A DNA stretch of 64,000 nucleotides. Source: an uncultured bacterium (GTDB lineage Bacteria > Cyanobacteriota > Vampirovibrionia > Gastranaerophilales > Gastranaerophilaceae). Positions 1 to 64,000 of this stretch are shown one piece after another. Every line of letters starts with the position of its first letter. Positions within the stretch are counted from its first letter, which is position 1. A program made the translations under genes and the position numbers. The stretch lies in the NCBI GenBank assembly GCA_902489575.1, contig CABUAQ010000001.1, forward strand, positions 146 to 64,145, read 5' to 3'. Below the pieces are notes generated by a model. The model had not been told where the DNA came from. It saw nothing but the letters and a program-made list of their open reading frames with translations, and searched no databases.

Positions 1-49
1 CAAATTTTATTATATGGAAATTTTAGCAAGTTTAACGTATAATTCTGAT

Positions 50-673
50 ATGAAAAAATCTATTTTAACAATCTTAATTTTAGGAATGATTTTCACATCC
101 TTACCAGCAAATGCTATAGTATGGAGTGCAAATCCTTGGAAAAAACAAATCGAACAGCAACCTGTTGATACAACATCAGAACAGGCTAAAGTACTTTATG
201 CTCAAAACGAAATTGATGATGCCTTAAAACTTTTAAAAAGCAAAGGAGAAGAAACTCGTTCGGCAGAAGACTGGCTGATTATAGGAAATATTCTTCAAGA
301 TAAAGATAAAATTGATGAAGCAACCTATATGTTTAAAAAATCTATAGAAAAAGACCCGAAATACTATAAAGCACATTACAATTTGGGTTATATTTACCTT
401 ATTCAGGATAAACCGAATATGGCACTTGCAGAATTTAAGCTTGCAGTCAAATACAAAGACGATTTCGCATACGGATACTATAACATGGGCTGTGCTTATC
501 TTAAGCTTAAACAGTACCGAAATGCCCGCTATAATTTTTTTAGAGCAATGGATTTAAAAGGCGATGACCCCGCAATTTACTATAATTTGGCATATTCTTT
601 TAAAATGCTGAAAAATGAAAAACAAGCAAAAGCTTATTTAGATATATATAACAAACTTATGGAAAGACAATAA
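50..673 (+). CDS. Secreted TPR-repeat protein
   Basis: Frame of track ORF 14..673, started at ATG 50. MKKSILTILILGMIFTSLPANA looks like a signal peptide. The body is a run of 34-aa TPR-like units (YYKAHYNLGYIYLIQDKPNMALAEFKLAVKY, AYGYYNMGCAYLKLKQYRNARYNFFRAMDL). Confidence 0.75.
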   Translation: MKKSILTILILGMIFTSLPANAIVWSANPWKKQIEQQPVDTTSEQAKVLYAQNEIDDALKLLKSKGEETRSAEDWLIIGNILQDKDKIDEATYMFKKSIEKDPKYYKAHYNLGYIYLIQDKPNMALAEFKLAVKYKDDFAYGYYNMGCAYLKLKQYRNARYNFFRAMDLKGDDPAIYYNLAYSFKMLKNEKQAKAYLDIYNKLMERQ

Positions 674-674
674 C

Positions 675-1370
675 ATGAAATATAAAGGCATAATTTTTGA
701 TTTTAACGGAACATTATATTGGGATTCAGCTAAACACAAACAAACCTGGAGAGAATATTCTAAAATTCTTCGTGGAACACCGTTTACCGATGAAGAAATG
801 ATAAAATATATGTTTGGCAGAACAAATGAACAAATCATAAAATACGCAATAGGAAAGCAGCCTACTCCTGAAATGGTAGAAAAATACGGTCAGGAAAAAG
901 AAGCCCTATATCGAAAAATGAGCGTTGAAGATACTGAAAACTTCCACTTAGCTCAAGGTGCAGAAGAGTTTTTGGATTTTTTAAAAGAAAATGATATTCC
1001 GCGAACAATTGCTACAATGTCAGATTGGGGTAATGTTGAATTCTATATTGAACACTTTAACCTTGGAAAATGGTTTGATATAGATAAAATAGTTTATTCT
1101 GATGGAAAAATCCCGGGAAAACCCGCTCCTGATATATATGAAATTGCAGCAAAAAATTTGGGGCTAGCTCCTCAAGATTGTATTGTAGTAGAAGATGCGA
1201 TATCCGGGATTGACTCTGCTAAAGCTGCAAATATTGGAAAAATTATTGCAATATGTTCAGAAGAACCTCCTGAATTATACAAAAATATTCCCGCTGTTAG
1301 TGGAATTATTCAAAATTTTGAGGATTTTGACAAAACATTGTTCGAGCTTCCCAGCCATAACAAAATCTAA
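675..1370 (+). CDS. HAD-superfamily hydrolase (beta-phosphoglucomutase-like, subfamily IA)
   Basis: HAD motif I 'IIFDFNGTL', later 'GKPAPDIY' and 'VVEDAISGIDSAKAANIG'. 231 aa. Starts right after the upstream stop. Confidence 0.75.
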   Translation: MKYKGIIFDFNGTLYWDSAKHKQTWREYSKILRGTPFTDEEMIKYMFGRTNEQIIKYAIGKQPTPEMVEKYGQEKEALYRKMSVEDTENFHLAQGAEEFLDFLKENDIPRTIATMSDWGNVEFYIEHFNLGKWFDIDKIVYSDGKIPGKPAPDIYEIAAKNLGLAPQDCIVVEDAISGIDSAKAANIGKIIAICSEEPPELYKNIPAVSGIIQNFEDFDKTLFELPSHNKI

Positions 1371-2128
1371 TTCCAAGGATAATCAGAACTAATCTTCCAG
1401 CCATCTTTAAATATAACAGCTGCACAGGCAGTTCCAACTCCAGGTCTATCTCCATTATAAGCAAATGATGTTGCATCCTTGTTACACCCTCGTGGTATAT
1501 TTTTGTCAAGCAATTGTGCTCTTGTATATTGAATATGAGGTACTCCTCCACCTCCATATCCACCTGGATAAATACCATTAGCTATAACAGTAGTTTTATC
1601 TAAAGAGAAATCGTTATTAAACAAATAAAACGAAAAAACATCTTTTCCCATCTGATTTCGAGCACTTTTCCCGTTTATATCAACTATAACAGATATCAGG
1701 TGAAATGCTCCATCATTAACTTTATTAAAGCCAAATACCATTCCATTATTCAATACAATACTATATGGTACAGTGTGTGTCATTCTTACACCTGCAAGAT
1801 CATAATAACCATTAAAATTACCGGTAGTCCAACATCCATCACTCATACGGGTACATACTCTTGCAACATTTAAATATGGCAAAAAATATTTCCGTGCAAA
1901 TTCATCAACTGGCAATGAAGTATCAAAATAAATAGACCCTTCATCTCCTGACTCGGCACTATACATTCTAACCGCCTGAGATAATATTGACAAAGCCTCT
2001 CTAATACCCGAAACCGCAGCACGTTTTTGATACATTGTTATTAAACTTGGAATAGTAAAAGCTGCAATAACTCCAATAATCCCTAATGTTATTAAAACTT
2101 CTGATAAAGTAAAAGCTTTTTTCTTCAT
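1367..2128 (-). CDS. Type IV pilin-like protein (prepilin N-terminal cleavage/methylation domain)
   Basis: N-terminus MKKKA|FTLSEVLITLGIIGVIAAFTIPSLI (class III signal peptide with Glu at +5). C-terminal Cys pair and tail '...CAAVIFKDGWKISSDYPWN' shared with paralogs in this window. Confidence 0.85.
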   Translation of the reverse strand: MKKKAFTLSEVLITLGIIGVIAAFTIPSLITMYQKRAAVSGIREALSILSQAVRMYSAESGDEGSIYFDTSLPVDEFARKYFLPYLNVARVCTRMSDGCWTTGNFNGYYDLAGVRMTHTVPYSIVLNNGMVFGFNKVNDGAFHLISVIVDINGKSARNQMGKDVFSFYLFNNDFSLDKTTVIANGIYPGGYGGGGVPHIQYTRAQLLDKNIPRGCNKDATSFAYNGDRPGVGTACAAVIFKDGWKISSDYPWN

Positions 2129-2184
2129 AAAATAAAAATCCTTTCATAGCTAATTGAGAATAAATTATATTTATAAACATGATA

Positions 2185-2213
2185 ATTGTAGCTTTACAGC
2201 TATAATATGTCAA
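2185..2213 (-). promoter_or_regulatory. Candidate sigma70-type promoter for pilin-like gene 1367..2128
   Basis: On the minus strand: TTGACA (2213-2208), 17-nt spacer, TACAAT (2190-2185), about 55 nt upstream of the ATG at 2128. Confidence 0.45.
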
Positions 2214-2253
2214 CCATCTTGAATTTAATTTGAACAACCTTTACCATAAAATA

Positions 2254-2499
2254 ATGGATTACAAATTTGAAAACATAAAAATTATTGATTTCATAAAAAC
2301 ACTGGCTATTTATAAAGGCACATCTCTGCGTAAACTTGTATTAAAACTTGCAGCGAACAAGAACTCCAGCGATTGCTATTCAAATTTTTACGCGAAATTA
2401 AAAAAGGAAACCATTAAATTCTCAGAAATAGCTGATATCGCAGATACCCTAGGATATGAAATAATTTTTAAAGATAAAAACCAAAAAAGACTTTCGTAA
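2254..2499 (+). CDS. Small hypothetical protein (possible HTH-like)
   Basis: Track ORF 2230..2499 begins at TTG; first ATG is at 2254 (MDYKFENIK...). No motif recognised beyond a helix-rich basic sequence. Confidence 0.4.
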   Translation: MDYKFENIKIIDFIKTLAIYKGTSLRKLVLKLAANKNSSDCYSNFYAKLKKETIKFSEIADIADTLGYEIIFKDKNQKRLS

Positions 2500-2515
2500 C
2501 GAAAGTCTTTTTTAC

Positions 2516-4075
2516 TTATACACTTGTTTTTTGCTTCGAGTTAGTGCGACGAATTATTCTTCCGCGTTCTTCTATACGTTTTTGTCTATACCCGTACAAA
2601 GCATATATTAACAAACCTACAAACAGCCACAAGGCAAAATAAGCAGAAGAAGTTTTTAATGTTTTTAAAGAAAACACAATTAACACTCCGCAAATTAAAA
2701 TTCCGGCGATAGGGAACCCCGGACATAATGGAACCTTGAACGGTCTTGGTCTGTTCGGTTCTGTTTTTCTCAAGATCAATACAGCCAAACATATTATAAC
2801 AAAAGATGTGAATGTTCCAAAGTTACACAAAGCAGCAGAAATATTTAAATCCATAAACAAACCGCAAACAATTACAACCAGACCCGAAATCCAAGTCATA
2901 ACATGAGGCGTTCTGAATTTTCTGTGAATTAATCTCCACGATTTTGGTAAAAACCTGTCACGACTAATTGCATACAAAATTCTTGTTGTACCCAGCTGAT
3001 AAATCAATAAAACAGAAGTTAACGCACATAAAGCGCCCACCGAAATTAAACCAGCAAACCAATCTTTACCTATATAACTCATTGCATGGGCAATAGGAGC
3101 CTGAATATCAATCCGCTCAACAGGGACTATCCCTGTTAAAACTAAAGCTACACTTACATATAATATAGTACAAATAACAAGAGTTCCCAAAATTGCAATT
3201 GGCAAATCTCTTTGAGGATTTTCAGTTTCTTCCGCAGTTGTAGAAATCGCATCAAAACCAATATAAGCAAAAAATATCAAAAATGCCCCCATTATAATCC
3301 CTGAAGGATCAGATGGGAAAAACGGTGTCCAATGTGCAGGTTTTACGTAAAAAGCACCAACAATGATAAAAGATAAAATCATAAACATATTTACCCCTAC
3401 CATTATACTGGCAACCTTTGTAGATTCTTTAACTCCACGGATTAAAAGTAAAGTTAAAATAAGCACAATCGCTACAGCAGGCAAATTGATTGCTACAGGG
3501 ATATGTCCAAATAAATACGGAATTTTATCGTGAATATCCCAACCATTTGCATTACAAAGGGCAGACATAGTCTTGTAATCACACCTTAACCATAGCGGGA
3601 AGTTTACAACAAAATCAGGCAAAATATGCTTGAACCCTTTTAAAAACTGAATAAAATATCCGGTCCAAGCACTCGCAACAGTAATATTTCCGATTGCATA
3701 CTCCAGCATCAAAATCCAGCCGACCATCCATGCCATAAATTCGCCCATAGTAGCATAGGTATATGTATATGCACTACCTGCAACAGGTATCATTGCGGCA
3801 ATTTCTGAATAGCAAAGCGCTGAAAACACACACGCAACAGCTGCCAACACCATTGAGACAACAATAGCCGGACCTGCTCCTGCACTTTCAGCACTACCCG
3901 TAATTGCAGTTCCGATAATAGTAAAGATTCCTGTCCCAACAACTGCACCTATTCCAATTATAATAAGATCAAAAACATTTAATGTTTTTTTTAATTCTGA
4001 ACGCTTACTGGTATTAATCAAATCGTCCATACTTTTTTTCTTAAACATATTTCGGCTAATTTGTTCTAAATCCAT
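2516..4075 (-). CDS. APC-superfamily amino acid permease
   Basis: 519 aa, multi-TM. N-terminal 'LIIIGIGAVVGTGIFTIIG' and 'GPAIVVSMVLAAVACVFSALCYSE' are typical of APC / cationic amino acid transporter family. Clear paralog of the adjacent gene. Confidence 0.85.
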   Translation of the reverse strand: MDLEQISRNMFKKKSMDDLINTSKRSELKKTLNVFDLIIIGIGAVVGTGIFTIIGTAITGSAESAGAGPAIVVSMVLAAVACVFSALCYSEIAAMIPVAGSAYTYTYATMGEFMAWMVGWILMLEYAIGNITVASAWTGYFIQFLKGFKHILPDFVVNFPLWLRCDYKTMSALCNANGWDIHDKIPYLFGHIPVAINLPAVAIVLILTLLLIRGVKESTKVASIMVGVNMFMILSFIIVGAFYVKPAHWTPFFPSDPSGIIMGAFLIFFAYIGFDAISTTAEETENPQRDLPIAILGTLVICTILYVSVALVLTGIVPVERIDIQAPIAHAMSYIGKDWFAGLISVGALCALTSVLLIYQLGTTRILYAISRDRFLPKSWRLIHRKFRTPHVMTWISGLVVIVCGLFMDLNISAALCNFGTFTSFVIICLAVLILRKTEPNRPRPFKVPLCPGFPIAGILICGVLIVFSLKTLKTSSAYFALWLFVGLLIYALYGYRQKRIEERGRIIRRTNSKQKTSV

Positions 4076-4078
4076 TTA

Positions 4079-5674
4079 TTATATTTCTTCCTGTTCTTCA
4101 AACATTCCATGTACAATTTCTCTGTGGATTTTATTTTCATTATTTCTGTTTTTGATAAATCCGTACAATAAATAAATTATCGCGCCAACACCGAGCCAAA
4201 CAGGGAAAAGTAAAGCAGAACTTCCTGCCTGCATTGACTTATAAACCATTAACCCACCGCAACAAATGATTCCTAAAGCAGGAGTTACAGGCGAAAAAGG
4301 AACTTTGAACGGTCTCGGGCGATTTGGATCTGTATGCCTTAATATCAATACTGCAACACAAACTATAATAAAAGATGTGAAAGTTCCATAATTACAAAGT
4401 TCTGCAGCGACATCCAGGTTTAAAGTTAAAATACCAACAACCGCAAGGATTCCAACTGTCCAGGTTAATAGTGCGGGAGTTTTAAATTTTTTATCCAATT
4501 TTTGGAAACGTTGTGAAATAAAGTGATCCCTGCTCATTGCAAATAAAATTCTTGTAGCAGCCATCTCTAACACCAAAAGCACTGAAGTTAAACCCGCTAA
4601 AGAGCCGACAGAAATCAAACCTGCAGCCCAATTCTGTTTAGCCATTGTCATACAATATGCCATAGGAGCTTTCAAGAAATCCAAAGGCACCGGCCCTGAA
4701 GTTTTTTGCATACCTGTTAAAACAAGAGCTACCAGAACATACACAACTGTTGTTATCAAAAGTGAACCAATAATACCAATTGGTAAATCTTTTTGAGGAT
4801 TTTTACATTCTTCCGCAGCTGTTGCAAGAGCATCAAAACCGATATAAGCAAAAAATATCAAAAACGCACCGGCAAAAATACCTTCAATACCATTTGGTGC
4901 AAACGGAGTCCAATTTGCAGGAGTTACGAAAAATGCACCAGCAATAATAAACAACGCAATTACTGCCAATTTTATGAATACCATCAAACCGGCCATCTTC
5001 GCGGAATCCTTTGTTCCTCTGACCAGAATAGCTGTCATTAAAAGTACAATCAATATTGCCGGTAGATTTATGCAAACAGGAACACCCAAAAATCTAGGAA
5101 CAAAAATATCCGGATTTTCAGCCGCAAGCTTACCAACAGTAAAAACATCATTAGTTAACCATACCGGAGGATGCGCAAGCCATGCCGGTAACACCTTATC
5201 AAAACCTGCCATAAACTGGATAAAATGATTTGACCAGGCGCACGCAACTGCAATAAAACCAATTGCATACTCAAGCATTAAAACCCATCCAACCATCCAA
5301 GCGGCAAATTCACCCAATGTTGCAAAAGTATAAGTATATGCACCACCTGCAACAGGTATCATTGTGGCAAACTCCGAATAACATAATGCTGAAAAAATAC
5401 ACGCAATCGCTGCAATTACCATTGAAATCATCAATGCAGGACCAGCACCAACACTTGAACCGTCAGCACTACCCGCAGCTGCAATACCTACAACCGCAAA
5501 AATTCCTGATCCAATAATTGCACCAACACCTAAGATAATTAAATCCCAAACTCCAAGAGTTTTTTCCAACCCTTGTTCACTAGCTTCCGCTAACATTTCA
5601 TCAGGAGCCTTAATTCTTGTAATGTGTCTTAAAAAACTTCTCGTAAAAGTTGCTCTGTTAAATTTTTCAGCCAT
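4079..5674 (-). CDS. APC-superfamily amino acid permease (tandem paralog)
   Basis: 531 aa, colinear with 2516..4075 ('LIILGVGAIIGSGIFAVVG', 'YSEFATMIPVAGGAYTYTFATLGEF', 'RPFKVP'). Separated from the neighbours by 3 and 14 nt. Confidence 0.85.
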   Translation of the reverse strand: MAEKFNRATFTRSFLRHITRIKAPDEMLAEASEQGLEKTLGVWDLIILGVGAIIGSGIFAVVGIAAAGSADGSSVGAGPALMISMVIAAIACIFSALCYSEFATMIPVAGGAYTYTFATLGEFAAWMVGWVLMLEYAIGFIAVACAWSNHFIQFMAGFDKVLPAWLAHPPVWLTNDVFTVGKLAAENPDIFVPRFLGVPVCINLPAILIVLLMTAILVRGTKDSAKMAGLMVFIKLAVIALFIIAGAFFVTPANWTPFAPNGIEGIFAGAFLIFFAYIGFDALATAAEECKNPQKDLPIGIIGSLLITTVVYVLVALVLTGMQKTSGPVPLDFLKAPMAYCMTMAKQNWAAGLISVGSLAGLTSVLLVLEMAATRILFAMSRDHFISQRFQKLDKKFKTPALLTWTVGILAVVGILTLNLDVAAELCNYGTFTSFIIVCVAVLILRHTDPNRPRPFKVPFSPVTPALGIICCGGLMVYKSMQAGSSALLFPVWLGVGAIIYLLYGFIKNRNNENKIHREIVHGMFEEQEEI

Positions 5675-5688
5675 TCATCTTCCTTATT

Positions 5689-6570
5689 TTACTTACTAAC
5701 ATTACAAAGAGGGAAACCTAATTCTTCTCTTTGTTCTACATACAATTTTGCAACAGCAGAAGCCATAGTTCTAACTCTGCCTATAAAATTATTTCTTTCA
5801 TCTTTACTAATTACCCCGTGTGCGTCAAGCAAATTAAATGTATGTGAACATTTCAATACATAATCATACGCAGGTAAAACTAATTTCGCATTTATACAAT
5901 TGTCAACTTCTTTTTGATATAAATCAAACATTGTAAATAAATTGTCAGTATCAGAAACTTCAAAATTATATTTAGATTGTTCGATTTCATTTTGAAGATA
6001 AATATCACCATATTTTAATGTATCGTTCCACATAATATCATATACGGATTCTTTGTTTTGAAGATACATCGCAATACGTTCTAACCCGTAAGTCAACTCA
6101 AGAGCAACAGGTTTAATTTCTAAACCGCCGACTTGCTGGAAATATGTAAACTGTGTAATTTCCATCCCATCGAGCCAAACTTCCCAGCCGACACCGGCAG
6201 CCCCCAAAGTCGGAGATTCCCAGTTATCTTCAACAAATCTTACATCATGTTCTTTTAAATCAATCCCCATTGCCTCTAAACTTTTCAAATAAAGTTCCTG
6301 TGCATTATCAGGAGATGGTTTCAATATAACCTGAAATTGAAAATAATGCCCGAGTCTGTTAGGGTTTTCCCCATACCTTGCATCAGTCGGTCTTCTACAT
6401 GGTTCTATCATTGCCGTATTCCAAGGTTCAGGACCTAATGAACGTAAAAAAGTTGCAGGATTCATTGTAGAAGCCCCTTTTTCTATATCATAAGGTTGTT
6501 GAATTATACAACCATAATCTGACCAAAATTTTTGTAAATTAAAAACTAGTTCTTGAAAATTTAATGCCAT
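5689..6570 (-). CDS. glyQ: Glycine--tRNA ligase alpha subunit
   Basis: 293 aa. Highly characteristic GlyQ sequence ([28 protein letters not shown]...[19 protein letters not shown]...[15 protein letters not shown]). Confidence 0.95.
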
Positions 6571-6663
6571 AACCTAATCCAATATTGTACTAATTACACT
6601 CGTTATATTATCTTATTACCGACATAGTACAATTTCAATAAAATTATAAAAAATGTTAAGTAG

Positions 6664-6696
6664 CTAACACAAACAGGAGCACTTAAAATGCTCCTG
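6664..6696 (-). terminator. Rho-independent terminator after pilin-like gene A
   Basis: Stem CAGGAGCA (6674-6681) / TGCTCCTG (6689-6696) with a 7-nt loop, followed on the minus strand by TTTGTGTT. Confidence 0.6.
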
Positions 6697-6713
6697 CCAA
6701 AATTATTACAAAC

Positions 6714-7510
6714 TTACTTAACATTCCAAGGATAATCTCCTTGAATAGTCCAATTATCTCCAACAATTAATGCAGCACACCAATAACCGCTTTTACCCTT
6801 TGCGCACGAGTTACCACTAGAACCTTTAACGACATCACGTTTATAAACTTTTCCTATACTCCAGCTCGCAGGAGTACCTGCATTACCTAACGGCTGCAAT
6901 CCATATTCTGAACTTAGGAAAAATAAAAATGTATCTTTGCCTACTTTATTTGGTTTTGAAATTCCATTAACATCAATCCCTACCCATAAACCGCTTTCAT
7001 TACCAGAATTTAGGTTTGCAGAAACAATAGCACCGTTAATTAAAGAAAAATGATACGCATTTCCCCCTGTATATGTCGTTCCGGAATATCTTGATCCATT
7101 TAAATTTGTCCTTGGAGCAACTTTAAATAACTCCCCGGAAGAATAAGAGTTCATAACTTTTACATAATTTTGAATGTACTTTTCAAAAAAAGCTTTACCT
7201 GATAACGTTGTATCCCAAGAATCAACTTCTCCGTTATCTTCTTGAGATAACTTCATTGCCTGCTGCATAATACTATAAGTCTCTTTTAACTGTGTAACTG
7301 TTTTTCTTTTTTGGTAATTAGCAATTAACCCGGGTATTGTTAATGCAGCAACAACTCCTATAATACCTAATGTAATCAAGACCTCAGATAATGTAAACGC
7401 GTTTAAAGTCCGGGGTAAAAATAGTTTTCTAATCGCGAAACCGCGGTCAAAGTAAGGCTTTAAGAGGTTACCCCCCCCCCGAATTTCTTACTATACTTGA
7501 ATTTTAGCAT
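6714..7510 (-). pseudogene. Type IV pilin-like gene A, frameshifted at a G10 tract as assembled (candidate phase-variable, OFF state)
   Basis: SD AAAGGAGGA plus ATG 7510 opens MLKFKYSKKF, then G10 (7480-7471), then GGGVTS and stop at 7462-7460. The pilin body (..LNA|FTLSEVLITLGIIGVVAALTIP.. to 6714, ending GDYPWNVK) is open only in the frame reached with G11 or G8. The track start at 7379 is a TTG inside the hydrophobic helix. Confidence 0.8.
7471..7480 (-). repeat. Homopolymer G10 on the coding strand (C10 on plus)
   Basis: Direct read: 'ggtta cccccccccc gaatt'. Exactly ten C at 7471-7480. Confidence 0.95.
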
Positions 7511-7607
7511 ATTTATCCTCCTTTATTATTGACAGATATAATATAACATATTATTTGAAATATTACAAACAGAAAATTTATGTTAAAATTAGAAAAAAGG
7601 AGCTCAT

Positions 7608-8123
7608 ATGGTCAACAAGATTATTATATTTTCAGGCAAACAATATTCAGGTAAAGATACAGCAGCAAAGATAATGCTTGATAAAATGCCCGATTATAGA
7701 CGTTGCGCAATGGGTGATATTATAAAAATGACCTATGGGCAAGAAAAAGGTCTTAGTTTTGAACAAATTGAACAAAATAAAGCTTTGCACCGTGCAGATT
7801 TAATACAATTAGGAAACTGGGGCAGAAAACAAGACCCTGATTACTGGTTAAAAAAAATTCTTGAACAGGATGGTAATATTATTGTTACAGATGTCCGTGT
7901 TCCACATGAATATGAAATTTTTAAACGAGCACATGCCATTTCCATCAGAATAGAAGCCTCCAGACAAACACGCAGCAGCCGCGGCAAACTTGTTGGAGAG
8001 AATGATATAACAGAAATCGGGCTTGATAATATCAAAGACTGGGATTACGTAATTGATAACAACAGCGATTATACTAATCTTGAGCAACAAGTCCTAAAAA
8101 TAATACAAGAAATTTCAAATTAA
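7608..8123 (+). CDS. P-loop kinase (dNMP kinase / phosphomevalonate-kinase-like family)
   Basis: 171 aa. Walker A-like 'FSGKQYSGKDT' close to the N-terminus. SD AAAAGGAG upstream of the ATG. Family assignment is by motif resemblance only. Confidence 0.5.
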   Translation: MVNKIIIFSGKQYSGKDTAAKIMLDKMPDYRRCAMGDIIKMTYGQEKGLSFEQIEQNKALHRADLIQLGNWGRKQDPDYWLKKILEQDGNIIVTDVRVPHEYEIFKRAHAISIRIEASRQTRSSRGKLVGENDITEIGLDNIKDWDYVIDNNSDYTNLEQQVLKIIQEISN

Positions 8124-8131
8124 CACCTACC

Positions 8132-8407
8132 CTAAGGGCAAAGGTTTTCCCAATCCGGCTCTTCGGATTCATCGCCAGGTTCTACGATATGCTCCCCGTA
8201 TTCAAGCATTACCTGCAGGGATAATTTCAACTGCTGCTTATAATTTTCTCTAGCCCGCGCAAGAGTCTTGGCACAGAAAGTAAAACTCGGAATTTCTTTT
8301 ATTTCAATATAATAATAAGGATTTCCGTCAAAATCCAAATCCTGACCTTCTATAAGGGTCCAATTTAAATTTAAATAATAATCTAAGTCTTTTTCTTTTG
8401 GTTCCAT
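8132..8407 (-). CDS. Small HicB/UPF0150-like protein
   Basis: 91 aa. Pattern 'YYYIEIKEIPSFTFCAKTLARARENYKQQLKLSLQVMLEYGEHIVEPGD' resembles the HicB-type fold. No HicA partner is seen. Confidence 0.4.
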   Translation of the reverse strand: MEPKEKDLDYYLNLNWTLIEGQDLDFDGNPYYYIEIKEIPSFTFCAKTLARARENYKQQLKLSLQVMLEYGEHIVEPGDESEEPDWENLCP

Positions 8408-8418
8408 ACTTACTAATA

Positions 8419-9024
8419 TTAATTATCTAAAGACGAGTTTGTCAACGGTTGAGAAAGCATAATCCCTTCTCCTCCGACAACATCTGCCCTTTGACCATCT
8501 ATATACAAATAAACCGGTATTTTTGAATTCAAATTGACAGTTTTTATCAACTGATAAAGTCTTTTATACAAACTCTCCGTACCGCCGCCCATTACAAAAG
8601 AAGAATTCAAATTAACAATAATCTTATCCGGCTGCTCTGTTATATTGATAACCTCAGAACTTGCCGGGACTTCCGTATATACACCTCTTTGTTTTTCTTC
8701 AGGTCTTGGACCGCGAATTAGAGAATTCACAGAATACTTAATTTTTGAACCGTCAATATCTTTGTTATATTCACGCTTTACTGCTTTATAGACTTCTTCA
8801 TTATGTTCATTTTTACCTATAAAGTAAACATTAACATATTCTTTCTCAACAGCCTCAACTTTTGGATCTTCTACAACTTCTTCCTGTACAGAACGTTCTG
8901 AAACTTTTACCTGGTCAGGAGTAATATCCGGCTTTGGCATAAACACCTGAAAAGCGATTATGCCAATTACCACGATCATACAAAAACCTATAAATAATAA
9001 AAGGACTTTCTGATTCTTATTCAT
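8419..9024 (-). CDS. Membrane-anchored GerMN-domain protein
   Basis: N-terminal TM helix (VLLLFIGFCMIVVIGIIAF), then a 'VNVYFIGKN...LIRGPRPEE...' GerM-like segment. Confidence 0.55.
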   Translation of the reverse strand: MNKNQKVLLLFIGFCMIVVIGIIAFQVFMPKPDITPDQVKVSERSVQEEVVEDPKVEAVEKEYVNVYFIGKNEHNEEVYKAVKREYNKDIDGSKIKYSVNSLIRGPRPEEKQRGVYTEVPASSEVINITEQPDKIIVNLNSSFVMGGGTESLYKRLYQLIKTVNLNSKIPVYLYIDGQRADVVGGEGIMLSQPLTNSSLDN

Positions 9025-9036
9025 TAAAAAATACCT

Positions 9037-9885
9037 TTAGTCTTTTTGAAGTATAACAACCCCGTCAGTAACAATTACGTTATTTTGAATTTCAGCAGTT
9101 TTAACCATAACTCTGGCTTCTTTATCTGCATAAATATTAACAGAAAAATCTAACGGATTCAGGTAATTTAAAATAAAATCAATCTTCTTCAAATCAAGTT
9201 TTATTTTTCCGGAAACTATTTTAGTATTACTAAAGTCAATTTTACCATTTTTAACATTCAAATCTGCCTGAAGAACCATTTTTTGTTCATGTCTTAAAAA
9301 TGGAACATTAAAGCCTACAATATAATAGAACTTGTTACTTTTAATGGCGACATTTGTAGAGGAAATTTGAAGACCTCCGCCATAAGATGCACCAATTTTA
9401 TTTAACTCGCTAATAACTTTTTGATATCTGCCATGCTTCATTGTTTTGTTAATGGAATCCTGAGTCATTGTAATATTAAATGCCATCGGCATATCCTCAA
9501 CAAACACGACACTGCTGCCTGATTTTTTAATGTAGTTAAAATCACACAGAGTTTTTAAATCTAATGATGTTAAATGAATATCATTTACAACAATGTCATT
9601 ACCTTTAACATGAGCCGATTTAAAAATACCTCTGCCTAAATCAACAGGACTGTAAGAATCTATATCAACTTCTAAATCTTCTGAAGAGATAGTTTTAAGA
9701 ATTTCTTTTTTTATTACAGATTCGACATATTTTTCATTTATAGAATTAACACCTGTAACCGCACTCATAAAAGTTACAAATTTATTATTTAAATTATACG
9801 GAGCAACACATTCGTACTCACATGCAGCCATAGCAGCATTATTCACGGCTAATAACATTCCAAGTAATAAACAAATCTTTTTCAT
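9037..9885 (-). CDS. Secreted or lipoprotein-like hypothetical protein (possibly DUF2993/LmeA-like)
   Basis: Signal peptide MKKICLLLGMLLAVNNAAMAAC. 282 aa. Overlaps the truB stop by 4 nt, so probably cotranscribed. Family guess is weak. Confidence 0.4.
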   Translation of the reverse strand: MKKICLLLGMLLAVNNAAMAACEYECVAPYNLNNKFVTFMSAVTGVNSINEKYVESVIKKEILKTISSEDLEVDIDSYSPVDLGRGIFKSAHVKGNDIVVNDIHLTSLDLKTLCDFNYIKKSGSSVVFVEDMPMAFNITMTQDSINKTMKHGRYQKVISELNKIGASYGGGLQISSTNVAIKSNKFYYIVGFNVPFLRHEQKMVLQADLNVKNGKIDFSNTKIVSGKIKLDLKKIDFILNYLNPLDFSVNIYADKEARVMVKTAEIQNNVIVTDGVVILQKD

Positions 9886-10769
9886 AACACCTCTAATAAT
9901 TTTTTGACCAAAATTTTATTTTGCTCTACCATACCTATAGCATATATTCTACCACTATAAACTAAAAAAACAATATCTGAATTTTTAAAATTTTTACATT
10001 CAATCCCCATCCCATGCAAAACTCGTTCTCTTTCTACATCAGAAAGATAATGAACAGGCAAATTCATAACAGATAAAGGGTTTATTAAACTTGCCCTAAT
10101 ATTTGAAATATCAGCAATCCTCTCCAGCCGGATTGAATCTTCCACCAAGAACTTCCCTGCCCTTGTGCGCTCAAGAGCAGTCAAATACCCGCCACATTGC
10201 AATTTTTGTCCCAGATCATAAGCAATTGAGCGGATATATGTACCTTTGGAGCATGCCACAGCCAGCTTTGCGCACTGCTGTTCAGAATCAAAATCTACCA
10301 ATTTCAGCTTTGAAATAAAAACTTTACGCGGCACTATTTTAACATCTTCACCCTTTCTTGCATATTCGTACAATTTTTTACCATTTACTTTTATTGCAGA
10401 ATATACAGGAGGAAGCTGCATAATTTCACCTCTGAAATTGTCAAGGATATTTTCGACCTCATCCTGAGTAACTTTTTTATCAAAAGCTGCTGTAACTTCT
10501 CCATCCAGATCGTAAGTGTCTGTATTTTTTCCGAATTGAACCGTTGCAAGATACTCTTTATCATCCTCCAAATACTCAATAAGACGGGTTGCCTTACCAA
10601 TACAAACAGGTAAAACTCCTGTTGCAAAAGGATCTAAAGTTCCTGTATGCCCTATTTGTTTAACTTTAGTAACACGACGAAGCTTTGCAACAACGTCATG
10701 AGATGTTATTCCTTTAGGTTTATATATATTCAAAAATCCAAAGGGTAAACTTCCAGTATCTAAAACCAT
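9882..10769 (-). CDS. truB: tRNA pseudouridine(55) synthase
   Basis: Motif 'GHTGTLDPFATGVLPVCIGKATR'. 295 aa. Sits in the rbfA-truB context. Confidence 0.92.
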   Translation of the reverse strand: MVLDTGSLPFGFLNIYKPKGITSHDVVAKLRRVTKVKQIGHTGTLDPFATGVLPVCIGKATRLIEYLEDDKEYLATVQFGKNTDTYDLDGEVTAAFDKKVTQDEVENILDNFRGEIMQLPPVYSAIKVNGKKLYEYARKGEDVKIVPRKVFISKLKLVDFDSEQQCAKLAVACSKGTYIRSIAYDLGQKLQCGGYLTALERTRAGKFLVEDSIRLERIADISNIRASLINPLSVMNLPVHYLSDVERERVLHGMGIECKNFKNSDIVFLVYSGRIYAIGMVEQNKILVKKLLEVL

Positions 10770-10780
10770 TTACCCTCCAG

Positions 10781-11125
10781 TTAAAGTTCACCTCTTGATA
10801 TTTTATTTATCAATTCAGTTACCCTCGCACCTTCTTCAAGACCGTTTGAATAAACAAATCTCAATTCCGGAGTTAAGCGTAATCTAAGCATTTTACCAAC
10901 ATGGTAGCGAATATTTGGAGTACTTTTTTCAATAACAGACTTTGTTTTTTCAATCTGTTCTTCTGAACCCAAAACACTATATATAACTTTTGCAAAAGAA
11001 TTGTCATGTGCAACTTCTACATCAATAATCGAGACAACACCTTCTAACCCTCTAATTTCTTTTCTCAAAATCTCAGAGATATCGCGCATCAACTCTTTTC
11101 TAACTCTTTCATTTCGTAATGTCAT
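10781..11125 (-). CDS. rbfA: Ribosome-binding factor A
   Basis: 114 aa, 'RNERVRKELMRDISEILRKEI...' RbfA-type N-terminus. Position between infB and truB. Confidence 0.88.
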   Translation of the reverse strand: MTLRNERVRKELMRDISEILRKEIRGLEGVVSIIDVEVAHDNSFAKVIYSVLGSEEQIEKTKSVIEKSTPNIRYHVGKMLRLRLTPELRFVYSNGLEEGARVTELINKISRGEL

Positions 11126-11216
11126 AAATTTCTCCTTAGTAAAAAAATTATAACATAAAATATCTAAAACTCACCGCCCGATCGGCTTCTATTAAAGCCA
11201 ATTAATATAAATAAAT

Positions 11217-11468
11217 TTAAACAGTTTTATCTACCCGCTCAAAAATTTTCTTATACTCCGGATCAAGTTTTGGAAAAAGCTCAAAAAACATCTGTTTTAA
11301 GCTTTCAAACACTGAAACTTTTTTACTTTCTTTAATAATCAACTTATCCATAACAACCTGCTTATCATTCCAACAATCAACAATAAGCTTATTCTTTGGA
11401 ACTTTTGCTTGAAACGTAACAGTATTAACCTTTTGGCAGAATGGTTGAACAGAAGTTATCACACACAC
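11217..11468 (-). CDS. Hypothetical protein between infB and rbfA
   Basis: 83-aa ORF with a GTG start 3 nt after the infB stop; the exact start is uncertain. No motif recognised, and it does not look like DUF503/YlxP. Confidence 0.4.
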   Translation of the reverse strand: MCVITSVQPFCQKVNTVTFQAKVPKNKLIVDCWNDKQVVMDKLIIKESKKVSVFESLKQMFFELFPKLDPEYKKIFERVDKTV

Positions 11469-11471
11469 CCC

Positions 11472-14021
11472 CTACAAAGATTTACGTTCAACTTCTTCAG
11501 TTGTTGAAACCTCGATGATATCCCCTTCCTGAATATCATTGAATTTACTGAATGAAATACCACACTCAAAACCTTGTGCAACTTCTTTTACATCATCCTT
11601 GAAACGTTTTAACTGGTCAATTGCACCGCGGAATATTTCCTCACCGTTACGAACAAGAACGGCATCTTTTGAACGAACAATTTTACCTTCTAATACATAA
11701 CAACCTGCAATTTTGTTTGTTTTACCAATTGTGAATACCTGACGAACTTCAGCTTTACCCAAAGCAACTTCTTTTACTTCAGGTTCAAGAAGTGATAACA
11801 ATGTTTTTTCTACATCTTCCAACAATTGATAAATAATATCATATTTCTTGATTGTTACACCTTCTTTTTCAGCCGAAGCCATTGCATTTGAGTCTTCTTT
11901 TACTGTAAAGCCCAAAATCAAAGCATTAGACGCTGAAGCAAGCATTACATCGGCTTCTGATATATCACCAACTCCAACGTGAATAATTTTTGTAGTAATT
12001 TCTTTTGATTCAACCTGAGCAATCGCCTGGGCTACAGCCTCCGCAGAACCATGTGTATTTGCTTTGATAATCAGGTTTAATTGAGGAATAGCATCATCAC
12101 CTGCAACAGCTTCTTTTCTAATATGAGCAGGAAGCATAGCCTCTAACCTCTTATCGCGTTCTTTTTCTTTGCGATCTGCAATAATGGCTTTCATTTCTTT
12201 TTCATTTTTTACTACTTCAAAGTAATCACCCGCCTGAGGAACCTCTGACAAACCTAAAATTTCAACCGGAGTAGATGGTTCTGCTTTTTGAATTCTCTCA
12301 CCGCTATCTGATAACAATGCACGAATTCTGCCGCAAGCTGTACCGACAACAATACAATTACCTGCACGAAGTGTACCGTTTTGAACCAATAACGTTGCAA
12401 CAGGACCTTTACCTTTATCTAAATTTGCCTCAATAACAACACCTGAAGCTTCGGCTTTAGGATTGGCTTTTAAATCCTGAACATCAGCAACAAGCAGGAT
12501 GTATTCCAACAACTCATCGATACCTGTACCTTGCAAAGCTGAAACTCTGACAGTAATAGTATCACCGCCCCAGTCTTCCGGAACAAGCCCGTGTTCTGTT
12601 AATTGTTGTAATACTTTATCCGGATTTGCTCCCGGTTTATCAATCTTATTAACCGCAACAATAATAGGGATATCTGCGGCCTTTGCATGGTTAATTGCTT
12701 CAATTGTTTGAGGCATAATACCATCATCTGCAGCTACAACAAGAATCGCAATATCTGTAGCTTTAGCACCACGTGCTCTCATTTCGGTAAATGCTTCGTG
12801 CCCGGGAGTGTCCAGAAATACAATTTTCTTATCGTTATTATCTCCTAAATAAACAGTATAAGCCCCGATAGACTGGGTTATACCACCAACTTCCGTTGAT
12901 ACAATCTTGTGTTTTGACGCTCTTATACTATCAAGCAATGTAGTTTTACCGTGGTCTACGTGACCCATAATACTAATGACAGGAGCACGTTTTTTCAATA
13001 ACTTTTTATCTACTTCTGTTAAAGCTTTTGCTTTTTCTTCTTTTTCAAGCTCTTGTTCAATATAAGCATCCAAATCTTCATCAAGAACTTCTAAACCATA
13101 TTCAGCACAAACTTTCTTTATTACATCAACGTCAATAAGCTGGTTAACCGTAGCCATAACTCCATTTAACATAAGGAATTTAACAATTTCGGCAGGAGTT
13201 TTTTTAATTTTTTCCGATAATTCAGAAATTGTCATAGCCTGATTAACAACAATTTGTGTAACTTCTTCAACGGCTTCAACTTTTTGAACCTTTTTCTTAT
13301 GGTGCTGAGCAGCAGCTTTTTCTAAAGAAATCCTTTCCTGTTCTTCTTTTTTAGAAAATTCTTTATCTTTCTTTTTACCATCTGTTCTGCGTTTGGAATT
13401 TGAAGCCGCAGCACCTTTATTATCGTATATTTCCTGAGGTATTATACGACGCTGCAGAGGCTTTTTAGCACCATAATCGCCCTCAGTTACAGGCCTTTCT
13501 GATTTGGAGAACTTACGTTCTGCGCCCTGTCCTTTTTCTCCGCGCGGCTGAAATTTTCTATCCTCCCCTTGAGGATTTTTACCAAAAGGTTTTCTTGCCG
13601 GACGTTCAGATTTTTCAGAACTATCAGCAGGTTGTACAGCTTTTTTAGGAGCACGTCTTACAATTTCTAAACGGCTAACCGGTTTTACAACCTCAACTTT
13701 TGGACGTTCAATCTTCTCTATTTTTACCGGGGATTCAACATCAACAGTTTTGGATGAATTCTTTGGCTCAGCTTCTTCTTCATTTCTTATTTCAGCATCA
13801 GAAGGTTTTGCTTTTTTTACAACAAAAGCTTTGGGTTTTGCAGCTTTTTTTACTCCGCCGTTTGCAATAAACTCTTTTAAGCGGTTAATCTGATCAATAG
13901 TAACAGTACTTGAATGAGTTTTACCTGTTATCCCCATCTGGGCAAACTTTTCAACAACTTCTTTACTTTGAAGCCCAAGTTCTTTTGCTAATTCACTTAT
14001 TCTAATTGTTTCGTAACTCAT
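11472..14021 (-). CDS. infB: Translation initiation factor IF-2
   Basis: 849 aa. G-domain motifs '[12 protein letters not shown]', 'DTPGHEAF', 'NKID'. Charged low-complexity N-terminal region typical of IF-2. Confidence 0.97.
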
Positions 14022-14259
14022 CTAATAACTGTCCTTTCAATTCGCTTTGTATAGAGGTTTTTAAATACTTTGCCAGCTTATTCTTTTTAAAAGCTGTTTC
14101 TATACAAGATTTATTATAGCAAAGATATGCAGATCTGCCAAATATATCGGAATTCGGATTTATAATGACTTTTGAGCTCTTGCTGTCAGCCGTAATTTTT
14201 ATCAATTCCTGCCTGTCTTTCACCTGCCAACAACTAACACAACGTCTTTCTGCCACCAA
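14002..14259 (-). CDS. ylxR: YlxR/DUF448 family RNA-binding protein
   Basis: 85 aa, 'RRCVSCWQVKDRQELIKI...GRSAYLC'. Immediately upstream of infB and overlapping it by 20 nt. Confidence 0.85.
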   Translation of the reverse strand: MVAERRCVSCWQVKDRQELIKITADSKSSKVIINPNSDIFGRSAYLCYNKSCIETAFKKNKLAKYLKTSIQSELKGQLLDELRNN

Positions 14260-14269
14260 TATTTGCCCC

Positions 14270-15352
14270 TTAGCCTACCTGTGCTAATTTTTCCAGTTTC
14301 AACTTCTGGTCATACTCAACCAGCAAGTCAATAAGTTCATCCAACTCACCATCAATAACAGTCCAAACATTAAGATTATGATTTAACCTGTGATCAGTTA
14401 GACGACCTTGAGGAAAATTATAAGTCCTAATACGTTCTGATCTGTCACCTGAACCGACTTGAGAACGTCTTAAATCAGTTATTTCTTTAGTTTGCTTTTG
14501 AACTTCCATATCATAAAGTTTTGCCTTAAGAATTTCTAAAGCCCGCTCTTTGTTTTGAAGTTGAGAACGTTCTTCAGTACAGAAAATCATAATTCCTGTA
14601 GGTTTGTGGAATACCCTTGCAGCAGTTTCAACTTTATTAACATTTTGACCGCCGGCACCGCCAGATCTTGCTGTTGTTATTTCAACATCATTCATATTAA
14701 GGTTAACCTCAACATCATCAACCTGAGGCATAACAGCAACTGTTGCAGTTGATGTATGAACCCTGCCCTGTGATTCAGTTGCAGGAACCCTTTGAACTCT
14801 GTGAACACCGGATTCATATTTCAAGCGAGAGTATATACTGTCACCCTTCATTGAAATAATTACTTCAGAAACACCGCCTGCTTCACAATCAGTTTTACTC
14901 AAGATTTGAGTCTGCCAGCCCATTTTATCAGCGTAACGCAAATACATACGCATCAAATCTCCAGCAAAAATATTTGCTTCATCCCCACCGGCACCGCCAC
15001 GGATTTCAAGCATGATATCTTTATCATCCATCGGATCCCGAGGCAGAAGGAGGACTTTCATTCTTTCTTCAAAACCCGGGAGTTTTGCTTCATTTTCCTC
15101 CATTTCTGCCTTCAAAAACTTGCGCATCTCTTCATCTTTTTCTTCATGAAGCATTTGCTTTGCATCTTCTATAGCCTCTGTTGTTTCTTTCCATTCATAA
15201 TAAAGATTAACGGTTTCTTCCATTGATTTACGCTGTTTTGACAAATCTCTGAAACGATTATAATCTTGAATCACAGCAGGATCTGAAAGAGTTTCGCCAA
15301 GCTCTTTATATTTCTTTTCTATTTGTAAAATTTTATCTAACATATCTTTCAT
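14270..15352 (-). CDS. prfA: Peptide chain release factor 1
   Basis: '[12 protein letters not shown]' (PxT tripeptide type = RF1) and '[15 protein letters not shown]' (GGQ). The track ORF starts at a TTG (15394); I start at ATG 15352 ([15 protein letters not shown]). Confidence 0.93.
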
Positions 15353-15422
15353 ACCTGCATAATAACAGGAACATGAAAATTTTACAAACTTCAACAGCTA
15401 TAATGATTATTATATAGTCAAA

Positions 15423-16213
15423 TTATCTATATAAAGAGTCCCAATAACCTTTTGTCTGATCATCCGGATTTTTATCTTTCTTTGCCCAATCATAACAACC
15501 TCGTCCATTATATCGAGATTCGTCTTTATTGTTACAAAGGTTGTTCCAACCACCTGTGGTATAAATAAATAAATCATATCCATATCTGTCTGGACCATTG
15601 TGTGGCCCGTTTGTATCAAAAGTAAACGTTATACCATCGTAAACACCATGATAAAAGTAGGTTATAGAAGTAACAGAAGCTCCACTTTGTAATAAATACA
15701 TCCTGGGCTTATCAACTGTTCTATATTCCATTCCATATACATTTGCATAAGGTAATACTCTTTTAGTGCCTTTGAAATTTGTTACAAACTTTCTCTTCTT
15801 CATCTTATTATACAAATAATCCCAAGTAAGCGGAGTCGCACCTGCAAACTGACTTGCCCAAACGGAATTCACAACACTAAAATATTCTTTATTTTTATCC
15901 CAAGGCTCATTTCGTCTTGCATTAAAATCTGCAAAACTATCAACTGAGAATTCTTCAGATGTCATTTTCATGGCTTGCTGCAATACCGCGTCCATTTTAG
16001 TAAAAGCAATCTTCAATGATTTTCGTTGATAATTATGATACATAATTGGAATAATTATAGCTGCGACAACACCGATAATTCCCAAAGTGATCAAGGTCTC
16101 AGCAAGGGTAAACGCCTGTTTCTTCTTTTTAAACCCGTAAAAAACATTTACGAATAAACTCTTTAAAAGGCTACCCCCCCCCCGAAATTAAAGCTATGAC
16201 TGTGTTTTAACAT
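15423..16213 (-). pseudogene. Type IV pilin-like gene B, frameshifted at a G10 tract as assembled (candidate phase-variable, OFF state)
   Basis: SD AAAGGAGGA plus ATG 16213 opens MLKHSHSFNF, then G10 (16183-16174), then GGGVAF and stop at 16165-16163. The pilin body (..KKKKQA|FTLAETLITLGIIGVVAAIIIP.. to 15423) is open only with G11 or G8. No ATG/GTG/TTG lies between the tract and the FTLAE motif in that frame. Confidence 0.8.
16174..16183 (-). repeat. Homopolymer G10 on the coding strand (C10 on plus)
   Basis: Direct read: 'ggcta cccccccccc gaaatt'. Ten C at 16174-16183. Confidence 0.95.
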
Positions 16214-16231
16214 TTTACATTTCCTCCTTTA

Positions 16232-17152
16232 TTAGTATAATTTATGCCTGCTTTGCAAACGCAATTGAGCAATTTCTTCTCTTATTTCATCAGACTTATT
16301 TGCCAGCCTGTTATACACCTGCGAATTTATTTCCCCTCCAATTAACAGTAAAATTGATGTATAATACAACCAGATCATTAAAATAAAAAATGCACCGATT
16401 GTTCCATATACCAGGTTGTAAGTACTCAAATTATTAACATAAATGGAAAACCCCCACGAACCAACTAACCATAAAGTTGTAAAAAACACCGTTCCCGGCA
16501 GCGCGCTTTTTCGCTTAAAAGCCTCATTTCCCCGCAAATCCGGCAAAATATAATAACTTAAAAATGCCATCACATACAACGCTAAAAACGCGACCGGCCA
16601 GCGAAGTGTCAAAATAGTTATCGCAACCCCCTTTGACATATTAAAATGTGCAACCAAAAACATTACAATAACTTTACCAAAAATAATAATGTTAATAGTC
16701 AAAAATAATACTAAAATATTTACAAAAACCATTAGAAAAGAAAGAATCCTTGTGTAAAGAAAACTTCTGGTTTCTTCAACTTTATAGGCTCTGTTCAAAC
16801 CCTTCAATACAACTGCAACTCCATTTGTTGAAAGCACAAGAGTCGTAATAATACCAATAATCGCTAATAATTGGCCGTGATCAAATATCATAGTTTCAGC
16901 AAGGACTGATTTCAGCAAATTCATAGCCTGTGTCGGCATAATATTTGATAAAACCCTCAAAATTGAATCAAGGTAAGATTTATTACCCATCCAGCCAAAT
17001 ACCGCCATCAAAAACAACATAAACGGGAAAATCCCTACAACAAGCATAAAACCCATTTCAGCAGCCATTCCATAAAAATCATTTTTAATAATTGATTTGA
17101 TAAGCTTCACAAGTGCTCTTATATATTTGTTTTTGATAAGTTTCTTTAACAT
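16232..17152 (-). CDS. YihY/BrkB-family membrane protein
   Basis: 306 aa, 6 or more TM segments, with family-typical 'YGxxGAxxxxMxWLY' near the C-terminus (YGTIGAFFILMIWLYYTS). Confidence 0.75.
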   Translation of the reverse strand: MLKKLIKNKYIRALVKLIKSIIKNDFYGMAAEMGFMLVVGIFPFMLFLMAVFGWMGNKSYLDSILRVLSNIMPTQAMNLLKSVLAETMIFDHGQLLAIIGIITTLVLSTNGVAVVLKGLNRAYKVEETRSFLYTRILSFLMVFVNILVLFLTINIIIFGKVIVMFLVAHFNMSKGVAITILTLRWPVAFLALYVMAFLSYYILPDLRGNEAFKRKSALPGTVFFTTLWLVGSWGFSIYVNNLSTYNLVYGTIGAFFILMIWLYYTSILLLIGGEINSQVYNRLANKSDEIREEIAQLRLQSRHKLY

Positions 17153-18117
17153 AAGCCTTTTGTCTTAATCTCTTTTAATATTTGCAACACCGCTTTTTCA
17201 GGACTCGCTTTAATCAATGCACCGGCAGCAAGTTTATGCCCCCCGCCGCCAAAAGCAGAACAAACTTGTGCTATATCTTTTGTTTTGCTTCGCATAGAAA
17301 CCTTTGAAGTTCCCGAACTAAGTTCCTTTACAACAAATGCTATTTCTGTACTTACAATAGCTCTTAATTTTTCAGTAAGTCCGTCTGTGAAATCTTCACC
17401 CTTATTATTGAACTTTTCCAAATCTTTTTTATAGACAATAGTGTAAGCTACTTTATCATCACAATCAAATTGAGCTTTACTTATGCAATAACTCTGGAAT
17501 AAAACCATGTCCTTAGAATTAGATTCATAACACTTCTGGTAAATTTCAGAAGGCGAAACTCCCAAATCAATTAAAATTCCTGCAAAATCCATTGTTCGTT
17601 TGGACGTGTTAGAAAATTTAAAACATCCTGTATCCGTCACTATTCCGGTATATAAACAGATTGCAGTATCATACGAAATCTTCCACCCCAAATCAAGAGC
17701 AAGCCCGACCAGAACTTCTGATGTGGCAGACGCTTTAGCATCAACAAGATTGATATCAGCATAGCCGTTATTTGTTTCATGGTGATCAATATTAATTGTC
17801 ATTTTGGCTTTTTTAAATAAACTCTGAACCTCGGCACATCTGTCAAGTGCGGCAACATCAAGATTTATAACTAAATCATATTCCCTTGATAGGTCATACT
17901 CATTTATATGTCTGGATTGTAAAACATATGGCAGAAAATTGTACGTAACAGGGACTTCTGACACCGTAACCATATCACACTTTTTTTTATAATTATCTTT
18001 TATTAAGGAATACAAACCGCACATCGACCCTAAAGTGTCTCCATCAGGATTTATGTGCGATACTAATAATATATTTTTAGAACTCTTTATGCTAATATCA
18101 ATTTGTTCTGCCACCAT
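17146..18117 (-). CDS. nrnA: DHH/DHHA1 phosphoesterase (NrnA-like oligoribonuclease / pAp phosphatase)
   Basis: 'HINPDGDTLGS', 'NIDHHETN' (DHH) and 'FGGGGHKLAAG' (DHHA1 GGGH). 323 aa. Confidence 0.85.
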   Translation of the reverse strand: MVAEQIDISIKSSKNILLVSHINPDGDTLGSMCGLYSLIKDNYKKKCDMVTVSEVPVTYNFLPYVLQSRHINEYDLSREYDLVINLDVAALDRCAEVQSLFKKAKMTINIDHHETNNGYADINLVDAKASATSEVLVGLALDLGWKISYDTAICLYTGIVTDTGCFKFSNTSKRTMDFAGILIDLGVSPSEIYQKCYESNSKDMVLFQSYCISKAQFDCDDKVAYTIVYKKDLEKFNNKGEDFTDGLTEKLRAIVSTEIAFVVKELSSGTSKVSMRSKTKDIAQVCSAFGGGGHKLAAGALIKASPEKAVLQILKEIKTKGLC

Positions 18118-18156
18118 TTTCTGATTTTAGCACAAAAAACTTTTGATACAAAACTT

Positions 18157-18501
18157 ATGAAAAAAATTTTATACACAAGATTTCAAAATATAGACGATAT
18201 TATTGCTGATTTAATGAAAAATGCAGCAATTAGAAAAGCTTTAACCCGTGCAAACTTATGTAAATTCTGGTCAAAAGTCGCAGGTGAAAAATTTGCCCAA
18301 AACTCAAAACCCTATTCAATGATTAAAGGCTCTATTATGGTTATTGCTTGCAAAACTCCGGTTGTAGCACAGGAACTTATGCTCAGAAAAACTCAACTGC
18401 TCGTAAAATTCAAACCCTATGTGGAATCGTTAAATATGAAACTGACAGATTTGAAATTTGATGCTAAAAAATGGATCGATGAAATTGAAGGAGAAAAATA
18501 A
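18157..18501 (+). CDS. DUF721 (DciA-like) protein
   Basis: 'LCKFWSKVAGEKFAQNSKPYSMIKGSIMVIACKTPVVAQELMLRKTQLL' matches the DUF721 pattern (W..ivG..la..s.p..l..g.L.v). Start moved from the track TTG to ATG 18157. Confidence 0.65.
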   Translation: MKKILYTRFQNIDDIIADLMKNAAIRKALTRANLCKFWSKVAGEKFAQNSKPYSMIKGSIMVIACKTPVVAQELMLRKTQLLVKFKPYVESLNMKLTDLKFDAKKWIDEIEGEK

Positions 18502-18593
18502 AACGAAAAAATTATTGCCGCTAAAAATTCACTATTCCTGCCTGATGGAAAATGATTTAAAACCGGTTTTTGGTTATGTATATAAAGATTAAA

Positions 18594-19025
18594 TCAATTT
18601 CTTATATTATAAAAGAAATCTTTTATTAGTTTATCACATTCAGATTCCATGATACCACCATATACAGCAGGCTTTCCACATTGCGATAGGTCTCTCAAAT
18701 CGATTTTTGAACAGAATGCTCCATAATTCACATCATAACTGCCAAAATATACAGCTTTCAATCTGGATTGCAAAATTGCCCATCCACACATAGGACAAGG
18801 TTCTAAGGTTACATAAATTTCACACCCTTCAAGCCTCCAGTTATTCAAAAATTTTTCAGCCTTACGAATTGCAATAATTTCAGCATGAGAAGTTATATCG
18901 TTATCTTTTTCTCGTGTATTGCAAGCCGTAGCAATAATTTTACCATCTTTCACAATAACCGCACCGACAGGAACATCCCCGTCAGATTTTTTGGCTGCAT
19001 CTATAGCAGCTGTCATAAATTCCAT
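18594..19025 (-). CDS. tadA: tRNA adenosine(34) deaminase
   Basis: CDA zinc motifs 'HAEIIAI' and 'PCPMCGWAI'. 143 aa. Confidence 0.9.
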   Translation of the reverse strand: MEFMTAAIDAAKKSDGDVPVGAVIVKDGKIIATACNTREKDNDITSHAEIIAIRKAEKFLNNWRLEGCEIYVTLEPCPMCGWAILQSRLKAVYFGSYDVNYGAFCSKIDLRDLSQCGKPAVYGGIMESECDKLIKDFFYNIRN

Positions 19026-19027
19026 CC

Positions 19028-20710
19028 TTACACCTCTTTTACTAAATTAAGAGTAACTGTTGCACAAAAACCAAATTCGTTATCTGAAGACAAGACTATA
19101 GTTCCATCCATTGCTTCAATTAATCCTTTTACAATAAATAAACCAAGACCGCTGCCACGAGTGGTTCTTGTCATATTATCATCAAGACGAACAAATTTCT
19201 CAAAAAGATTTTTTAATTTATTTTCAGGAATTCTGTCACATTTGTTTTTAACTTTAATTACAGCTTTATTGCGGTGTTTTTTGACACAAATCCAAATAGG
19301 ACTTTCAGGGTATGCATACTTGACCGCATTTTCGAACAGGTTGACAAATACCTGCTCTAATCTGCCTTTATCCGCAATTACCAGAGGAAAATCTTCAGGC
19401 ATATCTATAACAATTTCATGCCCGTCATGCTTTCTCAAAAGAAGCTCAGCCTGATCTAAAACTTCATCTAGCCTAACCGGTGAATTTTCTGCCCGAAGGC
19501 GCATGCCTTCAATATCCGGAATCGTAAGCAAATCCTCAATCAGCCTTTTTAGCCTTTCTGACTGCTCTTTAATAATTCTTAAAGATTTTTGCTTGGTTTC
19601 TTCATCAATAACAATATCCTGACGCATAAGCCTTGAAGTATATCCCTGAATACTTGTTAACGGGGTTCTTAATTCGTGGCTCACCGTATCTAAAAGGTTC
19701 GAACGAAACTCGTTTAACTGCTTTAATTCTACGTTCTTACGCTTCAATTCAAGATAGGACTTGTGAATTTCTGATGCCATATTATTAAACTCATTCGCCA
19801 GAAACACAACTTCAAACGGAGTAAAGGATGTTGTTAAAAGCCTTATTTGTCGTTGATAATTTCCCTTTGACAGTGCTATTACCGCTTTAAACAACTGTCT
19901 TATATTTATATACAAATAATAAATATAAAATCCGATTAAAAGCATCATAGACAAAATTGCAGTCAATACAGACAAAATAATTTTAACTCTGTTATCAATA
20001 ATTGCATGTTTTGTAATATTTTCCGTAGTATTGACAATTACCGTTAAATCAGGATTACTACGGCGCAAATAAACAATCGGACGATTTTTTTCATCCCCGA
20101 AAATTACGGGTGCCTCAACAGTCATATCGGAAGGAAGCAAATCTAAAGTTTCTTTGAACTCATCAGGTGTAAAATTATGTGACGAAATTAACCTGTTATT
20201 AGCATCAATTATATAAATTTGTCTGTTGTCATTTTCTAATGATTTAAATAATTGATTATCCCAATTATTCGCATTGAAAATGATGACCAAAAAAGAACCG
20301 TCTTTCATCTGAGTGGATAAAATTGGTTTTTCATTAATATGAGCATCATCAGTTACTTGTTCAAGTTCTTGCGGATTTCTTACAATAATAATATCTTCAC
20401 AATTAGGATACTTTGCAGCAACTTCTTTTATGAACTTCACCTTTAATGCTTTTGACGGCAGATATTCAAGAGTATCAGCGATCTGTGCCAATGTAGTTTC
20501 GTTAGTCTTCAGGAAGAAATCAATTTCATCAGAGACCATACTGGCAACCAATATTGCAGATTCCCTTAGCTGATGCCGCACAGATTGTTGGTTAATATTA
20601 TTTATAATAAATCCGCTTATTGACATAGGAATCACGACCGCAATAAAAAATACTATTGCAATCTGCTCAATAATTTTTAATTTTTTCAATCCGTAACTGT
20701 ACTTTTTCAT
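19028..20710 (-). CDS. Sensor histidine kinase (two TM segments, periplasmic domain, HAMP, HisKA, HATPase_c)
   Basis: H-box 'SHELRTPLTSIQGY', N-box 'NLFENAVKY', G-box 'GSGLGLFIVKG'. Adjacent to its response regulator. Confidence 0.9.
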   Translation of the reverse strand: MKKYSYGLKKLKIIEQIAIVFFIAVVIPMSISGFIINNINQQSVRHQLRESAILVASMVSDEIDFFLKTNETTLAQIADTLEYLPSKALKVKFIKEVAAKYPNCEDIIIVRNPQELEQVTDDAHINEKPILSTQMKDGSFLVIIFNANNWDNQLFKSLENDNRQIYIIDANNRLISSHNFTPDEFKETLDLLPSDMTVEAPVIFGDEKNRPIVYLRRSNPDLTVIVNTTENITKHAIIDNRVKIILSVLTAILSMMLLIGFYIYYLYINIRQLFKAVIALSKGNYQRQIRLLTTSFTPFEVVFLANEFNNMASEIHKSYLELKRKNVELKQLNEFRSNLLDTVSHELRTPLTSIQGYTSRLMRQDIVIDEETKQKSLRIIKEQSERLKRLIEDLLTIPDIEGMRLRAENSPVRLDEVLDQAELLLRKHDGHEIVIDMPEDFPLVIADKGRLEQVFVNLFENAVKYAYPESPIWICVKKHRNKAVIKVKNKCDRIPENKLKNLFEKFVRLDDNMTRTTRGSGLGLFIVKGLIEAMDGTIVLSSDNEFGFCATVTLNLVKEV

Positions 20711-20712
20711 AA

Positions 20713-21432
20713 CTACTCTTGAGCAAACGGGGTTAGTTTGTAACCTACGTTTGTAACTGTATGAAGATATTTTGGAGCCTTTGCATTGGTTTCAATTTTA
20801 TTCCGCAACCCACCAACATGAACCCTGAGCATTCTTACATCTTCATTACTGTCATACCCCCAAACTTCGTCCAGCAAAGTTGCAAGAGTTACAGGATGAT
20901 TAAAATGCTGCATAAGACAATATAAAATTTCAAACTCTGTAGGAGTTAATTTTACCCTGCGATTGACCATAATACATTCTAAAGATTCCGGAAATATTTC
21001 AATATCACCACATTTTAAAATCTCATTTGATAATGCTGATTCACTTTCAAGATTAACAACATTACGTCTTAATAAAACTCGAATTCTTAACAACACTTCC
21101 TGTATATCAAAAGGTTTGACAAGATAATCATCAGCCCCGCAGTCAAATCCTGAAGTTTTATCATCAATAGTACCCTTAGCAGTCAGCATCAACACCGGAA
21201 CAGCAAGCTTTGCCTGTCTGATATTTTTACAAACCTCAAACCCGTTCATTTTAGGCATCATAACATCAAGTAAAATTAAATCATATGTATTATTTAAAGC
21301 CTTATTCAAACCTTCTAATCCATTTGACGCCGTGTCGACAAAATAGCCGCTGCTCCGAATATCAAATTCTAACAGCTCCCTTATTTCATCATCATCATCT
21401 ACTATTAAAATTCTTTTCTGCACTTCAGACAT
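20713..21432 (-). CDS. OmpR/PhoB-family response regulator
   Basis: 'RILIVDDDDEIRELL', 'LILLDVMMPKMNGFE', winged-helix 'LTPTEFEILYCLM...VHVGGLRNKIE'. Start set at ATG 21432, which has a GGAG SD; the track start is upstream. Confidence 0.9.
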   Translation of the reverse strand: MSEVQKRILIVDDDDEIRELLEFDIRSSGYFVDTASNGLEGLNKALNNTYDLILLDVMMPKMNGFEVCKNIRQAKLAVPVLMLTAKGTIDDKTSGFDCGADDYLVKPFDIQEVLLRIRVLLRRNVVNLESESALSNEILKCGDIEIFPESLECIMVNRRVKLTPTEFEILYCLMQHFNHPVTLATLLDEVWGYDSNEDVRMLRVHVGGLRNKIETNAKAPKYLHTVTNVGYKLTPFAQE

Positions 21433-21522
21433 AAAAACTCCATTTATATGTAAAACTATTGTACAAAACAACTGCTGATTTTGCAACAAAATCAGCAGTT
21501 AATATTATAAATTTGTAAAAAA

Positions 21523-22002
21523 TTAAATCCCTACAACAAAAGCGTGGAACAAATATGCAAAACAAATCCCAAAAATTGCACCTACAAACACCTCAAGCGG
21601 AGTATGCCCCAAAAGTTCCTTTAATTTCCCGCCTACAGACTGCAAATCGTGGTGATAAAAATCTTCCATCATTTTATTTAAACAAGCAGCGGTTTTTCCT
21701 GCAGCACGCCTTAAACCTGCCGCATCATACATAATAATTAACGAAAAACCTAAAGCTGTTGCAAAAAGATAAGAATCATATCCTTGTAAAATTCCAATCA
21801 TAGTCGATAGCGCCATAACTCCCGCAGAATGAGAACTAGGCATGCCCCCTGTAGTTGAAAATATTTTAAAATTAACTTTTTTATTTTTTATTGTAAACAG
21901 TACAAACTTAATAACCTGCGCAAAAAAAGCTGATGCAACTGCACAAGCTATAACTTCATACCCGTTATTTGCAATAGTGGACCTCATTAGATCTAAAAAC
22001 AT
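21523..22002 (-). CDS. DUF212 (divergent PAP2 / acid-phosphatase-related) membrane protein
   Basis: 'TGGMPSSHSA' and 'YDAAGLRRAAG' are hallmarks of this family. 159 aa. Confidence 0.8.
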   Translation of the reverse strand: MFLDLMRSTIANNGYEVIACAVASAFFAQVIKFVLFTIKNKKVNFKIFSTTGGMPSSHSAGVMALSTMIGILQGYDSYLFATALGFSLIIMYDAAGLRRAAGKTAACLNKMMEDFYHHDLQSVGGKLKELLGHTPLEVFVGAIFGICFAYLFHAFVVGI

Positions 22003-22901
22003 TAAATACCTGCTCTCTTATTTATTTTCTCAATCATATCCTGAAACACTTCTGATACGATATTGTGTTCATTCATTATATCATAGCATTTTTTAAATAG
22101 GCAAGAAAGTTTACATTTTGATTCTTCCAAGCCATATAATGAAACATATGTCAACTTACCTTCTTGTTTATCTTTACCAAGAGTTTTACCCATCTCTTCA
22201 AAAGTTGACACTTCGTCCAAAATGTCGTCCGCAATCTGGAATGCAAGCCCGAATGTTTGTGCAAATTCAGTTACAGTTTCAAGTTTCTCATCATCCACAC
22301 CTGCAATGATAGCACCTGTTCTCATTGCAAGCTGAAACAAGTCTGAAGTTTTATGTATATGTAAATATTCTAATATTTTAGAAAGTTTTTCTCTATTATT
22401 TTCAAAATCAACTTTACTATATTTCCCTTCAGACTCAATATCTACAACCTGACCTGAAATAACCCCGTAAGCACCTGCGAAATAGAAATATTCATTTAAT
22501 ACCCTTATAAGAACCGAAGGTGAAAGATTTTCAGAGTGTTTTGTGATAACAGAAGGTGCATAAGTTAGTAAAGCATCTCCTGCTAAAGTCGCAATAGCTT
22601 CCCCAAACACCTTGTGATTTGATGGTTTTCCACGTCTATAATCATCATTATCCATACATGGCAGATCGTCGTGAATTAAAGTTTGAGCATGCAGCATTTC
22701 AATTGCACAAGCTGTAGGCATCGCATCCTCTATTTCTCCGCCAAATATACGGCAGGTTTCAAGGCATAAGATGGGGCGAAGCCTTTTCCCGGGAAGGTTT
22801 ACTGTATATTTCATAGCTTTAAAAATCGCTTCCGGATATTCTATTTGTATGTACTCATTTAATTTGCTGTTTACCAGTTCAATATAATCATTCATCTGCA
22901 T
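22002..22901 (-). CDS. Polyprenyl (farnesyl/geranylgeranyl) diphosphate synthase
   Basis: FARM 'LIHDDLPCMDNDDYRRGKP' and SARM 'FQIADDILD'. 299 aa. Confidence 0.9.
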   Translation of the reverse strand: MQMNDYIELVNSKLNEYIQIEYPEAIFKAMKYTVNLPGKRLRPILCLETCRIFGGEIEDAMPTACAIEMLHAQTLIHDDLPCMDNDDYRRGKPSNHKVFGEAIATLAGDALLTYAPSVITKHSENLSPSVLIRVLNEYFYFAGAYGVISGQVVDIESEGKYSKVDFENNREKLSKILEYLHIHKTSDLFQLAMRTGAIIAGVDDEKLETVTEFAQTFGLAFQIADDILDEVSTFEEMGKTLGKDKQEGKLTYVSLYGLEESKCKLSCLFKKCYDIMNEHNIVSEVFQDMIEKINKRAGI

Positions 22902-23883
22902 TTTCTATTTCCTTATAAATCATTTGTTTTTGTGTATTACGAGAAGCTTTGCGCTTTTTATCACTTATTTTTACCTGAACCTTATTATTCTTAAACTTTT
23001 GAGAAGTTTCTTTCTTTACTCCGTTATACTTAACCTTTTGCTTGTATTCTAAAGCCTCTGCAATAAATTCAACATAGCTTTCATAGCGGGTAGCATCGAT
23101 ATTTTCAATGTGCTCTAATACCGCACAGCCGTCTTCATTGATGTGGAGGCAGTCACTGTATTTACAAAATTCACGATATTTCAGCATTTCGTCAAACAGT
23201 AAATCAACATTAGACGGAAGTATAAAATCAAACCTGACATTGCTGAATCCCGGAGTATCAACAACAGCCGAATCTGCGTCCAGCGGAATAATTTCACAAT
23301 GACGTGTTGTATGAGTACCTCGATTAAGTTTTTCGCTGACTTCTTTTGTCCGGAGGTGTACATTCGGATTTAATGCATTTATAAGACTGGATTTACCCAC
23401 CCCTGAATTTCCGCAAAGCGCTGAAACTTTTCCGTACAAAAGTTTTCGGAATCCCTCTAATCCCCTCTTTTCCAATGCTGAAGTAAATACAATATTATAA
23501 TCCAAACTGCCGTATACAGATAAAATTTTATCCTGAGCTTCTGTGTCTAAACCTAAATCTTCCTTATTAAAACACAATACCACCGGGATTTTATAATATT
23601 TTGCAAGAGAAATATAGCGGTTTAATTGATGAAAATCCAAATCAGGATGTTTTAGAGCCGATACAACAACAATTTGATCAACATTAGCTACAGCAGGACG
23701 GGGAATAAAACTTTTTTTAGGTAAGATTTTTGTAATAACTCCTCCATCAAATTCAACAAAATCACCCACAACAATTTTTACTTTTTGTTTTTTTAAAATT
23801 TCACGGATTTTACATTCAAAAGTTTGACCATCTTTTTGAACATAATAAAAATCCGAATGAATTTTGTAAATTTGCCCTTCCAT
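22888..23883 (-). CDS. rsgA: Ribosome small-subunit-dependent GTPase A
   Basis: Circularly permuted GTPase: 'NKEDL' precedes 'GNSGVGKSSLINAL'. C-terminal zinc cluster 'CKYSDCLHINEDGCAV'. Confidence 0.9.
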   Translation of the reverse strand: MEGQIYKIHSDFYYVQKDGQTFECKIREILKKQKVKIVVGDFVEFDGGVITKILPKKSFIPRPAVANVDQIVVVSALKHPDLDFHQLNRYISLAKYYKIPVVLCFNKEDLGLDTEAQDKILSVYGSLDYNIVFTSALEKRGLEGFRKLLYGKVSALCGNSGVGKSSLINALNPNVHLRTKEVSEKLNRGTHTTRHCEIIPLDADSAVVDTPGFSNVRFDFILPSNVDLLFDEMLKYREFCKYSDCLHINEDGCAVLEHIENIDATRYESYVEFIAEALEYKQKVKYNGVKKETSQKFKNNKVQVKISDKKRKASRNTQKQMIYKEIENADE

Positions 23884-23947
23884 AAATGGTAGTCTACTAA
23901 AAATAGATTATCTTTGCAAATAACCAGGCAAATGATATAATAAGATC

Positions 23948-24688
23948 ATGATTACAAAAGCAAAACTTGATGAGCTTGCAGCCAAATATGAAACCATAGA
24001 TTTTATAAAAGATGATCCGGTAAGGTTCCCAAGCCGTTTCACAACTAAAAAAGATATAGAAATCGCAGGATTTATCTCTTCATTGGTTGCCTACGGCAGA
24101 AGGGATATTTTTACAAAAAAGCTTGATGAATTATTTAATATTGCCCAAAATGAACCCCTGAACTTTATCCAAAATTTTGAACCTGAAATTCTTAGGAATT
24201 TCAACTATAGATTTGGCAAACCTGAAGATTTTACACAGATTTTTTTAATATTAAAAGATCTCTACTCAAAAAACAGCAGTCTTGAAGAACTTTTTAAATA
24301 CGGTTATGAGAACCCTGTAAAGGAAAATATGTTTATACCTGTAAGCGATTATTTTTATTCACGGGCAAAAGATGCAGGACAGGGATTTTATTTTATGATA
24401 CCCGACCCTAAAAAAGGCGGTGCAATGAAGCGAATGTGTATGTTTCTTCGCTGGATGGTAAGGAAAGGTCCTGTAGATTTCGGCATTTGGGATTTTATGC
24501 CGGCGTCTGATTTATATATTCCGCTTGATGTTCATGTCGCAAGAATTTCCAGAGAAATGGGACTGCTTACCCGTAATGCAAACGATTTTAAGTCCGTAAA
24601 AGAACTAACAAATAACTTGAAAAATTTCGACCCGAAAGATCCTATAAAATATGATTTTGCAATGTTTGGATATAGCGTTTCCAAATAA
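23948..24688 (+). CDS. TIGR02757/DUF2400-family protein
   Basis: 246 aa. 'DPVRFPSRF...EIAGFISSLVAYGRRDIF' and 'IPLDVHVARISREMGLL' resemble this family. Recognition is from memory only. Confidence 0.55.
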   Translation: MITKAKLDELAAKYETIDFIKDDPVRFPSRFTTKKDIEIAGFISSLVAYGRRDIFTKKLDELFNIAQNEPLNFIQNFEPEILRNFNYRFGKPEDFTQIFLILKDLYSKNSSLEELFKYGYENPVKENMFIPVSDYFYSRAKDAGQGFYFMIPDPKKGGAMKRMCMFLRWMVRKGPVDFGIWDFMPASDLYIPLDVHVARISREMGLLTRNANDFKSVKELTNNLKNFDPKDPIKYDFAMFGYSVSK

Positions 24689-24713
24689 AAAGCCGCTTAA
24701 AACATCAAGCGGC
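24683..24713 (-). terminator. Terminator after the coiled-coil protein gene
   Basis: Stem GCCGCTT (24692-24698) / AAGCGGC (24707-24713), followed on the minus strand by TTTTTATTT. Overlaps the stop of the convergent + gene. Confidence 0.6.
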
Positions 24714-24762
24714 AAGGAAAAGTTACGAAAATTAATTGTAGGGGAATTATAAAATGTTCGTT

Positions 24763-26229
24763 TTATGCGTTAAAAATATTAAAGGATTTTTCTACGTTAT
24801 TACTAATTACTTTTTTTACAGACTCATATTCTGTTTGTAATGCGTTATGCTCTGATTCAAGTTTGTTTAATTGGAGGTCAAATTGTTTATCCTGACTTTC
24901 AATTTTATCCATTTGAGATTGATAAACTTGTTCTGCAACAACCATAGCTGCGGAATCCTCTTGTTCTGTAATAGATTCATCACTATCAATAGTTGTCCCG
25001 ACAAAAGCTTTATCTACTGTTGAATAATATGATAATGTTAAAGCTCCGGATTTTAATTGTTTTACAAACCATTCAGTATCTTTAAAGTTTGTTTCATTAT
25101 CAGTTGTTGTATAACCGCAAGAACTCATCTGATTAAAGATATTACGGTAATAAGTAACCATCTCTGCATCATATTTCAGAGTTTGAGAACTTCCTGAAAC
25201 AGAGTTATTGTAATAAGCTTCTGTAATTGCAACAGCATAATCATATAATTCTCTTTGAGAAGCATTTGTACCTTCATAATTCAAGGCTTGAGACTGCTTA
25301 GTTACATCATAAACAACCCCGCCTTCATCAACATAAGAATTGTCAGACTGCCAGATTAAATAGTTTTTCTGCTCATCACTGATTAAAGCATCTCCATTTG
25401 CATCAGTATCAGCATATAAAACATCATATTCCAAAGCTTCTTCAGAACCTTCCGGTTTAAAAAGAAACTTACCGGTTTCTGCATTATATGTAACATCATC
25501 AACAACTGTCCAATCATTGGTACCCTGCTGAGAAGCATTTTGATACCCGACAACAGTTTCAATTTTACCTGTAGCAGGATCCTCAACGTTTCTTGCTTCC
25601 AAAACATATCTGTTCTTATAATAACCCTGACTGTCTTTATCAAGATTGATTACCTGTCCGTCTTCGGTTGATGTGTAAGCGGTATTGTATGTAACATAAC
25701 CGTCAAAAGACTCTTTGCTGAATGCAGTATAATCAAAACCTAAAATATGCTGTCCATCCATATCATAAATACTTTTCCCGACTGATGATAAATATTTATC
25801 CCAGGCTTCGTGGATAGCTTCTTCAGATTTTGAATATTCATTTACGTTAATATCAGATTGAGTATAACCCAAATCTCTTAAAAGTTTATTAAAATCACCG
25901 TTATTTTTCTGATAGGCATTAGCAATCTGAGAACTTACCAAAACTTTACCGCTGTTATCCTTTACAAGGTACTGTTTACCTGAAGCAACAGAATTACATC
26001 CTGTTAATTGATTGTATGTTAAATCAGCATATGTTGCTTCCGTATTATTATAACCTGTAAGAACCTGATATTTTGTTTTTGCAAGAGCATCTAAATAAGC
26101 ATCATTTATTTGTTCTGAATTATCAGACAGACGCTGCTTTGAATAAGCTAAAGATTGCTGCTCCATTTCATTGTTAGAAAGTCTAGCAGTAATACTTAAC
26201 AATCTGGCTTGTGATGCTGCCATACCCAT
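24763..26229 (-). CDS. Uncharacterised protein with helical/coiled-coil termini and a variable central domain
   Basis: Start set at ATG 26229 (MGMAASQARLLSITARLSNNEMEQQS...); the track start is a TTG 21 nt upstream. C-terminal heptad-like 'QMDKIESQDKQFDLQLNKLESEHNALQTEYESVKKVISNNVEKSF'. No signal peptide or TM segment. Confidence 0.7.
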   Translation of the reverse strand: MGMAASQARLLSITARLSNNEMEQQSLAYSKQRLSDNSEQINDAYLDALAKTKYQVLTGYNNTEATYADLTYNQLTGCNSVASGKQYLVKDNSGKVLVSSQIANAYQKNNGDFNKLLRDLGYTQSDINVNEYSKSEEAIHEAWDKYLSSVGKSIYDMDGQHILGFDYTAFSKESFDGYVTYNTAYTSTEDGQVINLDKDSQGYYKNRYVLEARNVEDPATGKIETVVGYQNASQQGTNDWTVVDDVTYNAETGKFLFKPEGSEEALEYDVLYADTDANGDALISDEQKNYLIWQSDNSYVDEGGVVYDVTKQSQALNYEGTNASQRELYDYAVAITEAYYNNSVSGSSQTLKYDAEMVTYYRNIFNQMSSCGYTTTDNETNFKDTEWFVKQLKSGALTLSYYSTVDKAFVGTTIDSDESITEQEDSAAMVVAEQVYQSQMDKIESQDKQFDLQLNKLESEHNALQTEYESVKKVISNNVEKSFNIFNA

Positions 26230-26316
26230 AATATTAACAGTTCCTTTCAATAATTTTCGTATTCTTATTTATGATTACGGCTTAATTATTATGAAACTTT
26301 AGTTCTCGCCGGCTAA

Positions 26317-26338
26317 TTGTTACAAATTTGTTACAAAT
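26317..26338. repeat. Perfect tandem direct repeat, 2 x 11 bp (TTGTTACAAAT)
   Basis: Direct read 'aa TTGTTACAAAT TTGTTACAAAT at', in the 106-nt gap upstream of the 24763..26229 gene. Confidence 0.9.
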
Positions 26339-26356
26339 ATAAACTATAAATTATTT

Positions 26357-28228
26357 TTAAAGAACCTCAATATTGTTTTCGGCAAAATACAGTCGGAAAA
26401 AGAAACAAGCTACATGCTGTATAGAATCGACTCTTACCCACTGGCGGGTAGCCTTGAAGCGAATTGCGCCTTTAGATTTTTGAGGGTTTTTGTGAGCATA
26501 TGTATTTTTATCAGAGTTATATAAAATCATTTGCGATTTTGCAGTCTTTCTGCAAGTATCCAATATTTGTTCTGCAAGTTCTGTCATTTCGAGATTTTTT
26601 GCAAGATAGTATGCTGCAATTAACCCCTCAGAACGTGAGCCGTCAGGATAAAAATGATCACCATAATTGTAATAATATCCGCCTTCATAATCAATATACG
26701 GGGAATCATCCTTTTGATACGTTTTTTCAATCATTACTTTAGCATCATTGAATACAAAATTTATAAGATTATCTTTTCTAAATTCAGGATTTTTAACCCA
26801 TTCTTCTATTGCCTGCATAAGCCAGGCATCAGAAGGAAGTGCCGTGAATAAATCCGAATATAATTTTGGTCGTTCATCAACAATCCAATCCAGTGCAATC
26901 TTACATTTTCCAATAACCTGAGAACGCAGCAACTCATCATCTTGAAACTGGTTGACAAAAAGCCCTAAACCCAGCAAAGCTTCTCCCGGATAATAAAAAG
27001 AAAATGTAGCTCTGCGTTCAGATCCACCTAAGTCTACAAGAGGTTCTCCGTCATTATAAAGCGGATGGATATAATACCCAAGCATTTCACCTGTTTTATG
27101 AATTCTTGATAAAAGATGTCTTGTATATTTTTTTATATAGTCATCATAAGATTTATCACCCGTTTGAGTCCGGTACTTCATCATAGCAATCAATATCATG
27201 CCGGTTCCGCCAAGCTTAGCCTTCTTATTATAAAAAACATATGCTCCAACTTGCCCGTCAATATTATGTTCTCTGGTAATTGAAGTAATAAAATCAATAC
27301 CTCTTTTGGCAGAAATTATATATTTTTCATCGCCTGACAACTGATATGCCCTTATAAGAGTAATAATCCCGCCGCAGTGTCGCAAATCATTATAATATAA
27401 ATCATTTTCATGAGCATTCGGGTGTTCATGATCTTTATAATTATCCTCCTTGGCATCATAGTAATACAAATACCTGCCATCTGCTTTTTGATATTTTACA
27501 ATCCAATCAGCACCGTTCAATGCCATTGTCTTAATAACTTCAGGCGAATATTCATATAAAACATTGCCCCGGTACAAAGGTAAAACCGAATCCTGATAAG
27601 TTATAAATGCATGACTTTTTATAATGTATAAGTCATACATAGCCTGTTTTAATATACTTATACGTTCAGAAATTTTATTGGTTATATTTTTAATATGAGT
27701 TTTTCTAAGAATAGTGTTTAACGCAGATTTTAAATCCATCTGGCTCAGTACCCAGGCATCTGTCGGAGTGTAAATATAAGGAACGCCATTTAATACCAAC
27801 TTTAAACCGCTTACACCGGGTTCAAATCTATATTCACTAAATTCTGAGTATTTTATATCTTCAAGCTTGACAGGAATTTGTTCTGTTATAATCTCAATCA
27901 TAATCCTACATTTACTCATATTGCCTGTCTCAAAATCTTTAAATGAAGGATAAGCTTTAATTTTTTCAATATTTCGGTTTATGGTCTGCACGAATGTTTT
28001 CCGGCAAGAGCCCCATCTAATCGGTTTTAAACCCTCCTGAAAAAGAGTTATATAAACATAAGTATAACTTGCGTCATACCTTATAAACTCCTCAATATTT
28101 ATTCCTGACAAATCAATATTATCATCTCCTGCCAGAGCCGCTCTTATTCGCAACAACAGCTCGTTTACCTGTGAAAAATCTTTGCAGTAATACTCTTTTT
28201 CTATTTCATTTTCTTTTGAATAATCCAT
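26357..28228 (-). CDS. Large hypothetical protein (C-terminal half possibly alpha/alpha-toroid-like)
   Basis: 623-aa uninterrupted ORF with no shadow competitor. No TM or signal peptide. Helix-repeat-like C-terminal half rich in Y/W/D. No confident family call. Confidence 0.6.
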   Translation of the reverse strand: MDYSKENEIEKEYYCKDFSQVNELLLRIRAALAGDDNIDLSGINIEEFIRYDASYTYVYITLFQEGLKPIRWGSCRKTFVQTINRNIEKIKAYPSFKDFETGNMSKCRIMIEIITEQIPVKLEDIKYSEFSEYRFEPGVSGLKLVLNGVPYIYTPTDAWVLSQMDLKSALNTILRKTHIKNITNKISERISILKQAMYDLYIIKSHAFITYQDSVLPLYRGNVLYEYSPEVIKTMALNGADWIVKYQKADGRYLYYYDAKEDNYKDHEHPNAHENDLYYNDLRHCGGIITLIRAYQLSGDEKYIISAKRGIDFITSITREHNIDGQVGAYVFYNKKAKLGGTGMILIAMMKYRTQTGDKSYDDYIKKYTRHLLSRIHKTGEMLGYYIHPLYNDGEPLVDLGGSERRATFSFYYPGEALLGLGLFVNQFQDDELLRSQVIGKCKIALDWIVDERPKLYSDLFTALPSDAWLMQAIEEWVKNPEFRKDNLINFVFNDAKVMIEKTYQKDDSPYIDYEGGYYYNYGDHFYPDGSRSEGLIAAYYLAKNLEMTELAEQILDTCRKTAKSQMILYNSDKNTYAHKNPQKSKGAIRFKATRQWVRVDSIQHVACFFFRLYFAENNIEVL

Positions 28229-28335
28229 AGGTTACATTCTACATATAAATTTTACGCAAGTCAGAAATATTAAAAAACGTAACAATTTTGCTTGATATAA
28301 AACTATATGCTAATTTGTAGATGAAAGGATAGGTT

Positions 28336-29211
28336 ATGAAGAATATTGTAATTTACACGGATAAAAAGTCTTCTGCGCTTGCTGATGTTATATCTAACAT
28401 TGATGATATAAATGTAAGACTTGAAGATGCTGCAAATATAAAAGATTATGAAACATTAAATCCGGGAGTAATAATTGTAGAAAGTGTTCCTGATATTAAA
28501 GATGTCTTAATGGTAACAAAATTTAAATTTCCAATTTTGTTCATAGGAGAAATTTTCAAGGGCTGCACAGTACGTGCTGTAGCGTTTGACTACATTAAAA
28601 CACCCGTTGACAATCAAGAACTTGTTGTGAGAGTAAAAAACATGCTAAAAATCAAAGAATTAAGAGATAAATTAAAAACTCTTGCTACAACTGATGAATT
28701 AACAGGTTTACACAACAGAAAATATTTACTTGAACGTATGGAGCAAGAAATTTCCCGTTCAAAACGTTACGGGAATGCTCTATCAGTATTATTATTTGAC
28801 TTAGACTTTTTCAAAGTTGTAAATGATATTTACGGATATGAGTGGGGCGATGTCTTACTACGCTCAATTGCAGATAAACTTAAACAGCTTATCAGAAAAG
28901 AAGATATCTTAACTCGCTACGGAGATGAAGAATTTATCGTAGTTCTTCCTAATACATCTGAAGATAACGCATTTTTATTTGCAGAACGATTCAGAAAAGA
29001 TATCGAAAAAATGGAATTTATTCCGGCAGGAGAAGAAGAACGTCATCCTATTACTATTTCAGGGGGGATATCAACATTCCCTTGCATTCCTGATACCGAA
29101 GAAGACGCAAATACAATAATCCGTTATGCAGAACACGCATTATATAACGCTAAAAAACGCGGAAAAAATAAAATTGTACAATTCTCTCAGCTAAACCTTG
29201 GAGAAGGCTAA
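28336..29211 (+). CDS. Pseudo-receiver + GGDEF-domain protein with degenerate active site (GDEEF)
   Basis: GGDEF-domain hallmarks 'DELTGLHNRKY', 'LLFDLDFFKVVND' and 'IRKEDILTRYGDEEF' (RxxD I-site retained; GGEEF changed to GDEEF). The N-terminal REC-like fold has Glu where the Asp acceptor is expected (VIIVES). Confidence 0.8.
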   Translation: MKNIVIYTDKKSSALADVISNIDDINVRLEDAANIKDYETLNPGVIIVESVPDIKDVLMVTKFKFPILFIGEIFKGCTVRAVAFDYIKTPVDNQELVVRVKNMLKIKELRDKLKTLATTDELTGLHNRKYLLERMEQEISRSKRYGNALSVLLFDLDFFKVVNDIYGYEWGDVLLRSIADKLKQLIRKEDILTRYGDEEFIVVLPNTSEDNAFLFAERFRKDIEKMEFIPAGEEERHPITISGGISTFPCIPDTEEDANTIIRYAEHALYNAKKRGKNKIVQFSQLNLGEG

Positions 29212-29284
29212 GAGAACAAGCCCGTTAATTCGAGGCTTAACAAAAATCCTTTCTGAACACTTACATAGTGTAAATCTGGTTAAT

Positions 29285-29320
29285 AGGCGGTAATTCATCA
29301 CTCTACCGCCTTTATTTTTT
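29285..29320 (+). terminator. Rho-independent terminator after the GGDEF gene
   Basis: AGGCGGTA (29285-29292) / TACCGCCT (29304-29311), followed by TTATTTTTT. Confidence 0.7.
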
Positions 29321-29403
29321 GCAAAAATATTCTATATTTAGCACTTTAATTCTAAGTAAGTTTGAGATGTTGAAATTTATAAATTTATCATTAGATAAAC
29401 AGT

Positions 29404-30471
29404 ATGGCGTTTAATAATCTTGAAAATTACTATGAAATTTTAGGAGTAAGTGTAAATTCCACAACAGCAGAAATTAAATCTGCTTATCGTAAACTTGCCA
29501 GAAAATATCACCCGGATATAAACAAAGCCGCTGATGCCATGAACAAATTTAAAAATATCACCAAGGCTTATGAAACCCTTTCTAATCAAAAATTAAGAGA
29601 ACAATATAATACATTAAACGGCTTTTTTAGAACAGAAACAACTCAAACAACATCACCCGAAAAAGCTCAAGAAGAATATAGCAAAGATTACAAAGATAAA
29701 AAAACTCAAAACACAACAACACCCAATTCAAATAAACAATCTACAAAACAACGAAACAAACAAAAAACAGGCTTTATAAAAGTTTTAAAAGTAATGTTTG
29801 CAAAATTAAAAAGACAAAAACGAGCAAAAAATAATAAAAAACCTCAAAAAGGGGAAAATATTACAACAGATATCACTATATCTACAGACGAAGTTATAAC
29901 AGGGAGCAAAAGAATAATAAACATCCTCTCAACACAAACTTGTCCAAAATGCTCTGGACACCACTTTATAAATGGCGGCAAATGTATGGAATGCAACGGC
30001 ACAGGCGAAGTTTCAAGACGAAAAAAAATAACAGTGACAATTCCAAAAGGAATTAAAGACGGGGCAAAACTACGCCTAAAAGGAGAAGGAGCCTCCGGTA
30101 AAAACGGAGGAGCTAACGGCGATTTATATATAAATGTCAAAGTAGAAACCAAAACCCAAATCCATTTCGATAAACTAAATATTTATTACAATGTTCCAAT
30201 TACTCCGTTTGAAGCCGCACTTGGAGAAGAAATAAAAGTTCCTACTTTTGACGGCACAATAAAACTTAAACTACCTAAAAACACCTGCTCCGGACAAAAA
30301 TTCAGAATCTCCAAACAAGGAATAAAGAAAAACGGAAAAATCGGTGATTTAATTATAACTGTAAGTATTGAATTTTCTCATAATTTGTCGGAAGATGAAA
30401 TTAAGCTGTATGAAAAGCTTAAAAATTTGTCAAAAGATAATGTGAGAAAGAATTTAATGAATGAAAACTAA
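29404..30471 (+). CDS. DnaJ-like J-domain protein (atypical)
   Basis: J-domain 'YYEILGV...AYRKLARKYHPDINK'. Only two CxxCxG motifs (CPKCSGHH, CMECNGTG). A Lys/Thr/Gln-rich linker replaces the G/F region. C-terminal DnaJ_C-like 'GDLYINVKVE'. Confidence 0.8.
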   Translation: MAFNNLENYYEILGVSVNSTTAEIKSAYRKLARKYHPDINKAADAMNKFKNITKAYETLSNQKLREQYNTLNGFFRTETTQTTSPEKAQEEYSKDYKDKKTQNTTTPNSNKQSTKQRNKQKTGFIKVLKVMFAKLKRQKRAKNNKKPQKGENITTDITISTDEVITGSKRIINILSTQTCPKCSGHHFINGGKCMECNGTGEVSRRKKITVTIPKGIKDGAKLRLKGEGASGKNGGANGDLYINVKVETKTQIHFDKLNIYYNVPITPFEAALGEEIKVPTFDGTIKLKLPKNTCSGQKFRISKQGIKKNGKIGDLIITVSIEFSHNLSEDEIKLYEKLKNLSKDNVRKNLMNEN

Positions 30472-31120
30472 AGTAAATGAAATATTCTCATCTATTCAAG
30501 GAGAAGGTCCTGTTGTTGGGTATAAACAATTATTTATAAGGTTTTGCAGATGTAACCTCAACTGTTCATACTGCGATACAGAATTCAAAACAGGAATTGA
30601 ATATACTCCGCAGGAACTTACAAAAAAAATAATATCAGAGTATGACCTGAAATCTTTTCATTCAATTTCGCTGACAGGCGGAGAACCTCTTTTAGAAATC
30701 GATTTTTTGAAAGAATTTCTACCATTAGTCCACGATAAAATAAAAATCTATCTTGAAACAAATGCAACCCTTACTGACAATTTAACAAAAATTGCATCTA
30801 TGATTGATATTGTTTCAGCAGATATTAAACTTGAAAAAAATATTTATGAAACGCATAGAGAATTTTTTAAACAATGCAAAGGAATTGAAACATTTGCAAA
30901 AATAGTTTTTGATGAAAATATTACAACAGAACAAATTGAAAAATGCTGTCAAATCGGTAAGGATTATGACATTGAACTTATTCTCCAGCCTAAAATGATT
31001 AAAAATAATAAAATGTCTGTAAGCTCAGATTTTTGCAACAAAATTTTGGACAAATTTACTTCAATCTATCCCAAAACAAGACTTATTCCTCAAGTGCATA
31101 AATTCATTAACGTAAGGTAA
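30461..31120 (+). CDS. queE: 7-carboxy-7-deazaguanine synthase (radical SAM)
   Basis: 'EIFSSIQGEGPVVGYKQLFIRFCRCNLNCSYCDT' is the QueE-type N-terminus with the CxxxCxxC cluster. 219 aa. Confidence 0.85.
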   Translation: MKTKVNEIFSSIQGEGPVVGYKQLFIRFCRCNLNCSYCDTEFKTGIEYTPQELTKKIISEYDLKSFHSISLTGGEPLLEIDFLKEFLPLVHDKIKIYLETNATLTDNLTKIASMIDIVSADIKLEKNIYETHREFFKQCKGIETFAKIVFDENITTEQIEKCCQIGKDYDIELILQPKMIKNNKMSVSSDFCNKILDKFTSIYPKTRLIPQVHKFINVR

Positions 31121-31161
31121 AAGACAAGAATTTAAACACCTATTGCGCATTCATTATATTA

Positions 31162-31653
31162 TCAAGGCTCTTGGTTCATTAACATTCTACCTTTTTCAAA
31201 ATCCGCCTTTGCACCGGAAACATCTGAAGTATTAAATTTTAACAGGCCTCGCAGCCATATACAATCGCCATTATTTGGATTAATACGCAAACAGGCCGAT
31301 ATATCCTGCTTCGCACCCTGCACATTATTTAAATCCTCTTTTATTGCCGCACGCCAATAATATGCATCATCAGATTTTGGATTTAACTTAATTGCTTTAT
31401 TTAAATCTTCAATAGCCGATTGCTTTTGATTCAGGTCATCTTTGGCAATTGCACGGCTGACATATAATTCAGCATCGTCAGGATACTTTCTAAGTGCAGA
31501 ATTAATAACATTAATTGCTTCCTGAGGTTTTTCTTCATAGATTAAATCTGTCACCTTAAAACGAATATCTCTAAGTTCATCAGCGTAAACACAAACATTT
31601 GAAATAGCAGTAAATACAACAGTTACACACAATGCTATTAAAAATTTATTCAT
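31162..31653 (-). CDS. Secreted TPR-repeat protein
   Basis: Signal peptide MNKFLIALCVTVVFTAISNVCVYA. TPR units (AELYVSRAIAKDDLNQKQSAIEDLNKAIKLNP...). Confidence 0.75.
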   Translation of the reverse strand: MNKFLIALCVTVVFTAISNVCVYADELRDIRFKVTDLIYEEKPQEAINVINSALRKYPDDAELYVSRAIAKDDLNQKQSAIEDLNKAIKLNPKSDDAYYWRAAIKEDLNNVQGAKQDISACLRINPNNGDCIWLRGLLKFNTSDVSGAKADFEKGRMLMNQEP

Positions 31654-32180
31654 TCTTTATGTTCTCCCTCTTTTATATTATTCTGCTCTTGTTCATCATA
31701 AAGTTCATTTGCAATATTTAAGTCATCATTTGCCCCTTTTAAATCACCCATTTTCAATTTAACGCAAGCCCTCATTGAATATGCAGAACTATCTTTAGGG
31801 TTAATTTTCAAAGCGTGATTATAATCCTCAAGAGCACCTTTATCATCTTCTATATCAGATTTTGTCATCCCGCGCATTACATAAATACTGCTTTCTTTGG
31901 GATTTAACCTGATTGCAGTATCAAAATCATCAATCGCAGATTTCGATTCACCCTGATGAGATTTTATTGCCCCGCTCCAATAGTATAATTCTGCCTCGTT
32001 AGGGTATTTTTTTAATGCTGTATTACATTTTGCCAAAGCTTCATCATATTTTTCAGAGTTTGCCAGTGTGCCAATCTCTGAAATAATTTGAAGGCGTTCC
32101 ATATCAGAAGAATATGCAAAATTATTTATACCTAAAAACAAGCCTGCAATCAGCCCCGCTGTTATTATAAATTTTCTCAA
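31650..32180 (-). CDS. Secreted TPR-repeat protein (tandem with 31162..31653)
   Basis: Signal peptide MRKFIITAGLIAGLFLGINNFAYS. TPR units (AELYYWSGAIKSHQGESKSAIDDFDTAIRLNP...). 4-nt overlap with the downstream gene. Confidence 0.75.
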   Translation of the reverse strand: MRKFIITAGLIAGLFLGINNFAYSSDMERLQIISEIGTLANSEKYDEALAKCNTALKKYPNEAELYYWSGAIKSHQGESKSAIDDFDTAIRLNPKESSIYVMRGMTKSDIEDDKGALEDYNHALKINPKDSSAYSMRACVKLKMGDLKGANDDLNIANELYDEQEQNNIKEGEHKE

Positions 32181-32281
32181 TTAACAACTCCTATAACATA
32201 TTAACCGAATTAATTATAACATATCTCGCTAAGCTTTACTACTTTGTATAAATATTTATTAATTAAAGATTTTATAGTAAT

Positions 32282-32860
32282 ATGTTAGAAAAACAGATAG
32301 AAAGAAGAATATTACATTACGGAGAACCCTCATTACGGCAAGTATCCAAAGAAGTACATAAAGTATCTAAAAAAGTTTCCGATTTAGTTAGAGATCTATT
32401 AGATACAATGTATGCACAAAATGGAGTCGGACTTGCTGCACCGCAAATAGGAGAAAACGTCAGAGTTTTTGTCATTGACGTGTCAACAGGAAACGAACCG
32501 CTTAATCCGATTGTTTTTATCAACCCGAAAATAATAAAAAAAAGCGGTGCAATCAAAAGTAATGAAGGATGTTTAAGTTTCCCTGAAGCTTATACTGATG
32601 TAAAACGCTACAAAAATATTATGGTAAAAGCTCTGAATGAACATGGAAAACCCTTTGTTATGGAAGCTAAAGACGGAACATTATTAGCTCGTGCTATCCA
32701 ACACGAAAATGATCACTTAGACGGAATTTTATTTATTGATCACTGTATCAACAGATTTGAAACAGAAGCTGTATTAAAAAAATACAACCTGCCGGATCTT
32801 GAGCCGGATTTACTAGTTGAGGAAAAAGAATTAGAGGAAGAACTTGCAAAAAATGATTAA
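32282..32860 (+). CDS. def: Peptide deformylase
   Basis: 'GVGLAAPQIG', 'EGCLSFP', 'HENDHLDG'. Confidence 0.95.
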   Translation: MLEKQIERRILHYGEPSLRQVSKEVHKVSKKVSDLVRDLLDTMYAQNGVGLAAPQIGENVRVFVIDVSTGNEPLNPIVFINPKIIKKSGAIKSNEGCLSFPEAYTDVKRYKNIMVKALNEHGKPFVMEAKDGTLLARAIQHENDHLDGILFIDHCINRFETEAVLKKYNLPDLEPDLLVEEKELEEELAKND

Positions 32861-33767
32861 AATAGTATTTTTTGGAACACCTGATATAGGATTAAAATCA
32901 CTTGAATATTTAAACAATTCAGATAAAATCGAGGTTTGTGCAGTTGTAACCCAACCGGACAAACCGGCAGGCAGGGGGCATAAGCTCCAAATGTCCCCGA
33001 TAAAAAAATACGCGCTGGAACATAATCTTCCTGTTTTCCAACCAAAATCCATAAGAAAAGAACCTGAAATCCAAGAAGAGTTAAAAAAACTTGCTCCGGA
33101 TTTTTTCGTAACTTTTGCATTTGGTCAAATTTTATCGCAAGAAGTTTTAGATATTCCAAAATATGAAACTATCAATTTGCACGCTTCACTATTACCAAAG
33201 TACAGAGGAGCAAATCCTATTCAGCGTGCAATTATAAATGGTGATAAGGAAACAGGTATTTGTACAATGATAACAGAACTAGGATTAGATTGCGGTGATG
33301 TTTGCCAAAAACTTGTCATACCAATTCCAGATACAATGAACTGTGAAGAACTTTGGAATGAAATTGCCCAAAAATCTCCACAAATGATTGAACAAACTTT
33401 AATAGGGTTAGAAAATAAAACATTGACTCCGGTAAAACAATGTGAAAACGGGATTTGTATGGCAAACAAACTTTCCAAAGATGAATGTAAAATTGATTGG
33501 AACAAATCTAATGAAGAAATTCATAACCTGGTAAGAGGAATTTGCCGGTGCCCAAGTGCTTATTTTATGTTCAATGACAAAATCATAAAAGTTATTGAGG
33601 CAAAACCGATTGAAGGTAGCGGAAATATTGGTAAAGTTACCTCACATTCAAAAGAAGGAGTTGATATAGCTTGCGGATGCGGACTTTTAAGGCTTATAAA
33701 AGTAAAACCTGAAGGTAAAAGTGAAATGCTTGCAAAAGATTGGTATAACGGAGTTAAAAAAGGATAA
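32844..33767 (+). CDS. fmt: Methionyl-tRNA formyltransferase
   Basis: 'IVFFGTPD', 'NLHASLLPKYRGANPIQRAI'. Follows def with a 17-nt overlap. Confidence 0.93.
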   Translation: MQKMIKIVFFGTPDIGLKSLEYLNNSDKIEVCAVVTQPDKPAGRGHKLQMSPIKKYALEHNLPVFQPKSIRKEPEIQEELKKLAPDFFVTFAFGQILSQEVLDIPKYETINLHASLLPKYRGANPIQRAIINGDKETGICTMITELGLDCGDVCQKLVIPIPDTMNCEELWNEIAQKSPQMIEQTLIGLENKTLTPVKQCENGICMANKLSKDECKIDWNKSNEEIHNLVRGICRCPSAYFMFNDKIIKVIEAKPIEGSGNIGKVTSHSKEGVDIACGCGLLRLIKVKPEGKSEMLAKDWYNGVKKG

Positions 33768-33784
33768 AGGGGTAATTTCAAACA

Positions 33785-34135
33785 ATGATAAGCAAAGGTA
33801 TTAGGGGTGCTACGACAGTTGAAAGTAATACCCAAGAAATGCTTAAATCTGCAACACTTGAACTGCTTAATGAAATGATTTTGGCTAATAATATAAAAAC
33901 TGATAAAATTTCGCATGTTATTTTTACAACAACGAAGGATTTAAACGCAGCATTTCCTGCAAAATTCGCCAGACAGGATTTTGGTTGGGACGAAGTTGCA
34001 ATGATGTGTTTCCATGAACTTGAGGTTCCTAATTCTTTAAAAATGTGCCTTAGAGTGCTAATTGTACTAAATTGTGAAAATAATTTCAAACCTAAATTTA
34101 TATATTTAAAAGGTGCAGCCAATTTAAGAAAATAA
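33785..34135 (+). CDS. aroH: Chorismate mutase, AroH class
   Basis: 'IRGATTVESNTQEMLKSATLELLNEMI...FTTTKDLNAAFPAKFAR' is colinear with the Bacillus AroH-type monofunctional chorismate mutase. Confidence 0.85.
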   Translation: MISKGIRGATTVESNTQEMLKSATLELLNEMILANNIKTDKISHVIFTTTKDLNAAFPAKFARQDFGWDEVAMMCFHELEVPNSLKMCLRVLIVLNCENNFKPKFIYLKGAANLRK

Positions 34136-34145
34136 AGGAGTTAAT

Positions 34146-34529
34146 ATGAAAAAGTTATTATCGATTTTTGCATCGGTCTCATTAATCGTTTTGCCTGCTG
34201 TTGCTACAAACATCAATATTGATAAGGGTATTTCAATAATTTCGGTAACGCCGCAGGACAACGGGAAATTAGTAACCGTTAAAGCCTACGATGATGATAA
34301 TACTATGAGCGAAAGCTACAAACAAACAGTTTCACATGAATTAAGTTATTACGGAATAAAATGTAATTCAAAAGAAATAATATACTACGGCTACAAATTG
34401 TATAATCCGGAGAATGTCCTGATTAAGGAATTTAACCTCCCGCCAGCATTTAATTCCTGGGTTAAAATAGATGATAATGACCAGAGTTTAAAATTCGGAC
34501 ATATAATATACAACAAAGTTTGTCAATAA
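34146..34529 (+). CDS. Small secreted hypothetical protein
   Basis: Signal peptide MKKLLSIFASVSLIVLPAVA. SD AAAGGAG upstream. 127 aa. No family recognised. Confidence 0.6.
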   Translation: MKKLLSIFASVSLIVLPAVATNINIDKGISIISVTPQDNGKLVTVKAYDDDNTMSESYKQTVSHELSYYGIKCNSKEIIYYGYKLYNPENVLIKEFNLPPAFNSWVKIDDNDQSLKFGHIIYNKVCQ

Positions 34530-34537
34530 GCCTGTGA

Positions 34538-34564
34538 AAAGACCCTTAAACAATAAGGGTCTTT
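34538..34564. terminator. Bidirectional terminator between convergent genes
   Basis: AAAGACCCTTA (34538-34548) / TAAGGGTCTTT (34554-34564) with a 5-nt loop. Confidence 0.7.
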
Positions 34565-34569
34565 CTCGT

Positions 34570-36747
34570 TTATATTTTTACTAATTCAGAAATTGTCGGA
34601 TCTAATAATCTTCTGCCAACGTTTTCAAAAGCAATTGAACAAAGAGTTTTGTTACCGTATTTTATAATTTTTTCAATAACTCCGCGCCCGTATCGTGGAT
34701 GAGATACACTATCACCTTGCTTGAAATCTCCGATACTTTCTTCAAAATTATCTCCCTGCTCCGCAGGATAAACAGGAACAACAGGTGGCTGCTCATTAGT
34801 AAAAGCATTATCTAACTCAGAGTCTGACAGGACTTCAGCATCTAAAAAATCTTCAGGCTGTGCCATTTGATTATCTTCAATAAAATTCAAATCATCTTCA
34901 GTTAATTCTGAAACCTGCTCAAAATTATCAACAGATTCTGAAATATCTGAAAAGTCATTTAAATTACTATTATCGTCCACAGACAGACTATCCAGTTCCA
35001 AATCCGCTTCCAATACAGGTTCTTCTAAAAGGTCATCATTTAAAGAAACATCTTCTAATAGATTATCTACAGGTTCTATTATCGAAGGTTCAGAAAAGGC
35101 AGATTCTGAATCTTCAGGCAGACTAACCGGTTGGGCAACGGCAGATGAATTCACGGTCTGTACAGGCTCACTAACAACAGGAGAAACAACCGGTTCGGGA
35201 TCCGGTTGAACAATTTCTTGTGTTGAATAAACTGCAGCTTCTGATATTACCGGAGATTGCTCTGCAACCACAGCTGAAGATTCTTCCACAACTTCTATCG
35301 CAGGTTGTTCAATTTCCGGAATAGGTGTAATCAATTGCGAAACCTGTGCCGGTTCTGTGGATACAGCCTCATATTGAGTGGAAATATTATCTGTTGTATC
35401 AAGAGCTTCAGGCTCACTTTCTGTCTGTGCTGAAGTCTGAACAGGTACCATATGCCCATCATCTTCAATCTTTACTAATTGGAGATTTTCACTACCTGCA
35501 GGTACAAACTGATATCGATCACCCAACACATCATCTCTTGTTAAATCAAGATCCAAATCTGACATATCTGCAATGAACGGAATTCCCTGGGTCAATTTAC
35601 CATAAACAATACATTCATCAGGATTTAGTTTATTAAGGAATGTATTATATGCAGTAAAATCATGATTTAAGGATTGAGGAGCAAATAAAATCATATTTTG
35701 AGCATGCTGCTTCAATTCAGATGCATATTTATACGAGCTGCTCACAATCATTGTTGTAAATATATGATTATTGTTTATCAATTGTTTTAAAAGCTTTTTG
35801 TCAGAATTTTCATCTGTTAAACAAACAAACAGGTAGACATACTTATCAAAAGATTCCAGTGTTGAGTGAATAAATGTTATAACCTCTTTTTGCAAAGATT
35901 CGTGAATATTTTTTAAATCAATAATTGAACAATTCTTCTCATCCAATTCCTTTTTTAACGCAAAGACTTCATCCTTTGTATTGGCAAAAACATTTGCATC
36001 TTTGTATTTTAAAAGTTTATTTTTTAAAAGTGCAAGTTCGGGCATTTGCATCTCTTTATACTGATTAGCAACAACTTCAACAAAATTATCAATCGGTAAA
36101 AATTCAAAATCTAATGTTTTGATATACTGCTGAACTGCATAAAAAATATCCTGTATAACAGCTTTCGTTGGAGCATCAACTTCAGCTAATTCATATTCAA
36201 AAATATAATCTATCATTTTTGAATTAAGCGGAAGCTTAAAATCTTTTGCAAACTCAATTTTTGGATAATCTTCAAACAAATTAGACGTATCAATAACAAC
36301 ACTTTTTTCTTTCAACTGGAAAAGTTGTCTTATACAGTTTGAAATAAATGTCATTTTATTAATATCTTTTTCTGCAAAAATAGTAAAATTACGTTCGAAA
36401 ACAGAAATATCTAAATTAAGCATTTCGCTTTGCTGTGAGAGTTCACCAATTTTTATAGCAGTTTCAACAGGCAATAAGTTTAAAAGTTCTTCAGAAGGCA
36501 AAAAAGATAATTCAGAATTTATGCTTGGAATTGAACCGTCATAATTATCAACCACCCCGTCAGGAGTAAAAGTAAACAGCAATTTAGCAATAGCAAAATT
36601 ATTCACAGTATCTGATTTCAAATTTACGAATTGAGCAACATATGATTTTCCGTCAGCTGCCAAAATAATAAACCTTCCCAATATCGGGGTTTCACCCTCA
36701 CTATAAGATAATTTTACCAAATTATTCTTAATCTCAAGTAATTTCAT
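34570..36747 (-). CDS. HerA-like protein lacking a P-loop, with an acidic disordered region and a PcrA/UvrD-type Tudor-like C-terminal domain
   Basis: 725 aa. N-terminal barrel-like lead-in (LGRFIILAADGKSYVAQFVNL). No canonical Walker A. About 200 aa of E/D/P/S/V-rich low complexity. C-terminus 'GDSVSHPRYGRGVIEKIIKYGNKTLCSIAFENVGRRLLDPTISELVKI'. Confidence 0.5.
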   Translation of the reverse strand: MKLLEIKNNLVKLSYSEGETPILGRFIILAADGKSYVAQFVNLKSDTVNNFAIAKLLFTFTPDGVVDNYDGSIPSINSELSFLPSEELLNLLPVETAIKIGELSQQSEMLNLDISVFERNFTIFAEKDINKMTFISNCIRQLFQLKEKSVVIDTSNLFEDYPKIEFAKDFKLPLNSKMIDYIFEYELAEVDAPTKAVIQDIFYAVQQYIKTLDFEFLPIDNFVEVVANQYKEMQMPELALLKNKLLKYKDANVFANTKDEVFALKKELDEKNCSIIDLKNIHESLQKEVITFIHSTLESFDKYVYLFVCLTDENSDKKLLKQLINNNHIFTTMIVSSSYKYASELKQHAQNMILFAPQSLNHDFTAYNTFLNKLNPDECIVYGKLTQGIPFIADMSDLDLDLTRDDVLGDRYQFVPAGSENLQLVKIEDDGHMVPVQTSAQTESEPEALDTTDNISTQYEAVSTEPAQVSQLITPIPEIEQPAIEVVEESSAVVAEQSPVISEAAVYSTQEIVQPDPEPVVSPVVSEPVQTVNSSAVAQPVSLPEDSESAFSEPSIIEPVDNLLEDVSLNDDLLEEPVLEADLELDSLSVDDNSNLNDFSDISESVDNFEQVSELTEDDLNFIEDNQMAQPEDFLDAEVLSDSELDNAFTNEQPPVVPVYPAEQGDNFEESIGDFKQGDSVSHPRYGRGVIEKIIKYGNKTLCSIAFENVGRRLLDPTISELVKI

Positions 36748-36816
36748 TTTTGCCCTCTCTGTTTTAGAAAAATTGTACCATGAAAACTAAAGATATACCT
36801 AGATTTATAAAAATAC

Positions 36817-37407
36817 TTAACAATTTACACTACATTCGTAACTGTTATAAATATCAACAGTAAGCGGACAAATAACCAAATCCCTTTCCACAAGACTAAT
36901 TATTGTCTGCTTATATGACTGCAGCATAGCTTTATTAAGTCCGTTTTCTTCTTCCAAAAGTTTACGTATGGGTTCAGCATGCTCTATTTCCCGCGTACGA
37001 TATTCTATTTTATCTGCAAGATAAATAACTTTTTCGAAATCAGACATATTAAGTTTTCCCAATGTATGCCATCTCACAGCAGATAAAATTTCTTCGTCCT
37101 CCACTCCGAATTCATGCCGGGCTATATAAGAGCTTACCGGAGCATGAAGAGTTTTGGGACTCATTTTTTCTACAGGATCGACGCTCATTCCGGTTTCAAT
37201 TATCTCTGTAAGTTTTTCGTTCGAAAAACATTTCGCACAATCATGCAAAAGCCCGGCAATATAGGCTTTTTCTGAATCCAGACTAAACTTTTCCGCCAAG
37301 TCTCTGGCACATTCTGCAGTTCCGATTGAATGTTCAAAACGCTCTTCACTCAAATTTGCCTTCAACCACTTAATCAATTCTTCAATACTAATCTTTATAT
37401 AACTCAT
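36817..37407 (-). CDS. yqeK: HD-domain protein YqeK (bis(5'-nucleosyl)-tetraphosphatase-like)
   Basis: 'RFEHSIGTAECARDLA', 'GLLHDCAK', 'WHTLG'. Overlaps nadD by 20 nt, the classic nadD-yqeK pair. Confidence 0.85.
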   Translation of the reverse strand: MSYIKISIEELIKWLKANLSEERFEHSIGTAECARDLAEKFSLDSEKAYIAGLLHDCAKCFSNEKLTEIIETGMSVDPVEKMSPKTLHAPVSSYIARHEFGVEDEEILSAVRWHTLGKLNMSDFEKVIYLADKIEYRTREIEHAEPIRKLLEEENGLNKAMLQSYKQTIISLVERDLVICPLTVDIYNSYECSVNC

Positions 37408-37978
37408 TTTTCCGGATGTATTCCTCTACATTTTTTGGTACATATGAACTTATATTTTTATTTTGTTTAACCAGCTCTCTCAGCTCTGTTGATGAAATAG
37501 CTTCATATGGCAAAGACTGAAACTCAAATTCAAAACCTTTAGATTTTAAATAATCATACCGAGAAATTTCAAAATTGTCCTCCCTAACAAAGACGATAAA
37601 TTTTAACAAGTTTTTTAATTTATCAGCCTCATACCACGATTCTATTTTTTCAAACGCATCCGTTCCTATAATAAAATTTATCTTTCCGTCCACATTAAAC
37701 AATTTGTATAACTGCTCAATAGTCAAATACGTATAAGATTTTCCGCCACGGTAATACTCAATTTCGGAAACACCAAATTTTTGATTACACTTGACTGCAA
37801 GCTTAACCATGTTTAGACGATGCAAAGAGTAATTTGGATTACTATTTTTATGCGGGGGATCGAAAGCAGGAATAAAAAGAATTTTATCAAAATTAAAATG
37901 TTTAAGAACGTACTCACAAACCCTTAAATGAGCGTTATGAATAGGATTAAAAGTTCCCTGAAAAACACACAGTTTCAT
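37388..37978 (-). CDS. nadD: Nicotinate-nucleotide adenylyltransferase
   Basis: 'GTFNPIHNAHL' and 'ISSTELR'. 196 aa. Confidence 0.9.
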   Translation of the reverse strand: MKLCVFQGTFNPIHNAHLRVCEYVLKHFNFDKILFIPAFDPPHKNSNPNYSLHRLNMVKLAVKCNQKFGVSEIEYYRGGKSYTYLTIEQLYKLFNVDGKINFIIGTDAFEKIESWYEADKLKNLLKFIVFVREDNFEISRYDYLKSKGFEFEFQSLPYEAISSTELRELVKQNKNISSYVPKNVEEYIRKNELYKD

Positions 37979-37995
37979 GTTCTAACCCCCTTTTA

Positions 37996-39255
37996 CTAAA
38001 AATCAGACAGAATACAAGCTCCAATATCTTTTCTGTAGTTCATTCCATCAAAAGATATCCCTGCTAAATCTTCATATAAATTGTTTTTTGCCCTTGCCAA
38101 AGTTAAAGCTTTCCTTGTGAGTACAAAAGCTGTTGAACCTTTTGTTAAATACATACCCGACTGATTTTTATTAACGTCTGTGAAGTCAATATCTTCGATA
38201 TTATCAATCAATTCCAAACCATAAATCTGTTTGTTTTCAAACTTTGATAAAACAAGTGCAGAAACAGATGCAGCAGTATTAGAAAGAATTTGCTCATATT
38301 CATCTGCAAACAAACCTTCAATACAAGCGTTAAAAATTTTGACCAAATCATCATCAACAGAATTCAAAACCGCAGATGCATCAAAATCTTGCAAGAAAGG
38401 TTTAAATTCGTTGACATAAAATTTATCTTCCCCCGTTAGCGTACAATCAAGTCCAAGAATACCAATATATGGAGTTCCCTTTTTATGAAGAGAAGCAAGA
38501 GTATTTTTTATAATATTTTCAACCCTTGATATTACAACTTGAGAGACCTTATAATCAGGAACAAAACAACCCATACCGCTTGTTAAAATCCCGCTGTCGC
38601 CGTCACCTGAAAATTTATAATCAGCTACAGTATTCAACGGAAGCGCACTATAACCATCAGTCACATAATAAACGGTAAAATTATGACCAAATGTATAATC
38701 TTCAATTAAAACACCTGTTTCCCCTTTAGAAAACAAACAATCCAAAAACTCTCTTGCAAGAGTAACAGTAGGACAAACAAGTCTATCACCAAGACTATTT
38801 GTTTCGCTGCACTTGATTGTAACAGGGAAATTGGAATTTTTTAAATAATCTTCTGCCATTTGTAATTTGTCAAAAATACCAAATTTTGAAGTTTGTGCAT
38901 GAATCTTATATAAAAATTTTTTACCCAGAACTTTATTTACAGCGATATTACAGGCCGATTTCACAGGCCCAAAAACACGTTGCCCGTTTGTCTGAAAAAA
39001 AGAAACAATATCAGCTTTCAAAGCCTGTTCAGAAACGGGAACAGTCAACCCAATATCGTTTTCTAATACAAATTTTAAAAGCCCTGTCAAATCATCTTCT
39101 CTTATGTCAACAGATGAATATACATTTTCTCCGGTGCAGCCGCCGGGAGCAACATAAACCTTATCAACATTGTCTGCCTTGGAAAGTTTTTTAGCTAATG
39201 CAGATGAGACTCCGCCTTTTCCAACTATTAAAATATTTTGTTTACTGTATTCCAT
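37996..39255 (-). CDS. PurD-like ATP-grasp protein with substituted catalytic motifs
   Basis: Colinear with phosphoribosylamine--glycine ligase ('ILIVGKGGVSSALAKKL', 'KVYVAPG', 'GILTSGMGCFVP', 'YRKDIG'). GGREHA is changed to GGVSSA, KADGLAAGKGV to KCSETNSLGDRL, and EFNCRFGDPE to EFKPFLQDFD. Confidence 0.65.
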   Translation of the reverse strand: MEYSKQNILIVGKGGVSSALAKKLSKADNVDKVYVAPGGCTGENVYSSVDIREDDLTGLLKFVLENDIGLTVPVSEQALKADIVSFFQTNGQRVFGPVKSACNIAVNKVLGKKFLYKIHAQTSKFGIFDKLQMAEDYLKNSNFPVTIKCSETNSLGDRLVCPTVTLAREFLDCLFSKGETGVLIEDYTFGHNFTVYYVTDGYSALPLNTVADYKFSGDGDSGILTSGMGCFVPDYKVSQVVISRVENIIKNTLASLHKKGTPYIGILGLDCTLTGEDKFYVNEFKPFLQDFDASAVLNSVDDDLVKIFNACIEGLFADEYEQILSNTAASVSALVLSKFENKQIYGLELIDNIEDIDFTDVNKNQSGMYLTKGSTAFVLTRKALTLARAKNNLYEDLAGISFDGMNYRKDIGACILSDF

Positions 39256-39384
39256 AAAATAAATTATACTACATAAAATGTACGATTTTTGTTAAGTTAT
39301 TTTACGAATTTATACAATTTTATGTTAGAATTATGACAAAACAAGAATTGTAATTAAAACTACCACAAGTAGAAAGGTGTTAAA

Positions 39385-39627
39385 ATGGCAGGTTTAGTAA
39401 ATTTCTTATCAAATGCGTTTATGGCGCCCGGTGTAAAAACATCAACTCCGGTAGTTAGACAGTCCACAAGTGATAATCCTTACAGCAATAACCCGTTTGT
39501 AAATTACAACGGAAACAGGTATAATCAGTACTATGCGCAGAACAAACCTGTAAAAGGAGGTTATTTTGCAGGATATTACAACGGAAAACAAAATATTGTA
39601 GGCAGAAAACTGTTCATCGAAGTTTAA
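39385..39627 (+). CDS. Small N/Y/P-rich protein
   Basis: SD AAAGGTG 6 nt upstream of the ATG. 80 aa starting MAGLVNFL.., with '..DNPYSNNPFVNYNGNRYNQYYAQNKP..GGYFAGYYNG'. Composition echoes the tails of 56516..57622 and 57762..58568. Confidence 0.6.
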   Translation: MAGLVNFLSNAFMAPGVKTSTPVVRQSTSDNPYSNNPFVNYNGNRYNQYYAQNKPVKGGYFAGYYNGKQNIVGRKLFIEV

Positions 39628-40017
39628 TTATTTCAAATAGTCCTCAAATTTCTTTATATTTACGGTATATCCGCAGCCGTCATGAAGCTTTCCGGGATAT
39701 GAAATTCTTTTTGCCGGATACCTCCTGCACATTCGCGGACGATGCTTATAATCCGAACACAATCCGTCTGCTGTAACTAGTTTACAAGCAAATATTAAGT
39801 TCCCGTACTCATCTTTGCCTTTGATATAAAATCGTTTATATTGAGGAAACAAAAATTGCATTATTTTAAATTCTTTTTCTGTATACGTATCAACACTGTA
39901 CATATAATTACAGCATTTACCACATTTTTTACATTTCCCTGTTACTTCATATGTTAATTTTTCCGGTACAAAATATGACAAAAACTCATACAATATCGAT
40001 TTTACAAAGTCTAACAT
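39628..40017 (-). CDS. YkgJ-family cysteine-cluster protein
   Basis: 'GKCKKCGKCCN' plus a second Cys cluster 'CSDYKHRPRMCRRYP'. 129 aa. Confidence 0.75.
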   Translation of the reverse strand: MLDFVKSILYEFLSYFVPEKLTYEVTGKCKKCGKCCNYMYSVDTYTEKEFKIMQFLFPQYKRFYIKGKDEYGNLIFACKLVTADGLCSDYKHRPRMCRRYPAKRISYPGKLHDGCGYTVNIKKFEDYLK

Positions 40018-40095
40018 TCTATAAATCTATTACAAAAATACACAAAATAAAATAACAGAATTCTACAAAACTTAAATTTTGTGTATAATTGGATT

Positions 40096-40716
40096 ATGAA
40101 AAAATTTGGTAACATTCGAGTATATGCGTGGATTGAGTTTGTAATTTGGCTTATTATTGTTGCCGTTTCAGTCATAGGATTCAGATATTACCACTACCAA
40201 GACCAGAAACAGTATAAAAACTACCAGATTTTTATGGAAGATGTTGATGGATTAATTGTCGGTTCTCCCGTAAAATTTTTGGGTGTTCAAATTGGATACG
40301 TGAAAAAAATTCAGATAATATCAACAGATGTTTATATCAAATTTGTCATTACTCAAAAGGATCTTGTTCTACCAATCGGTGCAATCGCAACAGTGGAAGC
40401 ATCTGGACTTGGAGGTTCCAAGGCTCTCGAAATCTATCCTCCGGATAAAAACCATAAAACCGATAAAATTATCATCTCAAAAGATCCTACCAGATTGAGT
40501 AAAGTTATGGGATTATTTGACAGTATATTTAGAGAACTTGATTCAATTATTACAACACTTAATCATGCCTCAGGACAATTTGAATTCACATCAAGCGGCA
40601 CAGTACCGAAAAATGTAGTTACGCCGGTTGATGCAATAGAAGAACTTGAGCAGGTCAACAAATCTTTAGACACAATAATTGATACTAAACAAAAATTTAT
40701 GAATAATATAAAATAA
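40096..40716 (+). CDS. mlaD: MlaD-like MCE-domain protein
   Basis: N-terminal TM helix, then the MCE core 'VDGLIVGSPVKFLGVQIGYVKKIQI'. Start ambiguous (GTG 40081 in the track, ATG 40096 preferred). Confidence 0.7.
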   Translation: MKKFGNIRVYAWIEFVIWLIIVAVSVIGFRYYHYQDQKQYKNYQIFMEDVDGLIVGSPVKFLGVQIGYVKKIQIISTDVYIKFVITQKDLVLPIGAIATVEASGLGGSKALEIYPPDKNHKTDKIIISKDPTRLSKVMGLFDSIFRELDSIITTLNHASGQFEFTSSGTVPKNVVTPVDAIEELEQVNKSLDTIIDTKQKFMNNIK

Positions 40717-40730
40717 CAAAGGGGTTAAGA

Positions 40731-41381
40731 ATGAATTTAGATAAAATAAAAATTATAAATAATCCTGTAATACTCTTGAATTTATGTAAAATGCGCGATA
40801 AAGATACTGACAGTCAGGGAGTTAGGATTGCAACAAGAAAAATTACCAGATGTCTTTTGTATGAAGCAGCAAAAAATCTGCCGCTTGTTGAAAAAAAAGT
40901 AACAACACCACTAACGTCATTTATGGCAAAAACTATAGATCCGGATATAAATTTAATAATCTCACCAATCCTTCGCGCCGGACTGATTTTTACAGACGAA
41001 GCTATTGATATACTTCCTCAGGCAACCGTTCGGCATATAGGAATGTACAGAGACGAAAAAACTCTAAAACCTGTGTGGTATTACAACAAAGTGCCGATGA
41101 ACGCAGCTAATCCCGAAAAGTTTTATATCTATATAACAGACCCTATGCTTGCAACCGGGAATTCTCTTCTTGCAGCGATTGACCTATATGCAGAAAAAGG
41201 AATTCCAGTAGAAAATATAAAATGTATCTGTATTATTGCGGCTCCAGAAGGCATTGAAAATATTCAAAAGCACTACCCTGATATTGAAATAATTACAGCA
41301 GCCGTAGATGACCACTTGAATGAAAAAGGCTATATCGTTCCCGGGATGGGAGATGCCGGCGACAGGATATTTAACACCTAA
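40731..41381 (+). CDS. upp: Uracil phosphoribosyltransferase
   Basis: 'ITDPMLATGNSLLAAID' (PRPP motif) and 'GYIVPGMGDAGDRIFNT'. Confidence 0.92.
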   Translation: MNLDKIKIINNPVILLNLCKMRDKDTDSQGVRIATRKITRCLLYEAAKNLPLVEKKVTTPLTSFMAKTIDPDINLIISPILRAGLIFTDEAIDILPQATVRHIGMYRDEKTLKPVWYYNKVPMNAANPEKFYIYITDPMLATGNSLLAAIDLYAEKGIPVENIKCICIIAAPEGIENIQKHYPDIEIITAAVDDHLNEKGYIVPGMGDAGDRIFNT

Positions 41382-41482
41382 AAGTAATATGTAAATTTTC
41401 GTAATAATATAACGGTATTTATTAAAGTTTGGCAAAATAAGTACCGTTATGTTTTCTGTGTGTAGCTATATTGGAGAAAAAT

Positions 41483-43480
41483 ATGCCCTCAAGTGTAGAA
41501 CAAGTAAATAATACAGGTAAAACTACCTCCGCCGGCAGACAGGAATCAAGAAAGTTACCTGAAGATAAAATTCTAAAAAGAATTGCTCAAAATTTAGATA
41601 TTTCTGTAAACGAACTCAAATCAATGCTGGTGGAAAAAAATGTTCCAAACGGGAAAGGGATAACTACACTTGCCCGTGAAAACAACATGAATATGAAAGA
41701 CTTTTGTCAGTTAAACGGAATTGATTACAATAATTGGAGAAACTATAAAGCCGGAGCTAAAGAAATATTTTATGTCATTTCAAATACCGGCAAACAATCC
41801 GGACAAAATGATAAAAACATTTCGGCAGAAAACTTAAGTGAAAAAATCTACGAACTGTCATCAAAACATTTTGGTGCCGTAGGAAAACCTGATTTTGACG
41901 CTCTTATTAATCAAATAAATTCACAAAATGCTTCAGAGGTTATAAAATCTTACACAGAAAATAAAACAAATAAAAATAAGGAAAGCTTGATAAATACCAT
42001 AACGAGTGAAATTTCAAGCGATAAACAAGCAAGAAAAGATGCCGTTTTGAAGATTTATGATGCTTTGGCAGCAGAGAAAGGAACACCTGCATCTGTACGT
42101 GAATCTTTTGTGAAAGAACTAGATAAACAATTTAATTCATTTGGGATGGTAAGCACCAAAAAACTTGACGAAACAATAACCAGAATGATGGCAACCCCGC
42201 AAGAATTGGCGGTCAAAATGGAATCTGATATTGATCATACAACAGGTGCTGTTGGTAAAGAATCTTTTAATGAACTTATGAGTTTAGTTAATTCTGAAAA
42301 TGCAGAAGAATTAATAAAAGCATATAATGCACTTGCCACCGGAGAAAGCCTTATTGAAGGTATAACAAGCGAAATTCGCAGCAGTAAGGAAGCCAGAAAA
42401 GAGTCTGTTTTAAAAATTTATGACGCTTTAGCAAACGCAAAAGGCACTCCTCCCGCCGTCCGTGAAGAATTTATAAAAGAGCTTGATGATCAATTTAATT
42501 CCTTTGGTATGGTAAATACCGAAAAACTTGACAAAATAATCAATGATATAATCTCTACTCCGGCAAATACAAACACCAAACCTGCAACCACCACCACGAA
42601 AATGAGTGGTCCAAAAATAAAATTCTCAAAAAATTCTGAAGTAAAAACAGCATCAGAATGGCGCAGAGGTGCAATAAGTTCTGCAAAAAAAGAAGCTGTA
42701 AAAAGATATAAAGAATTTTGTAAAGAAAACAACATCAAATTTAATGAAGACGACTTAGATTTAACTCCATTAGACAGAATTCCCGAACCGCATTCCGACA
42801 ATGGTAAAGTATGTGCAAAATCTTCTACAATTCTTAAGCCGACAGATAACCAATCTGCCAATGGTAAAATCATAATACTAAACCCGGGTCATGGAGGATA
42901 CAGTTCAAGAAGCGGCTTCTTTGACCCCGGCTCCTACAGTTTTATTAAAAAGGGCAACGGGAAATACGCTCCATTGCTTGAATACGAAAAAATGAACAGT
43001 TATGCCGAAAATCTTGCAGACAAACTGCAGAGAAAAGGGTACTCCGTTGTAATAGTCAACGGACACGCCCATACTTTTACTGATCAAAAATCCATTTCAA
43101 ATATTGTAACAGACTTGAATACAAAAAATTATAACAACGATGATATTATTTTTATCTCGCTTCATGCTGATTCCGAACCCGGCAAATCAGGTTCCGGAAT
43201 TTGCTTTGATCCTCGATTTAAAGAAGACAGTTACCTTGCAGATAAGTTAAAAGACAACCTCAATCATGATGATTGGATTAACACAACGCTGTCAGAAAGA
43301 AATTGGCAGGTTAAAGGTAAAGGACTTCAAGTACTACACCAAACGGAAGGTATTCCATCAGTTCTGATTGAAGTCGAATACGTTAACGGTTCAAAAAGTA
43401 GAAATTTAGACTCAAAAGCTTATCAAACAAGATTTGAAAACAAACTTATTGATGGAATTAATTCTTATTTCCAAGAATAA
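41483..43480 (+). CDS. N-acetylmuramoyl-L-alanine amidase (Amidase_3) with a duplicated N-terminal module
   Basis: C-terminal 'IIILNPGHGGY...FISLHADS...LIEVEYVN'. Two repeats of about 106-109 aa (aa 131-239 and 255-360). Start at ATG 41483, which has a GGAG SD. Confidence 0.85.
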   Translation: MPSSVEQVNNTGKTTSAGRQESRKLPEDKILKRIAQNLDISVNELKSMLVEKNVPNGKGITTLARENNMNMKDFCQLNGIDYNNWRNYKAGAKEIFYVISNTGKQSGQNDKNISAENLSEKIYELSSKHFGAVGKPDFDALINQINSQNASEVIKSYTENKTNKNKESLINTITSEISSDKQARKDAVLKIYDALAAEKGTPASVRESFVKELDKQFNSFGMVSTKKLDETITRMMATPQELAVKMESDIDHTTGAVGKESFNELMSLVNSENAEELIKAYNALATGESLIEGITSEIRSSKEARKESVLKIYDALANAKGTPPAVREEFIKELDDQFNSFGMVNTEKLDKIINDIISTPANTNTKPATTTTKMSGPKIKFSKNSEVKTASEWRRGAISSAKKEAVKRYKEFCKENNIKFNEDDLDLTPLDRIPEPHSDNGKVCAKSSTILKPTDNQSANGKIIILNPGHGGYSSRSGFFDPGSYSFIKKGNGKYAPLLEYEKMNSYAENLADKLQRKGYSVVIVNGHAHTFTDQKSISNIVTDLNTKNYNNDDIIFISLHADSEPGKSGSGICFDPRFKEDSYLADKLKDNLNHDDWINTTLSERNWQVKGKGLQVLHQTEGIPSVLIEVEYVNGSKSRNLDSKAYQTRFENKLIDGINSYFQE

Positions 43481-43497
43481 TTAAACAAGGTTGAATT

Positions 43498-44565
43498 ATG
43501 GACTGGCTATTAAAAATTTTTAATTATATAAAAGTTAAGGTAACCGGAGAAACTTCCTCAAATTCTCCGGCTGCCCGGACAGCTGCAAATAAAAAGCCTA
43601 TATTTAACGGAAACGGTAAAACTGAATACCCAAATGAAATTCAAATGGTGACAGAACTATCTGATAGACAAATTGAAATAAACAATACCCGTAAAAAATA
43701 TATAACAACAACCCAAAACCCTGATTACAAAGTAAAAAAAGGAGATAATATTTCAAAAATTGCACAACACTTCGACGTAGAAGTAAGAAGCATCATGGCT
43801 GCAAATGCTCTTGACAAAGATTCGGCTGGGAAAATTCGCCCTGGTCAAACCCTAAAAATTCCTCCAACACATACCGTCAAAAATGTCAAAAACCTGAACG
43901 ATGTTGCAAAATCTATGGGTGTAAGCCTTGATTTTATAAAAAAACTAAAAAAACTTGAAGATAACGGAGAACTGGGCGAAAACGAATTTCACCTGACTCC
44001 ATATAAAGATAAAGCAGGAGTTCTAACTATAGGCATAGGTCACGTATTAAAACCTTCAGATCCCAAAACCCTTACAAAATCTCAAGTGGCAGAACTTTGT
44101 GCAAATGATTTATTAAAAATGGAAGAAAACCTTTGTGTGCTGCTTGGCGGGAAAAAGAATTATGACAAACTCCCGCAATCAATGAAAGAAGCCCTGCTGG
44201 ATATGACATTCAATAAAGGAACCTCAATTATTGAAGAAACACCTGGTCTGCTTTACTGCTTAAAACAAGGTAAATATGAAGCAGCAATAAATAAATTTAC
44301 AAATAATAAATCAACTGCAACAGGTAAAGAGATGAGCGGTCTGTCAAAACGCCGGTTATTCGATATTTCCTTAGCCGCAAGAATGTATAACGGGAAAATT
44401 CCGCAAAGTAATATCAATACTGCTCAAGAAGTATATAACCGCGGGGTAGCACTTCTGCGCGCAGAATGTAAAAAAGACGGCAAAAATTTTGCAAATCAAC
44501 TTGCAGGGTATAATAAAGATATACAAAGCTATTTTGGGAATCACATTAAATTGACAACAAAATAA
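43498..44565 (+). CDS. LysM-domain GH24-type lysozyme
   Basis: LysM 'YKVKKGDNISKIAQHFDVEVRSIMAANAL...GQTLKIP'. GH24-like 'LEDNGELGENEFHLTPYKDKAGVLTIGIGHVL'. Confidence 0.8.
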   Translation: MDWLLKIFNYIKVKVTGETSSNSPAARTAANKKPIFNGNGKTEYPNEIQMVTELSDRQIEINNTRKKYITTTQNPDYKVKKGDNISKIAQHFDVEVRSIMAANALDKDSAGKIRPGQTLKIPPTHTVKNVKNLNDVAKSMGVSLDFIKKLKKLEDNGELGENEFHLTPYKDKAGVLTIGIGHVLKPSDPKTLTKSQVAELCANDLLKMEENLCVLLGGKKNYDKLPQSMKEALLDMTFNKGTSIIEETPGLLYCLKQGKYEAAINKFTNNKSTATGKEMSGLSKRRLFDISLAARMYNGKIPQSNINTAQEVYNRGVALLRAECKKDGKNFANQLAGYNKDIQSYFGNHIKLTTK

Positions 44566-44594
44566 AAGAGGAACCTGTGTCCTCTTTTTGTTTT
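44564..44594. terminator. Terminator between the convergent lysozyme and pilin-like genes
   Basis: AAAGAGGA / TCCTCTTT stem with a 7-nt loop, then TTTGTTTT. A T-rich tract also follows on the minus strand. Confidence 0.65.
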
Positions 44595-44610
44595 GCTTAT
44601 TTTCTTATCT

Positions 44611-45285
44611 TTAGTAAGGCATAACCCAGTTATTTTCAATAACAGCAGCTGCACAATGATTAGCATTTCCAGCTTTACACATCGTTATTTTCTGGGCAAG
44701 TGTCAAATCCTCATTAAGAGGTGTAATCTTTCCTTTTCTGGTTATATAGAAACAGAAGTAATCCCTACCCCACATATTTGGACCATCATTAGCGTTAACA
44801 TCCATACAAAAATCAGAAATAACGTCATCTGTTGTATCAGCATAATAAACTTGCTTAGTGACAAGAGAGTACGATATAATACCGCCGTTTTGGAGCAATA
44901 TACTTGTATATCCAGCTCCTACCGGAGTAGCTGTTCCACCATTTAAATTACGATAAGTAATCAATTTTCCCTGCTCATCCTGAGTTGTTTTCCAACAATC
45001 TTTTGCGGAATCAGCACAAGTTTTAGCAACCGAGAAATTTGAATTTGTCAGTAATGTTGCAGGATTTTTAAAATCTGTTTCCAATAAATTTTTTGTTTTA
45101 TGCGCAATAAGCTGATCAAAAATAAGTTGTTGAACCGAACCTACCGTACTTTTTAACTGAGTTGTCAGCAATCTGTTATTTATAGAAATTAACAAACTTG
45201 GTACTGACAAGGCAGCAATAGCACCAACAATACCCAATGCTACCAATAATTCTGTTAACGTAAATGCATTCTTATTATTTATCAT
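44611..45285 (-). CDS. Type IV pilin-like protein
   Basis: Start at ATG 45285 (SD AAAGGAG): MINNKNA|FTLTELLVALGIVGAIAALSVPSLL. C-terminal Cys pair '..MCKAGNANHCAAAVIENNWVMPY'. Confidence 0.85.
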   Translation of the reverse strand: MINNKNAFTLTELLVALGIVGAIAALSVPSLLISINNRLLTTQLKSTVGSVQQLIFDQLIAHKTKNLLETDFKNPATLLTNSNFSVAKTCADSAKDCWKTTQDEQGKLITYRNLNGGTATPVGAGYTSILLQNGGIISYSLVTKQVYYADTTDDVISDFCMDVNANDGPNMWGRDYFCFYITRKGKITPLNEDLTLAQKITMCKAGNANHCAAAVIENNWVMPY

Positions 45286-45295
45286 AAAAACTCCT

Positions 45296-45988
45296 TTAAT
45301 TATCATTTACCAAATAGTTCGGATCAAATCCTGTCAACACCGCCAGTGTATAACAAGCATAGGGTTTACCGTTTGCTTTGCAATCTGCACGATTTACTGC
45401 AATATCCTCACTGTGCTCAAGATGATCCCCAGTGTGGATTCCATTATTTAAATCGTTCTCATCAGACAATTCCAACTCAAAAAGATCAACCCCGGCAATA
45501 TTTGGTTCTTTATTACCGTTCAAATCAATATTGAAAAGTACGGCTTTCCTCCCATTATACTTTGCACTTGATGCAGATCTGGGTGCTAACAATCCAATAC
45601 CTACCCCCGTTTTTAATAAAACCGAAGCATTATACGTTCCAGTACCGATGCCACTTACGGCAGTTCGATCAAAGTTTTTATACCCTCCCTCCGGAAAATA
45701 TATTAGTGTTCCGCTGCCCTGACCATCTACTACATCAAACTTGTTAAGAAACTTTTCCGGATTTTTAAATATATCAGTATCTGAAAGCTTTCTGGCGCCT
45801 GTTTGTATAAGCTCATTTTGAACAAGATCATTCAAATTTGACACAGTTCCCTGTAACAACGCCATTGATGACCTATTTTGAATATCTTTTATTACCCCTG
45901 CTATTACCAATGCTGCAACCGTTCCAATAACAGTTAATGCTATAAGAACCTCAGATAGCGTAAAACCATCTTTTTTTATCTTAATCAT
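45296..45988 (-). CDS. Type IV pilin-like protein (canonical Gly at -1)
   Basis: MIKIKKDG|FTLSEVLIALTVIGTVAALVIAGVI. Immediately upstream of 44611..45285. Confidence 0.85.
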   Translation of the reverse strand: MIKIKKDGFTLSEVLIALTVIGTVAALVIAGVIKDIQNRSSMALLQGTVSNLNDLVQNELIQTGARKLSDTDIFKNPEKFLNKFDVVDGQGSGTLIYFPEGGYKNFDRTAVSGIGTGTYNASVLLKTGVGIGLLAPRSASSAKYNGRKAVLFNIDLNGNKEPNIAGVDLFELELSDENDLNNGIHTGDHLEHSEDIAVNRADCKANGKPYACYTLAVLTGFDPNYLVNDN

Positions 45989-46007
45989 AAACCAATCCTC
46001 ATTGTAT

Positions 46008-46036
46008 TATATACTTATTTTAACATTATTTTGCAA
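46008..46036 (-). promoter_or_regulatory. Candidate promoter for the pilin pair
   Basis: Minus strand: TTGCAA (46036-46031), 17 nt, TATATA (46013-46008), about 20 nt upstream of ATG 45988. Confidence 0.35.
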
Positions 46037-46050
46037 AAAGTTCAATCACC

Positions 46051-46079
46051 TTGACGGAATATTTTGAGCAGGTTAAAAT
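46051..46079 (+). promoter_or_regulatory. Candidate promoter for the NifU-like/GGGtGRT pair
   Basis: TTGACG (46051-46056), 17 nt, TAAAAT (46074-46079), 31 nt upstream of ATG 46111, which has an AGGGAG SD. Confidence 0.4.
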
Positions 46080-46110
46080 CAGGGTGTATATAAGGTGAAG
46101 GGAGTAGAAA

Positions 46111-46812
46111 ATGACTAATATACAAGTTTCACAAGAAATTCAAGAAAAATGCTGCGTTGCTCGCGGTGTAAAAGGAGTGCCTGCTCCAATTCCTCAAGAA
46201 GGTGAATGGACAAAGTGTAAAGAAATTAAAGACATTTCAGGTCTTACACACGGTTGCGGGTGCTGTGCACCTCAACAAGGTACTTGCAAATTAACTTTAA
46301 ACGTAAAAAATGGTATCATCCAAGAAGCTCTGGTTGAAACTATCGGTTGTTCGGGTATGACACACTCTGCTGCGATGGCGGGTGAAATTCTTCCAGGTAA
46401 AACTATTTTGGAAGCATTGAATACTGACCTCGTTTGTGATGCTATCAACGTTGCTATGAGGGAATTATTCTTACAAATCGTTTACGGTAGAACTCAATCT
46501 GCATTCTCTGAAAATGGTTTACCTGTTGGTGCCGGACTTGAAGATTTAGGTAAAGGACTTTGCTCTATGTGTGGTACAATCCACTCTACAAAACAAAAGG
46601 GTGTTAGATATCTTTCATTAACCGAAGGTTACATCTTAAAAATGGGTCTTGATAAAAATGACGAAGTTATCGGTTATCAATTTGTTAACCTTGGCAAAGT
46701 TATGGATGCAATCAAAAAAGGAATTGATCCTAAAGAAGCTTACGAGAAAAATATCGGTACATACGGCAGATTTGCTGATGCTGTTAAATATATCGATCCT
46801 CGTGAAGAATAG
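46111..46812 (+). CDS. NifU/IscU-N-like iron-sulfur scaffold-type protein
   Basis: 'HGCGCCAPQQGTCKLTLNVKNGIIQEALVETIGCSGMTHSAAMAGEILPGKTILEAL' follows the IscU-like Cys pattern. 233 aa. Confidence 0.65.
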   Translation: MTNIQVSQEIQEKCCVARGVKGVPAPIPQEGEWTKCKEIKDISGLTHGCGCCAPQQGTCKLTLNVKNGIIQEALVETIGCSGMTHSAAMAGEILPGKTILEALNTDLVCDAINVAMRELFLQIVYGRTQSAFSENGLPVGAGLEDLGKGLCSMCGTIHSTKQKGVRYLSLTEGYILKMGLDKNDEVIGYQFVNLGKVMDAIKKGIDPKEAYEKNIGTYGRFADAVKYIDPREE

Positions 46813-46933
46813 GGGTAAATATATTATTCCGTCTTTCCGAACCGGATCCGGAAGCTAAATATATATAAGATGCTGAAATAAATTCAGCATGACAGGTTAA
46901 CTTAAGTATATTAAAATAAAGGGAAAATAAATT

Positions 46934-47938
46934 ATGACAGTAAAATTTGAAGGACAAGACAGACGTCAAGCTACTTTGAAAAAAGTTTTACCTGAATACG
47001 GTCTAAAAAACTTGGAAGAAGCTCGCGAATTATGCTTATCAAAAGGAATTGATGTTGATGCAATCGTTAAAGGTATTCAGCCTATCGCATTTGATAATGC
47101 TTCTTGGGCATATACTTTGGGTTGTGCTATTGCAATTAAAAAAGGCCTTAAAACTGCTGCTGAAGTTGCTGAGGCTATTGGTTTAGGTTTACAAGCGTTT
47201 GCCGTACCGGGCTCTGTTGGTGACAGAAGGCAAGTTGGTATCGGTCACGGTAACCTTGGTGCAATGCTATTAAGAGAAGAAACTAAATGTTTTTGTTTCT
47301 TAGCCGGTCACGAATCTTTCGCTGCTGCTGAAGGTGCTATCGGTATTGCCAGAAACGCTAACAAAGTTAGAAAAGAACCTTTAAGAGTTATCTTAAACGG
47401 TTTGGGTAAAGACGCTGCATACGTTATTGCAAGAATTAACGGTTTTACAGCTGTTGAAACTGAATATGATTACAAAACCGGTGAATTAAAAATTAAAAAA
47501 GAAATACCGTTCTCAGATGGAGAAAGAGCTAAAGTTAAATGCTATGGTGTTGATGATGTTAACGAAGGTGTTGCAGTAATGATTCATGAAGGCGTTGATG
47601 TATCTATCACCGGTAACTCAACTAACCCGACTCGTTTCCAACACCCTGTTGCAGGAACTTACAAAAAATGGTGCTGGGAAAACGGTAGAAAATACTTCTC
47701 AGTAGCATCAGGCGGTGGTACAGGTAGAACTCTTCATCCGGATAACGTTGCTGCTGGTCCTGCTTCTTACGGTATGACAGATACTATGGGCAGAATGCAC
47801 GGTGATGCACAATTCGCAGGTTCTTCTTCAGTTCCTGCTCACGTAGAAATGATGGGCGTTATCGGTATGGGTAACAACCCTATGGTAGGTGCTACAGTTG
47901 CATGTGCCGTTGCTGTTTCTCAAGCTATGAGCAAATAG
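46934..47938 (+). CDS. GGGtGRT-family protein (function unknown)
   Basis: Contains the eponymous 'ASGGGTGRTLHPDN' motif. 334 aa. Follows a NifU-like gene, as I recall for this family. Confidence 0.8.
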   Translation: MTVKFEGQDRRQATLKKVLPEYGLKNLEEARELCLSKGIDVDAIVKGIQPIAFDNASWAYTLGCAIAIKKGLKTAAEVAEAIGLGLQAFAVPGSVGDRRQVGIGHGNLGAMLLREETKCFCFLAGHESFAAAEGAIGIARNANKVRKEPLRVILNGLGKDAAYVIARINGFTAVETEYDYKTGELKIKKEIPFSDGERAKVKCYGVDDVNEGVAVMIHEGVDVSITGNSTNPTRFQHPVAGTYKKWCWENGRKYFSVASGGGTGRTLHPDNVAAGPASYGMTDTMGRMHGDAQFAGSSSVPAHVEMMGVIGMGNNPMVGATVACAVAVSQAMSK

Positions 47939-47962
47939 AACTGAATTTGTGATAAAAAACTT

Positions 47963-47997
47963 AAGAACTTCCATGTAAATCGTGGAAGTTCTTTTTA
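47963..47997 (+). terminator. Rho-independent terminator after the GGGtGRT gene
   Basis: AAGAACTTCCA (47963-47973) / TGGAAGTTCTT (47983-47993), then TTTTAT. Confidence 0.8.
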
Positions 47998-48295
47998 TAT
48001 GTTAAATAGTAATTGTTAAGCTAAGATTTAAAAAGTACATGCGTTTTATATATCTATTATATACTTGTCATATATGCTATACACTGGTTTAAGAATTATT
48101 AACAACAATATAGCAAAAAAAGCAATTCTTTAAAACAAAAAACGTTTATATATATGTAAGGGGAATGCAAAAACATTCTAAGGGAAAAGAAAAGAAAAGA
48201 AATCTATTTTTAACAAATAGATGTATTTGTAAAAAGGATATAAATAAAAAAAGATTTTTATACTCTCTCTCTTAATATCCTCGTGTTTATTTAAT

Positions 48296-48322
48296 GTTGC
48301 CATAATCTGGCAACTTTTTTTT
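48296..48322 (+). terminator. Rho-independent terminator closing an orphan intergenic unit
   Basis: GTTGCCA (48296-48302) / TGGCAAC (48308-48314) followed by T8 (48315-48322). Confidence 0.75.
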
Positions 48323-48391
48323 GCTTGTAAATATTATTTCTAATTAATTGCTAATTATTCCAATTATACTTGTTTATATTAAAATAATCCT

Positions 48392-49024
48392 ATGAGCGAA
48401 TTATTTGAGTACGATAAACTTATGGGCAAGGTAATAGGAACAGATGAAGCAGGAAGAGGCCCGGCAGCAGGTGGAGTTTTTGCTGCAGCGGTTTATTTCC
48501 CAAAACTCACACAATCTCTTCTTTCAGATCTTGATCGGCTTAATGACTCAAAAAAGCTCTCAAAAGTCGCAAGAGAAAAACTTTATGATATCATTAAAAA
48601 CAATTCTGTAAATTCTGTTGTCTGTATTGAGGTTGATGAAATTGAAAAAATAAATATCCTGAACGCTTCTCTAAAAGCAATGAAACTTTCTTGCGAAAAT
48701 GTTATTAAACAAAGCGGATTGAAAGAATTTACAACCCTTGTTGACGGTAACAAAATGATAAAGAATTATATTTATCCTCAACAATTTGTAATAAGAGGCG
48801 ACGGAAAATCAGCATCAATTGCAGCTGCCAGCATACTTGCAAAAGTAGAACGTGACAGATACATGGATAAACTTGCTTCCAAATTCCCGCAATACGGCTG
48901 GAACAGAAATGCCGGATATCTTACTCCGGAACACCTGAAAGCAATTGATGAATACGGATTATCCAGGCATCACAGACCCTCTTTTTTAAAAAAACACTTT
49001 GAAAAACAATTAACTTTATTTTAA
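48392..49024 (+). CDS. rnhB: Ribonuclease HII
   Basis: 'GTDEAGRGPAAGGVFAAAV', 'DSKKLS', 'SIAAASILAKVERD'. Confidence 0.93.
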   Translation: MSELFEYDKLMGKVIGTDEAGRGPAAGGVFAAAVYFPKLTQSLLSDLDRLNDSKKLSKVAREKLYDIIKNNSVNSVVCIEVDEIEKINILNASLKAMKLSCENVIKQSGLKEFTTLVDGNKMIKNYIYPQQFVIRGDGKSASIAAASILAKVERDRYMDKLASKFPQYGWNRNAGYLTPEHLKAIDEYGLSRHHRPSFLKKHFEKQLTLF

Positions 49025-49837
49025 CTATTTATAAATAAAATTACCAATTTGAACAGATGTCACATAAACTGTTTCACATGACCCATAACCACGGTTATAT
49101 CTTTCGGTATCTGTCCTTGATAAGCTTGTTTTGTATTCTTGAACATCAGAAAATTTACTCCGCCTGTACTTCATATCAATAAGCTCACCTTCTATTTTTA
49201 CCTTGTCCCATTCTTTTAACTTTAGCATTGCAGCCATCACATTTCTGCTCGCCGGAACAATATGAGAATGTGACCAATGAGACATTGCATAATCAGCAGT
49301 CACAGGCATCTGCCTCGTTTTAAATTCAGTCCACAATATTCTTGAACCGGTAACCTGATTTTTATCACTGTAACTTTGAAAATATTTTTTATAAAACTTC
49401 TTATCAGACAATTTACCCCATGCTGCACCTAAATCATACAAAGCTGCACTGTCAAAAAAATCACTTACAAAAATAAAATTATAATTATACGCCACAACAC
49501 TTCCTGAAAGCTCATAATGAGCCTGGGGAAATATTTCTATTTTATGGTCATTAATTAAAGACGTATATGTAAAAATTTTTTTCTCTTTATCTTCCGGAGA
49601 ATAATCTATTTGAATGGGGTCTTTAGATACATCAATAGTTGAACTCGTATATCCGCTTGGAATTGCAACTCCAAATTTTAACCAATACCCGATCCAACCT
49701 CTGAATAAAAATACCAGTATAAGAAAAATTACTATATATATTTTTTCAAGCTTGTCCTCATAAGCCAAAATATCTTTATATAATTTGGCATCAATTTGAG
49801 AAGTTGTAGTATAGCTAAAGACCTCATTCATTACCAT
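49025..49837 (-). CDS. Membrane-anchored hypothetical protein
   Basis: 270 aa. Single TM helix (IYIVIFLILVFLFRGWIGYWL), then a Y/F/S-rich extracytoplasmic domain. No family recognised. Its stop abuts the rnhB stop. Confidence 0.6.
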   Translation of the reverse strand: MVMNEVFSYTTTSQIDAKLYKDILAYEDKLEKIYIVIFLILVFLFRGWIGYWLKFGVAIPSGYTSSTIDVSKDPIQIDYSPEDKEKKIFTYTSLINDHKIEIFPQAHYELSGSVVAYNYNFIFVSDFFDSAALYDLGAAWGKLSDKKFYKKYFQSYSDKNQVTGSRILWTEFKTRQMPVTADYAMSHWSHSHIVPASRNVMAAMLKLKEWDKVKIEGELIDMKYRRSKFSDVQEYKTSLSRTDTERYNRGYGSCETVYVTSVQIGNFIYK

Positions 49838-49985
49838 ATTCTAACAGATTAAAAAAAAATTTCATACTATACAGATATGAAAATTGATTAATATTTTTTA
49901 ATAAATGAACAAAAATATTAAAGTAATGAACAGAATAAACCGATAACATGTTTGTAATCATCAGTCTAAACGGAGTAATCAAAAA

Positions 49986-50141
49986 ATGCTAAAGAAGATA
50001 ACAACACCATCAAATAACAGATGTGAAAGTGTTGAATTAATATTAAGAGGAGCAAAAAAACGCCGAACTTTGGCGTATGGTAATGCGAATATGATTAATT
50101 CTGACGCAGGGATTAAGGCTAATATAGCCGCAGTAAAATAG
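49986..50141 (+). CDS. Candidate small protein (51 aa), below the ORF-track cutoff
   Basis: GGAG 11 nt upstream of ATG 49986. MLKKITTPSNNRCESVELILRGAKKRRTLAYGNANMINSDAGIKANIAAVK, stop TAG 50139-50141. GC-clamped hairpin plus T-run at about 50179-50212. Confidence 0.3.
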   Translation: MLKKITTPSNNRCESVELILRGAKKRRTLAYGNANMINSDAGIKANIAAVK

Positions 50142-50300
50142 ACCTATCAAGAATAAGAAGAAAAGAGAGTTTATAAAAGCCGGAGCATGTGTGCAGCCGG
50201 CATTTTTATTTTCCACGATAAATTCCTCACATTATATTTAGACGAAAATGTGTCCAAAAGGTAATTAAATACACATCTACAAAACTCTTAGGAACAACAA

Positions 50301-51161
50301 TTAAATAATAGGGAATTTATCCAGAATAAATTTTCCAATTTTCCCGTCTCGAAAATCCCTCAAAATATAAACAGAAGTCCGCTCCCTGTCAGTTAAACCT
50401 CCTGTTAACAACCAATTGCGTTCAATTGATATATTATCAATATTAAGTTCTTTACCCTGAGGCAAACTGTAATAATCGCGAAAAGCCTTTGCCTGTCCAT
50501 CATCCAAAACATCCAAAAGCTCTTGAGCAACAATTTCATTAGAATACGCATTTTCAGATATCGCATTAACAAAAGCCAATTTTCTTGCTTTTTCCTGATC
50601 TTCCTGCTTCATAGGAATAATCCCCGGAGTATCAAGAAGTTCTAATTGAGGATTAATTCTAACCCACTGCTGCTGACGGGTAACTCCGGCTTTCGCTCCA
50701 ATTTTTGCCTTTGAAGAGCGGGTTAACTTGTTAATAATACTTGATTTTCCTACATTTGGCATTCCAACCACCATGACCCTTGCCGGACGACGAAGAAGTC
50801 CTTTTGCCATAATCGCTTGAATTCTTGGCTCTGAAAGTTCTACAGCTTTATTTACAATTATTTTTAAATCTTTAGAATTTTTAGCATCGGTAGGAATAAC
50901 AGGGCAAGCTGTTTTCTCTTCTAAATATTTTATAAATTTCACCAATTCTGATTTTTGAACTAAATCTGCCTTATTAAGTAAAAGTAAACGAGGCTTTTGA
51001 CCTAAAAGCCTCGTTATATCTTCATAACAACTTGACAGCGGTAATCTCGCATCAACAACTTCAATCACGGCATCCACTAAAGAAAGCTGCTCTTTGAGTT
51101 TCCTTTCTGCTCTGGCAATATGCCCAGGGTACCAGTGAATATGAGTCTTATCTTTTTTCAA
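50301..51161 (-). CDS. rbgA: Ribosome biogenesis GTPase A (YlqF)
   Basis: '[13 protein letters not shown]'. Permuted GTPase order: 'NKADL' precedes '[14 protein letters not shown]' and 'DTPGI'. Follows rplS with a 14-nt overlap. Confidence 0.9.
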
Positions 51162-51504
51162 TTTTTTCCTTAATACGAGTTGCCTTACCTGAACGTTCTC
51201 TCAAGTAGTATAATTTTGCACGTCTAACATCACCACGTCTTAAGACACTGATTTTGTCAATTCTAGGAGAGTTGATTAAGAACACACGTTCTACACCAAC
51301 ACCTTGGAAAATTTTTCTTACTGTGATAGTTTTGTTAAGACCTGAACCATGCATCTTAATAATTGTACCTTCAAATGCCTGAATTCTTTCTTTGTTACCT
51401 TCAACAATTTTAACAAAAACTTTTACTGTATCACCGGCATTAAGATCCGGAAGATCTTTGCCCAAATAATTTTTTTCTAATTCATCAATGATTGGGTTAT
51501 TCAT
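51148..51504 (-). CDS. rplS: 50S ribosomal protein L19
   Basis: 118 aa, '[50 protein letters not shown]'. Confidence 0.95.
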
Positions 51505-51864
51505 TTTTGCTTTCCTTTATATTTCTAATCTATTACTTAATTGTGTAATTCCTTTATCGGTGTTTAAATAATTTCTTCCACAAAAAAATCCACCGACGCA
51601 CGTTCGTTATTCCAATGGTATAATAAATAAACTTATTTTGCAAGCTGCAATCAATAATATTGTTATTAATTGTAACGAACAACGTAGTATATTTTGCAAG
51701 CTATAATTTTATGATATATTGACCCTATGGGACAAGATTATAAAAAACTTTTAAACAAAAAAAAGAAAAAATATTGCGATATTAAAACAATGGGCGTAAA
51801 CATTGATAAAAATGAATTTTATGAAATAACAATGTCCAACTCTGCACATCCTGAAAATATTTAC

Positions 51865-51902
51865 CAGAAAAAATAACCACCTGTAATCATCATGGTGGTT
51901 AT
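51865..51902 (-). terminator. Rho-independent terminator after pyk
   Basis: ATAACCACC (51873-51881) / GGTGGTTAT (51894-51902), followed on the minus strand by TTTTTTCTG. Confidence 0.75.
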
Positions 51903-51923
51903 TTATATATGATAAAAATACAT

Positions 51924-53369
51924 CTATTCAGTAATTTGATGAATTTTCAAAAAGTTTGTTGATATACCTGACATAAGGTGAGGAATTGAACCTGTAACGA
52001 TAACCAAATCTCCGGGGACCATACCCAAATCCTTTTTCAAAAACTCATTTAACATTGAAATACTTTTATTATCAATACTTCTTTCATCACTTAACCCCGG
52101 TGCTACAGGAATTGAGCAAACATTACTATAAAGCTGCATCCATCTGCACACCTGAAAATTTGAACATAATGAATATATTGGAACTGATGGCCTGCATTCA
52201 GACATCAATGCAGGAGTATAACCTGTTGCTGTTAAAGTAATTACCCCCTTTATTCCTGACAAATTTTTCAATGTGTCAGCCACAGAAAGCGCAATTGCCT
52301 TTGGAACACCGTTTGTACAATTTGATAAATTTTCAACAAATTCATTTTTTCTGATAAATTGACTTGTCTTAATTTTTTCAGCGATTTTTCTCATCACAGA
52401 AACGGCTTCCACGGGATATTTACCCATTGCTGTTTCCCCCGAAAGCATAACCGCATCTGCACCATCTACAATAGCATTAGCTACATCTGACGTTTCGGCA
52501 CGTGTCGGAATAGGATTATCTATCATACTTTCCAGCATCTGAGTTGCAACAATTACAGGTTTTCTTGCGATGTTAGCTTTTCTTATTATTGCTTTTTGTG
52601 CTAACGGAACTCTTTCTGTTTCAATTTCAATACCTAAATCTCCTCTCGCAACCATAATACCATCTGAATTAGCAATAATCTCATCTATATTATCTATAGC
52701 TTGCGGTTTTTCAATTTTTGATACAATTCTTATCTTAGAACCGTTATTACAAAGAATTTCTCTAAGCTTTAAAATATCTTCCTTGTTCCTCACAAAAGAT
52801 AACCCCAGATAATCTATATCGTTTTTCATAGCAAAATCTACAAATTCAAGATCTCGTGCTGTTAAAATATCAATACTTCCTGTCCCCCCGGGAATATTTA
52901 ACCCTTTTCGGGATTTAATTTCACCTGTTGTCAAAACTTTTGCATATACAACATCACCCTTCACTTCTTCTATAAGAAGTTGAATCTTACCATCATCAAT
53001 CAAAATTTTTTCATTGGGTGTAACATCAGCTGCTATTCCTTTATAATCTACAGGTATGATACCATTTTTATATTCACTTTGATGTCTGAATTTCACGATT
53101 TCACCTGAAGAAACTTTTATAGGTGAATCCAAGATTCCAATTCTGATTTTTGGTCCTTGCAAATCCAGTAACACAGGAATTATCGCTTTTTCCTCTTTTT
53201 CAACTTTTCTTATACAGTTCAAAGTCTTTGCATGAACTTCTACTGTTTCATGAGAAGAGTTAATTCTAAACATTGTTACACCGGCTCTGTACAAATTTCT
53301 TATACTTTCTTCGTTATTCGTTGCCGGACCTAATGTAGATACAATCTTAGTCGCTGTTATATTTTTCAT
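51924..53369 (-). CDS. pyk: Pyruvate kinase
   Basis: 'TKIVSTLGPAT', 'MVARGDLGIEI', 'ATQMLESM'. Start set at ATG 53369, which has a GGAG SD; the track start is 33 nt upstream. Confidence 0.93.
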   Translation of the reverse strand: MKNITATKIVSTLGPATNNEESIRNLYRAGVTMFRINSSHETVEVHAKTLNCIRKVEKEEKAIIPVLLDLQGPKIRIGILDSPIKVSSGEIVKFRHQSEYKNGIIPVDYKGIAADVTPNEKILIDDGKIQLLIEEVKGDVVYAKVLTTGEIKSRKGLNIPGGTGSIDILTARDLEFVDFAMKNDIDYLGLSFVRNKEDILKLREILCNNGSKIRIVSKIEKPQAIDNIDEIIANSDGIMVARGDLGIEIETERVPLAQKAIIRKANIARKPVIVATQMLESMIDNPIPTRAETSDVANAIVDGADAVMLSGETAMGKYPVEAVSVMRKIAEKIKTSQFIRKNEFVENLSNCTNGVPKAIALSVADTLKNLSGIKGVITLTATGYTPALMSECRPSVPIYSLCSNFQVCRWMQLYSNVCSIPVAPGLSDERSIDNKSISMLNEFLKKDLGMVPGDLVIVTGSIPHLMSGISTNFLKIHQITE

Positions 53370-53483
53370 TGTTATCTCCTGTTTTCGGGGCAAATAAAGC
53401 ATGCCATTACTATTTACAATTTCACTTTATTATATTATAATAAAAATGGTTATTATTTACGAATTAAGAAAAAGGAAGGGTAA

Positions 53484-54752
53484 ATGAAAAAATTATTAGC
53501 TTGTTTAATAGTAGGTGGTTTCTTAGCCATTAACACTATGCCTGCATTCTCATACCAGGGTATTGACGATGTAGAACAAAATTACTGGGCGCAGCCGGAA
53601 ATTGCAAGTGTTGTTGCCGATTCTGTTATGACTCTAAATAATGGAAACTTCAATCCTGAAGGTACTATGACAAGGGTTGAATTTGTTAAGGCTTTATTAA
53701 AAGTTTTAGGAAACGATGACCTTGAAATAACTTCTAACGTTAGATTTTCGGATGTAAAAACATCTAGTAAAGAATACGCTCCAATTGCAAGATCTCAGCA
53801 ATTAGGCTTAGTTTACGGCTATCCTAACGGAACATTCCAACCAAATAAAGCAGTCTTAAGAGATGAAGCTCAATCTGTAATAAGCCACATTACAATTGAA
53901 GGTGATGTTGACAGAGCAATAGTTACTAAATTCTCTGATGCTGCTAAAGTTCCATCTTGGGCTAACGAAGTTTATGCAAAAACATTGTCTTATGGTATTT
54001 ACGTAAATCACCCTGATGAAAACGAATTAAGACCAACTGATGAATTATCCAGAGCAGAAGCTGCTGTTTTACTATACAAATTAAGACAAAGACTTGATCT
54101 TGTTAAATCTCAATACAAAAAAGAAACCATTTTAGGTACTGAACATTTAACAATGGTTAAAAAAGCTCCAAACCACGATGTTACTATTACAAATATCAGA
54201 AACATCATCTTGGAAGGTAACGTTTTAGAAGTATCTTTCAATGAAGCTTTTAAGTCAAAATTGCACGCAGCTGGTGATGCTGTAACATTTACAAACCCTG
54301 AAGATATTAAAACTGATGAAGGAACTTTATTAATCCCTGCAGGGTCAATTTTCTCAGGATTAGTTTTGGATATTAAAGAACCACAATGGTTCAATAAGAA
54401 TGCAAGAGTTTATGTCCAGCTAAACAAAATTACAACTCCTTGCGGTAAAACAGTTGACCTTAACGCAAAACCTTTCTACAAAGACTATGCATTAAAAGAA
54501 GGTCCTTGGATGACCGCCGGTAAAGTTGCACTATACACAGTGGGTGGTGCTGCTGTCGGTACAGGCGCAGGTGTTGGATTTTCATTCATCCCTTCCCCTG
54601 ATAAAATCGGGACTGGTATTGCTATCGGAACTCCGGTTGGTGCAGGTATCGGTTTGATCACAGGTTTAGTAACTCCAGGTTTAAACTATAGCGCTAAAAA
54701 CGGGGAATCTATTAAAGTTATCTTACTTGAAGATGCAAGTATCTGCAAATAA
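53484..54752 (+). CDS. SLH-domain envelope protein with a Gly-rich hydrophobic C-terminal segment
   Basis: Signal peptide. Three SLH-like units ('YWAQPEIASVV..', 'FSDVKTSSKEYAPIARSQQLGLVYGYPNGTFQP', 'FSDAAKVPSWANEVYAKTL..'). C-terminal 'VGGAAVGTGAGVGFSF...GIAIGTPVGAGIGLITGLV'. Confidence 0.8.
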   Translation: MKKLLACLIVGGFLAINTMPAFSYQGIDDVEQNYWAQPEIASVVADSVMTLNNGNFNPEGTMTRVEFVKALLKVLGNDDLEITSNVRFSDVKTSSKEYAPIARSQQLGLVYGYPNGTFQPNKAVLRDEAQSVISHITIEGDVDRAIVTKFSDAAKVPSWANEVYAKTLSYGIYVNHPDENELRPTDELSRAEAAVLLYKLRQRLDLVKSQYKKETILGTEHLTMVKKAPNHDVTITNIRNIILEGNVLEVSFNEAFKSKLHAAGDAVTFTNPEDIKTDEGTLLIPAGSIFSGLVLDIKEPQWFNKNARVYVQLNKITTPCGKTVDLNAKPFYKDYALKEGPWMTAGKVALYTVGGAAVGTGAGVGFSFIPSPDKIGTGIAIGTPVGAGIGLITGLVTPGLNYSAKNGESIKVILLEDASICK

Positions 54753-54780
54753 GATTTATAATCAGTAAAAATTTAAAAAA

Positions 54781-54812
54781 GGTTCAAGAAACAGTTCTTG
54801 AGCCTTTTTTAT
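54781..54812 (+). terminator. Rho-independent terminator after the SLH gene
   Basis: GGTTCAAGAA / TTCTTGAGCC stem (one G-U pair), followed by TTTTTTATTT. Confidence 0.7.
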
Positions 54813-54947
54813 TTAAAAAATTAAACTATCAGGCTAAACTATTTCAATAATACATACTCTCTTTGTGGCTATAGTAATAATATTTAAAACTTATAAAATT
54901 AAAGTGTAGCCGACATAAATAACCCTACCAAATAATAAGGAGACAGT

Positions 54948-55229
54948 ATGAAAAATTTATTTGCAACATTCACATTATTGGCGTTTTTAACCATTCCTGC
55001 CCAGGGAGCATTTGCTTGGAGCTATGAAGGACTTAACAGTTTAAACCCGTTTACTGGTTTTAGACAATGTAACAAGTGCGTAAAAGTAGAGAAATGTAAG
55101 AAACCAAAACTTACAAAATGTGAAAAATTACACGGAGTAAAAATTAAACGTGGTCAGCCTTGCGGTTGTGCTGCACCAATTATAATGGAACCCGTACAAA
55201 AATGCACTAATTGCCAAAGAGCATTTTAA
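54948..55229 (+). CDS. Small secreted cysteine-rich protein
   Basis: SD AAGGAG. Signal peptide MKNLFATFTLLAFLTIPAQGAFA. 70-aa mature part with 9 Cys (..QCNKCVKVEKCKKPKLTKCEK..PCGCAAP..KCTNCQ..). Confidence 0.65.
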   Translation: MKNLFATFTLLAFLTIPAQGAFAWSYEGLNSLNPFTGFRQCNKCVKVEKCKKPKLTKCEKLHGVKIKRGQPCGCAAPIIMEPVQKCTNCQRAF

Positions 55230-55243
55230 ACTCCCGGTAACAA

Positions 55244-55278
55244 AAGGAGAAGGGGCTGCAATGCAGCCCCTTCTCCTT
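55244..55278. terminator. Bidirectional terminator between convergent genes
   Basis: Near-perfect 17-nt arms AAGGAGAAGGGGCTGCA / TGCAGCCCCTTCTCCTT, with T/A-rich flanks on both sides. Confidence 0.75.
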
Positions 55279-55282
55279 TATT

Positions 55283-56119
55283 TTAAAATTCAATATTTTT
55301 TAACGTTGTAAATATCTTATCAGTAATTTCTTGAATATATTCTTGACTTACCATACCATTTATTACAGTATCAGATATTTGATAAGCAGGACGAATATAT
55401 TGCTGTGCAGTTTTATTTACATCTGCAAACTGCAAATCAGCAGCCTCGCCTGATTTACCACGTTCAGCTGCCCGTTTATACCATCTGTCTTTTATAACTT
55501 CCAAAGGAGTAAATACATAGACTTTTACATCCATAATATCTCTTACTCCCTCATTAAGAACATAAAGACCTTCTGTTAAGATAACTTTTGCCGGTTTTTT
55601 CTCATCACCGTCAGGATCAGATACACAGGTAACAAAATTATATTTAGGGGACTTAATTGTCTTACCTTCTTTTAGTGCAACTAAATGGTTTTTCATCAAT
55701 TCTAAATCAATAACATCAGGAGTATCAAAACTAAAACCTGTTTTAAATAAAGCTTCATAACTACCGGCTTCTTGCAGTTCTTTTGACGTATCTTTATAGT
55801 AATCATCACATCTAATTACGGTATAAATACCTTCTGCCTTTTGTTTTACACAAGCCTTTATAGTATTATCAACAAAAACAGTTTTGCCTGATGCACTTTC
55901 ACCTGTTATACCAATCAAAAAAGTTTGCTTTTTTTCCTGAACAACTTTTCTGGCGATATCCAGAATAAGATTATCCGAAATTTTCAAAAACAAAGGCTGC
56001 TCCTGTCTGGAATCTTCTTCCAGAATCTTTTTTAAACTATCCACAATCTTTGAAATAATTTCCATATCACGTCTATTTGAATAATAATCGTAATTGGTGA
56101 GTTCAAAATCCTTTAACAT
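55283..56119 (-). CDS. Uridine kinase / phosphoribulokinase-family P-loop kinase
   Basis: 'FLIGITGESASGKTVFVDN' and 'VIRCDDYYKD'. About 60-aa N-terminal extension. 278 aa. Confidence 0.7.
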   Translation of the reverse strand: MLKDFELTNYDYYSNRRDMEIISKIVDSLKKILEEDSRQEQPLFLKISDNLILDIARKVVQEKKQTFLIGITGESASGKTVFVDNTIKACVKQKAEGIYTVIRCDDYYKDTSKELQEAGSYEALFKTGFSFDTPDVIDLELMKNHLVALKEGKTIKSPKYNFVTCVSDPDGDEKKPAKVILTEGLYVLNEGVRDIMDVKVYVFTPLEVIKDRWYKRAAERGKSGEAADLQFADVNKTAQQYIRPAYQISDTVINGMVSQEYIQEITDKIFTTLKNIEF

Positions 56120-56273
56120 TCATACATCCTTTTTGCAAATATGTAATATTTTACTTTAAAATATTTTAAACCTCCACTAATAATGAAATTTTGTAACAAA
56201 TTTTCTTAAAATATTAAAGTTTTTGGAAATTATACCGACTACAATATTGTTAATACAAATAGGAGTATAATTT

Positions 56274-56447
56274 ATGTATCAAGACGAAGTTTTTGAAAGT
56301 GCATTGAAAGAAACACGTGAAGAAAGTTTTAAAGCGCTGCAAAGCGAAGTTAAAACTGTTGAACAGATTATTGAAAGACTATTAACACAACTTTTAGAAT
56401 GTTCTTCATCAGTAACCGAACGGGATTTCCACGTTTGCGGAATTTAG
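56274..56447 (+). CDS. Candidate small helical protein (57 aa), below the ORF-track cutoff
   Basis: AGGAG 8 nt upstream of ATG 56274. MYQDEVFESALKETREESFKALQSEVKTVEQIIERLLTQLLECSSSVTERDFHVCGI, stop 56445-56447. A strong terminator follows 20 nt downstream. Confidence 0.5.
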   Translation: MYQDEVFESALKETREESFKALQSEVKTVEQIIERLLTQLLECSSSVTERDFHVCGI

Positions 56448-56468
56448 AACAGATTCTTACAAATTTAT

Positions 56469-56497
56469 AAGAGCCGTAATTTCATTACGGCTCTTTT
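56469..56497. terminator. Terminator hairpin (12-bp stem)
   Basis: AAGAGCCGTAAT (56469-56480) / ATTACGGCTCTT (56484-56495), then TT. Lies between the small + ORF and the end of the minus gene at 56516. Confidence 0.75.
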
Positions 56498-56515
56498 CGA
56501 ATATTTGTTAAATTA

Positions 56516-57622
56516 TTAACCGGTATATTTAAATATATGTCCCTGATTCAATCCTGAATATATGTTTCCGCAACCAAATCCCTGACTTATAGACGGGTTG
56601 AAGTTATTATATCCAACCCCTGATGAAATAAACGGATTTGAATATAAGTTGTTATAGCCGAACTGTGAATTAAAATTATTCATATATGGCATAGAATAAC
56701 TAAATGGATTGTAAGAACTGTAAGGAGTTTGAGTATATTGTTGAAGCTGTTTTTCCAAAGCTTCAATTTCAGCCTTTAATTCTTGAATTTGTGACGGAGC
56801 ATTCTCAACCGCAGGTTTTACAACTCTTGTGTTGTCAGACGGGGCAACACTTTCTTGATTATCTTTTTCTTGCATTGCTGCTTGATCTTCTGCAATAGCT
56901 TTTGAAATATCTTCCATTGAGTAACCATTCTGACGAAGTTGCTCAATTTCTTCATCACTAAAACCATATTCTTTTAAGGCTGCAATATCATCTTCTGTGT
57001 ACTGAGGAAGTTGTGCCTGAGCTTCTGCCTCAGCCTTTTTATCTGAGTAAGTTTTACCTCTTAAAAGACTACCTCCTATAGCGCCGACAATACCACCGAT
57101 TACAGTGCCAATACCCGGACAGATAGCAGACCCGATAGCCGCACCGGCTGCCATGCAGCCCAGTTCAACCGCAGCTCCACCAACTTCTTTCATCCCGGCA
57201 CCGAATCCGCCTTCGCTGAAGGCTGTATATAAGTTTGGAACCTCAAACAATACTGTTAAAGCTGCTCCAATAAAAGGCATTTTCTTTCCAATACCCCTTA
57301 GTAAACCCTTTGTACCGCCTAAAAAAGCACTTTTACCAGCCATTTTTGCAGCTCTGGCTCCGGCTTTTACGCTATTTTTAATTGTTCCTGGAGTATTCAC
57401 CAAATTTTTAAAAACTCGTTTAGCAAAGCCGCCTTCTTTTATAGCTTTTTTAGCAGTGTCATTTTCTAAGGCGTGTACACCTGCTTTCACTTTTTTAAAG
57501 ATTGAGCCCTTCTGTTTATTCATAGCCTTTCCGGCAATTTCTGCACTATCACCAAGCAAAAATTCAGGTGTAATTTTCCATGCGCGTTTTGCATAATTAA
57601 CAACTGATGATATTAATCCCAT
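56516..57622 (-). CDS. Glycine-zipper membrane protein with an N/Y/P/S-rich low-complexity tail (paralog 1)
   Basis: 368 aa. Basic amphipathic N-region, 'GIGKKMPFIGAALTVLFEVPNLYTAF', Gly-zipper 'GGAAVELGCMAAGAAIGSAICPGIGTVIGGIVGAIGGSLL', 'GKTYSDKKAEAEAQ', coiled segment, tail '..YSSYNPFSYSMPYMNNFNSQFGYNNLYSNPF..'. Confidence 0.75.
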   Translation of the reverse strand: MGLISSVVNYAKRAWKITPEFLLGDSAEIAGKAMNKQKGSIFKKVKAGVHALENDTAKKAIKEGGFAKRVFKNLVNTPGTIKNSVKAGARAAKMAGKSAFLGGTKGLLRGIGKKMPFIGAALTVLFEVPNLYTAFSEGGFGAGMKEVGGAAVELGCMAAGAAIGSAICPGIGTVIGGIVGAIGGSLLRGKTYSDKKAEAEAQAQLPQYTEDDIAALKEYGFSDEEIEQLRQNGYSMEDISKAIAEDQAAMQEKDNQESVAPSDNTRVVKPAVENAPSQIQELKAEIEALEKQLQQYTQTPYSSYNPFSYSMPYMNNFNSQFGYNNLYSNPFISSGVGYNNFNPSISQGFGCGNIYSGLNQGHIFKYTG

Positions 57623-57696
57623 TTTTAATTCTCCAATTTTAATCCCCTATATTTTTATTAAGTATTTTATTTATATAAAATTGCTGATTGTATTAA

Positions 57697-57733
57697 GAAA
57701 TGTAAAAGGACCTTATTTAATCCTAAGGTCCTT
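57697..57733 (-). terminator. Terminator after paralog 2
   Basis: AAGGACCTTA (57706-57715) / TAAGGTCCTT (57724-57733), followed on the minus strand by TTTTACATTT. Confidence 0.7.
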
Positions 57734-57761
57734 ATTGTTTATGCGCGTTATCAATTATTTT

Positions 57762-58568
57762 TTAAGCTAAGGTATTAAATCCCATTTGCTGCATCATTAT
57801 ATCATTTGCATAAGGATTGGCGTAATCATTGTATAGAGGATTTGTCATTCCGCTGTATGGATTTGGGTTATATGCGTACGGATTTCCCTGAAACGGAGGT
57901 TGTTGATAAGTCTGCGGAGTTTCATATTCAGCTTGAGCTTGTACTGCTGCTTCTTCTGCTTCCATTTTCTTTTCAGAATAAGTTTTACCGACAACTTTTC
58001 CTGTCAACCATTCACCTGCAACCCAACCAACCATTGCTCCGATTGGTCCGCCAACAGCTGCACCGATTGCACCGCCGATTGCACCGCCGGTTAAACGGCT
58101 TGCTGTTTTAGCAGTTTCTTTTAAGCCAGTACCTATACCTTGTTCCTTAGTTGCCGTCCAAATATTAGGAAGTTCAAATGCCAATGTTAAAACAGCACCG
58201 ATGAACGGCATCTTTTTACCTATGCCTTTAAAAAATCCCTTTGTTCCACCCCAAAATGCACTTTTATGAGCGCTTTTGGCAGCTGCTACACCGGCTTTTC
58301 TACTTTCATTTAAAGATTTCCATAAATTTTTAGGATTTAAATTTGCACCCAGCCGTCTGAAAAAGCCGCCCTTACTGAGCTGCTTTGCAGCTATATCATC
58401 TTCAAGCGCTTTAAAACCTGCTTTAGCTTTATTTAATACTGAACCTTTTTGTGAACGCATTGCAGCGCCGACAACATCACTGCCGGTTCCTAATACAAAT
58501 TCCGGATAAACATTTAAAACTCTTTTCCCATACTTAACTAATCGGGGAGCAAATGATACTAAACCCAT
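57762..58568 (-). CDS. Glycine-zipper membrane protein with an N/Y/P-rich tail (paralog 2)
   Basis: 268 aa, colinear with 56516..57622 (PEFVLG, QKGS, KSAFWGGTKG..GIGKKMPFIGAVLTLAFELPNIWTA, GGAIGGAIGAAVGGPIGAMVGWVAGEW, GKTYSEKKMEAEEA). Tail 'GNPYAYNPNPYSGMTNPLYNDYANPYAND'. Confidence 0.75.
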   Translation of the reverse strand: MGLVSFAPRLVKYGKRVLNVYPEFVLGTGSDVVGAAMRSQKGSVLNKAKAGFKALEDDIAAKQLSKGGFFRRLGANLNPKNLWKSLNESRKAGVAAAKSAHKSAFWGGTKGFFKGIGKKMPFIGAVLTLAFELPNIWTATKEQGIGTGLKETAKTASRLTGGAIGGAIGAAVGGPIGAMVGWVAGEWLTGKVVGKTYSEKKMEAEEAAVQAQAEYETPQTYQQPPFQGNPYAYNPNPYSGMTNPLYNDYANPYANDIMMQQMGFNTLA

Positions 58569-58647
58569 AACCTTACCACCTTTAATATACTATTTTTCTA
58601 ACCTACACATCTATAAAAAATTTTTAGATTAAAAAATTGATTAATAA

Positions 58648-58681
58648 CGAGAAAGTGTTAACAATTGTTAACACTTTCTCG
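58648..58681. repeat. Perfect 34-bp palindrome (16-nt arms)
   Basis: CGAGAAAGTGTTAACA-AT-TGTTAACACTTTCTCG, 20 nt downstream of the stop of pilin-like gene 58702..59322. Possible terminator stem or operator. Confidence 0.9.
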
Positions 58682-58701
58682 AATAATAGGTATTTTAATT
58701 G

Positions 58702-59322
58702 CTAGAATTTAATTGGATAATCGCTCTTAAATTCCCATTGATCATTTTGCAACAGCCTGGTACAACTGGATCTATTATTTACACATTGGTCTATCATAGC
58801 TTGACGGGAAGTAGCTTGGCTAGTTATACCAGATCCATACACCCCAAAAAATATATCCTCACTGCCAAAGTAGTCTCTTCTACCGTCTTTATTGAAACAA
58901 TATAAGAATCTATACTGATCGTACCCCTCAGAATTAGGTGATTTATCACCGTTTACATCGTAAATAACATCCAAACATCCACCGGTAAAAAAAGTTCCCA
59001 GCTTACTTCCGTCTTTATAATATACCTGCTTTGTCGCTGTATCCACAAACTGATGCCCCATATACGGATCAATATTTTCCATATACCAATCAAAGCCATT
59101 ACCCTGGGTCGGAAGAATCATATCTTTAAATGAACCTTTATCCATCTGCATATCAAGCACCGCATTATCCATTTTGCTGTAGAAATTCTTCAATTTTGCC
59201 GAATATTCTTTCTTAACTCTGTTATAATTCAATGTAGGAATTGTCAGTGCTGCAACTACACCGACAATTGTCATTGTTATCATAACTTCCGCTAAAGTAA
59301 ATGCCCATTTTTTTTGCATCAT
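58702..59322 (-). CDS. Type IV pilin-like protein
   Basis: MMQKKWA|FTLAEVMITMTIVGVVAALTIPTL. C-terminal 'DQCVNNRSSCTRLLQNDQWEFKSDYPIKF' shares the Cys-loop and W..DYP tail of the family. Confidence 0.85.
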   Translation of the reverse strand: MMQKKWAFTLAEVMITMTIVGVVAALTIPTLNYNRVKKEYSAKLKNFYSKMDNAVLDMQMDKGSFKDMILPTQGNGFDWYMENIDPYMGHQFVDTATKQVYYKDGSKLGTFFTGGCLDVIYDVNGDKSPNSEGYDQYRFLYCFNKDGRRDYFGSEDIFFGVYGSGITSQATSRQAMIDQCVNNRSSCTRLLQNDQWEFKSDYPIKF

Positions 59323-59448
59323 TATATAATTTCCTCGTTTTCTTCATTATAACATATTTAACAAAACTCCTCAAGATTATAATTAGAGTTAAACCATTTT
59401 CTATAATCATGCTATGATTATAAAAAACAGACAACCAAGGAGTGAGAA

Positions 59449-60366
59449 ATGAATATTGCACAGGATTTGACTCAATTAATAGGGAATACCCCTATTGTAA
59501 AAATAAATAAATTAAACTCAACAAATGCTGAAATTTTAGCAAAGCTTGAATATTTTAATCCTGCAAATTCAATAAAAGACCGGGCAGCATACCAAATGAT
59601 TATTGATGCTGAAACTGAGGGCAGAATAAATAAAGACACGATTATTATTGAGCCGACAAGCGGGAATACAGGGATAGGACTGGCAATGATATGTGCAATA
59701 AAAGGATACCGAATCATTCTTACCATGCCTGAATCTATGAGTATGGAACGAAGAATGCTTTTAAGCGCATATGGTGCAGAGCTTATACTAACTCCGGCAG
59801 AACTTGGAATGCAAGGAGCTGTAAATAAAGCAGCAGAACTTACCAAAAAATACCCGAATTCTTTTATTCCTTCCCAATTTGATAATCCGTCAAATCCAAA
59901 AGCTCATATATTAACAACAGCAGAAGAAATTTGGAAAGATACAGACGGGAAGGTAGACATTATAATCGCAGGAGTCGGGACAGGCGGAACAATTAGCGGA
60001 ATTGCAAAAAATTTAAAACAGAAAAACCCCGGTATTAAAGCTTTCGCTGTCGAACCGTTTAATTCGCAGGTGTTAAAAGGAAACAACGGTGCTCCTCACA
60101 AAATTCAGGGAATAGGTGCAAACTTTGTTCCAAAAAATTATGATGAAACAGTTATCGATGAAATAATTCCTGTAAAAGACGAAGATGCAATAAATATAAC
60201 AAAACTACTCCCGCAAAAAGAAGGTATTCTCTCCGGAATATCAGGCGGTGCTAATATATGGGCTGCTTTAGAATTAGCAAAACGCCCTGAACATACAAAT
60301 AAATGTATCGTAACAGTTATACCTGATTGCGGTGATCATTATTTAAGCTGCGGAATTTTTGGATAA
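59449..60366 (+). CDS. cysK: Cysteine synthase A (O-acetylserine sulfhydrylase)
   Basis: 'NPANSIKDRAA' (PLP Lys), 'EPTSGNTGIGLA', 'GVGTGGTISG'. 305 aa. Confidence 0.92.
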   Translation: MNIAQDLTQLIGNTPIVKINKLNSTNAEILAKLEYFNPANSIKDRAAYQMIIDAETEGRINKDTIIIEPTSGNTGIGLAMICAIKGYRIILTMPESMSMERRMLLSAYGAELILTPAELGMQGAVNKAAELTKKYPNSFIPSQFDNPSNPKAHILTTAEEIWKDTDGKVDIIIAGVGTGGTISGIAKNLKQKNPGIKAFAVEPFNSQVLKGNNGAPHKIQGIGANFVPKNYDETVIDEIIPVKDEDAINITKLLPQKEGILSGISGGANIWAALELAKRPEHTNKCIVTVIPDCGDHYLSCGIFG

Positions 60367-60462
60367 TCAAAATTTTATAACAATTTAAAAAGCGAATTTG
60401 TTAGTAAATTTACTTCAAATCCGCTTTTTAAATTAATAGATTTCTAACAGGAAACTAAGGCT

Positions 60463-61710
60463 CTAAAACCTGAAACCATCAGCCTTCATCCTGTCAATAA
60501 CCTCTTGCAATTTTTCATCGCTGCAAACAAAAGATATTCTAAAATAACCCTGTCCGTATTTCCCAAAAGCATCTCCGGGAACAACAACAATGCCCGATTT
60601 TTCCAGCATATCTTCACAAAACTTATAAGCCGAATCATATTTTCCGGGAATTGGAAGCCACAGGTAAAAAGTTGTCTTAGGCAGATTATTTTCATCAATT
60701 TTCCAACCTAATTCTTTCAAACCTTTCACCATAATAGATTGTTTTCTTTTATAAGCCACATTACTTTGTGCAATATAATCTTCACCTTCAACGGAATTTA
60801 AAATATAAGCACAAGCCTTTTGAAGTGCCTTAAAAATACCGTTATCAATTGTTGATTTAGCCTTTGCAAAACGAGAAATAACATCCGCATTTCCACAAGC
60901 CCAGCCTAAACGCCAGCCTGTGACAGCATAAGGTTTTGAAAAACTGAACATTTCAACAGTAACGTCCTTTGCTCCCTCAAGCTCCAGTGTACTAAAAGGC
61001 TTTGACACTTCGTCAAAATAAACATCACAGTATGCTGCATCCGAAATTAATAGAAAATCATGTTTTCTGCAAAAATCAACAACAGATTGAACATACTCTC
61101 TTGTTGCAGATACACCCAATGGATTATTCGGATAGTTAATAATAACTGCTTTTATTTTCGCAGGGTTATATCCATCAGTAACTAAAGATGCCAAAACATC
61201 TTCCATATCCGGCTGGTAATTATTCTCTTTAGTTAAAGGTATAGGATAAGCTAAACCCCCGGAACATTGTGTCATTTGAGAATATGATGCGTACCCCGGA
61301 TCCGGAAATAAAATTATATCTTTTTCCTTTTCTTCTGATTTTGGATTAATTATAAATCTAATCAAATTTGCCAGACCGTCTTTTGAACCCAAAAGTGAAA
61401 AAACTTCATTATCAGCATCCAATTCAACACCAAAACGTTCTTTCATTCTTTGAGCAATTGCCTGACGAAAATATGCCTCTCCCCTTGTTACAGAATATGT
61501 GTGAATATTATCTTCTGTTAAAAACTCTTTTAATTTGTCTATCAATGCTTCAGGCGGGTTAGCTGTTGGTGCCCCCATTGATAATGATATCGGAGCACGA
61601 TTTTTCTTGATTAAACCTTCTGATAACCGGGCAGTTTTTTCCTTCAGTTTAACCATAATATATGTATCTATCGCCATTGCATCTTCATTAAATAAATTTT
61701 TCATGTCCAT
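60463..61710 (-). CDS. Class I/II PLP-dependent aminotransferase (possibly LL-diaminopimelate aminotransferase-like)
   Basis: 'YPNNPLG', 'SFSKPYAVTGWRLGW' (PLP Lys), 'FRISF'. 415 aa. Substrate is not assignable from the sequence alone. Confidence 0.8.
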   Translation of the reverse strand: MDMKNLFNEDAMAIDTYIMVKLKEKTARLSEGLIKKNRAPISLSMGAPTANPPEALIDKLKEFLTEDNIHTYSVTRGEAYFRQAIAQRMKERFGVELDADNEVFSLLGSKDGLANLIRFIINPKSEEKEKDIILFPDPGYASYSQMTQCSGGLAYPIPLTKENNYQPDMEDVLASLVTDGYNPAKIKAVIINYPNNPLGVSATREYVQSVVDFCRKHDFLLISDAAYCDVYFDEVSKPFSTLELEGAKDVTVEMFSFSKPYAVTGWRLGWACGNADVISRFAKAKSTIDNGIFKALQKACAYILNSVEGEDYIAQSNVAYKRKQSIMVKGLKELGWKIDENNLPKTTFYLWLPIPGKYDSAYKFCEDMLEKSGIVVVPGDAFGKYGQGYFRISFVCSDEKLQEVIDRMKADGFRF

Positions 61711-61728
61711 AACTATTATTTCCTCAAT

Positions 61729-62448
61729 TTATGCTTTCATCTTCATCGGTCCGTCTAAGGAAGCTGTCACAAACTGTTTTGTGTAAGGATTTTCCTGCTT
61801 AATCAATTCTGTCGGAGTCCCTTCAAAAACTATTTTACCATCGTACAACATAATAACTCTATCCGCAGTTCTCGTTATCGTTGACATCTGGTGTGTTACA
61901 ACTATTGATGCAGCATTTATTTCTCGTTTTAAACTTACAATATAATCCTCAATCAATGTGGACGACATAGGATCTAGCCCTGCCGTCGGCTCATCGTATA
62001 AAATCGTATTAGGGTTCGTAACAATTGCTCTGGCAAAACTCACCCTCTTTTGCATACCACCGGATAATTCTGATGGAAACTTGTTTTCTATACCTTTTAA
62101 GCCTACAAGCTCCAATTTTTGTGAAACTATGTTCTTTATTTCATCTTCTGTGTATTTCTTTCTCAAATCTTTTCTTTCGCGAAGGGCAAATGAAATATTA
62201 TCAGCGACAGTTAACGAATCAAATAATGCCGAATATTGAAAAACCATTGCAATATCACCTTCAGTTGTAATAATCTCACCACTGTCATAAGGAATTAAGC
62301 CGCAAATAAGTTTTAAAACCGTACTCTTACCTGAACCTGAAAAACCCACAATCGCCAAAATTTCACCATCATTTACCTTAAATGAGATATCATTTATTAC
62401 AGCTTTATCATCAAAAATTTTAACTAAGTTTTTAACTTCTATACTCAT
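61729..62448 (-). CDS. mlaF: ABC transporter ATP-binding protein, MlaF-like
   Basis: Walker A 'GFSGSGKST', signature 'LSGGMQKRVSFARA', Walker B 'ILYDEPTAGLDP'. Directly downstream of a MlaE-like permease. Confidence 0.8.
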   Translation of the reverse strand: MSIEVKNLVKIFDDKAVINDISFKVNDGEILAIVGFSGSGKSTVLKLICGLIPYDSGEIITTEGDIAMVFQYSALFDSLTVADNISFALRERKDLRKKYTEDEIKNIVSQKLELVGLKGIENKFPSELSGGMQKRVSFARAIVTNPNTILYDEPTAGLDPMSSTLIEDYIVSLKREINAASIVVTHQMSTITRTADRVIMLYDGKIVFEGTPTELIKQENPYTKQFVTASLDGPMKMKA

Positions 62449-62467
62449 AACTATACCTTCTTACAAA

Positions 62468-63277
62468 TTAAAAGAAAAATAAAATTGCAAATATCATATC
62501 CCAAACAACGATTGCGATAAACGACCAAACTACAGCCTTGGTTGTTGCAATACCAACCCCCTTTGCTCCACCTGAAGCAAAAAATCCGCATGTACAGCTT
62601 ATAAGGGCAATCGTTATTCCAAATACAACAGCCTTTAGTAAACAAACACCCAAATCCTTCATATACAGTCCCAATCCCGCAGAATCAAAATACGCGCGAT
62701 AAGTAAGACCTGCAAACATATCCGATGTGACAGCCCCGAGCAAAACACCTGTAACAGAAGCTAAAATAACAACAAACGGCATCATAACAGCACCTGATAA
62801 TACTCTGGGCACAAACAAATATCTTATTGAATCAACACCCAATACATCAATAGCATCGACCTGCTCGGTTACCCGCATTGTTGCAAGCTCTGATGCCAAC
62901 GATGAACCTATCATAGATGTTATCGCAAAACCCGACATAATAGAACCAACTTCTCGAACAATTAATATTGTCATAAGCATACCGACAAAATTACTCCCGC
63001 CTTGCTTTACCATTTCATGTGCAACCTGAGAAGCTACAATAATTGAAGTCATACCAACTATTGATAAAGTTATCGGCAAAGAACTTACTCCAAATCTGTC
63101 ACATTGAGTAAGTAATTCTTTAAAGTCTATTTCACCTTTTAATATACACTTAAAAACATGGAACCCTATCTGTGCGATTTTACCTAAAGTATCCAAAAAA
63201 TCTGCCAATACAACCTTAAAATGTAAAAATACTTTATATGTGGCAGACTGCCTTAAATATTTTGATAGAGTAATCAT
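62468..63277 (-). CDS. mlaE: ABC transporter permease, MlaE-like
   Basis: 'LIVREVGSIMSGFAITSMIGSSLASELATMRVTEQVDAIDVLGVDSIRYLFVPRVLSG' matches the MlaE core. Start ambiguous (TTG 63295 in the track, ATG 63277 preferred). Confidence 0.8.
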   Translation of the reverse strand: MITLSKYLRQSATYKVFLHFKVVLADFLDTLGKIAQIGFHVFKCILKGEIDFKELLTQCDRFGVSSLPITLSIVGMTSIIVASQVAHEMVKQGGSNFVGMLMTILIVREVGSIMSGFAITSMIGSSLASELATMRVTEQVDAIDVLGVDSIRYLFVPRVLSGAVMMPFVVILASVTGVLLGAVTSDMFAGLTYRAYFDSAGLGLYMKDLGVCLLKAVVFGITIALISCTCGFFASGGAKGVGIATTKAVVWSFIAIVVWDMIFAILFFF

Positions 63278-63419
63278 AAAAGAATTATACCACAAGGGGT
63301 AAATATTACCACCTTATTTTTTAGTCTGCAAAATAAAAAAAACGGACATAAAATGCCCGCTTATTTCATTTCTGAAACAAAAAAGGATTCACATTAACCT
63401 AAACCTTTTAATTTCAAAA

Positions 63420-63953
63420 CTAGTATTCAATACCTTGTCTTGCCATAACACCCATATCGAAATAATGTTTAACCGGTTTCATTTCAGTAACAAGATGAGC
63501 CATTGCAACAAGCTCCGGATGTGCATATCTGCCGGTTAATACAATTTCTAAATTTTCAGGCTTATTCAACAATGTATTTTTAATATCACTGACTTTAATC
63601 ATATTCATTGAGGTGCAAATATTAATTTCGTCCAGAATAATCAGCTGATACTTACCGGAATTAATAGCATTCTTTGCGAATTCCCAACCCTTTTTCGCTT
63701 CTTTATAGTCGTCAAGGCAAACATTATGTGAATAACAAACTCTATCCATCCCAAACTGCACAACTTCAAGATTATCTGAGAATTTTGAAGATGAAGCAAT
63801 TTCACCATAAGTTGTCGCACCATCACCTTTAGTAAATTGAATAACCAAGACCTTCCAATCATGTCCCAAAGCTCTCATTGCTAATCCCAGTGCAGCTGTA
63901 GTTTTTCCCTTACCATCTCCTGTATAGATTTGTATATAGCCATGTTCTAACAC
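63420..63953 (-). CDS. cobO: Cob(I)yrinic acid a,c-diamide adenosyltransferase (CobO/BtuR type)
   Basis: 'IQIYTGDGKGKTTAALGLAMRALGH' and 'LIILDEINI'. 177 aa. Confidence 0.85.
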   Translation of the reverse strand: MLEHGYIQIYTGDGKGKTTAALGLAMRALGHDWKVLVIQFTKGDGATTYGEIASSSKFSDNLEVVQFGMDRVCYSHNVCLDDYKEAKKGWEFAKNAINSGKYQLIILDEINICTSMNMIKVSDIKNTLLNKPENLEIVLTGRYAHPELVAMAHLVTEMKPVKHYFDMGVMARQGIEY

Positions 63954-64000
63954 TTCTTACTAACCTCCAAAATACACTTCGCTGCTTACTATAATGATAA

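What the first reader, a model, noticed from the sequence alone, without database searches (positions are those of the whole stretch)
7460..7510. Locus A: a G10 tract separates a 16-codon leader ORF from a pilin body that has no start codon of its own
On the coding (minus) strand a strong SD (AAAGGAGGA) and ATG 7510 open MLKFKYSKKF, which runs straight into ten G (plus-strand C10, 7471-7480).
- As assembled (G10), the frame reads GGGVTS and stops at TAA 7462-7460.
- With G9, the tract is followed immediately by TAA.
- With G11 or G8, the frame continues as GGGGNLLKPYFDRGFAIRKLFLPRTLNA|FTLSEVLITLGIIGVV... down to 6714, giving a complete prepilin-like protein.

In the pilin-body frame there is no ATG, GTG or TTG between the tract and the FTLSE processing motif. 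The track 'start' at 7379 is a TTG inside the hydrophobic helix. A processable protein therefore needs a frame change.

A 10-nt G/C homopolymer is very unlikely by chance in DNA that is about one-third G+C. This is the classic architecture of slipped-strand phase variation, but a homopolymer miscall would look the same.
Basis: seen in the sequence. Interest (0 to 1): 0.8.

Follow-up and report, generated by a model that had tools for sequence, protein, structure and literature searches.

The report
Poly-G on/off switch in pilin leader
A run of ten G bases splits a pilus-subunit gene of an uncultured gut bacterium (Gastranaerophilales, non-photosynthetic relatives of cyanobacteria) from its start codon, and comparison with relatives suggests it is a real, widely shared, length-variable on/off switch of a known kind rather than an assembly error.

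Summary
SD AAAGGAGGA and ATG 7510 open a 16-codon ORF that runs into G10 (7471-7480) and stops at 7462-7460. The pilin body, down to 6714, is open only in the -1 frame and has no start codon of its own.

A second locus has the same architecture (ATG 16213, G10 at 16174-16183). These are the only G/C runs of 7 or more in 64 kb; about 0.01 runs of 10 are expected.

The gene is a type IV pilin-like DUF6613 protein of Gastranaerophilales. In 157 homologous genes from genomes and metagenomes, 50 carry a G or C run of 8-12 in an extended leader.

Between tract and cleavage site, the pilin frame has 7 stops in 1420 codons, against about 140 in each other frame. So the fused reading is under selection.

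Tract length varies among near-identical contigs: G9/G10 here; C9/C10/C11 and G10/G11 at homologous loci in other species. The 11-mers read straight from the SD-ATG into the pilin. A G8 in-frame allele exists with the same MLK... leader type.

This fits slipped-strand phase variation: a new member of a known kind in a new phylum. One feature is unexplained. Length 10, one base short of ON, dominates, and no 10-mer is in frame. No ON allele of this locus was found.

The parts
7540..7568 (-). Promoter-like site TTGTAA-17 nt-TATATT with a TG extension, upstream of the SD of locus A
   Evidence: Consensus scan. This stretch is almost invariant between the window and the 83% nt ortholog L002 (alignment). 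Function is inferred.
7516..7524 (-). Shine-Dalgarno AAAGGAGGA of the leader ORF
   Evidence: Read. An SD plus ATG at the same spacing recurs in the homologous tract-bearing loci.
7460..7510 (-). 16-codon leader ORF as assembled (MLKFKYSKKFGGGVTS, then stop)
   Evidence: It is the only SD-preceded start codon serving the pilin body.
7471..7480 (-). G10 homopolymer on the coding strand (C10 on the + strand): the proposed slippage tract. ON lengths are 11 or 8.
   Evidence: It is G10 in L001 and L083, G9 in L084, and G8+A in L002.
7398..7470 (-). Post-tract part of the extended prepilin leader, open only in the -1 (pilin) frame (NLLKPYFDRGFAIRKLFLPRTLNA)
   Evidence: In ortholog L002 it is open and similar at the protein level (NPLKPYSNCSFAIRKIFLPKKLNA). 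Family-wide this segment has 7 stops in 1420 codons in the pilin frame, against 151 and 127 in the other frames.
6714..7397 (-). Mature pilin-like protein (FTLSEVLITLGIIGVV..., DUF6613), including the stop codon at 6716-6714
   Evidence: Pfam DUF6613 at 9.7e-11; N_methyl 19.1 bits, below the 21.2 cutoff. Profile match of the N-terminus to solved type IV pilins, E = 3e-7. AF2 model: helix 41-93 followed by a beta domain.
6666..6696 (-). Terminator-like hairpin (CAGGAGC, 9-nt loop, GCTCCTG) followed by TTTGTGTT, after the pilin stop
   Evidence: Read directly. The scan did not list it, because its loop limit is 8 nt. Function is inferred.
16222..16230 (-). Locus B: SD AAAGGAGGA, immediately after the stop of the upstream BrkB-family gene
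   Evidence: The upstream gene hits Pfam PF03631.
16163..16213 (-). Locus B: 16-codon leader ORF (MLKHSHSFNFGGGVAF, then stop)
16174..16183 (-). Locus B: G10 tract, with the same frame relation as locus A (needs +1 nt)
   Evidence: It is G9 in L191 (same species, at a contig end). It is G10 in the syntenic ortholog L193, which also needs +1 nt.
15423..16173 (-). Locus B: post-tract leader (SLLKSLFVNVFYGFKKKKQA) and mature pilin-like protein (FTLAETLITLGIIGVV...)
   Evidence: Pfam N_methyl 24.4 bits, above the 21.2 cutoff.

Best explanation
Locus A, and its twin locus B, is a translational phase-variation switch, also called a contingency locus.

A promoter and a strong SD-ATG drive translation of a short leader ORF that runs into a poly-G tract. 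The tract lies inside an unusually long prepilin leader. In the assembled state (G10) ribosomes stop three codons after the tract. The pilin body has no start codon, so it is not made: this is OFF.

Replication slippage that adds one G, or removes two, fuses the leader ORF to the body: this is ON. The product is a prepilin whose roughly 38-residue leader, tract-encoded glycines included, would be removed by prepilin peptidase before F+1. The mature protein therefore does not depend on tract length.

About one third of the many DUF6613 pilin paralogs of Gastranaerophilales carry such a switch. Each is OFF in most cells, so a population would display a changing subset of pilins.

Shown here: the architecture; its recurrence; selection on the fused frame; length polymorphism among near-identical contigs; and natural in-frame alleles at homologous loci.

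Inferred: that slippage is frequent and reversible; that the leader is cleaved; and that OFF-state transcripts suffer polarity.
For: 1. Two of two long G/C runs in 64 kb sit in the same place in two paralogous pilin genes, where about 0.01 are expected.
2. Of 157 homologous genes found by tblastn, independent of gene calls, 50 carry a G or C run of 8-12 between an SD-ATG and the FTLxE site.
3. The leader after the tract is kept open in the pilin frame in 47 of 50 loci, against 1 and 3 of 50 in the other frames.
4. Length differs between near-identical contigs.
   - Locus A is G10 in L001 and L083 as in the window, and G9 in L084.
   - Locus B is G10 or G9.
   - A C-type locus is C9 in 3 contigs, C10 in 14 and C11 in 3.
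   - A G-type locus is G10 or G11.
5. The 11-mers read from the SD-ATG into the pilin (P0159, MFRQEALRVPPPPRNVSSSKG|FTLAE; P0107, MKFKENKLVGGGGNRLKSS...AA|FTLAE). L126, which has the same MLK... leader type as the window, is in frame with G8.
6. Protein clusters at 90% identity contain both long and truncated N-termini.
7. A G tract occurs on the coding strand in some genes and a C tract in others, with the same flanks on the G strand. This fits a DNA-level mechanism.
8. No conserved or unusually stable RNA structure follows the tract.
9. The same leader-ORF / G-tract / startless-body layout is a proven replication-slippage switch for sortase pili in Bifidobacterium breve (PMC9187656).
Against: - No in-frame (G11 or G8) allele of locus A or B was found. 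This covers the few assemblies of this species and the 5.8-billion-protein database.
- The G9 variants come from a 2.8-kb contig (L084) and from a contig end (L191), so they could be technical.
- Consensus states are far from random. Of 50 tracts, 33 are exactly 10 long. None of the length-10 tracts with an identifiable start is in frame. 29 loci need +1 nt and 11 need -1 nt. Only 2 are ON, both with 8-mers.
- Phase variation alone explains this skew only with added assumptions: a mutational mode at 10, and selection for mostly-OFF.
- No reads, transcripts or proteins were available.
Confidence: 0.72

Rival explanations
1. Programmed recoding at a fixed 10-mer. The normal genomic state is G10/C10. 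The pilin is made constitutively at a low level, in one of two ways. RNA polymerase inserts one extra base on the homopolymer (transcriptional slippage). Or ribosomes slip -1 on three consecutive rare GGG or CCC codons.
For: - Length 10 dominates (33 of 50 tracts), and none of the length-10 tracts with an identifiable start is in frame. 23 of 27 such 10-mers need exactly the shift that a +1-nt RNA insertion or a -1 frameshift would give.
- At the best-sampled locus, C10 holds about 85-90% of contigs, with C9 and C11 as roughly equal minorities.
- The ATG-to-tract distance is about 9-10 codons in most loci.
- GGG and CCC are the rarest codons of their families in the window, at 14% and 9%.
Against: - In-frame 11-mer and 8-mer alleles exist as assembled majority states, some in long contigs.
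- 11 loci need the opposite shift. These include a clade that is G10 in three separate loci (L030, L110, L124).
- No conserved stimulatory RNA structure follows the tract; z-scores are 0.15, -1.2 and -2.3, and the shapes differ between orthologs.
- The same element works as a G run in some mRNAs and as a C run in others, which is awkward for one RNA-level mechanism.
- From my own knowledge, not tested here: known bacterial transcriptional slippage sites are A/T runs.
Confidence: 0.12
2. Technical artefact. The true tract is G11 and the gene is an ordinary intact gene with a long leader. Library PCR, sequencing or assembly systematically loses one base in G/C homopolymers.
For: - 'One base short of ON' is the commonest state.
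- PMC9187656 reports that database G-tract lengths can differ from error-corrected measurements.
- Two contigs from other samples break at or just after the locus B tract (L191, L192). Some variant alleles are in short or low-coverage contigs.
Against: - G10 is reproduced in assemblies from different samples and assemblers (Logan, MEGAHIT, SPAdes).
- Assemblies from one project (the BRZ_ samples) give C10 in two samples and C11 in another at the same locus.
- A uniform -1 bias would leave the loci that need -1 nt, and those that are G9 needing +1 nt, still out of frame.
- The two ON loci have 8-mers, not 10-mers.
Confidence: 0.07
3. Decaying pseudogenes. The frameshifts are inactivating mutations in redundant pilin paralogs, and the tract has no function.
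For: - Every allele of loci A and B seen so far is out of frame.
- The L002 ortholog has an interrupted tract (G8 then A).
- There are many paralogs: six pilin-like genes in this window alone.
Against: - The body and the post-tract leader stay open in 47 of 50 loci, across species whose pilin bodies are only 30-40% identical.
- The tracts stay uninterrupted at 8-12 nt, with an SD-ATG in place.
- The frameshift is always at the tract and nowhere else in the gene.
- In-frame alleles occur at homologous loci.
Confidence: 0.05

Closest known systems
Bifidobacterium breve UCC2003 sortase-dependent pilus genes bbr_0113a/b and bbr_1889a/b (PMC9187656)
   Same: It is a gut commensal. A short upstream ORF carries the translation start and the export signal. 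An intragenic G tract follows, then a pilin body with no functional start. The reference state is OFF. Replication slippage restores the fused ORF, and equivalent tracts are spread through the genus.
   Different: - Those are Sec-signal, LPXTG sortase pilins of an actinobacterium. Here the genes are type IV pilin-like proteins with a class III leader, in Melainabacteria.
- There the productive event is mostly loss of one base; here it is mostly gain of one.
- There the switch sits on the first gene of a pilus operon. Here it sits on scattered single genes, in about a third of a very large paralog family.
Neisseria pilC poly-G tract in the signal-peptide coding region, and other Neisseria / Haemophilus / Campylobacter / Helicobacter homopolymer contingency loci (own knowledge; surveys PMC5084427 and PMC5320596 were listed but not read)
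   Same: A G/C homopolymer in the 5' coding region of a surface or pilus-associated gene toggles the reading frame. In Campylobacter, as here, long G/C tracts stand out in a low-G+C genome.
   Different: - PilC is a pilus-associated adhesin or assembly protein, not a pilin.
- In those species, ON and OFF alleles are both common in genome sequences (own knowledge). Here assembled consensus states are almost always OFF, and 66% of tracts are exactly 10 nt.
Type IV pilins and pseudopilins (PilA, PilE, GspG, PpdD, geopilin)
   Same: - The cleavage context is (G/A)|F-T-L-x-E.
- There is a hydrophobic alpha1-N.
- The N-terminus matches solved pilins at the profile level, E = 3e-7 to 1e-3.
- The model has a long N-terminal helix followed by a beta domain.
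- There are two invariant C-terminal cysteines.
   Different: - The globular DUF6613 domain has no significant structural match in the PDB; the best Foldseek E-value is 0.99.
- The leader is 36-38 residues or longer in tract-bearing members, against 4-10 residues in the tract-free paralogs.
Programmed transcriptional slippage and -1 ribosomal frameshifting (dnaX, IS elements, Shigella mxiE; review PMC5009743 cited within)
   Same: A homopolymer lies between two overlapping frames, with a short zero-frame ORF ending just after it. The same shift is required in most family members.
   Different: The run is G or C rather than A/T. There is no stimulatory structure. In-frame genomic alleles exist, and a minority of loci need the opposite shift.

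Membership tests
Slipped-strand (SSR) translational phase-variation locus | An uninterrupted simple repeat long enough to be hypermutable (G/C run of about 7-8 or more) and over-represented against chance | tested here: met
   There are G10 runs at 7471-7480 and 16174-16183. Between 0.004 and 0.013 runs of 10 are expected in the window.
Slipped-strand (SSR) translational phase-variation locus | The repeat lies in the 5' coding region, so that ±1 changes switch between a full-length and a truncated product | tested here: met
   G10 gives a 16-codon ORF. G11 or G8 gives a 265-aa prepilin. The body has no alternative start.
Slipped-strand (SSR) translational phase-variation locus | Tract length is polymorphic among closely related strains at the same locus | tested here: met
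   - Locus A is G10, G10, G10 and G9 at 99.1% nt identity or more.
- Locus B is G10 or G9.
- Homologous loci show C9/C10/C11 and G10/G11.
- Caveat: the variants of this species come from a short contig and from a contig end.
Slipped-strand (SSR) translational phase-variation locus | Both ON and OFF alleles exist in nature | tested here: inconclusive
   This is met at homologous loci in other species (C11 P0159, G11 P0107, G8 L126). It is not met for loci A and B of this species: all alleles found are OFF.
Slipped-strand (SSR) translational phase-variation locus | High-frequency reversible switching within a clonal population | not testable with these tools
   This needs reads or cultures. The organism is uncultured.
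Type IV pilin / pseudopilin (class III signal peptide) | A leader ending in G/A at -1, F at +1, E at +5, then about 20 hydrophobic residues | tested here: met
   ...TLNA|FTLSEVLITLGIIGVVAALTIP. F39, T40, L41 and E43 are invariant in the 22-sequence alignment.
Type IV pilin / pseudopilin (class III signal peptide) | Sequence-model membership (Pfam N_methyl; similarity to solved pilins) | tested here: met
   N_methyl scores 24.4 bits for locus B (cutoff 21.2) but 19.1 bits for locus A, below the cutoff. The family profile hits geopilin, PilA, PpdD and GspG at E = 3e-7 to 1e-3, with chain residue 1 aligned at F+1.
Type IV pilin / pseudopilin (class III signal peptide) | The pilin fold: a long N-terminal helix packed on a beta sheet, with a C-terminal disulfide | tested here: inconclusive
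   The AF2 model (pLDDT 85) has helix 41-93 and then strands. C236 and C245 are invariant. There is no significant Foldseek match to PDB pilins; C. difficile PilA1 appears only at probability 0.11.
Type IV pilin / pseudopilin (class III signal peptide) | Prepilin peptidase and assembly ATPase/platform genes in the same genome | not testable with these tools
   None was found among the 10 larger window ORFs scanned, and only this 64-kb contig is available. pilB, pilC, pilD and pilT are reported in another Gastranaerophilales genome (PMC5877343).
Programmed -1 frameshift / transcriptional slippage site | The same shift is required in all members, and no in-frame genomic alleles exist | tested here: not met
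   29 loci need +1 nt and 11 need -1 nt. In-frame alleles exist.
Programmed -1 frameshift / transcriptional slippage site | A conserved stimulatory RNA element next to the slippery run | tested here: not met
   Folds of the 64-76 nt after the tract give z = 0.15, -1.16 and -2.30. The structures differ between locus A and its ortholog.

The most novel reading that the evidence does not exclude
The tract may be more than a passive slippage-prone repeat. It may be the core of a dedicated, conserved DNA element of the form (T)TC-G10-CA(A/C)T..AAGCT(T).

Three observations point this way.
- The element is found in either orientation relative to the gene.
- It is held at exactly 10 nt.
- It is never in frame at that length, across dozens of species and paralogs.

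Expression would then depend on something not yet described for G/C runs. One option is efficient programmed transcriptional realignment or -1 frameshifting on GGG/CCC triplets. Another is a factor that recognises the flanks and controls when the tract changes length.
Probability: 0.12. Interest if true: 0.8.

Novelty: new member of a known kind. Interest (0 to 1): 0.5.

Why it matters
Gastranaerophilales are widespread, uncultured gut relatives of cyanobacteria, and almost nothing is known about their surface biology.

If the reading is right, these bacteria run a large set of phase-variable genes built on type IV pilin-like proteins. About one paralog in three would be switchable, and almost all appear OFF in the assembled consensus. 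That implies stochastic display of alternative pili, which bears on adhesion, immune (IgA) evasion or phage evasion in the gut.

Hiding the tract in a cleavable leader is a tidy design, because tract length does not change the mature protein.

There is also a practical consequence. Gene callers mis-annotate these genes. Some are called as N-terminally truncated proteins that start inside the helix. Others start at an implausible TTG that abuts the SD. Databases and the DUF6613 family therefore carry wrong N-termini.

I found no paper linking Melainabacteria or Gastranaerophilales with this switch in the open-access library.

The mechanism itself is well known, so the finding extends an established principle rather than overturning one.

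Tried and rejected
- **Alternative start for the body.** There is no ATG, GTG or TTG in frame between the tract and FTLSE. An in-frame ATT (the Ile of ...FAIRK...) has no SD. The TTG at 7379 lies inside the helix, with GAGG only 2 nt upstream. All were rejected.
- **PRF stimulator.** RNA folds downstream of the tract show nothing conserved or stable.
- **Structure match.** The AF2 model is confident, but Foldseek against the PDB gave no significant hit. Pilin membership rests on the N-terminal module only.
- **Mosaic breakpoint.** I suspected the tract marks a recombination breakpoint, because upstream sequences differ between L185, L188 and L189. The alignment showed a conserved promoter and SD instead. 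It also showed an in-frame 54-nt indel plus divergence inside the leader ORF. I dropped the breakpoint idea.
- **245-aa 'ON' proteins at C10 (P0036, P0150).** Their start is a TTG directly abutting GGAGG, with zero spacing. I treat them as a probable gene-caller artefact and count them as OFF for SD-ATG initiation.
- **Pilus machinery in the window.** None was found among the 10 ORFs scanned.
- **Literature.** Searches for Melainabacteria or Gastranaerophilales with phase variation, and for DUF6613, gave nothing relevant.
- **Not used.** The exhaustive representative-protein search and the viral collections were left unused, as they were unlikely to change the verdict.
Full report
**1. The observation**

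On the minus strand, AAAGGAGGA (7524-7516) and ATG (7510-7508) open the ORF MLKFKYSKKF. It runs into ten G (7480-7471; C10 on the plus strand), reads GGGVTS, and stops at TAA 7462-7460.

The pilin body reads FTLSEVLITLGIIGVV... from 7397 to the stop at 6716-6714. It lies in the -1 frame. That frame opens only three codons before the tract and holds no ATG, GTG or TTG before the FTLSE motif. The mechanical ORF start at 7379 is a TTG inside the hydrophobic helix.

G11 or G8 would give one 265-aa prepilin. G9 would place TAA directly after the tract.

The window is 34.4% G+C. It has only five G/C runs of 6 or more, with lengths 6, 6, 6, 10 and 10. Between 0.004 and 0.013 runs of 10 are expected. 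GGG makes up 14% of glycine codons in the window's genes.

**2. A twin locus**

The other 10-mer (16174-16183) has the same anatomy:
- SD AAAGGAGGA at 16230-16222 and ATG at 16213.
- The ORF MLKHSHSFNF, then G10, then GGGVAF and a stop at 16165-16163.
- In the -1 frame, ...GGGGSLLKSLFVNVFYGFKKKKQA|FTLAETLITLGIIGVV... runs down to 15423.

The two leaders are alike on both sides of the tract (MLK......F-GGGG-xLLK). That similarity is only visible in the fused reading.

Four other pilin-like genes in the window have ordinary short leaders: MKKKA|FTLSE, MQKKWA|FTLAE, MINNKNA|FTLTE and MIKIKKDG|FTLSE.

**3. What the gene is**

The fused protein hits Pfam DUF6613 (9.7e-11) and the N-terminal methylation motif. 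The motif score passes the cutoff for locus B but falls just below it for locus A.

A family profile matches the N-termini of solved type IV pilins and pseudopilins, with residue 1 of the mature chains aligned at F+1 (E = 3e-7 to 1e-3).

An AlphaFold model (pLDDT 85) shows a disordered leader (residues 1-38), a 53-residue helix and a beta-rich domain. That domain has no significant match in the PDB. Two C-terminal cysteines are invariant.

Record titles of related loci place the family in Gastranaerophilales / Melainabacteria. A genome of that order is reported to encode pilB, pilC, pilD and pilT (PMC5877343). No pilus machinery was found among the 10 window ORFs scanned.

**4. The family-wide pattern**

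Homologous genes were collected by tblastn, so the sample does not depend on gene calls. They came from one genome per species and from metagenome contigs. The two sets were not de-replicated against each other.

Of 157 genes with enough upstream sequence, 50 (32%) carry a G or C run of 8-12 within 220 nt upstream of the FTLxE site. In most, an SD-ATG lies 6-10 codons before the tract, and the zero frame stops 2-5 codons after it.

Between the tract and F+1, stop codons are distributed as follows:

| Frame | Stops | Codons | Loci fully open |
|---|---|---|---|
| Pilin frame | 7 | 1420 | 47 of 50 |
| Second frame | 151 | 1405 | 1 of 50 |
| Third frame | 127 | 1380 | 3 of 50 |

The extended leader is therefore under selection to be read through from the tract. 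This rules out a plain 5' UTR and argues against pseudogenes.

**5. Length polymorphism**

*Same species, locus A.*
- The window is G10.
- L083 (100% identical over 2371 nt) is G10.
- L001 (another sample, 99.83% identical) is G10.
- L084 (99.1% identical, a 2.8-kb contig) is G9.
- The 83% nt ortholog L002 has G8 followed by A. Its post-tract leader is still open and similar: NPLKPYSNCSFAIRKIFLPKKLNA.

*Locus B.*
- It is G9 in L191 from the same species. That contig ends 8 nt after the tract.
- Another contig (L192) ends inside the tract.
- The syntenic ortholog L193 has about 68% amino-acid identity and is G10. It needs the same +1 nt.

*Other species, near-identical DNA.*
- One C-type locus is C9 in 3 contigs, C10 in 14 and C11 in 3. 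The C11 allele reads MFRQEALRVPPPPRNVSSSKG|FTLAE from the SD-ATG.
- One G-type locus is G10 in several contigs and G11 in three. The G11 allele reads MKFKENKLVGGGGNRLKSS...AA|FTLAE.
- L126 has the same MLK... leader type as the window and is in frame with G8: MLKLNHSLKIGGGDLLKLYSD...KAA|FTLAE.

Protein clusters at 90% identity mix long and truncated N-termini, as expected from variable tract states.

**6. Mechanism**

The best-supported reading is slipped-strand phase variation. A promoter-like TTGTAA-17-TATATT site, conserved in L002, lies upstream of the SD. It and the SD-ATG would drive the leader ORF.

At G10, translation ends after 16 codons and the startless body is silent. At G11 or G8, the leader ORF is fused to the body. 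The leader would then be cleaved before F+1, so tract length would not alter the mature pilin.

A terminator-like hairpin follows the gene at 6696-6666 (read). Cleavage, polarity in the OFF state and switching frequency are all inferred.

The closest documented analogue is Bifidobacterium breve UCC2003. There a G tract separates a short ORF carrying the start and the signal peptide from a startless sortase-pilin body, and replication slippage restores expression (PMC9187656).

**7. What does not fit neatly**

Tract lengths across the 50 loci are:

| Length | 8 | 9 | 10 | 11 | 12 |
|---|---|---|---|---|---|
| Loci | 3 | 4 | 33 | 8 | 2 |

Among the 43 loci with an identifiable SD-ATG:
- 29 need +1 nt.
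- 11 need -1 nt.
- 2 are truly in frame, both with 8-mers.
- 1 is in frame but interrupted by stop codons.

None of the length-10 tracts with an identifiable start is in frame. At the best-sampled locus, C10 holds roughly 85-90% of contigs.

Phase variation can accommodate this if two things hold. Ten would have to be the mutational mode. Each of many alternative pilins would have to be ON in only a minority of cells, so that the consensus always reads OFF.

The regularity also keeps two rivals alive:
- **Recoding on a fixed 10-mer** (confidence 0.12). It is weakened by the in-frame alleles, by the loci that need the opposite shift, by the lack of a stimulatory RNA structure, and by the use of both G and C runs.
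- **Systematic one-base under-calling** (confidence 0.07). It is weakened by agreement across assemblers and by assemblies from one project (the BRZ_ samples) giving both C10 and C11. It also fails for the loci that would stay out of frame after a +1 correction.

**8. An unexplained regularity in the flanks**

Written on the G strand, genes with a coding-strand G run and genes with a coding-strand C run share the same flanks:
- The base 5' of the run is C in 34 of 38 G-type loci and in 11 of 12 C-type loci, usually as (T)TC.
- The base 3' of the run is C in 31 of 38 and in 11 of 12. It is commonly followed by A(A/C)T and, 4-10 nt further on, AAGCT(T).

The motif therefore lies after the tract in G-type genes and before it in C-type genes. 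There it encodes different peptides (GNLKL against EALRV).

This suggests either an old inversion of a roughly 35-bp module or a constraint at the DNA level. The C-type genes form essentially one clade, so the number of independent observations is small.

**9. Verdict**

- This is a new member of a known kind: a homopolymer contingency switch. It occurs in a phylum where none seems to have been described.
- Three features stand out: the tract hidden in a cleavable prepilin leader, its presence in a third of a large paralog family, and a striking bias to the 10-nt OFF state.
- Direct proof of switching needs reads or experiments.

Noticed in passing
window 16163-16213 (tract 16174-16183), body to 15423, minus strand: A second locus has the identical architecture: SD, a 16-codon ORF (MLKHSHSFNFGGGVAF, stop), G10, and a startless pilin body in the -1 frame. 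It sits between a BrkB-family gene and prfA. The syntenic ortholog L193 keeps G10 and the same frame.
   Followed up: yes
window 1367-2128, 44611-45306, 45296-45988, 58702-59322 (all minus strand): Four more pilin-like genes have ordinary short leaders and no tract: MKKKA|FTLSE, MINNKNA|FTLTE, MIKIKKDG|FTLSE and MQKKWA|FTLAE. That makes six such genes in 64 kb, scattered among housekeeping genes.
   Followed up: partly
Flanks of the tracts in the window (7481-7483, 7458-7470; 16184-16186, 16161-16173) and in loci L003-L183: On the G strand, nearly all tracts read (T)TC-G(n)-CA(A/C)T..AAGCT(T), whether the G run or the C run is on the coding strand. The same DNA module therefore occurs in both orientations relative to the gene. 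The window's two loci have the TTC and TTAAAG parts, but TA rather than CA after the run. The cause is unknown: an old inversion or a DNA-level constraint.
   Followed up: partly
50 tract-bearing loci (L003-L082, L105-L184): Tract length is exactly 10 in 33 of 50 loci. No 10-mer with an identifiable start is in frame. 29 loci need +1 nt, 11 need -1 nt, and the only two in-frame consensus alleles have 8-mers. This is much more regular than random ON/OFF states would give.
   Followed up: partly
L191 (ends 8 nt after the locus B tract) and L192 (ends inside it): Contigs from two other samples of this species break at the locus B tract. This fits length heterogeneity, or sequencing difficulty, at the run in those samples.
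   Followed up: no
window 6714-7379; proteins P0001, P0037, P0086, P0091, P0125, P0150; loci L095-L104: Public gene calls for this family are systematically wrong at the N-terminus. Some are truncated proteins that start inside the helix (MITLGIIGVV..., MTIPTLV...). Others are 245-aa forms that start at a TTG directly abutting GGAGG. The DUF6613 family inherits these errors.
   Followed up: partly
L185-L190, L164, L179 (leader region upstream of the tract): Among strains of one species, the promoter (TTGAAA-17-TAGAAT with a TG extension) and the SD are conserved. The leader ORF before the tract differs by an in-frame 54-nt indel and by sequence. The frame relation to the tract is thereby preserved.
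   Followed up: partly
window 16215-16220, minus strand: A one-codon ORF (ATG TAA) lies between the SD and the ATG of locus B's leader ORF. It may be trivial.
   Followed up: no
window 24763-26250, 26357-28228, 34570-36747 (minus strand); 46934-47938 (plus strand): Three large ORFs (495, 623 and 725 aa) have no Pfam hit at 1e-5. A GGGtGRT-family protein (PF14057, E = 1e-191) lies near the tandem pilin pair.
   Followed up: no
whole window: The plus strand has many more C than G (12457 against 9553). Most long ORFs, and both tract-bearing genes, are on the minus strand, so both G runs lie on the same strand.
   Followed up: no

Follow-up and report, generated by a model that had tools for sequence, protein, structure and literature searches.

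Poly-G tracts in a shared leader cassette are probable slipped-strand switches of pilin-like genes in gut Gastranaerophilales

Two pilin-like genes, locus A and locus B, lie 8.7 kb apart on the minus strand of the stretch of DNA analysed here as a single window, 64 kb with 34% GC from an uncultured gut bacterium of the Gastranaerophilales, which are non-photosynthetic relatives of cyanobacteria. Both genes are preceded by one and the same cassette. An earlier note on this DNA had described its elements, and all of them were recovered in the same order: a Shine-Dalgarno (SD) block (TAATAAAGGAGGA), ATG-YTA-AAA, ten codons ending in TTC, a run of ten G (G10), TAR, and CCTYTTAAAG (Table 1). The promoter candidate of locus A sits in the intergenic space between this locus and a divergent kinase-like gene (7608-8123). 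The SD block of locus B overlaps the stop codon of an upstream BrkB/YihY-like open reading frame (ORF, 16232-17152), with which locus B is presumably co-transcribed, since our scan detected no promoter-like site directly upstream on its strand. The source annotation records locus B only as a 190-aa fragment (P0121).

Table 1 Parts of the two cassette-led pilin-like loci, in window coordinates.
Locus	Feature	Position	Strand	Basis
A	Sigma-70-like promoter candidate: TTGTAA, 17 nt spacer, TATATT, with TG	7540..7568	-	consensus scan only
A	SD block TAATAAAGGAGGA	7516..7528	-	read directly; same 13-mer at locus B
A	Start codon and ten leader codons MLKFKYSKKF, ending TTC	7481..7510	-	ATG at 7510-7508
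A	G10 tract, putative switch	7471..7480	-	run scan, in-silico frames
A	TAA directly after tract	7470-7468	-	read directly
A	16-codon stub ORF as assembled, MLKFKYSKKFGGGVTS then stop	7460..7510	-	in-silico frames
A	Pyrimidine-rich flank CCTCTTAAAG, holding the TAA that closes the G10 frame (7462-7460)	7458..7467	-	read directly
A	Post-tract leader in body frame, GNLLKPYFDRGFAIRKLFLPRTLNA; no ATG/GTG/TTG	7398..7472	-	frame translation
A	Mature pilin-like protein FTLSEVLITLG..., DUF6613 family, stop codon included	6714..7397	-	Pfam N_methyl + DUF6613
B	SD block TAATAAAGGAGGA	16222..16234	-	read directly
B	Start codon and ten leader codons MLKHSHSFNF, ending TTC	16184..16213	-	ATG at 16213-16211
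B	G10 tract, putative switch	16174..16183	-	run scan, in-silico frames
B	TAG directly after tract	16173-16171	-	read directly
B	16-codon stub ORF as assembled, MLKHSHSFNFGGGVAF then stop	16163..16213	-	in-silico frames
B	Pyrimidine-rich flank CCTTTTAAAG, holding the TAA that closes the G10 frame (16165-16163)	16161..16170	-	read directly
B	Post-tract leader in body frame, GSLLKSLFVNVFYGFKKKKQA; no ATG/GTG/TTG	16113..16175	-	frame translation
B	Mature pilin-like protein FTLAETLITLG..., body unrelated to A, stop codon included	15423..16112	-	Pfam N_methyl

As assembled, G10 leads to a 16-residue stub at each locus, closed by the TAA of CCTYTTAAAG as had been proposed, and neither body frame contains an ATG, GTG or TTG ahead of its FTLxE motif. 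The distances from the ATG to the body had been given as 131 nt (A) and 119 nt (B); both are correct, run to the first TTG of each body ORF and equal 2 mod 3, so that +1 or -2 nt is needed and G11 or G8 opens both loci. When every length from G8 to G13 was translated in silico, a prepilin without interruption resulted with G11/G8 (265/264 aa at A, 263/262 aa at B), whereas G9, G10, G12 and G13 gave stubs of 13-17 aa at both loci. At ten nt the homopolymer is long enough to slip, for which about 8 nt suffice; it lies within the 5' coding region, beginning 30 nt after the ATG at both loci, and a change in its length toggles in silico between the full-length product and early termination. The leader-body junction peptide predicted for the frame-restored product is FGGGGNLLKPYF... 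Besides these two tracts, no G/C run in the window reaches 7 nt, as previously stated; a scan for G/C 7-mers gave 8 overlapping matches against 1.64 expected, a number reached in 0 of 100 shuffles. The bodies do diverge after the N-terminal helix, the alignment between the two proteins being limited to the first ~92 residues (46% identity), beyond which they are unrelated.

Both products carry the N-terminal signature of type IV pilins, with Pfam N_methyl matches at E = 9e-4 (locus A) and 2e-5 (locus B) and the cleavage/methylation motifs NA↓FTLSEVLITLGIIGVVAAL and QA↓FTLAETLITLGIIGVVAAI, each ahead of about 20 hydrophobic residues. Protein homologs number 3417 for locus A and 614 for locus B. 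The structure model of locus A (pLDDT 90.3) consists of a helix (residues 4-56) and a beta-rich head with two conserved C-terminal cysteines, and a Foldseek search of this model against the PDB returned no match better than E = 0.96. The ON-frame leaders, comprising the cassette and an ordinary basic stretch, would be 37 (A) and 33 (B) residues long and would exceed the about 6-30 residues of short basic leaders; for the window's remaining four pilin-like genes, leader length is 4-9 residues. Alanine at position -1 and a leader of 33-37 residues are both unusual for prepilins, and we counted them against the switch reading; alanine at -1 is also found in the short-leader pilin-like genes of this window. 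No prepilin peptidase or pilus machinery was detected among the 29 window ORFs scanned, which are those flanking the six pilin-like genes and amount to about half of the long ORFs; this absence, too, counts against the switch reading. The genes pilA-D and pilT have been reported for a Gastranaerophilus genome (PMC5877343).

The cassette is widespread among relatives. Running the pattern CCCCCCCCGAA-N15-21-TTTTARCAT on species genomes matched 48 stretches, of which about 41 belong to Gastranaerophilales/Melainabacteria MAGs; one MAG alone, RGIG8857, accounts for at least 16. A metagenome scan added about 15 further cassettes, and about 55 loci carry the cassette. The spacing of 30 nt between ATG and tract is kept in most of them. 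Across 387 kb of related loci, every one of the 52 runs of G8 or longer is preceded by a cassette-type leader (ATG ~30 nt upstream, ...TTC), and 37 of them have a pilin motif no more than 220 nt further on. Some relatives pair the SD site with an anti-SD motif, and poly-C versions of the cassette also exist; at locus A, the flank CCTCTTAAAG is weakly complementary both to the G run and to the SD, in the latter case over 6 pairs of which one is G-U.

Frame states were counted in 38 unique cassettes that can be opened by a single tract change. Their tracts range from G8 to G13 (G8 in one, G9 in 3, G10 in 12, G11 in 15, G12 in 5 and G13 in 2); a change of -1/+2 is required to open 22 and one of +1/-2 to open 12, the other 4 being already in frame. 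Near-identical paralogs within one genome carry G10, G11, G12 and G13. Both off frames tend to close early: a stop lies no more than four codons from the tract for 78% of cassette frames, compared with 36% of control out-of-frame positions. In-frame products include P0107 and P0114, which read through G11 in three samples, the cassettes of L034, L038 and L047, P0184, a relative of locus B, and many representatives with M-x9-GGG(G)-N-x-L-K leaders (e.g., P0363, P0312, P0273, P0320 and P0410). The cassette is conserved in related genomes, before dozens of pilin-like genes and in all three frame states, with a tract that is over-represented and conserved in position among paralogs and orthologs, as expected of one maintained by selection. 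The tract length and frame state shared by A and B, which the earlier note had singled out, lose their significance: G10 and G11 together make up 27 of the 38 related cassettes, so that a common length in two cassettes of one subtype is a roughly 1-in-4 coincidence.

Tract length also varies between samples at the same locus while the flanks remain unchanged. Locus A reads G10 in the window, L001 and L086 and G9 in L085; locus B reads G10 in the window and G9 in L087, the latter called 9 nt from a contig end. For the related cassettes L016 (G10) and L075 (G11), flanks of 500 and 700 nt are 100% identical. Sample SRR32969599 combines G10 at locus A with G9 at locus B, showing that the two are not locked together. 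A systematic homopolymer undercall, with true tracts of G11, had been put forward to explain the frame of the window loci; the same +1 would mend both, poly-G troubles Illumina chemistry (the 'G's end' effect; PMC9187656), and three independent contigs break at or beside a tract (L084 starts inside that of locus A, L088 ends inside that of locus B, and L087 breaks there too), breaks that are only suggestive of switching. However, independent assemblies read G10 or G9 and never G11, the cassette of the HiFi-based complete MAG L049 is out of frame too, and relatives assembled with G11, G12 and G13 indicate that longer runs are callable. Since the in-frame length differs from cassette to cassette, a uniform undercall also fails to explain the spread of states, and we regard an artefact as very improbable.

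No ON length (G11 or G8) of either window locus was found among the sampled copies, the top homolog matches being OFF forms, and a collection of 15 billion proteins does not contain the exact ON proteins predicted for A and B. Across the family, ON states fall below one in three (4/38). Copies that are always OFF could signify decaying pseudogenes, that is, frameshift-inactivated pilin genes whose cassettes resemble each other through shared ancestry only, and some related cassettes do look degenerate, with extra stops in the leader (L013 and L043) or an interrupted tract (G8A in L002, C7ACCC in L089). The bodies argue otherwise. Compared with its L002 ortholog, which is likewise OFF but in a different frame, the mature region of locus A has a dN/dS of 0.08 over a dS of 1.3 (0.32 for the post-tract leader), and on this substitution pattern the body is under strong purifying selection. 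Moreover, the bodies are full length and without further lesions in five samples, cassette sites are the only places where G runs of at least 8 persist against a background of 34% GC, and in-frame members are common. Decay is, in our judgement, scarcely credible as the origin of these loci.

Purifying selection on bodies of which all sampled copies are OFF, with no ON form of the window loci among them, is also compatible with programmed recoding, in which the out-of-frame tract would be the working state and RNA polymerase slippage or a ribosomal shift on G GGG GGG would supply a steady low level of pilin. OFF lengths dominate (34/38), and the same OFF length is kept in three slightly diverged strain pairs (window/L001, L011/L056 and L028/L061). 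The consensus length is thus steadier than free neutral switching would give, and the switch reading consequently calls for one of three conditions: that ON is selected against in the gut populations sampled, that lengths are strongly peaked, or that OFF templates allow some expression. RNA polymerases are known to slip on long homopolymers, and on G10-G13 some leakiness of this kind is likely on physical grounds; it would operate alongside switching at the DNA level, which low-level rescue by transcriptional slippage may accompany.

As the main mechanism, however, recoding is unlikely. The identical +1 requirement, which drew the earlier note towards recoding although it chose none of its three readings, does not extend to orthologs of locus A, which occupy different off frames: G10 needs +1, and G9 (L085) and G8A (L002) need -1/+2. 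No fixed frame relation exists across the family, where all three states occur, in-frame genes included, and near-identical paralogs of one genome differ in length. Nor was a stimulatory element of programmed frameshifting found, either SD-like and upstream or structured and 5-9 nt downstream: folding of the window cassettes is no more stable than that of shuffled sequences (z = 0.16 for A and +1.69 for B), no SD-like stimulator precedes the tract, and the flank is anti-SD-like rather than SD-like. For the one analogue that has been studied by experiment, what the authors report is slippage of replication at the G tract, not recoding (PMC9187656).

The likely explanation is that A and B are slipped-strand contingency switches that act independently and are both OFF in this assembly, a reading already offered in the earlier note that fits the conserved cassette, the G8-G13 range, the three frame states and the length differences between samples. 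Each locus would be a simple-sequence switch in which a pilin-like gene deprived of its own start codon is translated only as a fusion to the cassette, with its strong SD, ATG-YTA-AAA, ten codons ending in TTC, poly-G and a short spacer to a basic prepilin leader and the A↓FTLxE site. Through slippage of the strands as the DNA is replicated, presumably the process that changes tract length, a G would be gained or lost, and switching is probably reversible within a population. One length in three (here G11 or G8) would place the ATG in the pilin frame, yielding a prepilin with a leader of 33-37 residues that starts with MLK, carries Gly3-4 and, despite its length, would be cleaved off by prepilin peptidase. 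Either of the remaining frames would bring translation to a stop 0-3 codons from the tract, and no pilin would be made, because the body frame lacks a start codon. Many such cassettes could provide a population with a combinatorial repertoire of pilin-like surface proteins.

Such a mechanism is most likely one already known, with Neisseria pilC and opa as well as Bifidobacterium pilins as precedents; the group of organisms and the gene family in which it occurs here are new. The earlier statement that no pilin family with a leader poly-G switch has been described stands for type IV pilin subunits as far as we searched; Neisseria pilC/opa and the sortase pilins of Bifidobacterium are close analogues. 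Poly-G phase variation of Neisseria pilC was reportedly described by Jonsson et al. in 1991. In Neisseria gonorrhoeae and N. meningitidis, pilC1 and pilC2 contain G9-G15 in the 5' (signal-peptide) coding region, with strain-variable length and frameshift on/off control (PMC5320596). The likeness lies in a 5' coding poly-G in a gene for a type IV pilus protein, the length of which toggles translation. However, PilC is a tip adhesin/assembly factor rather than a pilin subunit with a class III signal peptide, is not homologous to A or B, has no extra leader extension before a prepilin leader, and is encoded by one or two copies per genome, as opposed to the multigene cassette family described here.

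The opa family of Neisseria consists of about 11 copies encoding surface proteins, each with its own repeat and switching independently, mostly OFF, which creates combinatorial variation. The repeats are CTCTT units in the leader-peptide coding region (PMC5320596). Both systems are multigene surface families with a repeat inside the signal-peptide coding region, but that of opa is a pentamer and not a homopolymer, and its products are outer-membrane beta-barrel adhesins rather than pilin-like proteins.

In the gut commensal Bifidobacterium breve UCC2003, the sortase-pilin genes bbr_0113 and bbr_1889 are OFF in the reference genome; the first pilin gene is split by G11/G12 into a secretion-signal ORF and a body ORF without SD or start codon, frame-restoring slippage yields pili, and G tracts recur in pilus clusters across the genus (PMC9187656). 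As at A and B, a G tract parts a signal ORF from a startless body ORF and the reference is OFF. The differences are the sortase-dependent (LPXTG) pili, the Sec signal, the upstream ORF of 65 aa and the one or two clusters per genome of B. breve, where switching was measured experimentally, whereas here it is deduced from assemblies. Campylobacter jejuni has an AT-rich genome in which G8-G13 runs are confined to a few dozen surface-structure genes that form a genome-wide switch set (PMC3025981). The restriction of long G/C runs to a switch set in an AT-rich genome is common to both, but the C. jejuni tracts occupy varied sites in unrelated genes (glycosylation, capsule and flagellar modification) and share no start-codon/leader cassette.

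The switch cassette that the earlier note had described ahead of two pilin-like genes, locus A and locus B, is present in full, with all shared elements in the same order on the minus strand and their coordinates confirmed (see table). With the assembled G10, each ATG opens a 16-codon stub. Setting the tract in silico to G11 or G8 gives a prepilin of 265 aa at locus A and 263 aa at locus B, and every other length gives a stub. In this ON frame, which joins the ATG to the pilin body, the leader ends in NA/FTLSE at locus A and QA/FTLAE at locus B (slash, predicted cleavage site), and the predicted leader-body junction peptide of the fusion is (K)FGGGGNLLKPYFDR. An internal start for the bodies was ruled out, since neither body frame contains ATG, GTG or TTG between the preceding stop and FTLxE, the start of the mature pilin. 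A start codon at Shine-Dalgarno (SD) spacing 3′ of the G run, with the run itself serving as SD, is likewise absent. Locus B also has an ATG-TAA start-stop at 16215-16220 (minus strand), between the SD and the cassette ATG (GGAGGAA-ATG-TAA-A-ATG), which is an unlikely start because it lies too near the SD. A promoter-like site precedes locus A; locus B lies directly 3′ of a BrkB/YihY-like ORF and has no such site. A programmed frameshift in the release-factor gene beside locus B (14270-15394) was considered and rejected, as an ordinary in-frame ATG near 15346 makes it unnecessary. The two G10 tracts are indeed the only G/C runs of 7 or more in the window (34% GC), as the earlier note had observed, and the window gave no match in either an Rfam or a tRNA scan.

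Features of the switch cassettes, their tract states across samples, and related pilin-like and non-pilin genes (L numbers denote retrieved DNA loci from other samples or relatives; other positions are those of the window)
Feature	Position	Strand	Sequence or state
Locus A SD block	7528-7516	-	TAATAAAGGAGGA, read from sequence
Locus A ATG	7510-7508	-	
Locus A leader, 10 codons	final TTC 7483-7481	-	MLKFKYSKKF
Locus A tract	7480-7471	-	G10; TAA abuts 3′ end
Locus A flank	7467-7458	-	CCTCTTAAAG; contained TAA 7462-7460 ends G10 frame
Locus B SD block	16234-16222	-	TAATAAAGGAGGA, identical to locus A
Locus B ATG	16213-16211	-	ten codons, MLKHSHSFNF
Locus B tract	16183-16174	-	G10; TAG abuts 3′ end
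Locus B flank	16170-16161	-	CCTTTTAAAG
Locus A tract in L001 (SRR32969599)			G10
Locus A tract in L086 (ERZ19692824)			G10
Locus A tract in L085 (ERR13988495)			G9
Locus A tract in L084	L084:1-5		contig begins within tract
Locus B tract in L087 (SRR32969599)	L087:3470-3487		G9; contig ends 9 nt past tract
Locus B tract in L088	3′ end		contig ends within tract
Pilin-like gene, N_methyl	1367-2128	-	no tract
Pilin-like gene, N_methyl	44611-45306	-	no tract
Pilin-like gene, N_methyl	45296-45988	-	no tract
Pilin-like gene, N_methyl	58702-59322	-	no tract
SD-complementary example	L034:606-701		
SD-complementary example	L031:4848-4944		
SD-complementary example	L047:1618-1715		
SD-complementary example	L003:303-396		
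Poly-C tracts, L090-L095	629-639 (L095 481-491)		C11, in frame
Poly-C tract	L096:653-662		C10, OFF
Poly-C tract	L089:629-639		degenerate C7ACCC
Cassette before hexapeptide-repeat-like ORF	L016, tract 4771	+	G10
Cassette before hexapeptide-repeat-like ORF	L075, tract 3744	reverse-complement strand count	G11
Cassette before cytidylyltransferase-like ORF	L021, tract 3093	+	G9 assembled

Other samples of the source species, retrieved through the flanking genes of both loci, carry tracts of differing length. In one of them (SRR32969599) the tract is G10 at locus A and G9 at locus B; the two loci are therefore uncoupled, and correlated switching is ruled out. Between two further retrieved loci, L016 and L075, the tract changes from G10 to G11 within flanks that are 100% identical over 1.2 kb, and an ortholog of locus A (L002, 83% protein identity) has G8 followed by A, in the opposite off frame. 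Among the three readings originally proposed, independent slipped-strand contingency switches, both OFF, fit this variation and uncoupling and are favoured. That the sequencing had undercalled a true G11 does not fit, because other assemblies have G10 or G9 at loci A and B and in no case G11, tracts of G11-G13 occur in assembled relatives, and a HiFi MAG is likewise OFF. In three independent short-read assemblies, contigs break inside the tract or at most 9 nt away, which fits either mixed lengths or poor poly-G reads.

The earlier note had also called for a search beyond the window, and the cassette proved to be conserved in related genomes. A single genome of each species was scanned for CCCCCCCCGAA-N15-21-TTTTARCAT; on the opposite strand this reads ATG-YTA-AAA, a gap of 15-21 nt, TTC and then 8 or more G. 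The scan returned 48 stretches, about 41 of them from Gastranaerophilales-type MAGs and at least 16 from a single water-deer MAG (RGIG8857); a metagenome scan added about 15 cassettes. The distance from ATG to tract is 30 nt in most copies, within the 27-33 nt that the pattern permitted. In 387 kb of related loci, every run of G8 or longer (52/52) stands behind a leader of the cassette type, with its ATG about 30 nt away and TTC at its end; a pilin motif lies within 220 nt 3′ in 37 of them. In 38 unique cassettes, a single tract change suffices to give an ORF running from the ATG into the pilin. Their tracts are mostly G11 (15) or G10 (12), followed by G12 (5), G9 (3), G13 (2) and G8 (1); 4 are already in frame; the remainder require -1/+2 (22) or +1/-2 (12), and both window loci fall in the latter class. 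Both off frames are closed early, with a stop no further than 4 codons from the tract in 78% of cases, compared with 36% for out-of-frame positions in ordinary window genes. The equal length and frame of the two window loci, to which the earlier note gave weight, stands insofar as both are G10 and OFF, but the shared length is roughly a one-in-four coincidence, given the length distribution of the family and the common subtype of A and B.

These frames also bear on programmed recoding, in which a fixed ribosomal or transcriptional shift would be the working state. This does not fit, as orthologs and paralogs are spread over all three frames, and the window cassettes have neither an SD-like stimulator nor an unusual RNA fold (z = 0.16 for A, +1.69 for B), which likewise disposes of an RNA element particular to them. 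Transcriptional slippage on G10-G13 may nevertheless partially rescue OFF templates alongside switching at the DNA level.

Cassettes in the ON state were seen at the related loci L034, L038 and L047. In three independent assemblies, the proteins P0107 and P0114 (39% identity to A) cross G11 in frame and read MKFKENKLVGGGGNRLKSS...AA/FTLAEV. When the N-terminal 70 residues of the repaired locus A protein served as query in an exhaustive HMMER search, many complete ORFs with a matching leader layout emerged, among them P0363 (MLECSNSLKFGGGGNPLRPLF...G/FTLAEV), P0312, P0273, P0320, P0303 and P0410; relatives of locus B include P0184 (MKKSLVNTRNVGGGGTDLSSYNA/FTLAEV). Judging from these reading frames, in-frame cassette-pilin products do exist. 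For A and B themselves, neither the homologs nor exact searches for the predicted ON products yielded an ON form. The ON state is rarer than one in three (4/38 cassettes), and the OFF length is identical within three slightly diverged strain pairs. All three points would be accounted for by selection against ON in faecal populations, and a mostly-OFF state recalls gene families that are mostly off. The mature region of A compared with L002 has a dN/dS of 0.08 (dS 1.3), indicating that the locus A gene has been kept functional although all sampled copies are OFF; that these genes are pseudogenes does not fit this selection result.

In a subset of relatives, the SD has a complement directly 3′ of the tract, and from locus to locus the two sequences change in concert: AAGGAGAT/ATCTCCTT, AAGGAGC/GCTCCTT, TTTAAGGAG/CTCCTTAAA, GGAGAGT/GCTCTCC and GAGAGGA/TCCTCTC. 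A Watson-Crick match of at least 6 that includes the SD core occurs in 20/51 cassettes versus 2/174 control genes, and in 8/38 (p = 2e-5) without the RGIG8857 paralogs, which add a second helix of GCUAAAA (codons 2-3) with UUUUAGC. CTCCTT falls in differing reading frames between loci, which points to a nucleotide-level constraint. On this comparative evidence, the SD:anti-SD pairing appears real in the subset and would sequester the ribosome-binding site. In the window, the flanks offer 5-6 SD pairs including G-U, which is not convincing, and folding favours a hairpin of the G run with a pyrimidine stretch. RNAalifold on 24 cassettes gave the same helix only weakly (-2.4 kcal/mol), in which covariation is not possible.

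Related pilin genes also carry poly-C cassettes: C11 in frame (L090-L095), C10 OFF (L096) and a degenerate tract (L089). Their upstream flank, reverse-complemented, resembles the poly-G downstream flank YAAYCYYTTAAAG (PWM p = 0.009, 0.003 and 0.10), hinting, from three cases and a quasi-palindromic motif, at a ~14-nt flank tied to the G strand rather than to the peptide or gene direction. Cassettes are also found ahead of certain non-pilin genes, each equipped with a start codon; at the cytidylyltransferase-like ORF of L021, the sequence reads such that, with one G added to G9, the upstream ORF would end in a stop that shares bases with the gene's start codon (ATGA). The cassette could be imagined as a dedicated portable switch module rather than a tract arisen inside a leader, a reading that we regard, with all its parts taken jointly, as unlikely. 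Such a module would comprise an SD, ATG-YTA-AAA, a spacer fixed at 30 nt, a run of G (or C) and the ~14-nt flank, which would remain 3′ of the G-strand run regardless of gene orientation. It would have been joined to numerous unrelated pilin bodies and placed before glycan-synthesis genes, and in many copies pairing of the flank with the SD/start region would add RNA-level control of initiation or aid slippage at the DNA level.

Both bodies have the Pfam N_methyl motif, with an additional DUF6613 match in A; identity between the two proteins is 46% across their N-terminal ~92 residues, after which they are unrelated. The predicted structure of mature locus A (6717-7400, minus strand; model m6d6a82d11862, pLDDT 90.3) places residues 4-56 in a helix that leads into a beta-rich head, and every aligned sequence of this protein retains two C-terminal cysteines. 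Foldseek against PDB gave no informative match (best E = 0.96); on this model, the fold of the large DUF6613 pilin-like family appears absent from solved structures. Four further pilin-like genes in the window have short leaders (MKKKA/FTLSE, MINNKNA/FTLTE, ..KKDG/FTLSE and MMQKKWA/FTLAE), making the switch a property of two of six. All six are dispersed among housekeeping genes (glyQ, infB, rbfA, truB, the release factor and a two-component system), and a Pfam scan of 29 window ORFs revealed no pilus machinery. RbfA of the window belongs to a 90% identity cluster containing a protein labelled 'Candidatus Melainabacteria bacterium', in line with a source organism from Gastranaerophilales/Melainabacteria. 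In another sample with identical GlyQ (L083:739-2352), locus A is replaced by a short-leader DUF6613 pilin (MKKNLG/FTLAEV) and a 268-aa gene, so that the site upstream of glyQ is a strain-variable pilin slot.

In public annotation (P0121, P0271), locus B (15423-16094) is a 190-aa fragment, and the locus A protein (6714-7379) starts at an internal TTG and has 221 aa. Several cassette-bearing MAGs are mislabelled, as Brachyspira (including Brachyspira sp. CAG:484), Muribaculaceae, Heliobacteriaceae or 'Bacterium'. Gene calls and taxonomy for Gastranaerophilales carriers of the cassette are unreliable, and the pilin repertoire of the group is systematically mis-annotated because gene callers split or truncate such genes.

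To our knowledge, the Gastranaerophilales, which are related to cyanobacteria and widespread in the gut, are uncultured, and their surface biology is almost unknown. Literature searches on pilins or phase variation in Gastranaerophilales/Melainabacteria, and on DUF6613, turned up nothing on a poly-G switch. Our results imply that in this group many pilin-like genes can each be switched independently, as the copy number in RGIG8857 and the two switched genes of the window illustrate. Switchable sets are, as far as we know, a classic strategy against immunity and phages or for changing adhesion, documented so far mainly in pathogens. The cassette sequence offers a simple probe of switch states in gut metagenome reads, to be set against host, diet and phage load.

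Each member of the opa family has a repeat of its own within the leader region, and Campylobacter has a set of poly-G loci. Neisseria pilC1 and pilC2 have G9-G15 within the 5′ coding region (PMC5320596), and pilin genes of Bifidobacterium breve have a G11/G12 tract between a signal-peptide ORF and a start-less body ORF (PMC9187656). The proposed switch mechanism of the cassette matches these four systems. What is new is the host group, the targeting of DUF6613 and other type-IV-pilin-like subunits, the scale per genome, and a common start-and-leader cassette placed ahead of an ordinary prepilin leader.

What the first reader, a model, noticed from the sequence alone, without database searches (positions are those of the whole stretch)
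16163..16213. Locus B: the same G10 interruption in a second pilin-like gene
ATG 16213, preceded by AAAGGAGGA, opens MLKHSHSFNF followed by G10 (plus-strand C10, 16174-16183).
- With G10 the frame reads GGGVAF and stops at TAA 16165-16163.
- With G9 the tract is followed immediately by TAG.
- With G11 or G8 the frame reads GGGGSLLKSLFVNVFYGFKKKKQA|FTLAETLITLGIIGVVAAIIIP... down to 15423.

Again no canonical start codon lies between the tract and the FTLAE motif in the body frame.

The segment 'FKKKKQA|FTL' looks like the short basic leader of the intact paralog 1367..2128 (MKKKA|FTL) with its ATG lost. This suggests the leader ORF plus G-tract was grafted onto an ordinary short-leader pilin gene.

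Gene B starts 18 nt after the yihY-like stop, so it is probably cotranscribed with nrnA and yihY. Control would then be translational or genetic rather than through a promoter.
Basis: seen in the sequence. Interest (0 to 1): 0.8.

Follow-up and report, generated by a model that had tools for sequence, protein, structure and literature searches.

The report
Poly-G switch in a pilin leader
A run of ten G's inside the cleaved-off leader of an intact pilin-like surface-protein gene keeps it out of frame by one base; it is one copy of an apparently undescribed, lineage-wide set of mostly-OFF genetic switches on the expanded pilin family of gut Melainabacteria (Gastranaerophilales).

Summary
On the minus strand a strong SD and ATG 16213 open MLKHSHSFNF, followed by G10 (16174-16183). 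G10 and G9 stop at once. G11 or G8 gives a 263/262-aa prepilin-like protein, and the body frame has no other start. The body is intact and under purifying selection (dN/dS 0.12-0.16 against orthologues).

The window holds only two G/C runs longer than 6, both of 10, both in this arrangement. The same design recurs across Gastranaerophilales genomes. 55 of 99 pilin-like genes carry a G or C run of 8 or more upstream. Nearly all long G/C runs sit in such leaders. The frame from tract to the mature N-terminus stays open even across 340-540 nt.

Tract length differs between samples at the same locus: G9/G10 at both window loci, and G10-ON/G11-OFF and G11-ON/G12-OFF pairs in relatives.

Best reading: slipped-strand phase variation placed in the leader peptide, as in Neisseria pilC and opa.

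Unexpected: only 16 of 162 loci are ON in consensus, and the ON length is specifically avoided. An RNA-level slippage route is therefore not excluded. I found no prior report. Verdict: a new variant of a known kind.

The parts
16222..16230 (-). Shine-Dalgarno AAAGGAGGA of the leader ORF of locus B
   Evidence: Read directly. An SD-like site precedes the leader ATG in the relatives' cassettes as well.
16211..16213 (-). ATG start of the leader, which is the prepilin start in the ON state
   Evidence: It is the only start from which any tract length gives the full protein.
16174..16183 (-). G10 homopolymeric tract (C10 on the plus strand), the frame switch
   Evidence: The same locus reads G9 in L001. 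Contigs L002 and L089 end in or at this tract.
16163..16213 (-). Leader ORF as it stands with G10: MLKHSHSFNFGGGVAF plus TAA (OFF product, 16 aa)
16113..16175 (-). Post-tract part of the leader in the body frame (GSLLKSLFVNVFYGFKKKKQA), with no start codon. The sequence TAGCCTTTTAAAG holds the stops of both OFF frames.
   Evidence: OFF frames close early across the family.
15426..16112 (-). Mature pilin-like protein of locus B, 229 aa starting FTLAETLITLGIIGVVAA; stop at 15423-15425
   Evidence: PF07963 and TIGR02532; AF2 pLDDT 92.9 with helix 9-60; dN/dS 0.12-0.16 against L210, L211 and L213.
16232..17152 (-). Upstream yihY/BrkB-family gene, ending 18 nt before the leader ATG (probable cotranscription)
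   Evidence: The synteny nrnA-yihY-pilin-prfA-ylxR-infB is kept in L210 and L211.
7471..7480 (-). Locus A: second G10 tract, same cassette (SD 7516-7524, ATG 7508-7510, MLKFKYSKKF-G10-TAACCTCTTAAAG)
   Evidence: It reads G9 in L087 and G10 in L088, and contig L086 starts inside it.
6717..7472 (-). Locus A body frame: post-tract leader plus a 227-aa mature pilin-like protein (F at 7397); stop at 6714-6716
   Evidence: (DUF6613 and N_methyl).
1367..2128 (-). Comparator paralogue with an ordinary short leader MKKKA|FTLSE and no tract. Three more such genes lie at 44611-45306, 45296-45988 and 58702-59322.

Best explanation
Locus B is a simple-sequence contingency locus. A hypermutable G tract sits inside the coding sequence of an extended prepilin leader peptide and sets the reading frame of an otherwise intact type IV pilin-like gene.

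How it works:
1. Ribosomes start at the SD-ATG at 16213 and read ten codons and then the Gly codons of the tract.
2. With G10 or G9 they stop within 0-3 codons and no pilin is made.
3. With G11 or G8 they read through a 34- or 33-residue leader into the 229-residue mature protein.
4. A prepilin peptidase would then cut the protein at A|FTLAE (inferred).
5. Slipped-strand mispairing during replication adds or removes G's, so a minority of cells switch the gene ON. Because the leader is discarded, the tract costs the mature protein nothing.

The locus is one of many independent switches on the expanded pilin-like family of Gastranaerophilales. The system is default-OFF, so most copies are silent in most cells at any time.

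Shown here: the sequence logic, family-wide conservation, selection for an open frame through the tract, purifying selection on the body, and DNA length differences between samples, including ON/OFF pairs.

Inferred: switching within a clone, peptidase cleavage, surface display, and the selective reason for OFF.
For: (1) Frame logic. G8/G11 give 262/263 aa; G9/G10 give 13/16 aa. No other start exists.

(2) Not chance. Only two G/C runs longer than 6 occur in 64 kb, both of 10, against 0.004-0.014 expected. In 920 kb of related loci the run lengths are 6:30, 7:1, 8:3, 9:11, 10:45, 11:4, 12:4, 13:1. Nearly all of the long runs lie after an SD-ATG leader upstream of a pilin-like gene.

(3) Family-wide. 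55 of 99 pilin-like genes in Gastranaerophilales or Melainabacteria genome representatives have a G (46) or C (9) run of 8 or more within 600 nt upstream.

(4) Translation through the tract is selected.
- The body frame is open from tract to F in about 160 loci, even over 340-540 nt that contain inserted repeats.
- 110 of 162 loci have no canonical internal start.
- Both OFF frames close early: the later stop is at a median of 5 codons against 13 in controls.

(5) DNA-level length polymorphism at the same locus.
- Locus B: G10 in the window, G9 in L001.
- Locus A: G10 in the window and L088, G9 in L087.
- L184 is G10 and ON while L173 is G11 and OFF; L107 is G11 and ON while L105 is G12 and OFF. 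Flanks are identical or differ at one base.
- Other assemblies break at both window tracts.

(6) The gene is alive. dN/dS is 0.12-0.16 against orthologues. The syntenic orthologue L210 keeps MLKLNYRLKF-G10 and L213/L215 keep MLEFNNNKKI-G9, both in ON class G8/G11.

(7) Precedent. Neisseria pilC has a G tract in its signal-peptide region, and opa has CTCTT repeats in its leader-peptide region (PMC5354566). C. jejuni has polyG/C loci with a modal length set by mutational pattern (PMC3401435).
Against: - No ON allele (G11 or G8) of either window locus was seen. The few other assemblies show only G9 and G10.
- Across the family only 16 of 162 loci are ON in consensus (9.9%; P = 3e-12 against 1/3). 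The ON length is specifically avoided, which simple neutral switching does not predict.
- The two ON/OFF pairs include low-coverage contigs: L173 and L184 have about 3x coverage.
- Consensus assemblies cannot show within-population heterogeneity or reversibility.
- No prepilin peptidase or pilus machinery lies in the window.
- Leaders of 34 to 119 residues are longer than those of characterised type IV pilins (own knowledge).
Confidence: 0.75

Rival explanations
1. RNA-level recoding. The DNA is kept one base out of frame by selection, and the pilin is made at a low, steady level. The cause would be RNA polymerase slipping on the G10/C10 template (transcriptional realignment), or ribosomes slipping on the Gly/Pro homopolymer codons. 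This would set low stoichiometry for many minor pilins. It can coexist with DNA-level switching.
For: - 90% of loci are OFF in consensus, and the ON length is avoided whatever it is. ON=G11 loci sit at G10 (60 against 5). ON=G10 loci sit at G11 (34) or G9 (13) against 8 at G10.
- The modal length is exactly 10 (45 of 68), about the length of the RNA-DNA hybrid in an elongating polymerase (own knowledge).
- Bodies are under purifying selection although they are OFF.
- The syntenic orthologue L210, 69% identical in the mature part, is in the same G10, one-short state.
Against: - Loci needing +1 (79) and loci needing -1 (67) are about equally common, so there is no single programmed direction.
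- No stable structure follows the tract (z -0.6 to -1.2) and there is no Rfam match.
- DNA alleles that are ON exist and differ from OFF alleles only in the tract.
- Documented bacterial slippage sites are A or T runs (own knowledge).
Confidence: 0.15
2. Sequencing or assembly error. The true tract is G11, the gene is simply in frame, and G10 is a homopolymer under-call.
For: - Homopolymers are error-prone.
- Several supporting contigs have low coverage.
- Contigs break at the tracts.
Against: - Independent assemblies give G10 or G9, never G11, at both loci.
- Tracts of G11 to G14 are called elsewhere, so there is no cap at 10.
- OFF loci need +1 or -1 about equally, which a one-directional miscall cannot give.
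- Assemblies come from many projects that name different assemblers (SPAdes NODE contigs, k127/k141 contigs, IDBA scaffolds).
Confidence: 0.04
3. Decaying pseudogene. A frameshift in a dead pilin paralogue happens to lie in a G run.
For: - The gene is out of frame and has no alternative start.
- One syntenic orthologue (L211/L212) has a shrunken G8 tract and a stop between the tract and the body.
Against: - The body is intact with all family-invariant residues.
- dN/dS is 0.12-0.16.
- The same arrangement occurs twice in the window and in over 160 loci with the frame kept open.
- L211 itself keeps an intact body with an internal TTG start.
Confidence: 0.03
4. Regulatory upstream ORF. The short leader ORF is a uORF, and the pilin is translated independently from an internal start by coupling or re-initiation.
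For: - 52 of 162 relatives have an in-frame ATG/GTG/TTG between the tract and F.
- In a few relatives the cassette is out of continuous frame with a body that has its own ATG (L062, L074, L076, L082).
Against: - Locus B, locus A and 110 of 162 loci have no canonical start in that interval.
- The open frame from the tract over hundreds of bases is unexplained by a uORF model.
Confidence: 0.03

Closest known systems
Neisseria gonorrhoeae/meningitidis pilC phase variation (G tract in the signal-peptide coding region)
   Same: A homo-G tract lies in the part of the gene that encodes a cleaved N-terminal signal. Frameshifts switch a pilus-associated protein ON and OFF without touching the mature protein (PMC5354566).
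   Different: - PilC is a large tip adhesin with a Sec-type signal, present in one or two copies.
- Here the tract lies in a class III (prepilin) leader of pilin-like subunits themselves.
- Roughly half of a large paralogue family carries it, in an unrelated, uncultured phylum.
- Both G and C polarities occur.
Neisseria opa multigene family (CTCTT repeats in the leader-peptide coding region)
   Same: A multigene surface-protein family in which each copy has its own repeat in the leader-coding region. Genes are transcribed but mostly out of frame, and a cell expresses none to several (PMC5354566).
   Different: - The repeat is a pentamer rather than a homopolymer.
- The products are outer-membrane beta-barrels rather than pilins.
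- There are about 11 copies. Here 55 of 99 sampled genes carry a tract.
Campylobacter jejuni polyG/polyC contingency loci
   Same: - G/C homopolymers of 8-13 within reading frames.
- A sharp modal length attributed to mutational pattern (insertions at G8, deletions at G11).
- About 29 loci per genome.
(PMC3401435.)
   Different: - The mode is 9 there and 10 here.
- The C. jejuni genes are mostly glycan-modifying enzymes with tracts at various positions.
- The near-universal OFF consensus and avoidance of the ON length were seen here; I did not check whether they are reported for C. jejuni.
Programmed transcriptional slippage or -1 ribosomal frameshifting (dnaX, IS elements, Shigella mxiE; own knowledge)
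   Same: A homopolymer of 9 or more lies at the junction of two overlapping frames, with a stop in the zero frame a few codons downstream.
   Different: - Those sites are A/T runs or X XXY YYZ heptamers with a fixed direction, often with a stimulatory structure.
- Here the required shift is +1 or -1 about equally often, and no structure was found.

Membership tests
Simple-sequence contingency locus (translational phase variation by a homopolymeric tract) | A repeat tract far longer than composition predicts, lying inside the 5' coding region | tested here: met
   G10 follows codon 10. The window has two runs of 10 against 0.004-0.014 expected, and the next longest run is 6.
Simple-sequence contingency locus (translational phase variation by a homopolymeric tract) | A change of repeat number switches between a full-length product and early termination | tested here: met
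   In silico, G8/G11 give 262/263 aa and G7/G9/G10/G12 give 13-16 aa.
Simple-sequence contingency locus (translational phase variation by a homopolymeric tract) | Tract length is polymorphic between populations while the flanks are identical | tested here: met
   - Locus B: G10 and G9.
- Locus A: G10, G10 and G9.
- L184 against L173, and L107 against L105, are ON/OFF pairs.
- Caveat: these are consensus assemblies, some of low coverage.
Simple-sequence contingency locus (translational phase variation by a homopolymeric tract) | High-frequency, reversible switching within a clonal population | not testable with these tools
   This needs reads, amplicons or culture. Contig breaks at the tracts are only suggestive.
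Type IV pilin / pseudopilin superfamily (class III signal peptide) | N-terminal cleavage/methylation motif [GA]|F-x-x-x-E followed by a hydrophobic helix | tested here: met
   The sequence is A|FTLAETLITLGIIGVVAAIIIP. PF07963 scores 24.5 bits (cut-off 21.2) and TIGR02532 18.3 bits (cut-off 16.3).
Type IV pilin / pseudopilin superfamily (class III signal peptide) | A long N-terminal alpha-1 helix carrying a globular alpha/beta head | tested here: met
   The AF2 model has pLDDT 92.9 and pTM 0.86, with a helix over model residues 9-60 followed by helices and a beta-sheet.
Type IV pilin / pseudopilin superfamily (class III signal peptide) | Head domain resembles a solved pilin or pseudopilin fold | tested here: inconclusive
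   Foldseek against the PDB gave no match with E below 1. The best pilin hit, 8tum_a, has E = 4.4. The long helix may dominate the comparison.
Type IV pilin / pseudopilin superfamily (class III signal peptide) | Processing by a prepilin peptidase and assembly by a type IV filament machine encoded in the genome | not tested
   None of the ten neighbouring window proteins that were scanned is pilus machinery. The rest of the genome was not available.
Programmed -1 ribosomal frameshift site | The same direction of shift is required in homologues, and a stimulatory structure or SD-like element lies at fixed spacing | tested here: not met
   79 loci need +1 nt and 67 need -1 nt. Folding z-scores are -0.6 to -1.2. 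There is no Rfam match.
Transcriptional slippage site | A homopolymer of 9 or more at a frame junction, and RNA length heterogeneity exceeding that of the DNA | not testable with these tools
   The first part is met (G10). Known bacterial cases are A/T runs (own knowledge). RNA heterogeneity needs cDNA sequencing.

The most novel reading that the evidence does not exclude
The OFF state is the working state. Selection keeps the tracts one base out of frame in the DNA, and the pilins are made by RNA-polymerase (or ribosome) slippage on G10/C10. This would be programmed recoding on G/C homopolymers, used genome-wide to dose dozens of pilin-like subunits. DNA-level ON alleles would be rare and counter-selected over-producers.
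Probability: 0.12. Interest if true: 0.85.

Novelty: new variant of a known kind. Interest (0 to 1): 0.62.

Why it matters
Gastranaerophilales are common, uncultured members of human and animal gut communities, and almost nothing is known about their surface biology.

The evidence points to a large, combinatorial, mostly silent repertoire of pilin-like surface proteins. Each has its own hypermutable switch hidden in the discarded leader peptide. In a commensal relative of cyanobacteria, that is the kind of immune-, phage- or niche-evasion system known so far mainly from pathogens such as Neisseria, Campylobacter and Haemophilus.

Practical consequences:
- These tracts break assemblies.
- They make gene callers truncate or mis-start about half of this protein family.
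- Their ON/OFF state can be read directly from metagenomic reads, so the hypothesis can be tested with existing data.

The strong depletion of ON alleles is itself an open question with two testable answers: selection against expression, or RNA-level recoding.

Tried and rejected
- Exact-sequence look-ups of the truncated locus B ORF and of the gene divergent from locus A found nothing on record. Neighbouring genes were used instead.
- Rfam: no match in the region at E up to 1, and no family at gathering score in the whole window.
- RNA folding of both leaders and of the post-tract segments gave no structure beyond shuffles. I therefore dropped the idea of a frameshift stimulator or an SD-sequestering hairpin formed by the CCTCTT/CCTTTT after the tract.
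- The promoter and terminator scan was uninformative for the minus strand near the start.
- Pfam scan of ten neighbouring window proteins: no pilus machinery. The pilin-like genes are scattered among housekeeping genes.
- Foldseek of the confident AF2 model against the PDB gave no significant match.
- Five literature searches combined Gastranaerophilales or Melainabacteria with phase variation, pilins and homopolymers, or prepilin leaders and gut metagenomes with homopolymeric tracts. None returned a report of this system.
- I considered a second start codon in another frame just before the tract (L003: aATGtcGGG) as a two-start design. It is not conserved across cassettes and has no SD at working distance, so I rejected it as a general feature.
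- I considered conserved DNA after the tract as a protein- or RNA-binding site. It is better explained by the stops of both OFF frames plus a conserved GGGNLLK/GGGNLEL peptide.
- An exact-motif search for the inserted repeat found almost nothing, because the copies are too variable.

Full report
**1. The observation**

Read on the minus strand, the region is ...TAA(yihY stop, 16234-16232)-18 nt containing AAAGGAGGA (16230-16222)-ATG(16213) TTA AAA CAC AGT CAT AGC TTT AAT TTC GGGGGGGGGG TAG CCT TTT AAA G.... I rewrote the tract in silico from G7 to G13.
- Only G8 and G11 give a long product (262 and 263 aa).
- G9 stops at once on TAG.
- G10 reads GGGVAF and stops at 16165-16163.

The body frame contains no ATG, GTG or TTG between the tract and the FTLAE motif. 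It also holds none of the rarer starts, and it is closed by a TAA immediately upstream of the tract. The first canonical start in that frame is a TTG inside the hydrophobic helix.

The window has 34% G+C, and its G/C run lengths fall off to three runs of 6. There is then nothing until two runs of exactly 10, at 7471-7480 and 16174-16183. Between 0.004 and 0.014 such runs are expected. Both have the flanks TTC-G10-TARCCTYTTAAAG and the same SD-ATG-ten-codon leader.

**2. What the gene is**

The protein downstream of the tract carries the prokaryotic N-terminal methylation motif. PF07963 scores 24.5 bits against a cut-off of 21.2. TIGR02532 is above its cut-off, and there are weak matches to ComGC/D/E, GspG and PilA models over the N-terminus only.

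An AlphaFold2 model built on 67 homologues is confident (pLDDT 92.9, pTM 0.86). It shows a 52-residue N-terminal helix followed by an alpha/beta head, the pilin 'lollipop' plan. The head has no significant Foldseek match in the PDB.

The window holds six such genes. Four have ordinary short leaders (MKKKA|FTL and similar) and two have the tract. They are scattered among housekeeping genes, and none of the neighbours scanned is pilus machinery.

The gene is not decaying.
- All family-invariant residues are present.
- dN/dS of the mature part against three orthologues of 69-75% identity is 0.12-0.16.

**3. Where it comes from and how widespread the arrangement is**

The 80 kept are almost all Candidatus Gastranaerophilales or Melainabacteria gut MAGs, including old mislabelled 'Clostridium sp. 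CAG:768' and 'Brachyspira sp. CAG:484' bins. The window's own taxon is inferred from this.

In 920 kb of these loci the G/C run lengths are 6:30, 7:1, 8:3, 9:11, 10:45, 11:4, 12:4 and 13:1. Nearly every long run follows an SD-ATG and 6-12 codons (occasionally about 28) and precedes a pilin-like gene on the same strand. A second class has the tract as poly-C on the coding strand (M....RIA-PPP-...G|FTLAE).

Of 99 pilin-like genes with enough upstream sequence, 55 have such a tract within 600 nt (46 G, 9 C). Thirty have an ordinary short leader.

A pattern scan of public metagenome contigs (G8, 50-80 nt, FTL[AS]E...) hit its limit at 120 contigs, many of them named human-gut assemblies. It gave 115 further loci in 116 distinct sequence clusters.

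**4. Evidence that translation runs through the tract**

Three results point the same way.
- The body frame is open from the tract to the mature N-terminus in about 160 loci. This holds even where the distance is 340-540 nt and includes inserted repeat elements. In DNA this A+T-rich that does not happen by chance.
- 110 of 162 loci have no canonical start in that interval.
- The two non-productive frames close early. In 65 of 111 OFF loci the leader frame stops two codons after the tract. The later of the two OFF-frame stops lies at a median of 5 codons, against 13 for the same frames inside the bodies.

In the window's cassette type the 13-mer TAACCTCTTAAAG supplies the stop for G9 (TAA), the stop for G10 (..T TAA) and Asn-Leu-Leu-Lys for the ON frame. 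Locus A, L040 and L084 show GGGNLLK, locus B GGGSLLK and L210 GGGNPLK. Another subfamily has GGGNLEL... with different DNA.

**5. Evidence that the tract length changes in DNA**

- Locus B is G10 in the window. It is G9 in a Logan contig (run SRR32969599) that encodes a yihY protein identical in sequence. Two other assemblies end in or at the tract.
- Locus A is G10 in the window and in ERZ19692824, and G9 in ERR13988495. One contig starts inside the tract.
- Among nine metagenome clusters with more than one member, two differ in tract length. L184 (G10, ON) differs from L173 (G11, OFF), and L107 (G11, ON) from L105 (G12, OFF), with flanks identical or differing at one base.
- Orthologues of locus B keep the cassette and the ON class G8/G11 but show G10 (L210, syntenic) and G9 (L213, L215).
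- A third, syntenic orthologue (L211/L212) has a G8 tract uncoupled by a stop, and an internal TTG start.

**6. The unexpected part**

Relative to the SD-ATG, only 16 of 162 loci are ON (9.9%; binomial P = 3e-12 against one third). This is not simply a preferred length of 10.
- Loci whose ON length is 8/11 are seen at G10 (60) and rarely at G11 (5).
- Loci whose ON length is 10/13 are seen at G11 (34) or G9 (13) and less often at G10 (8).
- Loci needing +1 (79) and loci needing -1 (67) are about equally common.

All observations of the window's two loci and of their coupled orthologues are OFF.

I see two readings.
- ON cells are a minority in every sampled population, so the consensus is OFF. 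This would be a default-OFF repertoire, as with opa genes, perhaps because expressed pilins are targets of phage or IgA. That reason is my inference.
- The DNA is meant to be OFF and expression comes from slippage at the RNA level.

Three results count against a programmed shift. No single direction is required, no RNA structure was found, and true ON alleles exist in DNA. Transcriptional slippage that yields both +1 and -1 products is nevertheless not excluded.

**7. Mechanism proposed**

1. The gene is transcribed, probably with nrnA-yihY. The spacer is 18 nt, there is no terminator-like site, and synteny is conserved. This step is inferred.
2. Ribosomes initiate at ATG 16213.
3. The tract length decides between a 13-16-residue peptide and a 262/263-residue prepilin.
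4. A prepilin peptidase cuts at A|F and removes the 33/34-residue leader, including the Gly run, so the switch leaves no scar (inferred from family membership).
5. Replication slippage changes the tract by single G's. Length differences between samples are shown. The rate and reversibility are inferred from what is established for G/C tracts of this length in C. jejuni (PMC3401435).

**8. The 'graft' idea**

Locus B's FKKKKQA|FTL does resemble the short leader MKKKA|FTL of the paralogue at 1367-2128. Three comparisons support a modular leader cassette joined to ordinary pilin genes and since homogenised or spread between paralogues, but they do not prove it.
- Many relatives keep an ATG 12-39 nt before F behind the cassette. 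In several (L062, L074, L076, L082, L211) the cassette is no longer in a continuous frame with such a gene.
- The SD-to-tract segment is 75-91% identical between many genes whose head domains cannot be aligned.
- Loci A and B share 77% DNA identity over the cassette region against 29% protein identity overall.

**9. Comparison with what is known**

The logic is that of Neisseria pilC (G tract in the signal-peptide region) and of the opa family (repeats in the leader-peptide region of a multigene family, each cell expressing none to several) (PMC5354566). The tracts resemble C. jejuni polyG/C contingency loci, which have a modal length explained by mutational pattern (PMC3401435).

The differences are:
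- the tract lies in a class III prepilin leader of the pilin-like subunits themselves;
- about half of an expanded family carries one;
- both G and C polarities occur;
- leaders are very long (34 to about 119 residues);
- the OFF bias is strong;
- the host is an uncultured commensal lineage related to cyanobacteria.

Five searches of the held literature found no description of it. That shows absence from this library, not that it has never been described.

**10. Verdict**

The most likely mechanism is slipped-strand phase variation in the leader-coding region (confidence 0.75), with RNA-level slippage as the main live alternative or addition (0.15). I rate it a new variant of a known kind, with interest 0.62. 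The principle is classical, but the scale, the placement, the host lineage and the unexplained avoidance of the ON state are not.

Noticed in passing
L005 minus strand about 1516; L013 5990; L066 5951; L069 2443; L008 5902; L018 5900: A poly-C version of the same switch. It reads SD-ATG, M....(R/E)(I/V)A, C10 (read as Pro codons), a short spacer, then G|FTLAE. Every copy seen is C10 and one base short of the ON frame.
   Followed up: partly
L213 1480-1730; also L028, L063, L050, L022, L041, L084 leaders: Small repeat elements (translating as ..HTELVSESK..RFFASAQNDG.., ..RHAELDSASH..) are inserted between the tract and the mature N-terminus. The reading frame is kept open across them, giving predicted leaders of up to about 119 residues. 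Gene callers start inside them (for example P0002).
   Followed up: partly
L211 1440-1527; L125; proteins P0079, P0094, P0119: A duplicated leader/mature junction of the form 'FTLAEGATHV....(A/G)|FTLAE' lies upstream of the true N-terminus in several loci. It looks like a recurrent insertion or duplication at the cleavage-site coding sequence.
   Followed up: no
L085 739-1437 (ERR14033850) against window 6714-7510: With a glyQ neighbour of identical protein sequence, another population carries a different pilin-like gene at the place of locus A. It has an ordinary leader MKKNLG|FTLAE and no tract, so the pilin slot appears to be exchangeable between strains.
   Followed up: partly
L001 end, L002 end, L086 start, L089 start (window 16174-16183 and 7471-7480): Contigs from three other assemblies stop in or within 9 nt of the window's two tracts. 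This is consistent with length heterogeneity or poor read-through at the tracts, and it is a practical cause of fragmented MAGs.
   Followed up: partly
L003 9986-10030; L004 1-40: A second ATG in another frame (aATGtcGGG) lies just before the tract. Gene callers use it to annotate an 'in-frame' protein MSGGGNLEL..., although the SD-linked ATG 15 nt upstream is out of frame. Many database N-termini of this family (MSGGG.., MCRSVYARSAARGGG..) are probably such artefacts.
   Followed up: partly
window 15426-16112 (model mf6c387f6f7a9): The head domain of the pilin-like protein is predicted with high confidence but has no Foldseek match in the PDB with E below 1. Locus A's protein matches DUF6613. 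The family's globular fold may be structurally uncharacterised.
   Followed up: partly
window 1-64000: No Rfam family reaches its gathering score anywhere in the 64 kb, not even a tRNA. A GGGtGRT-family protein (PF14057) lies at 46934-47938, next to two adjacent pilin-like genes (44611-45988).
   Followed up: no
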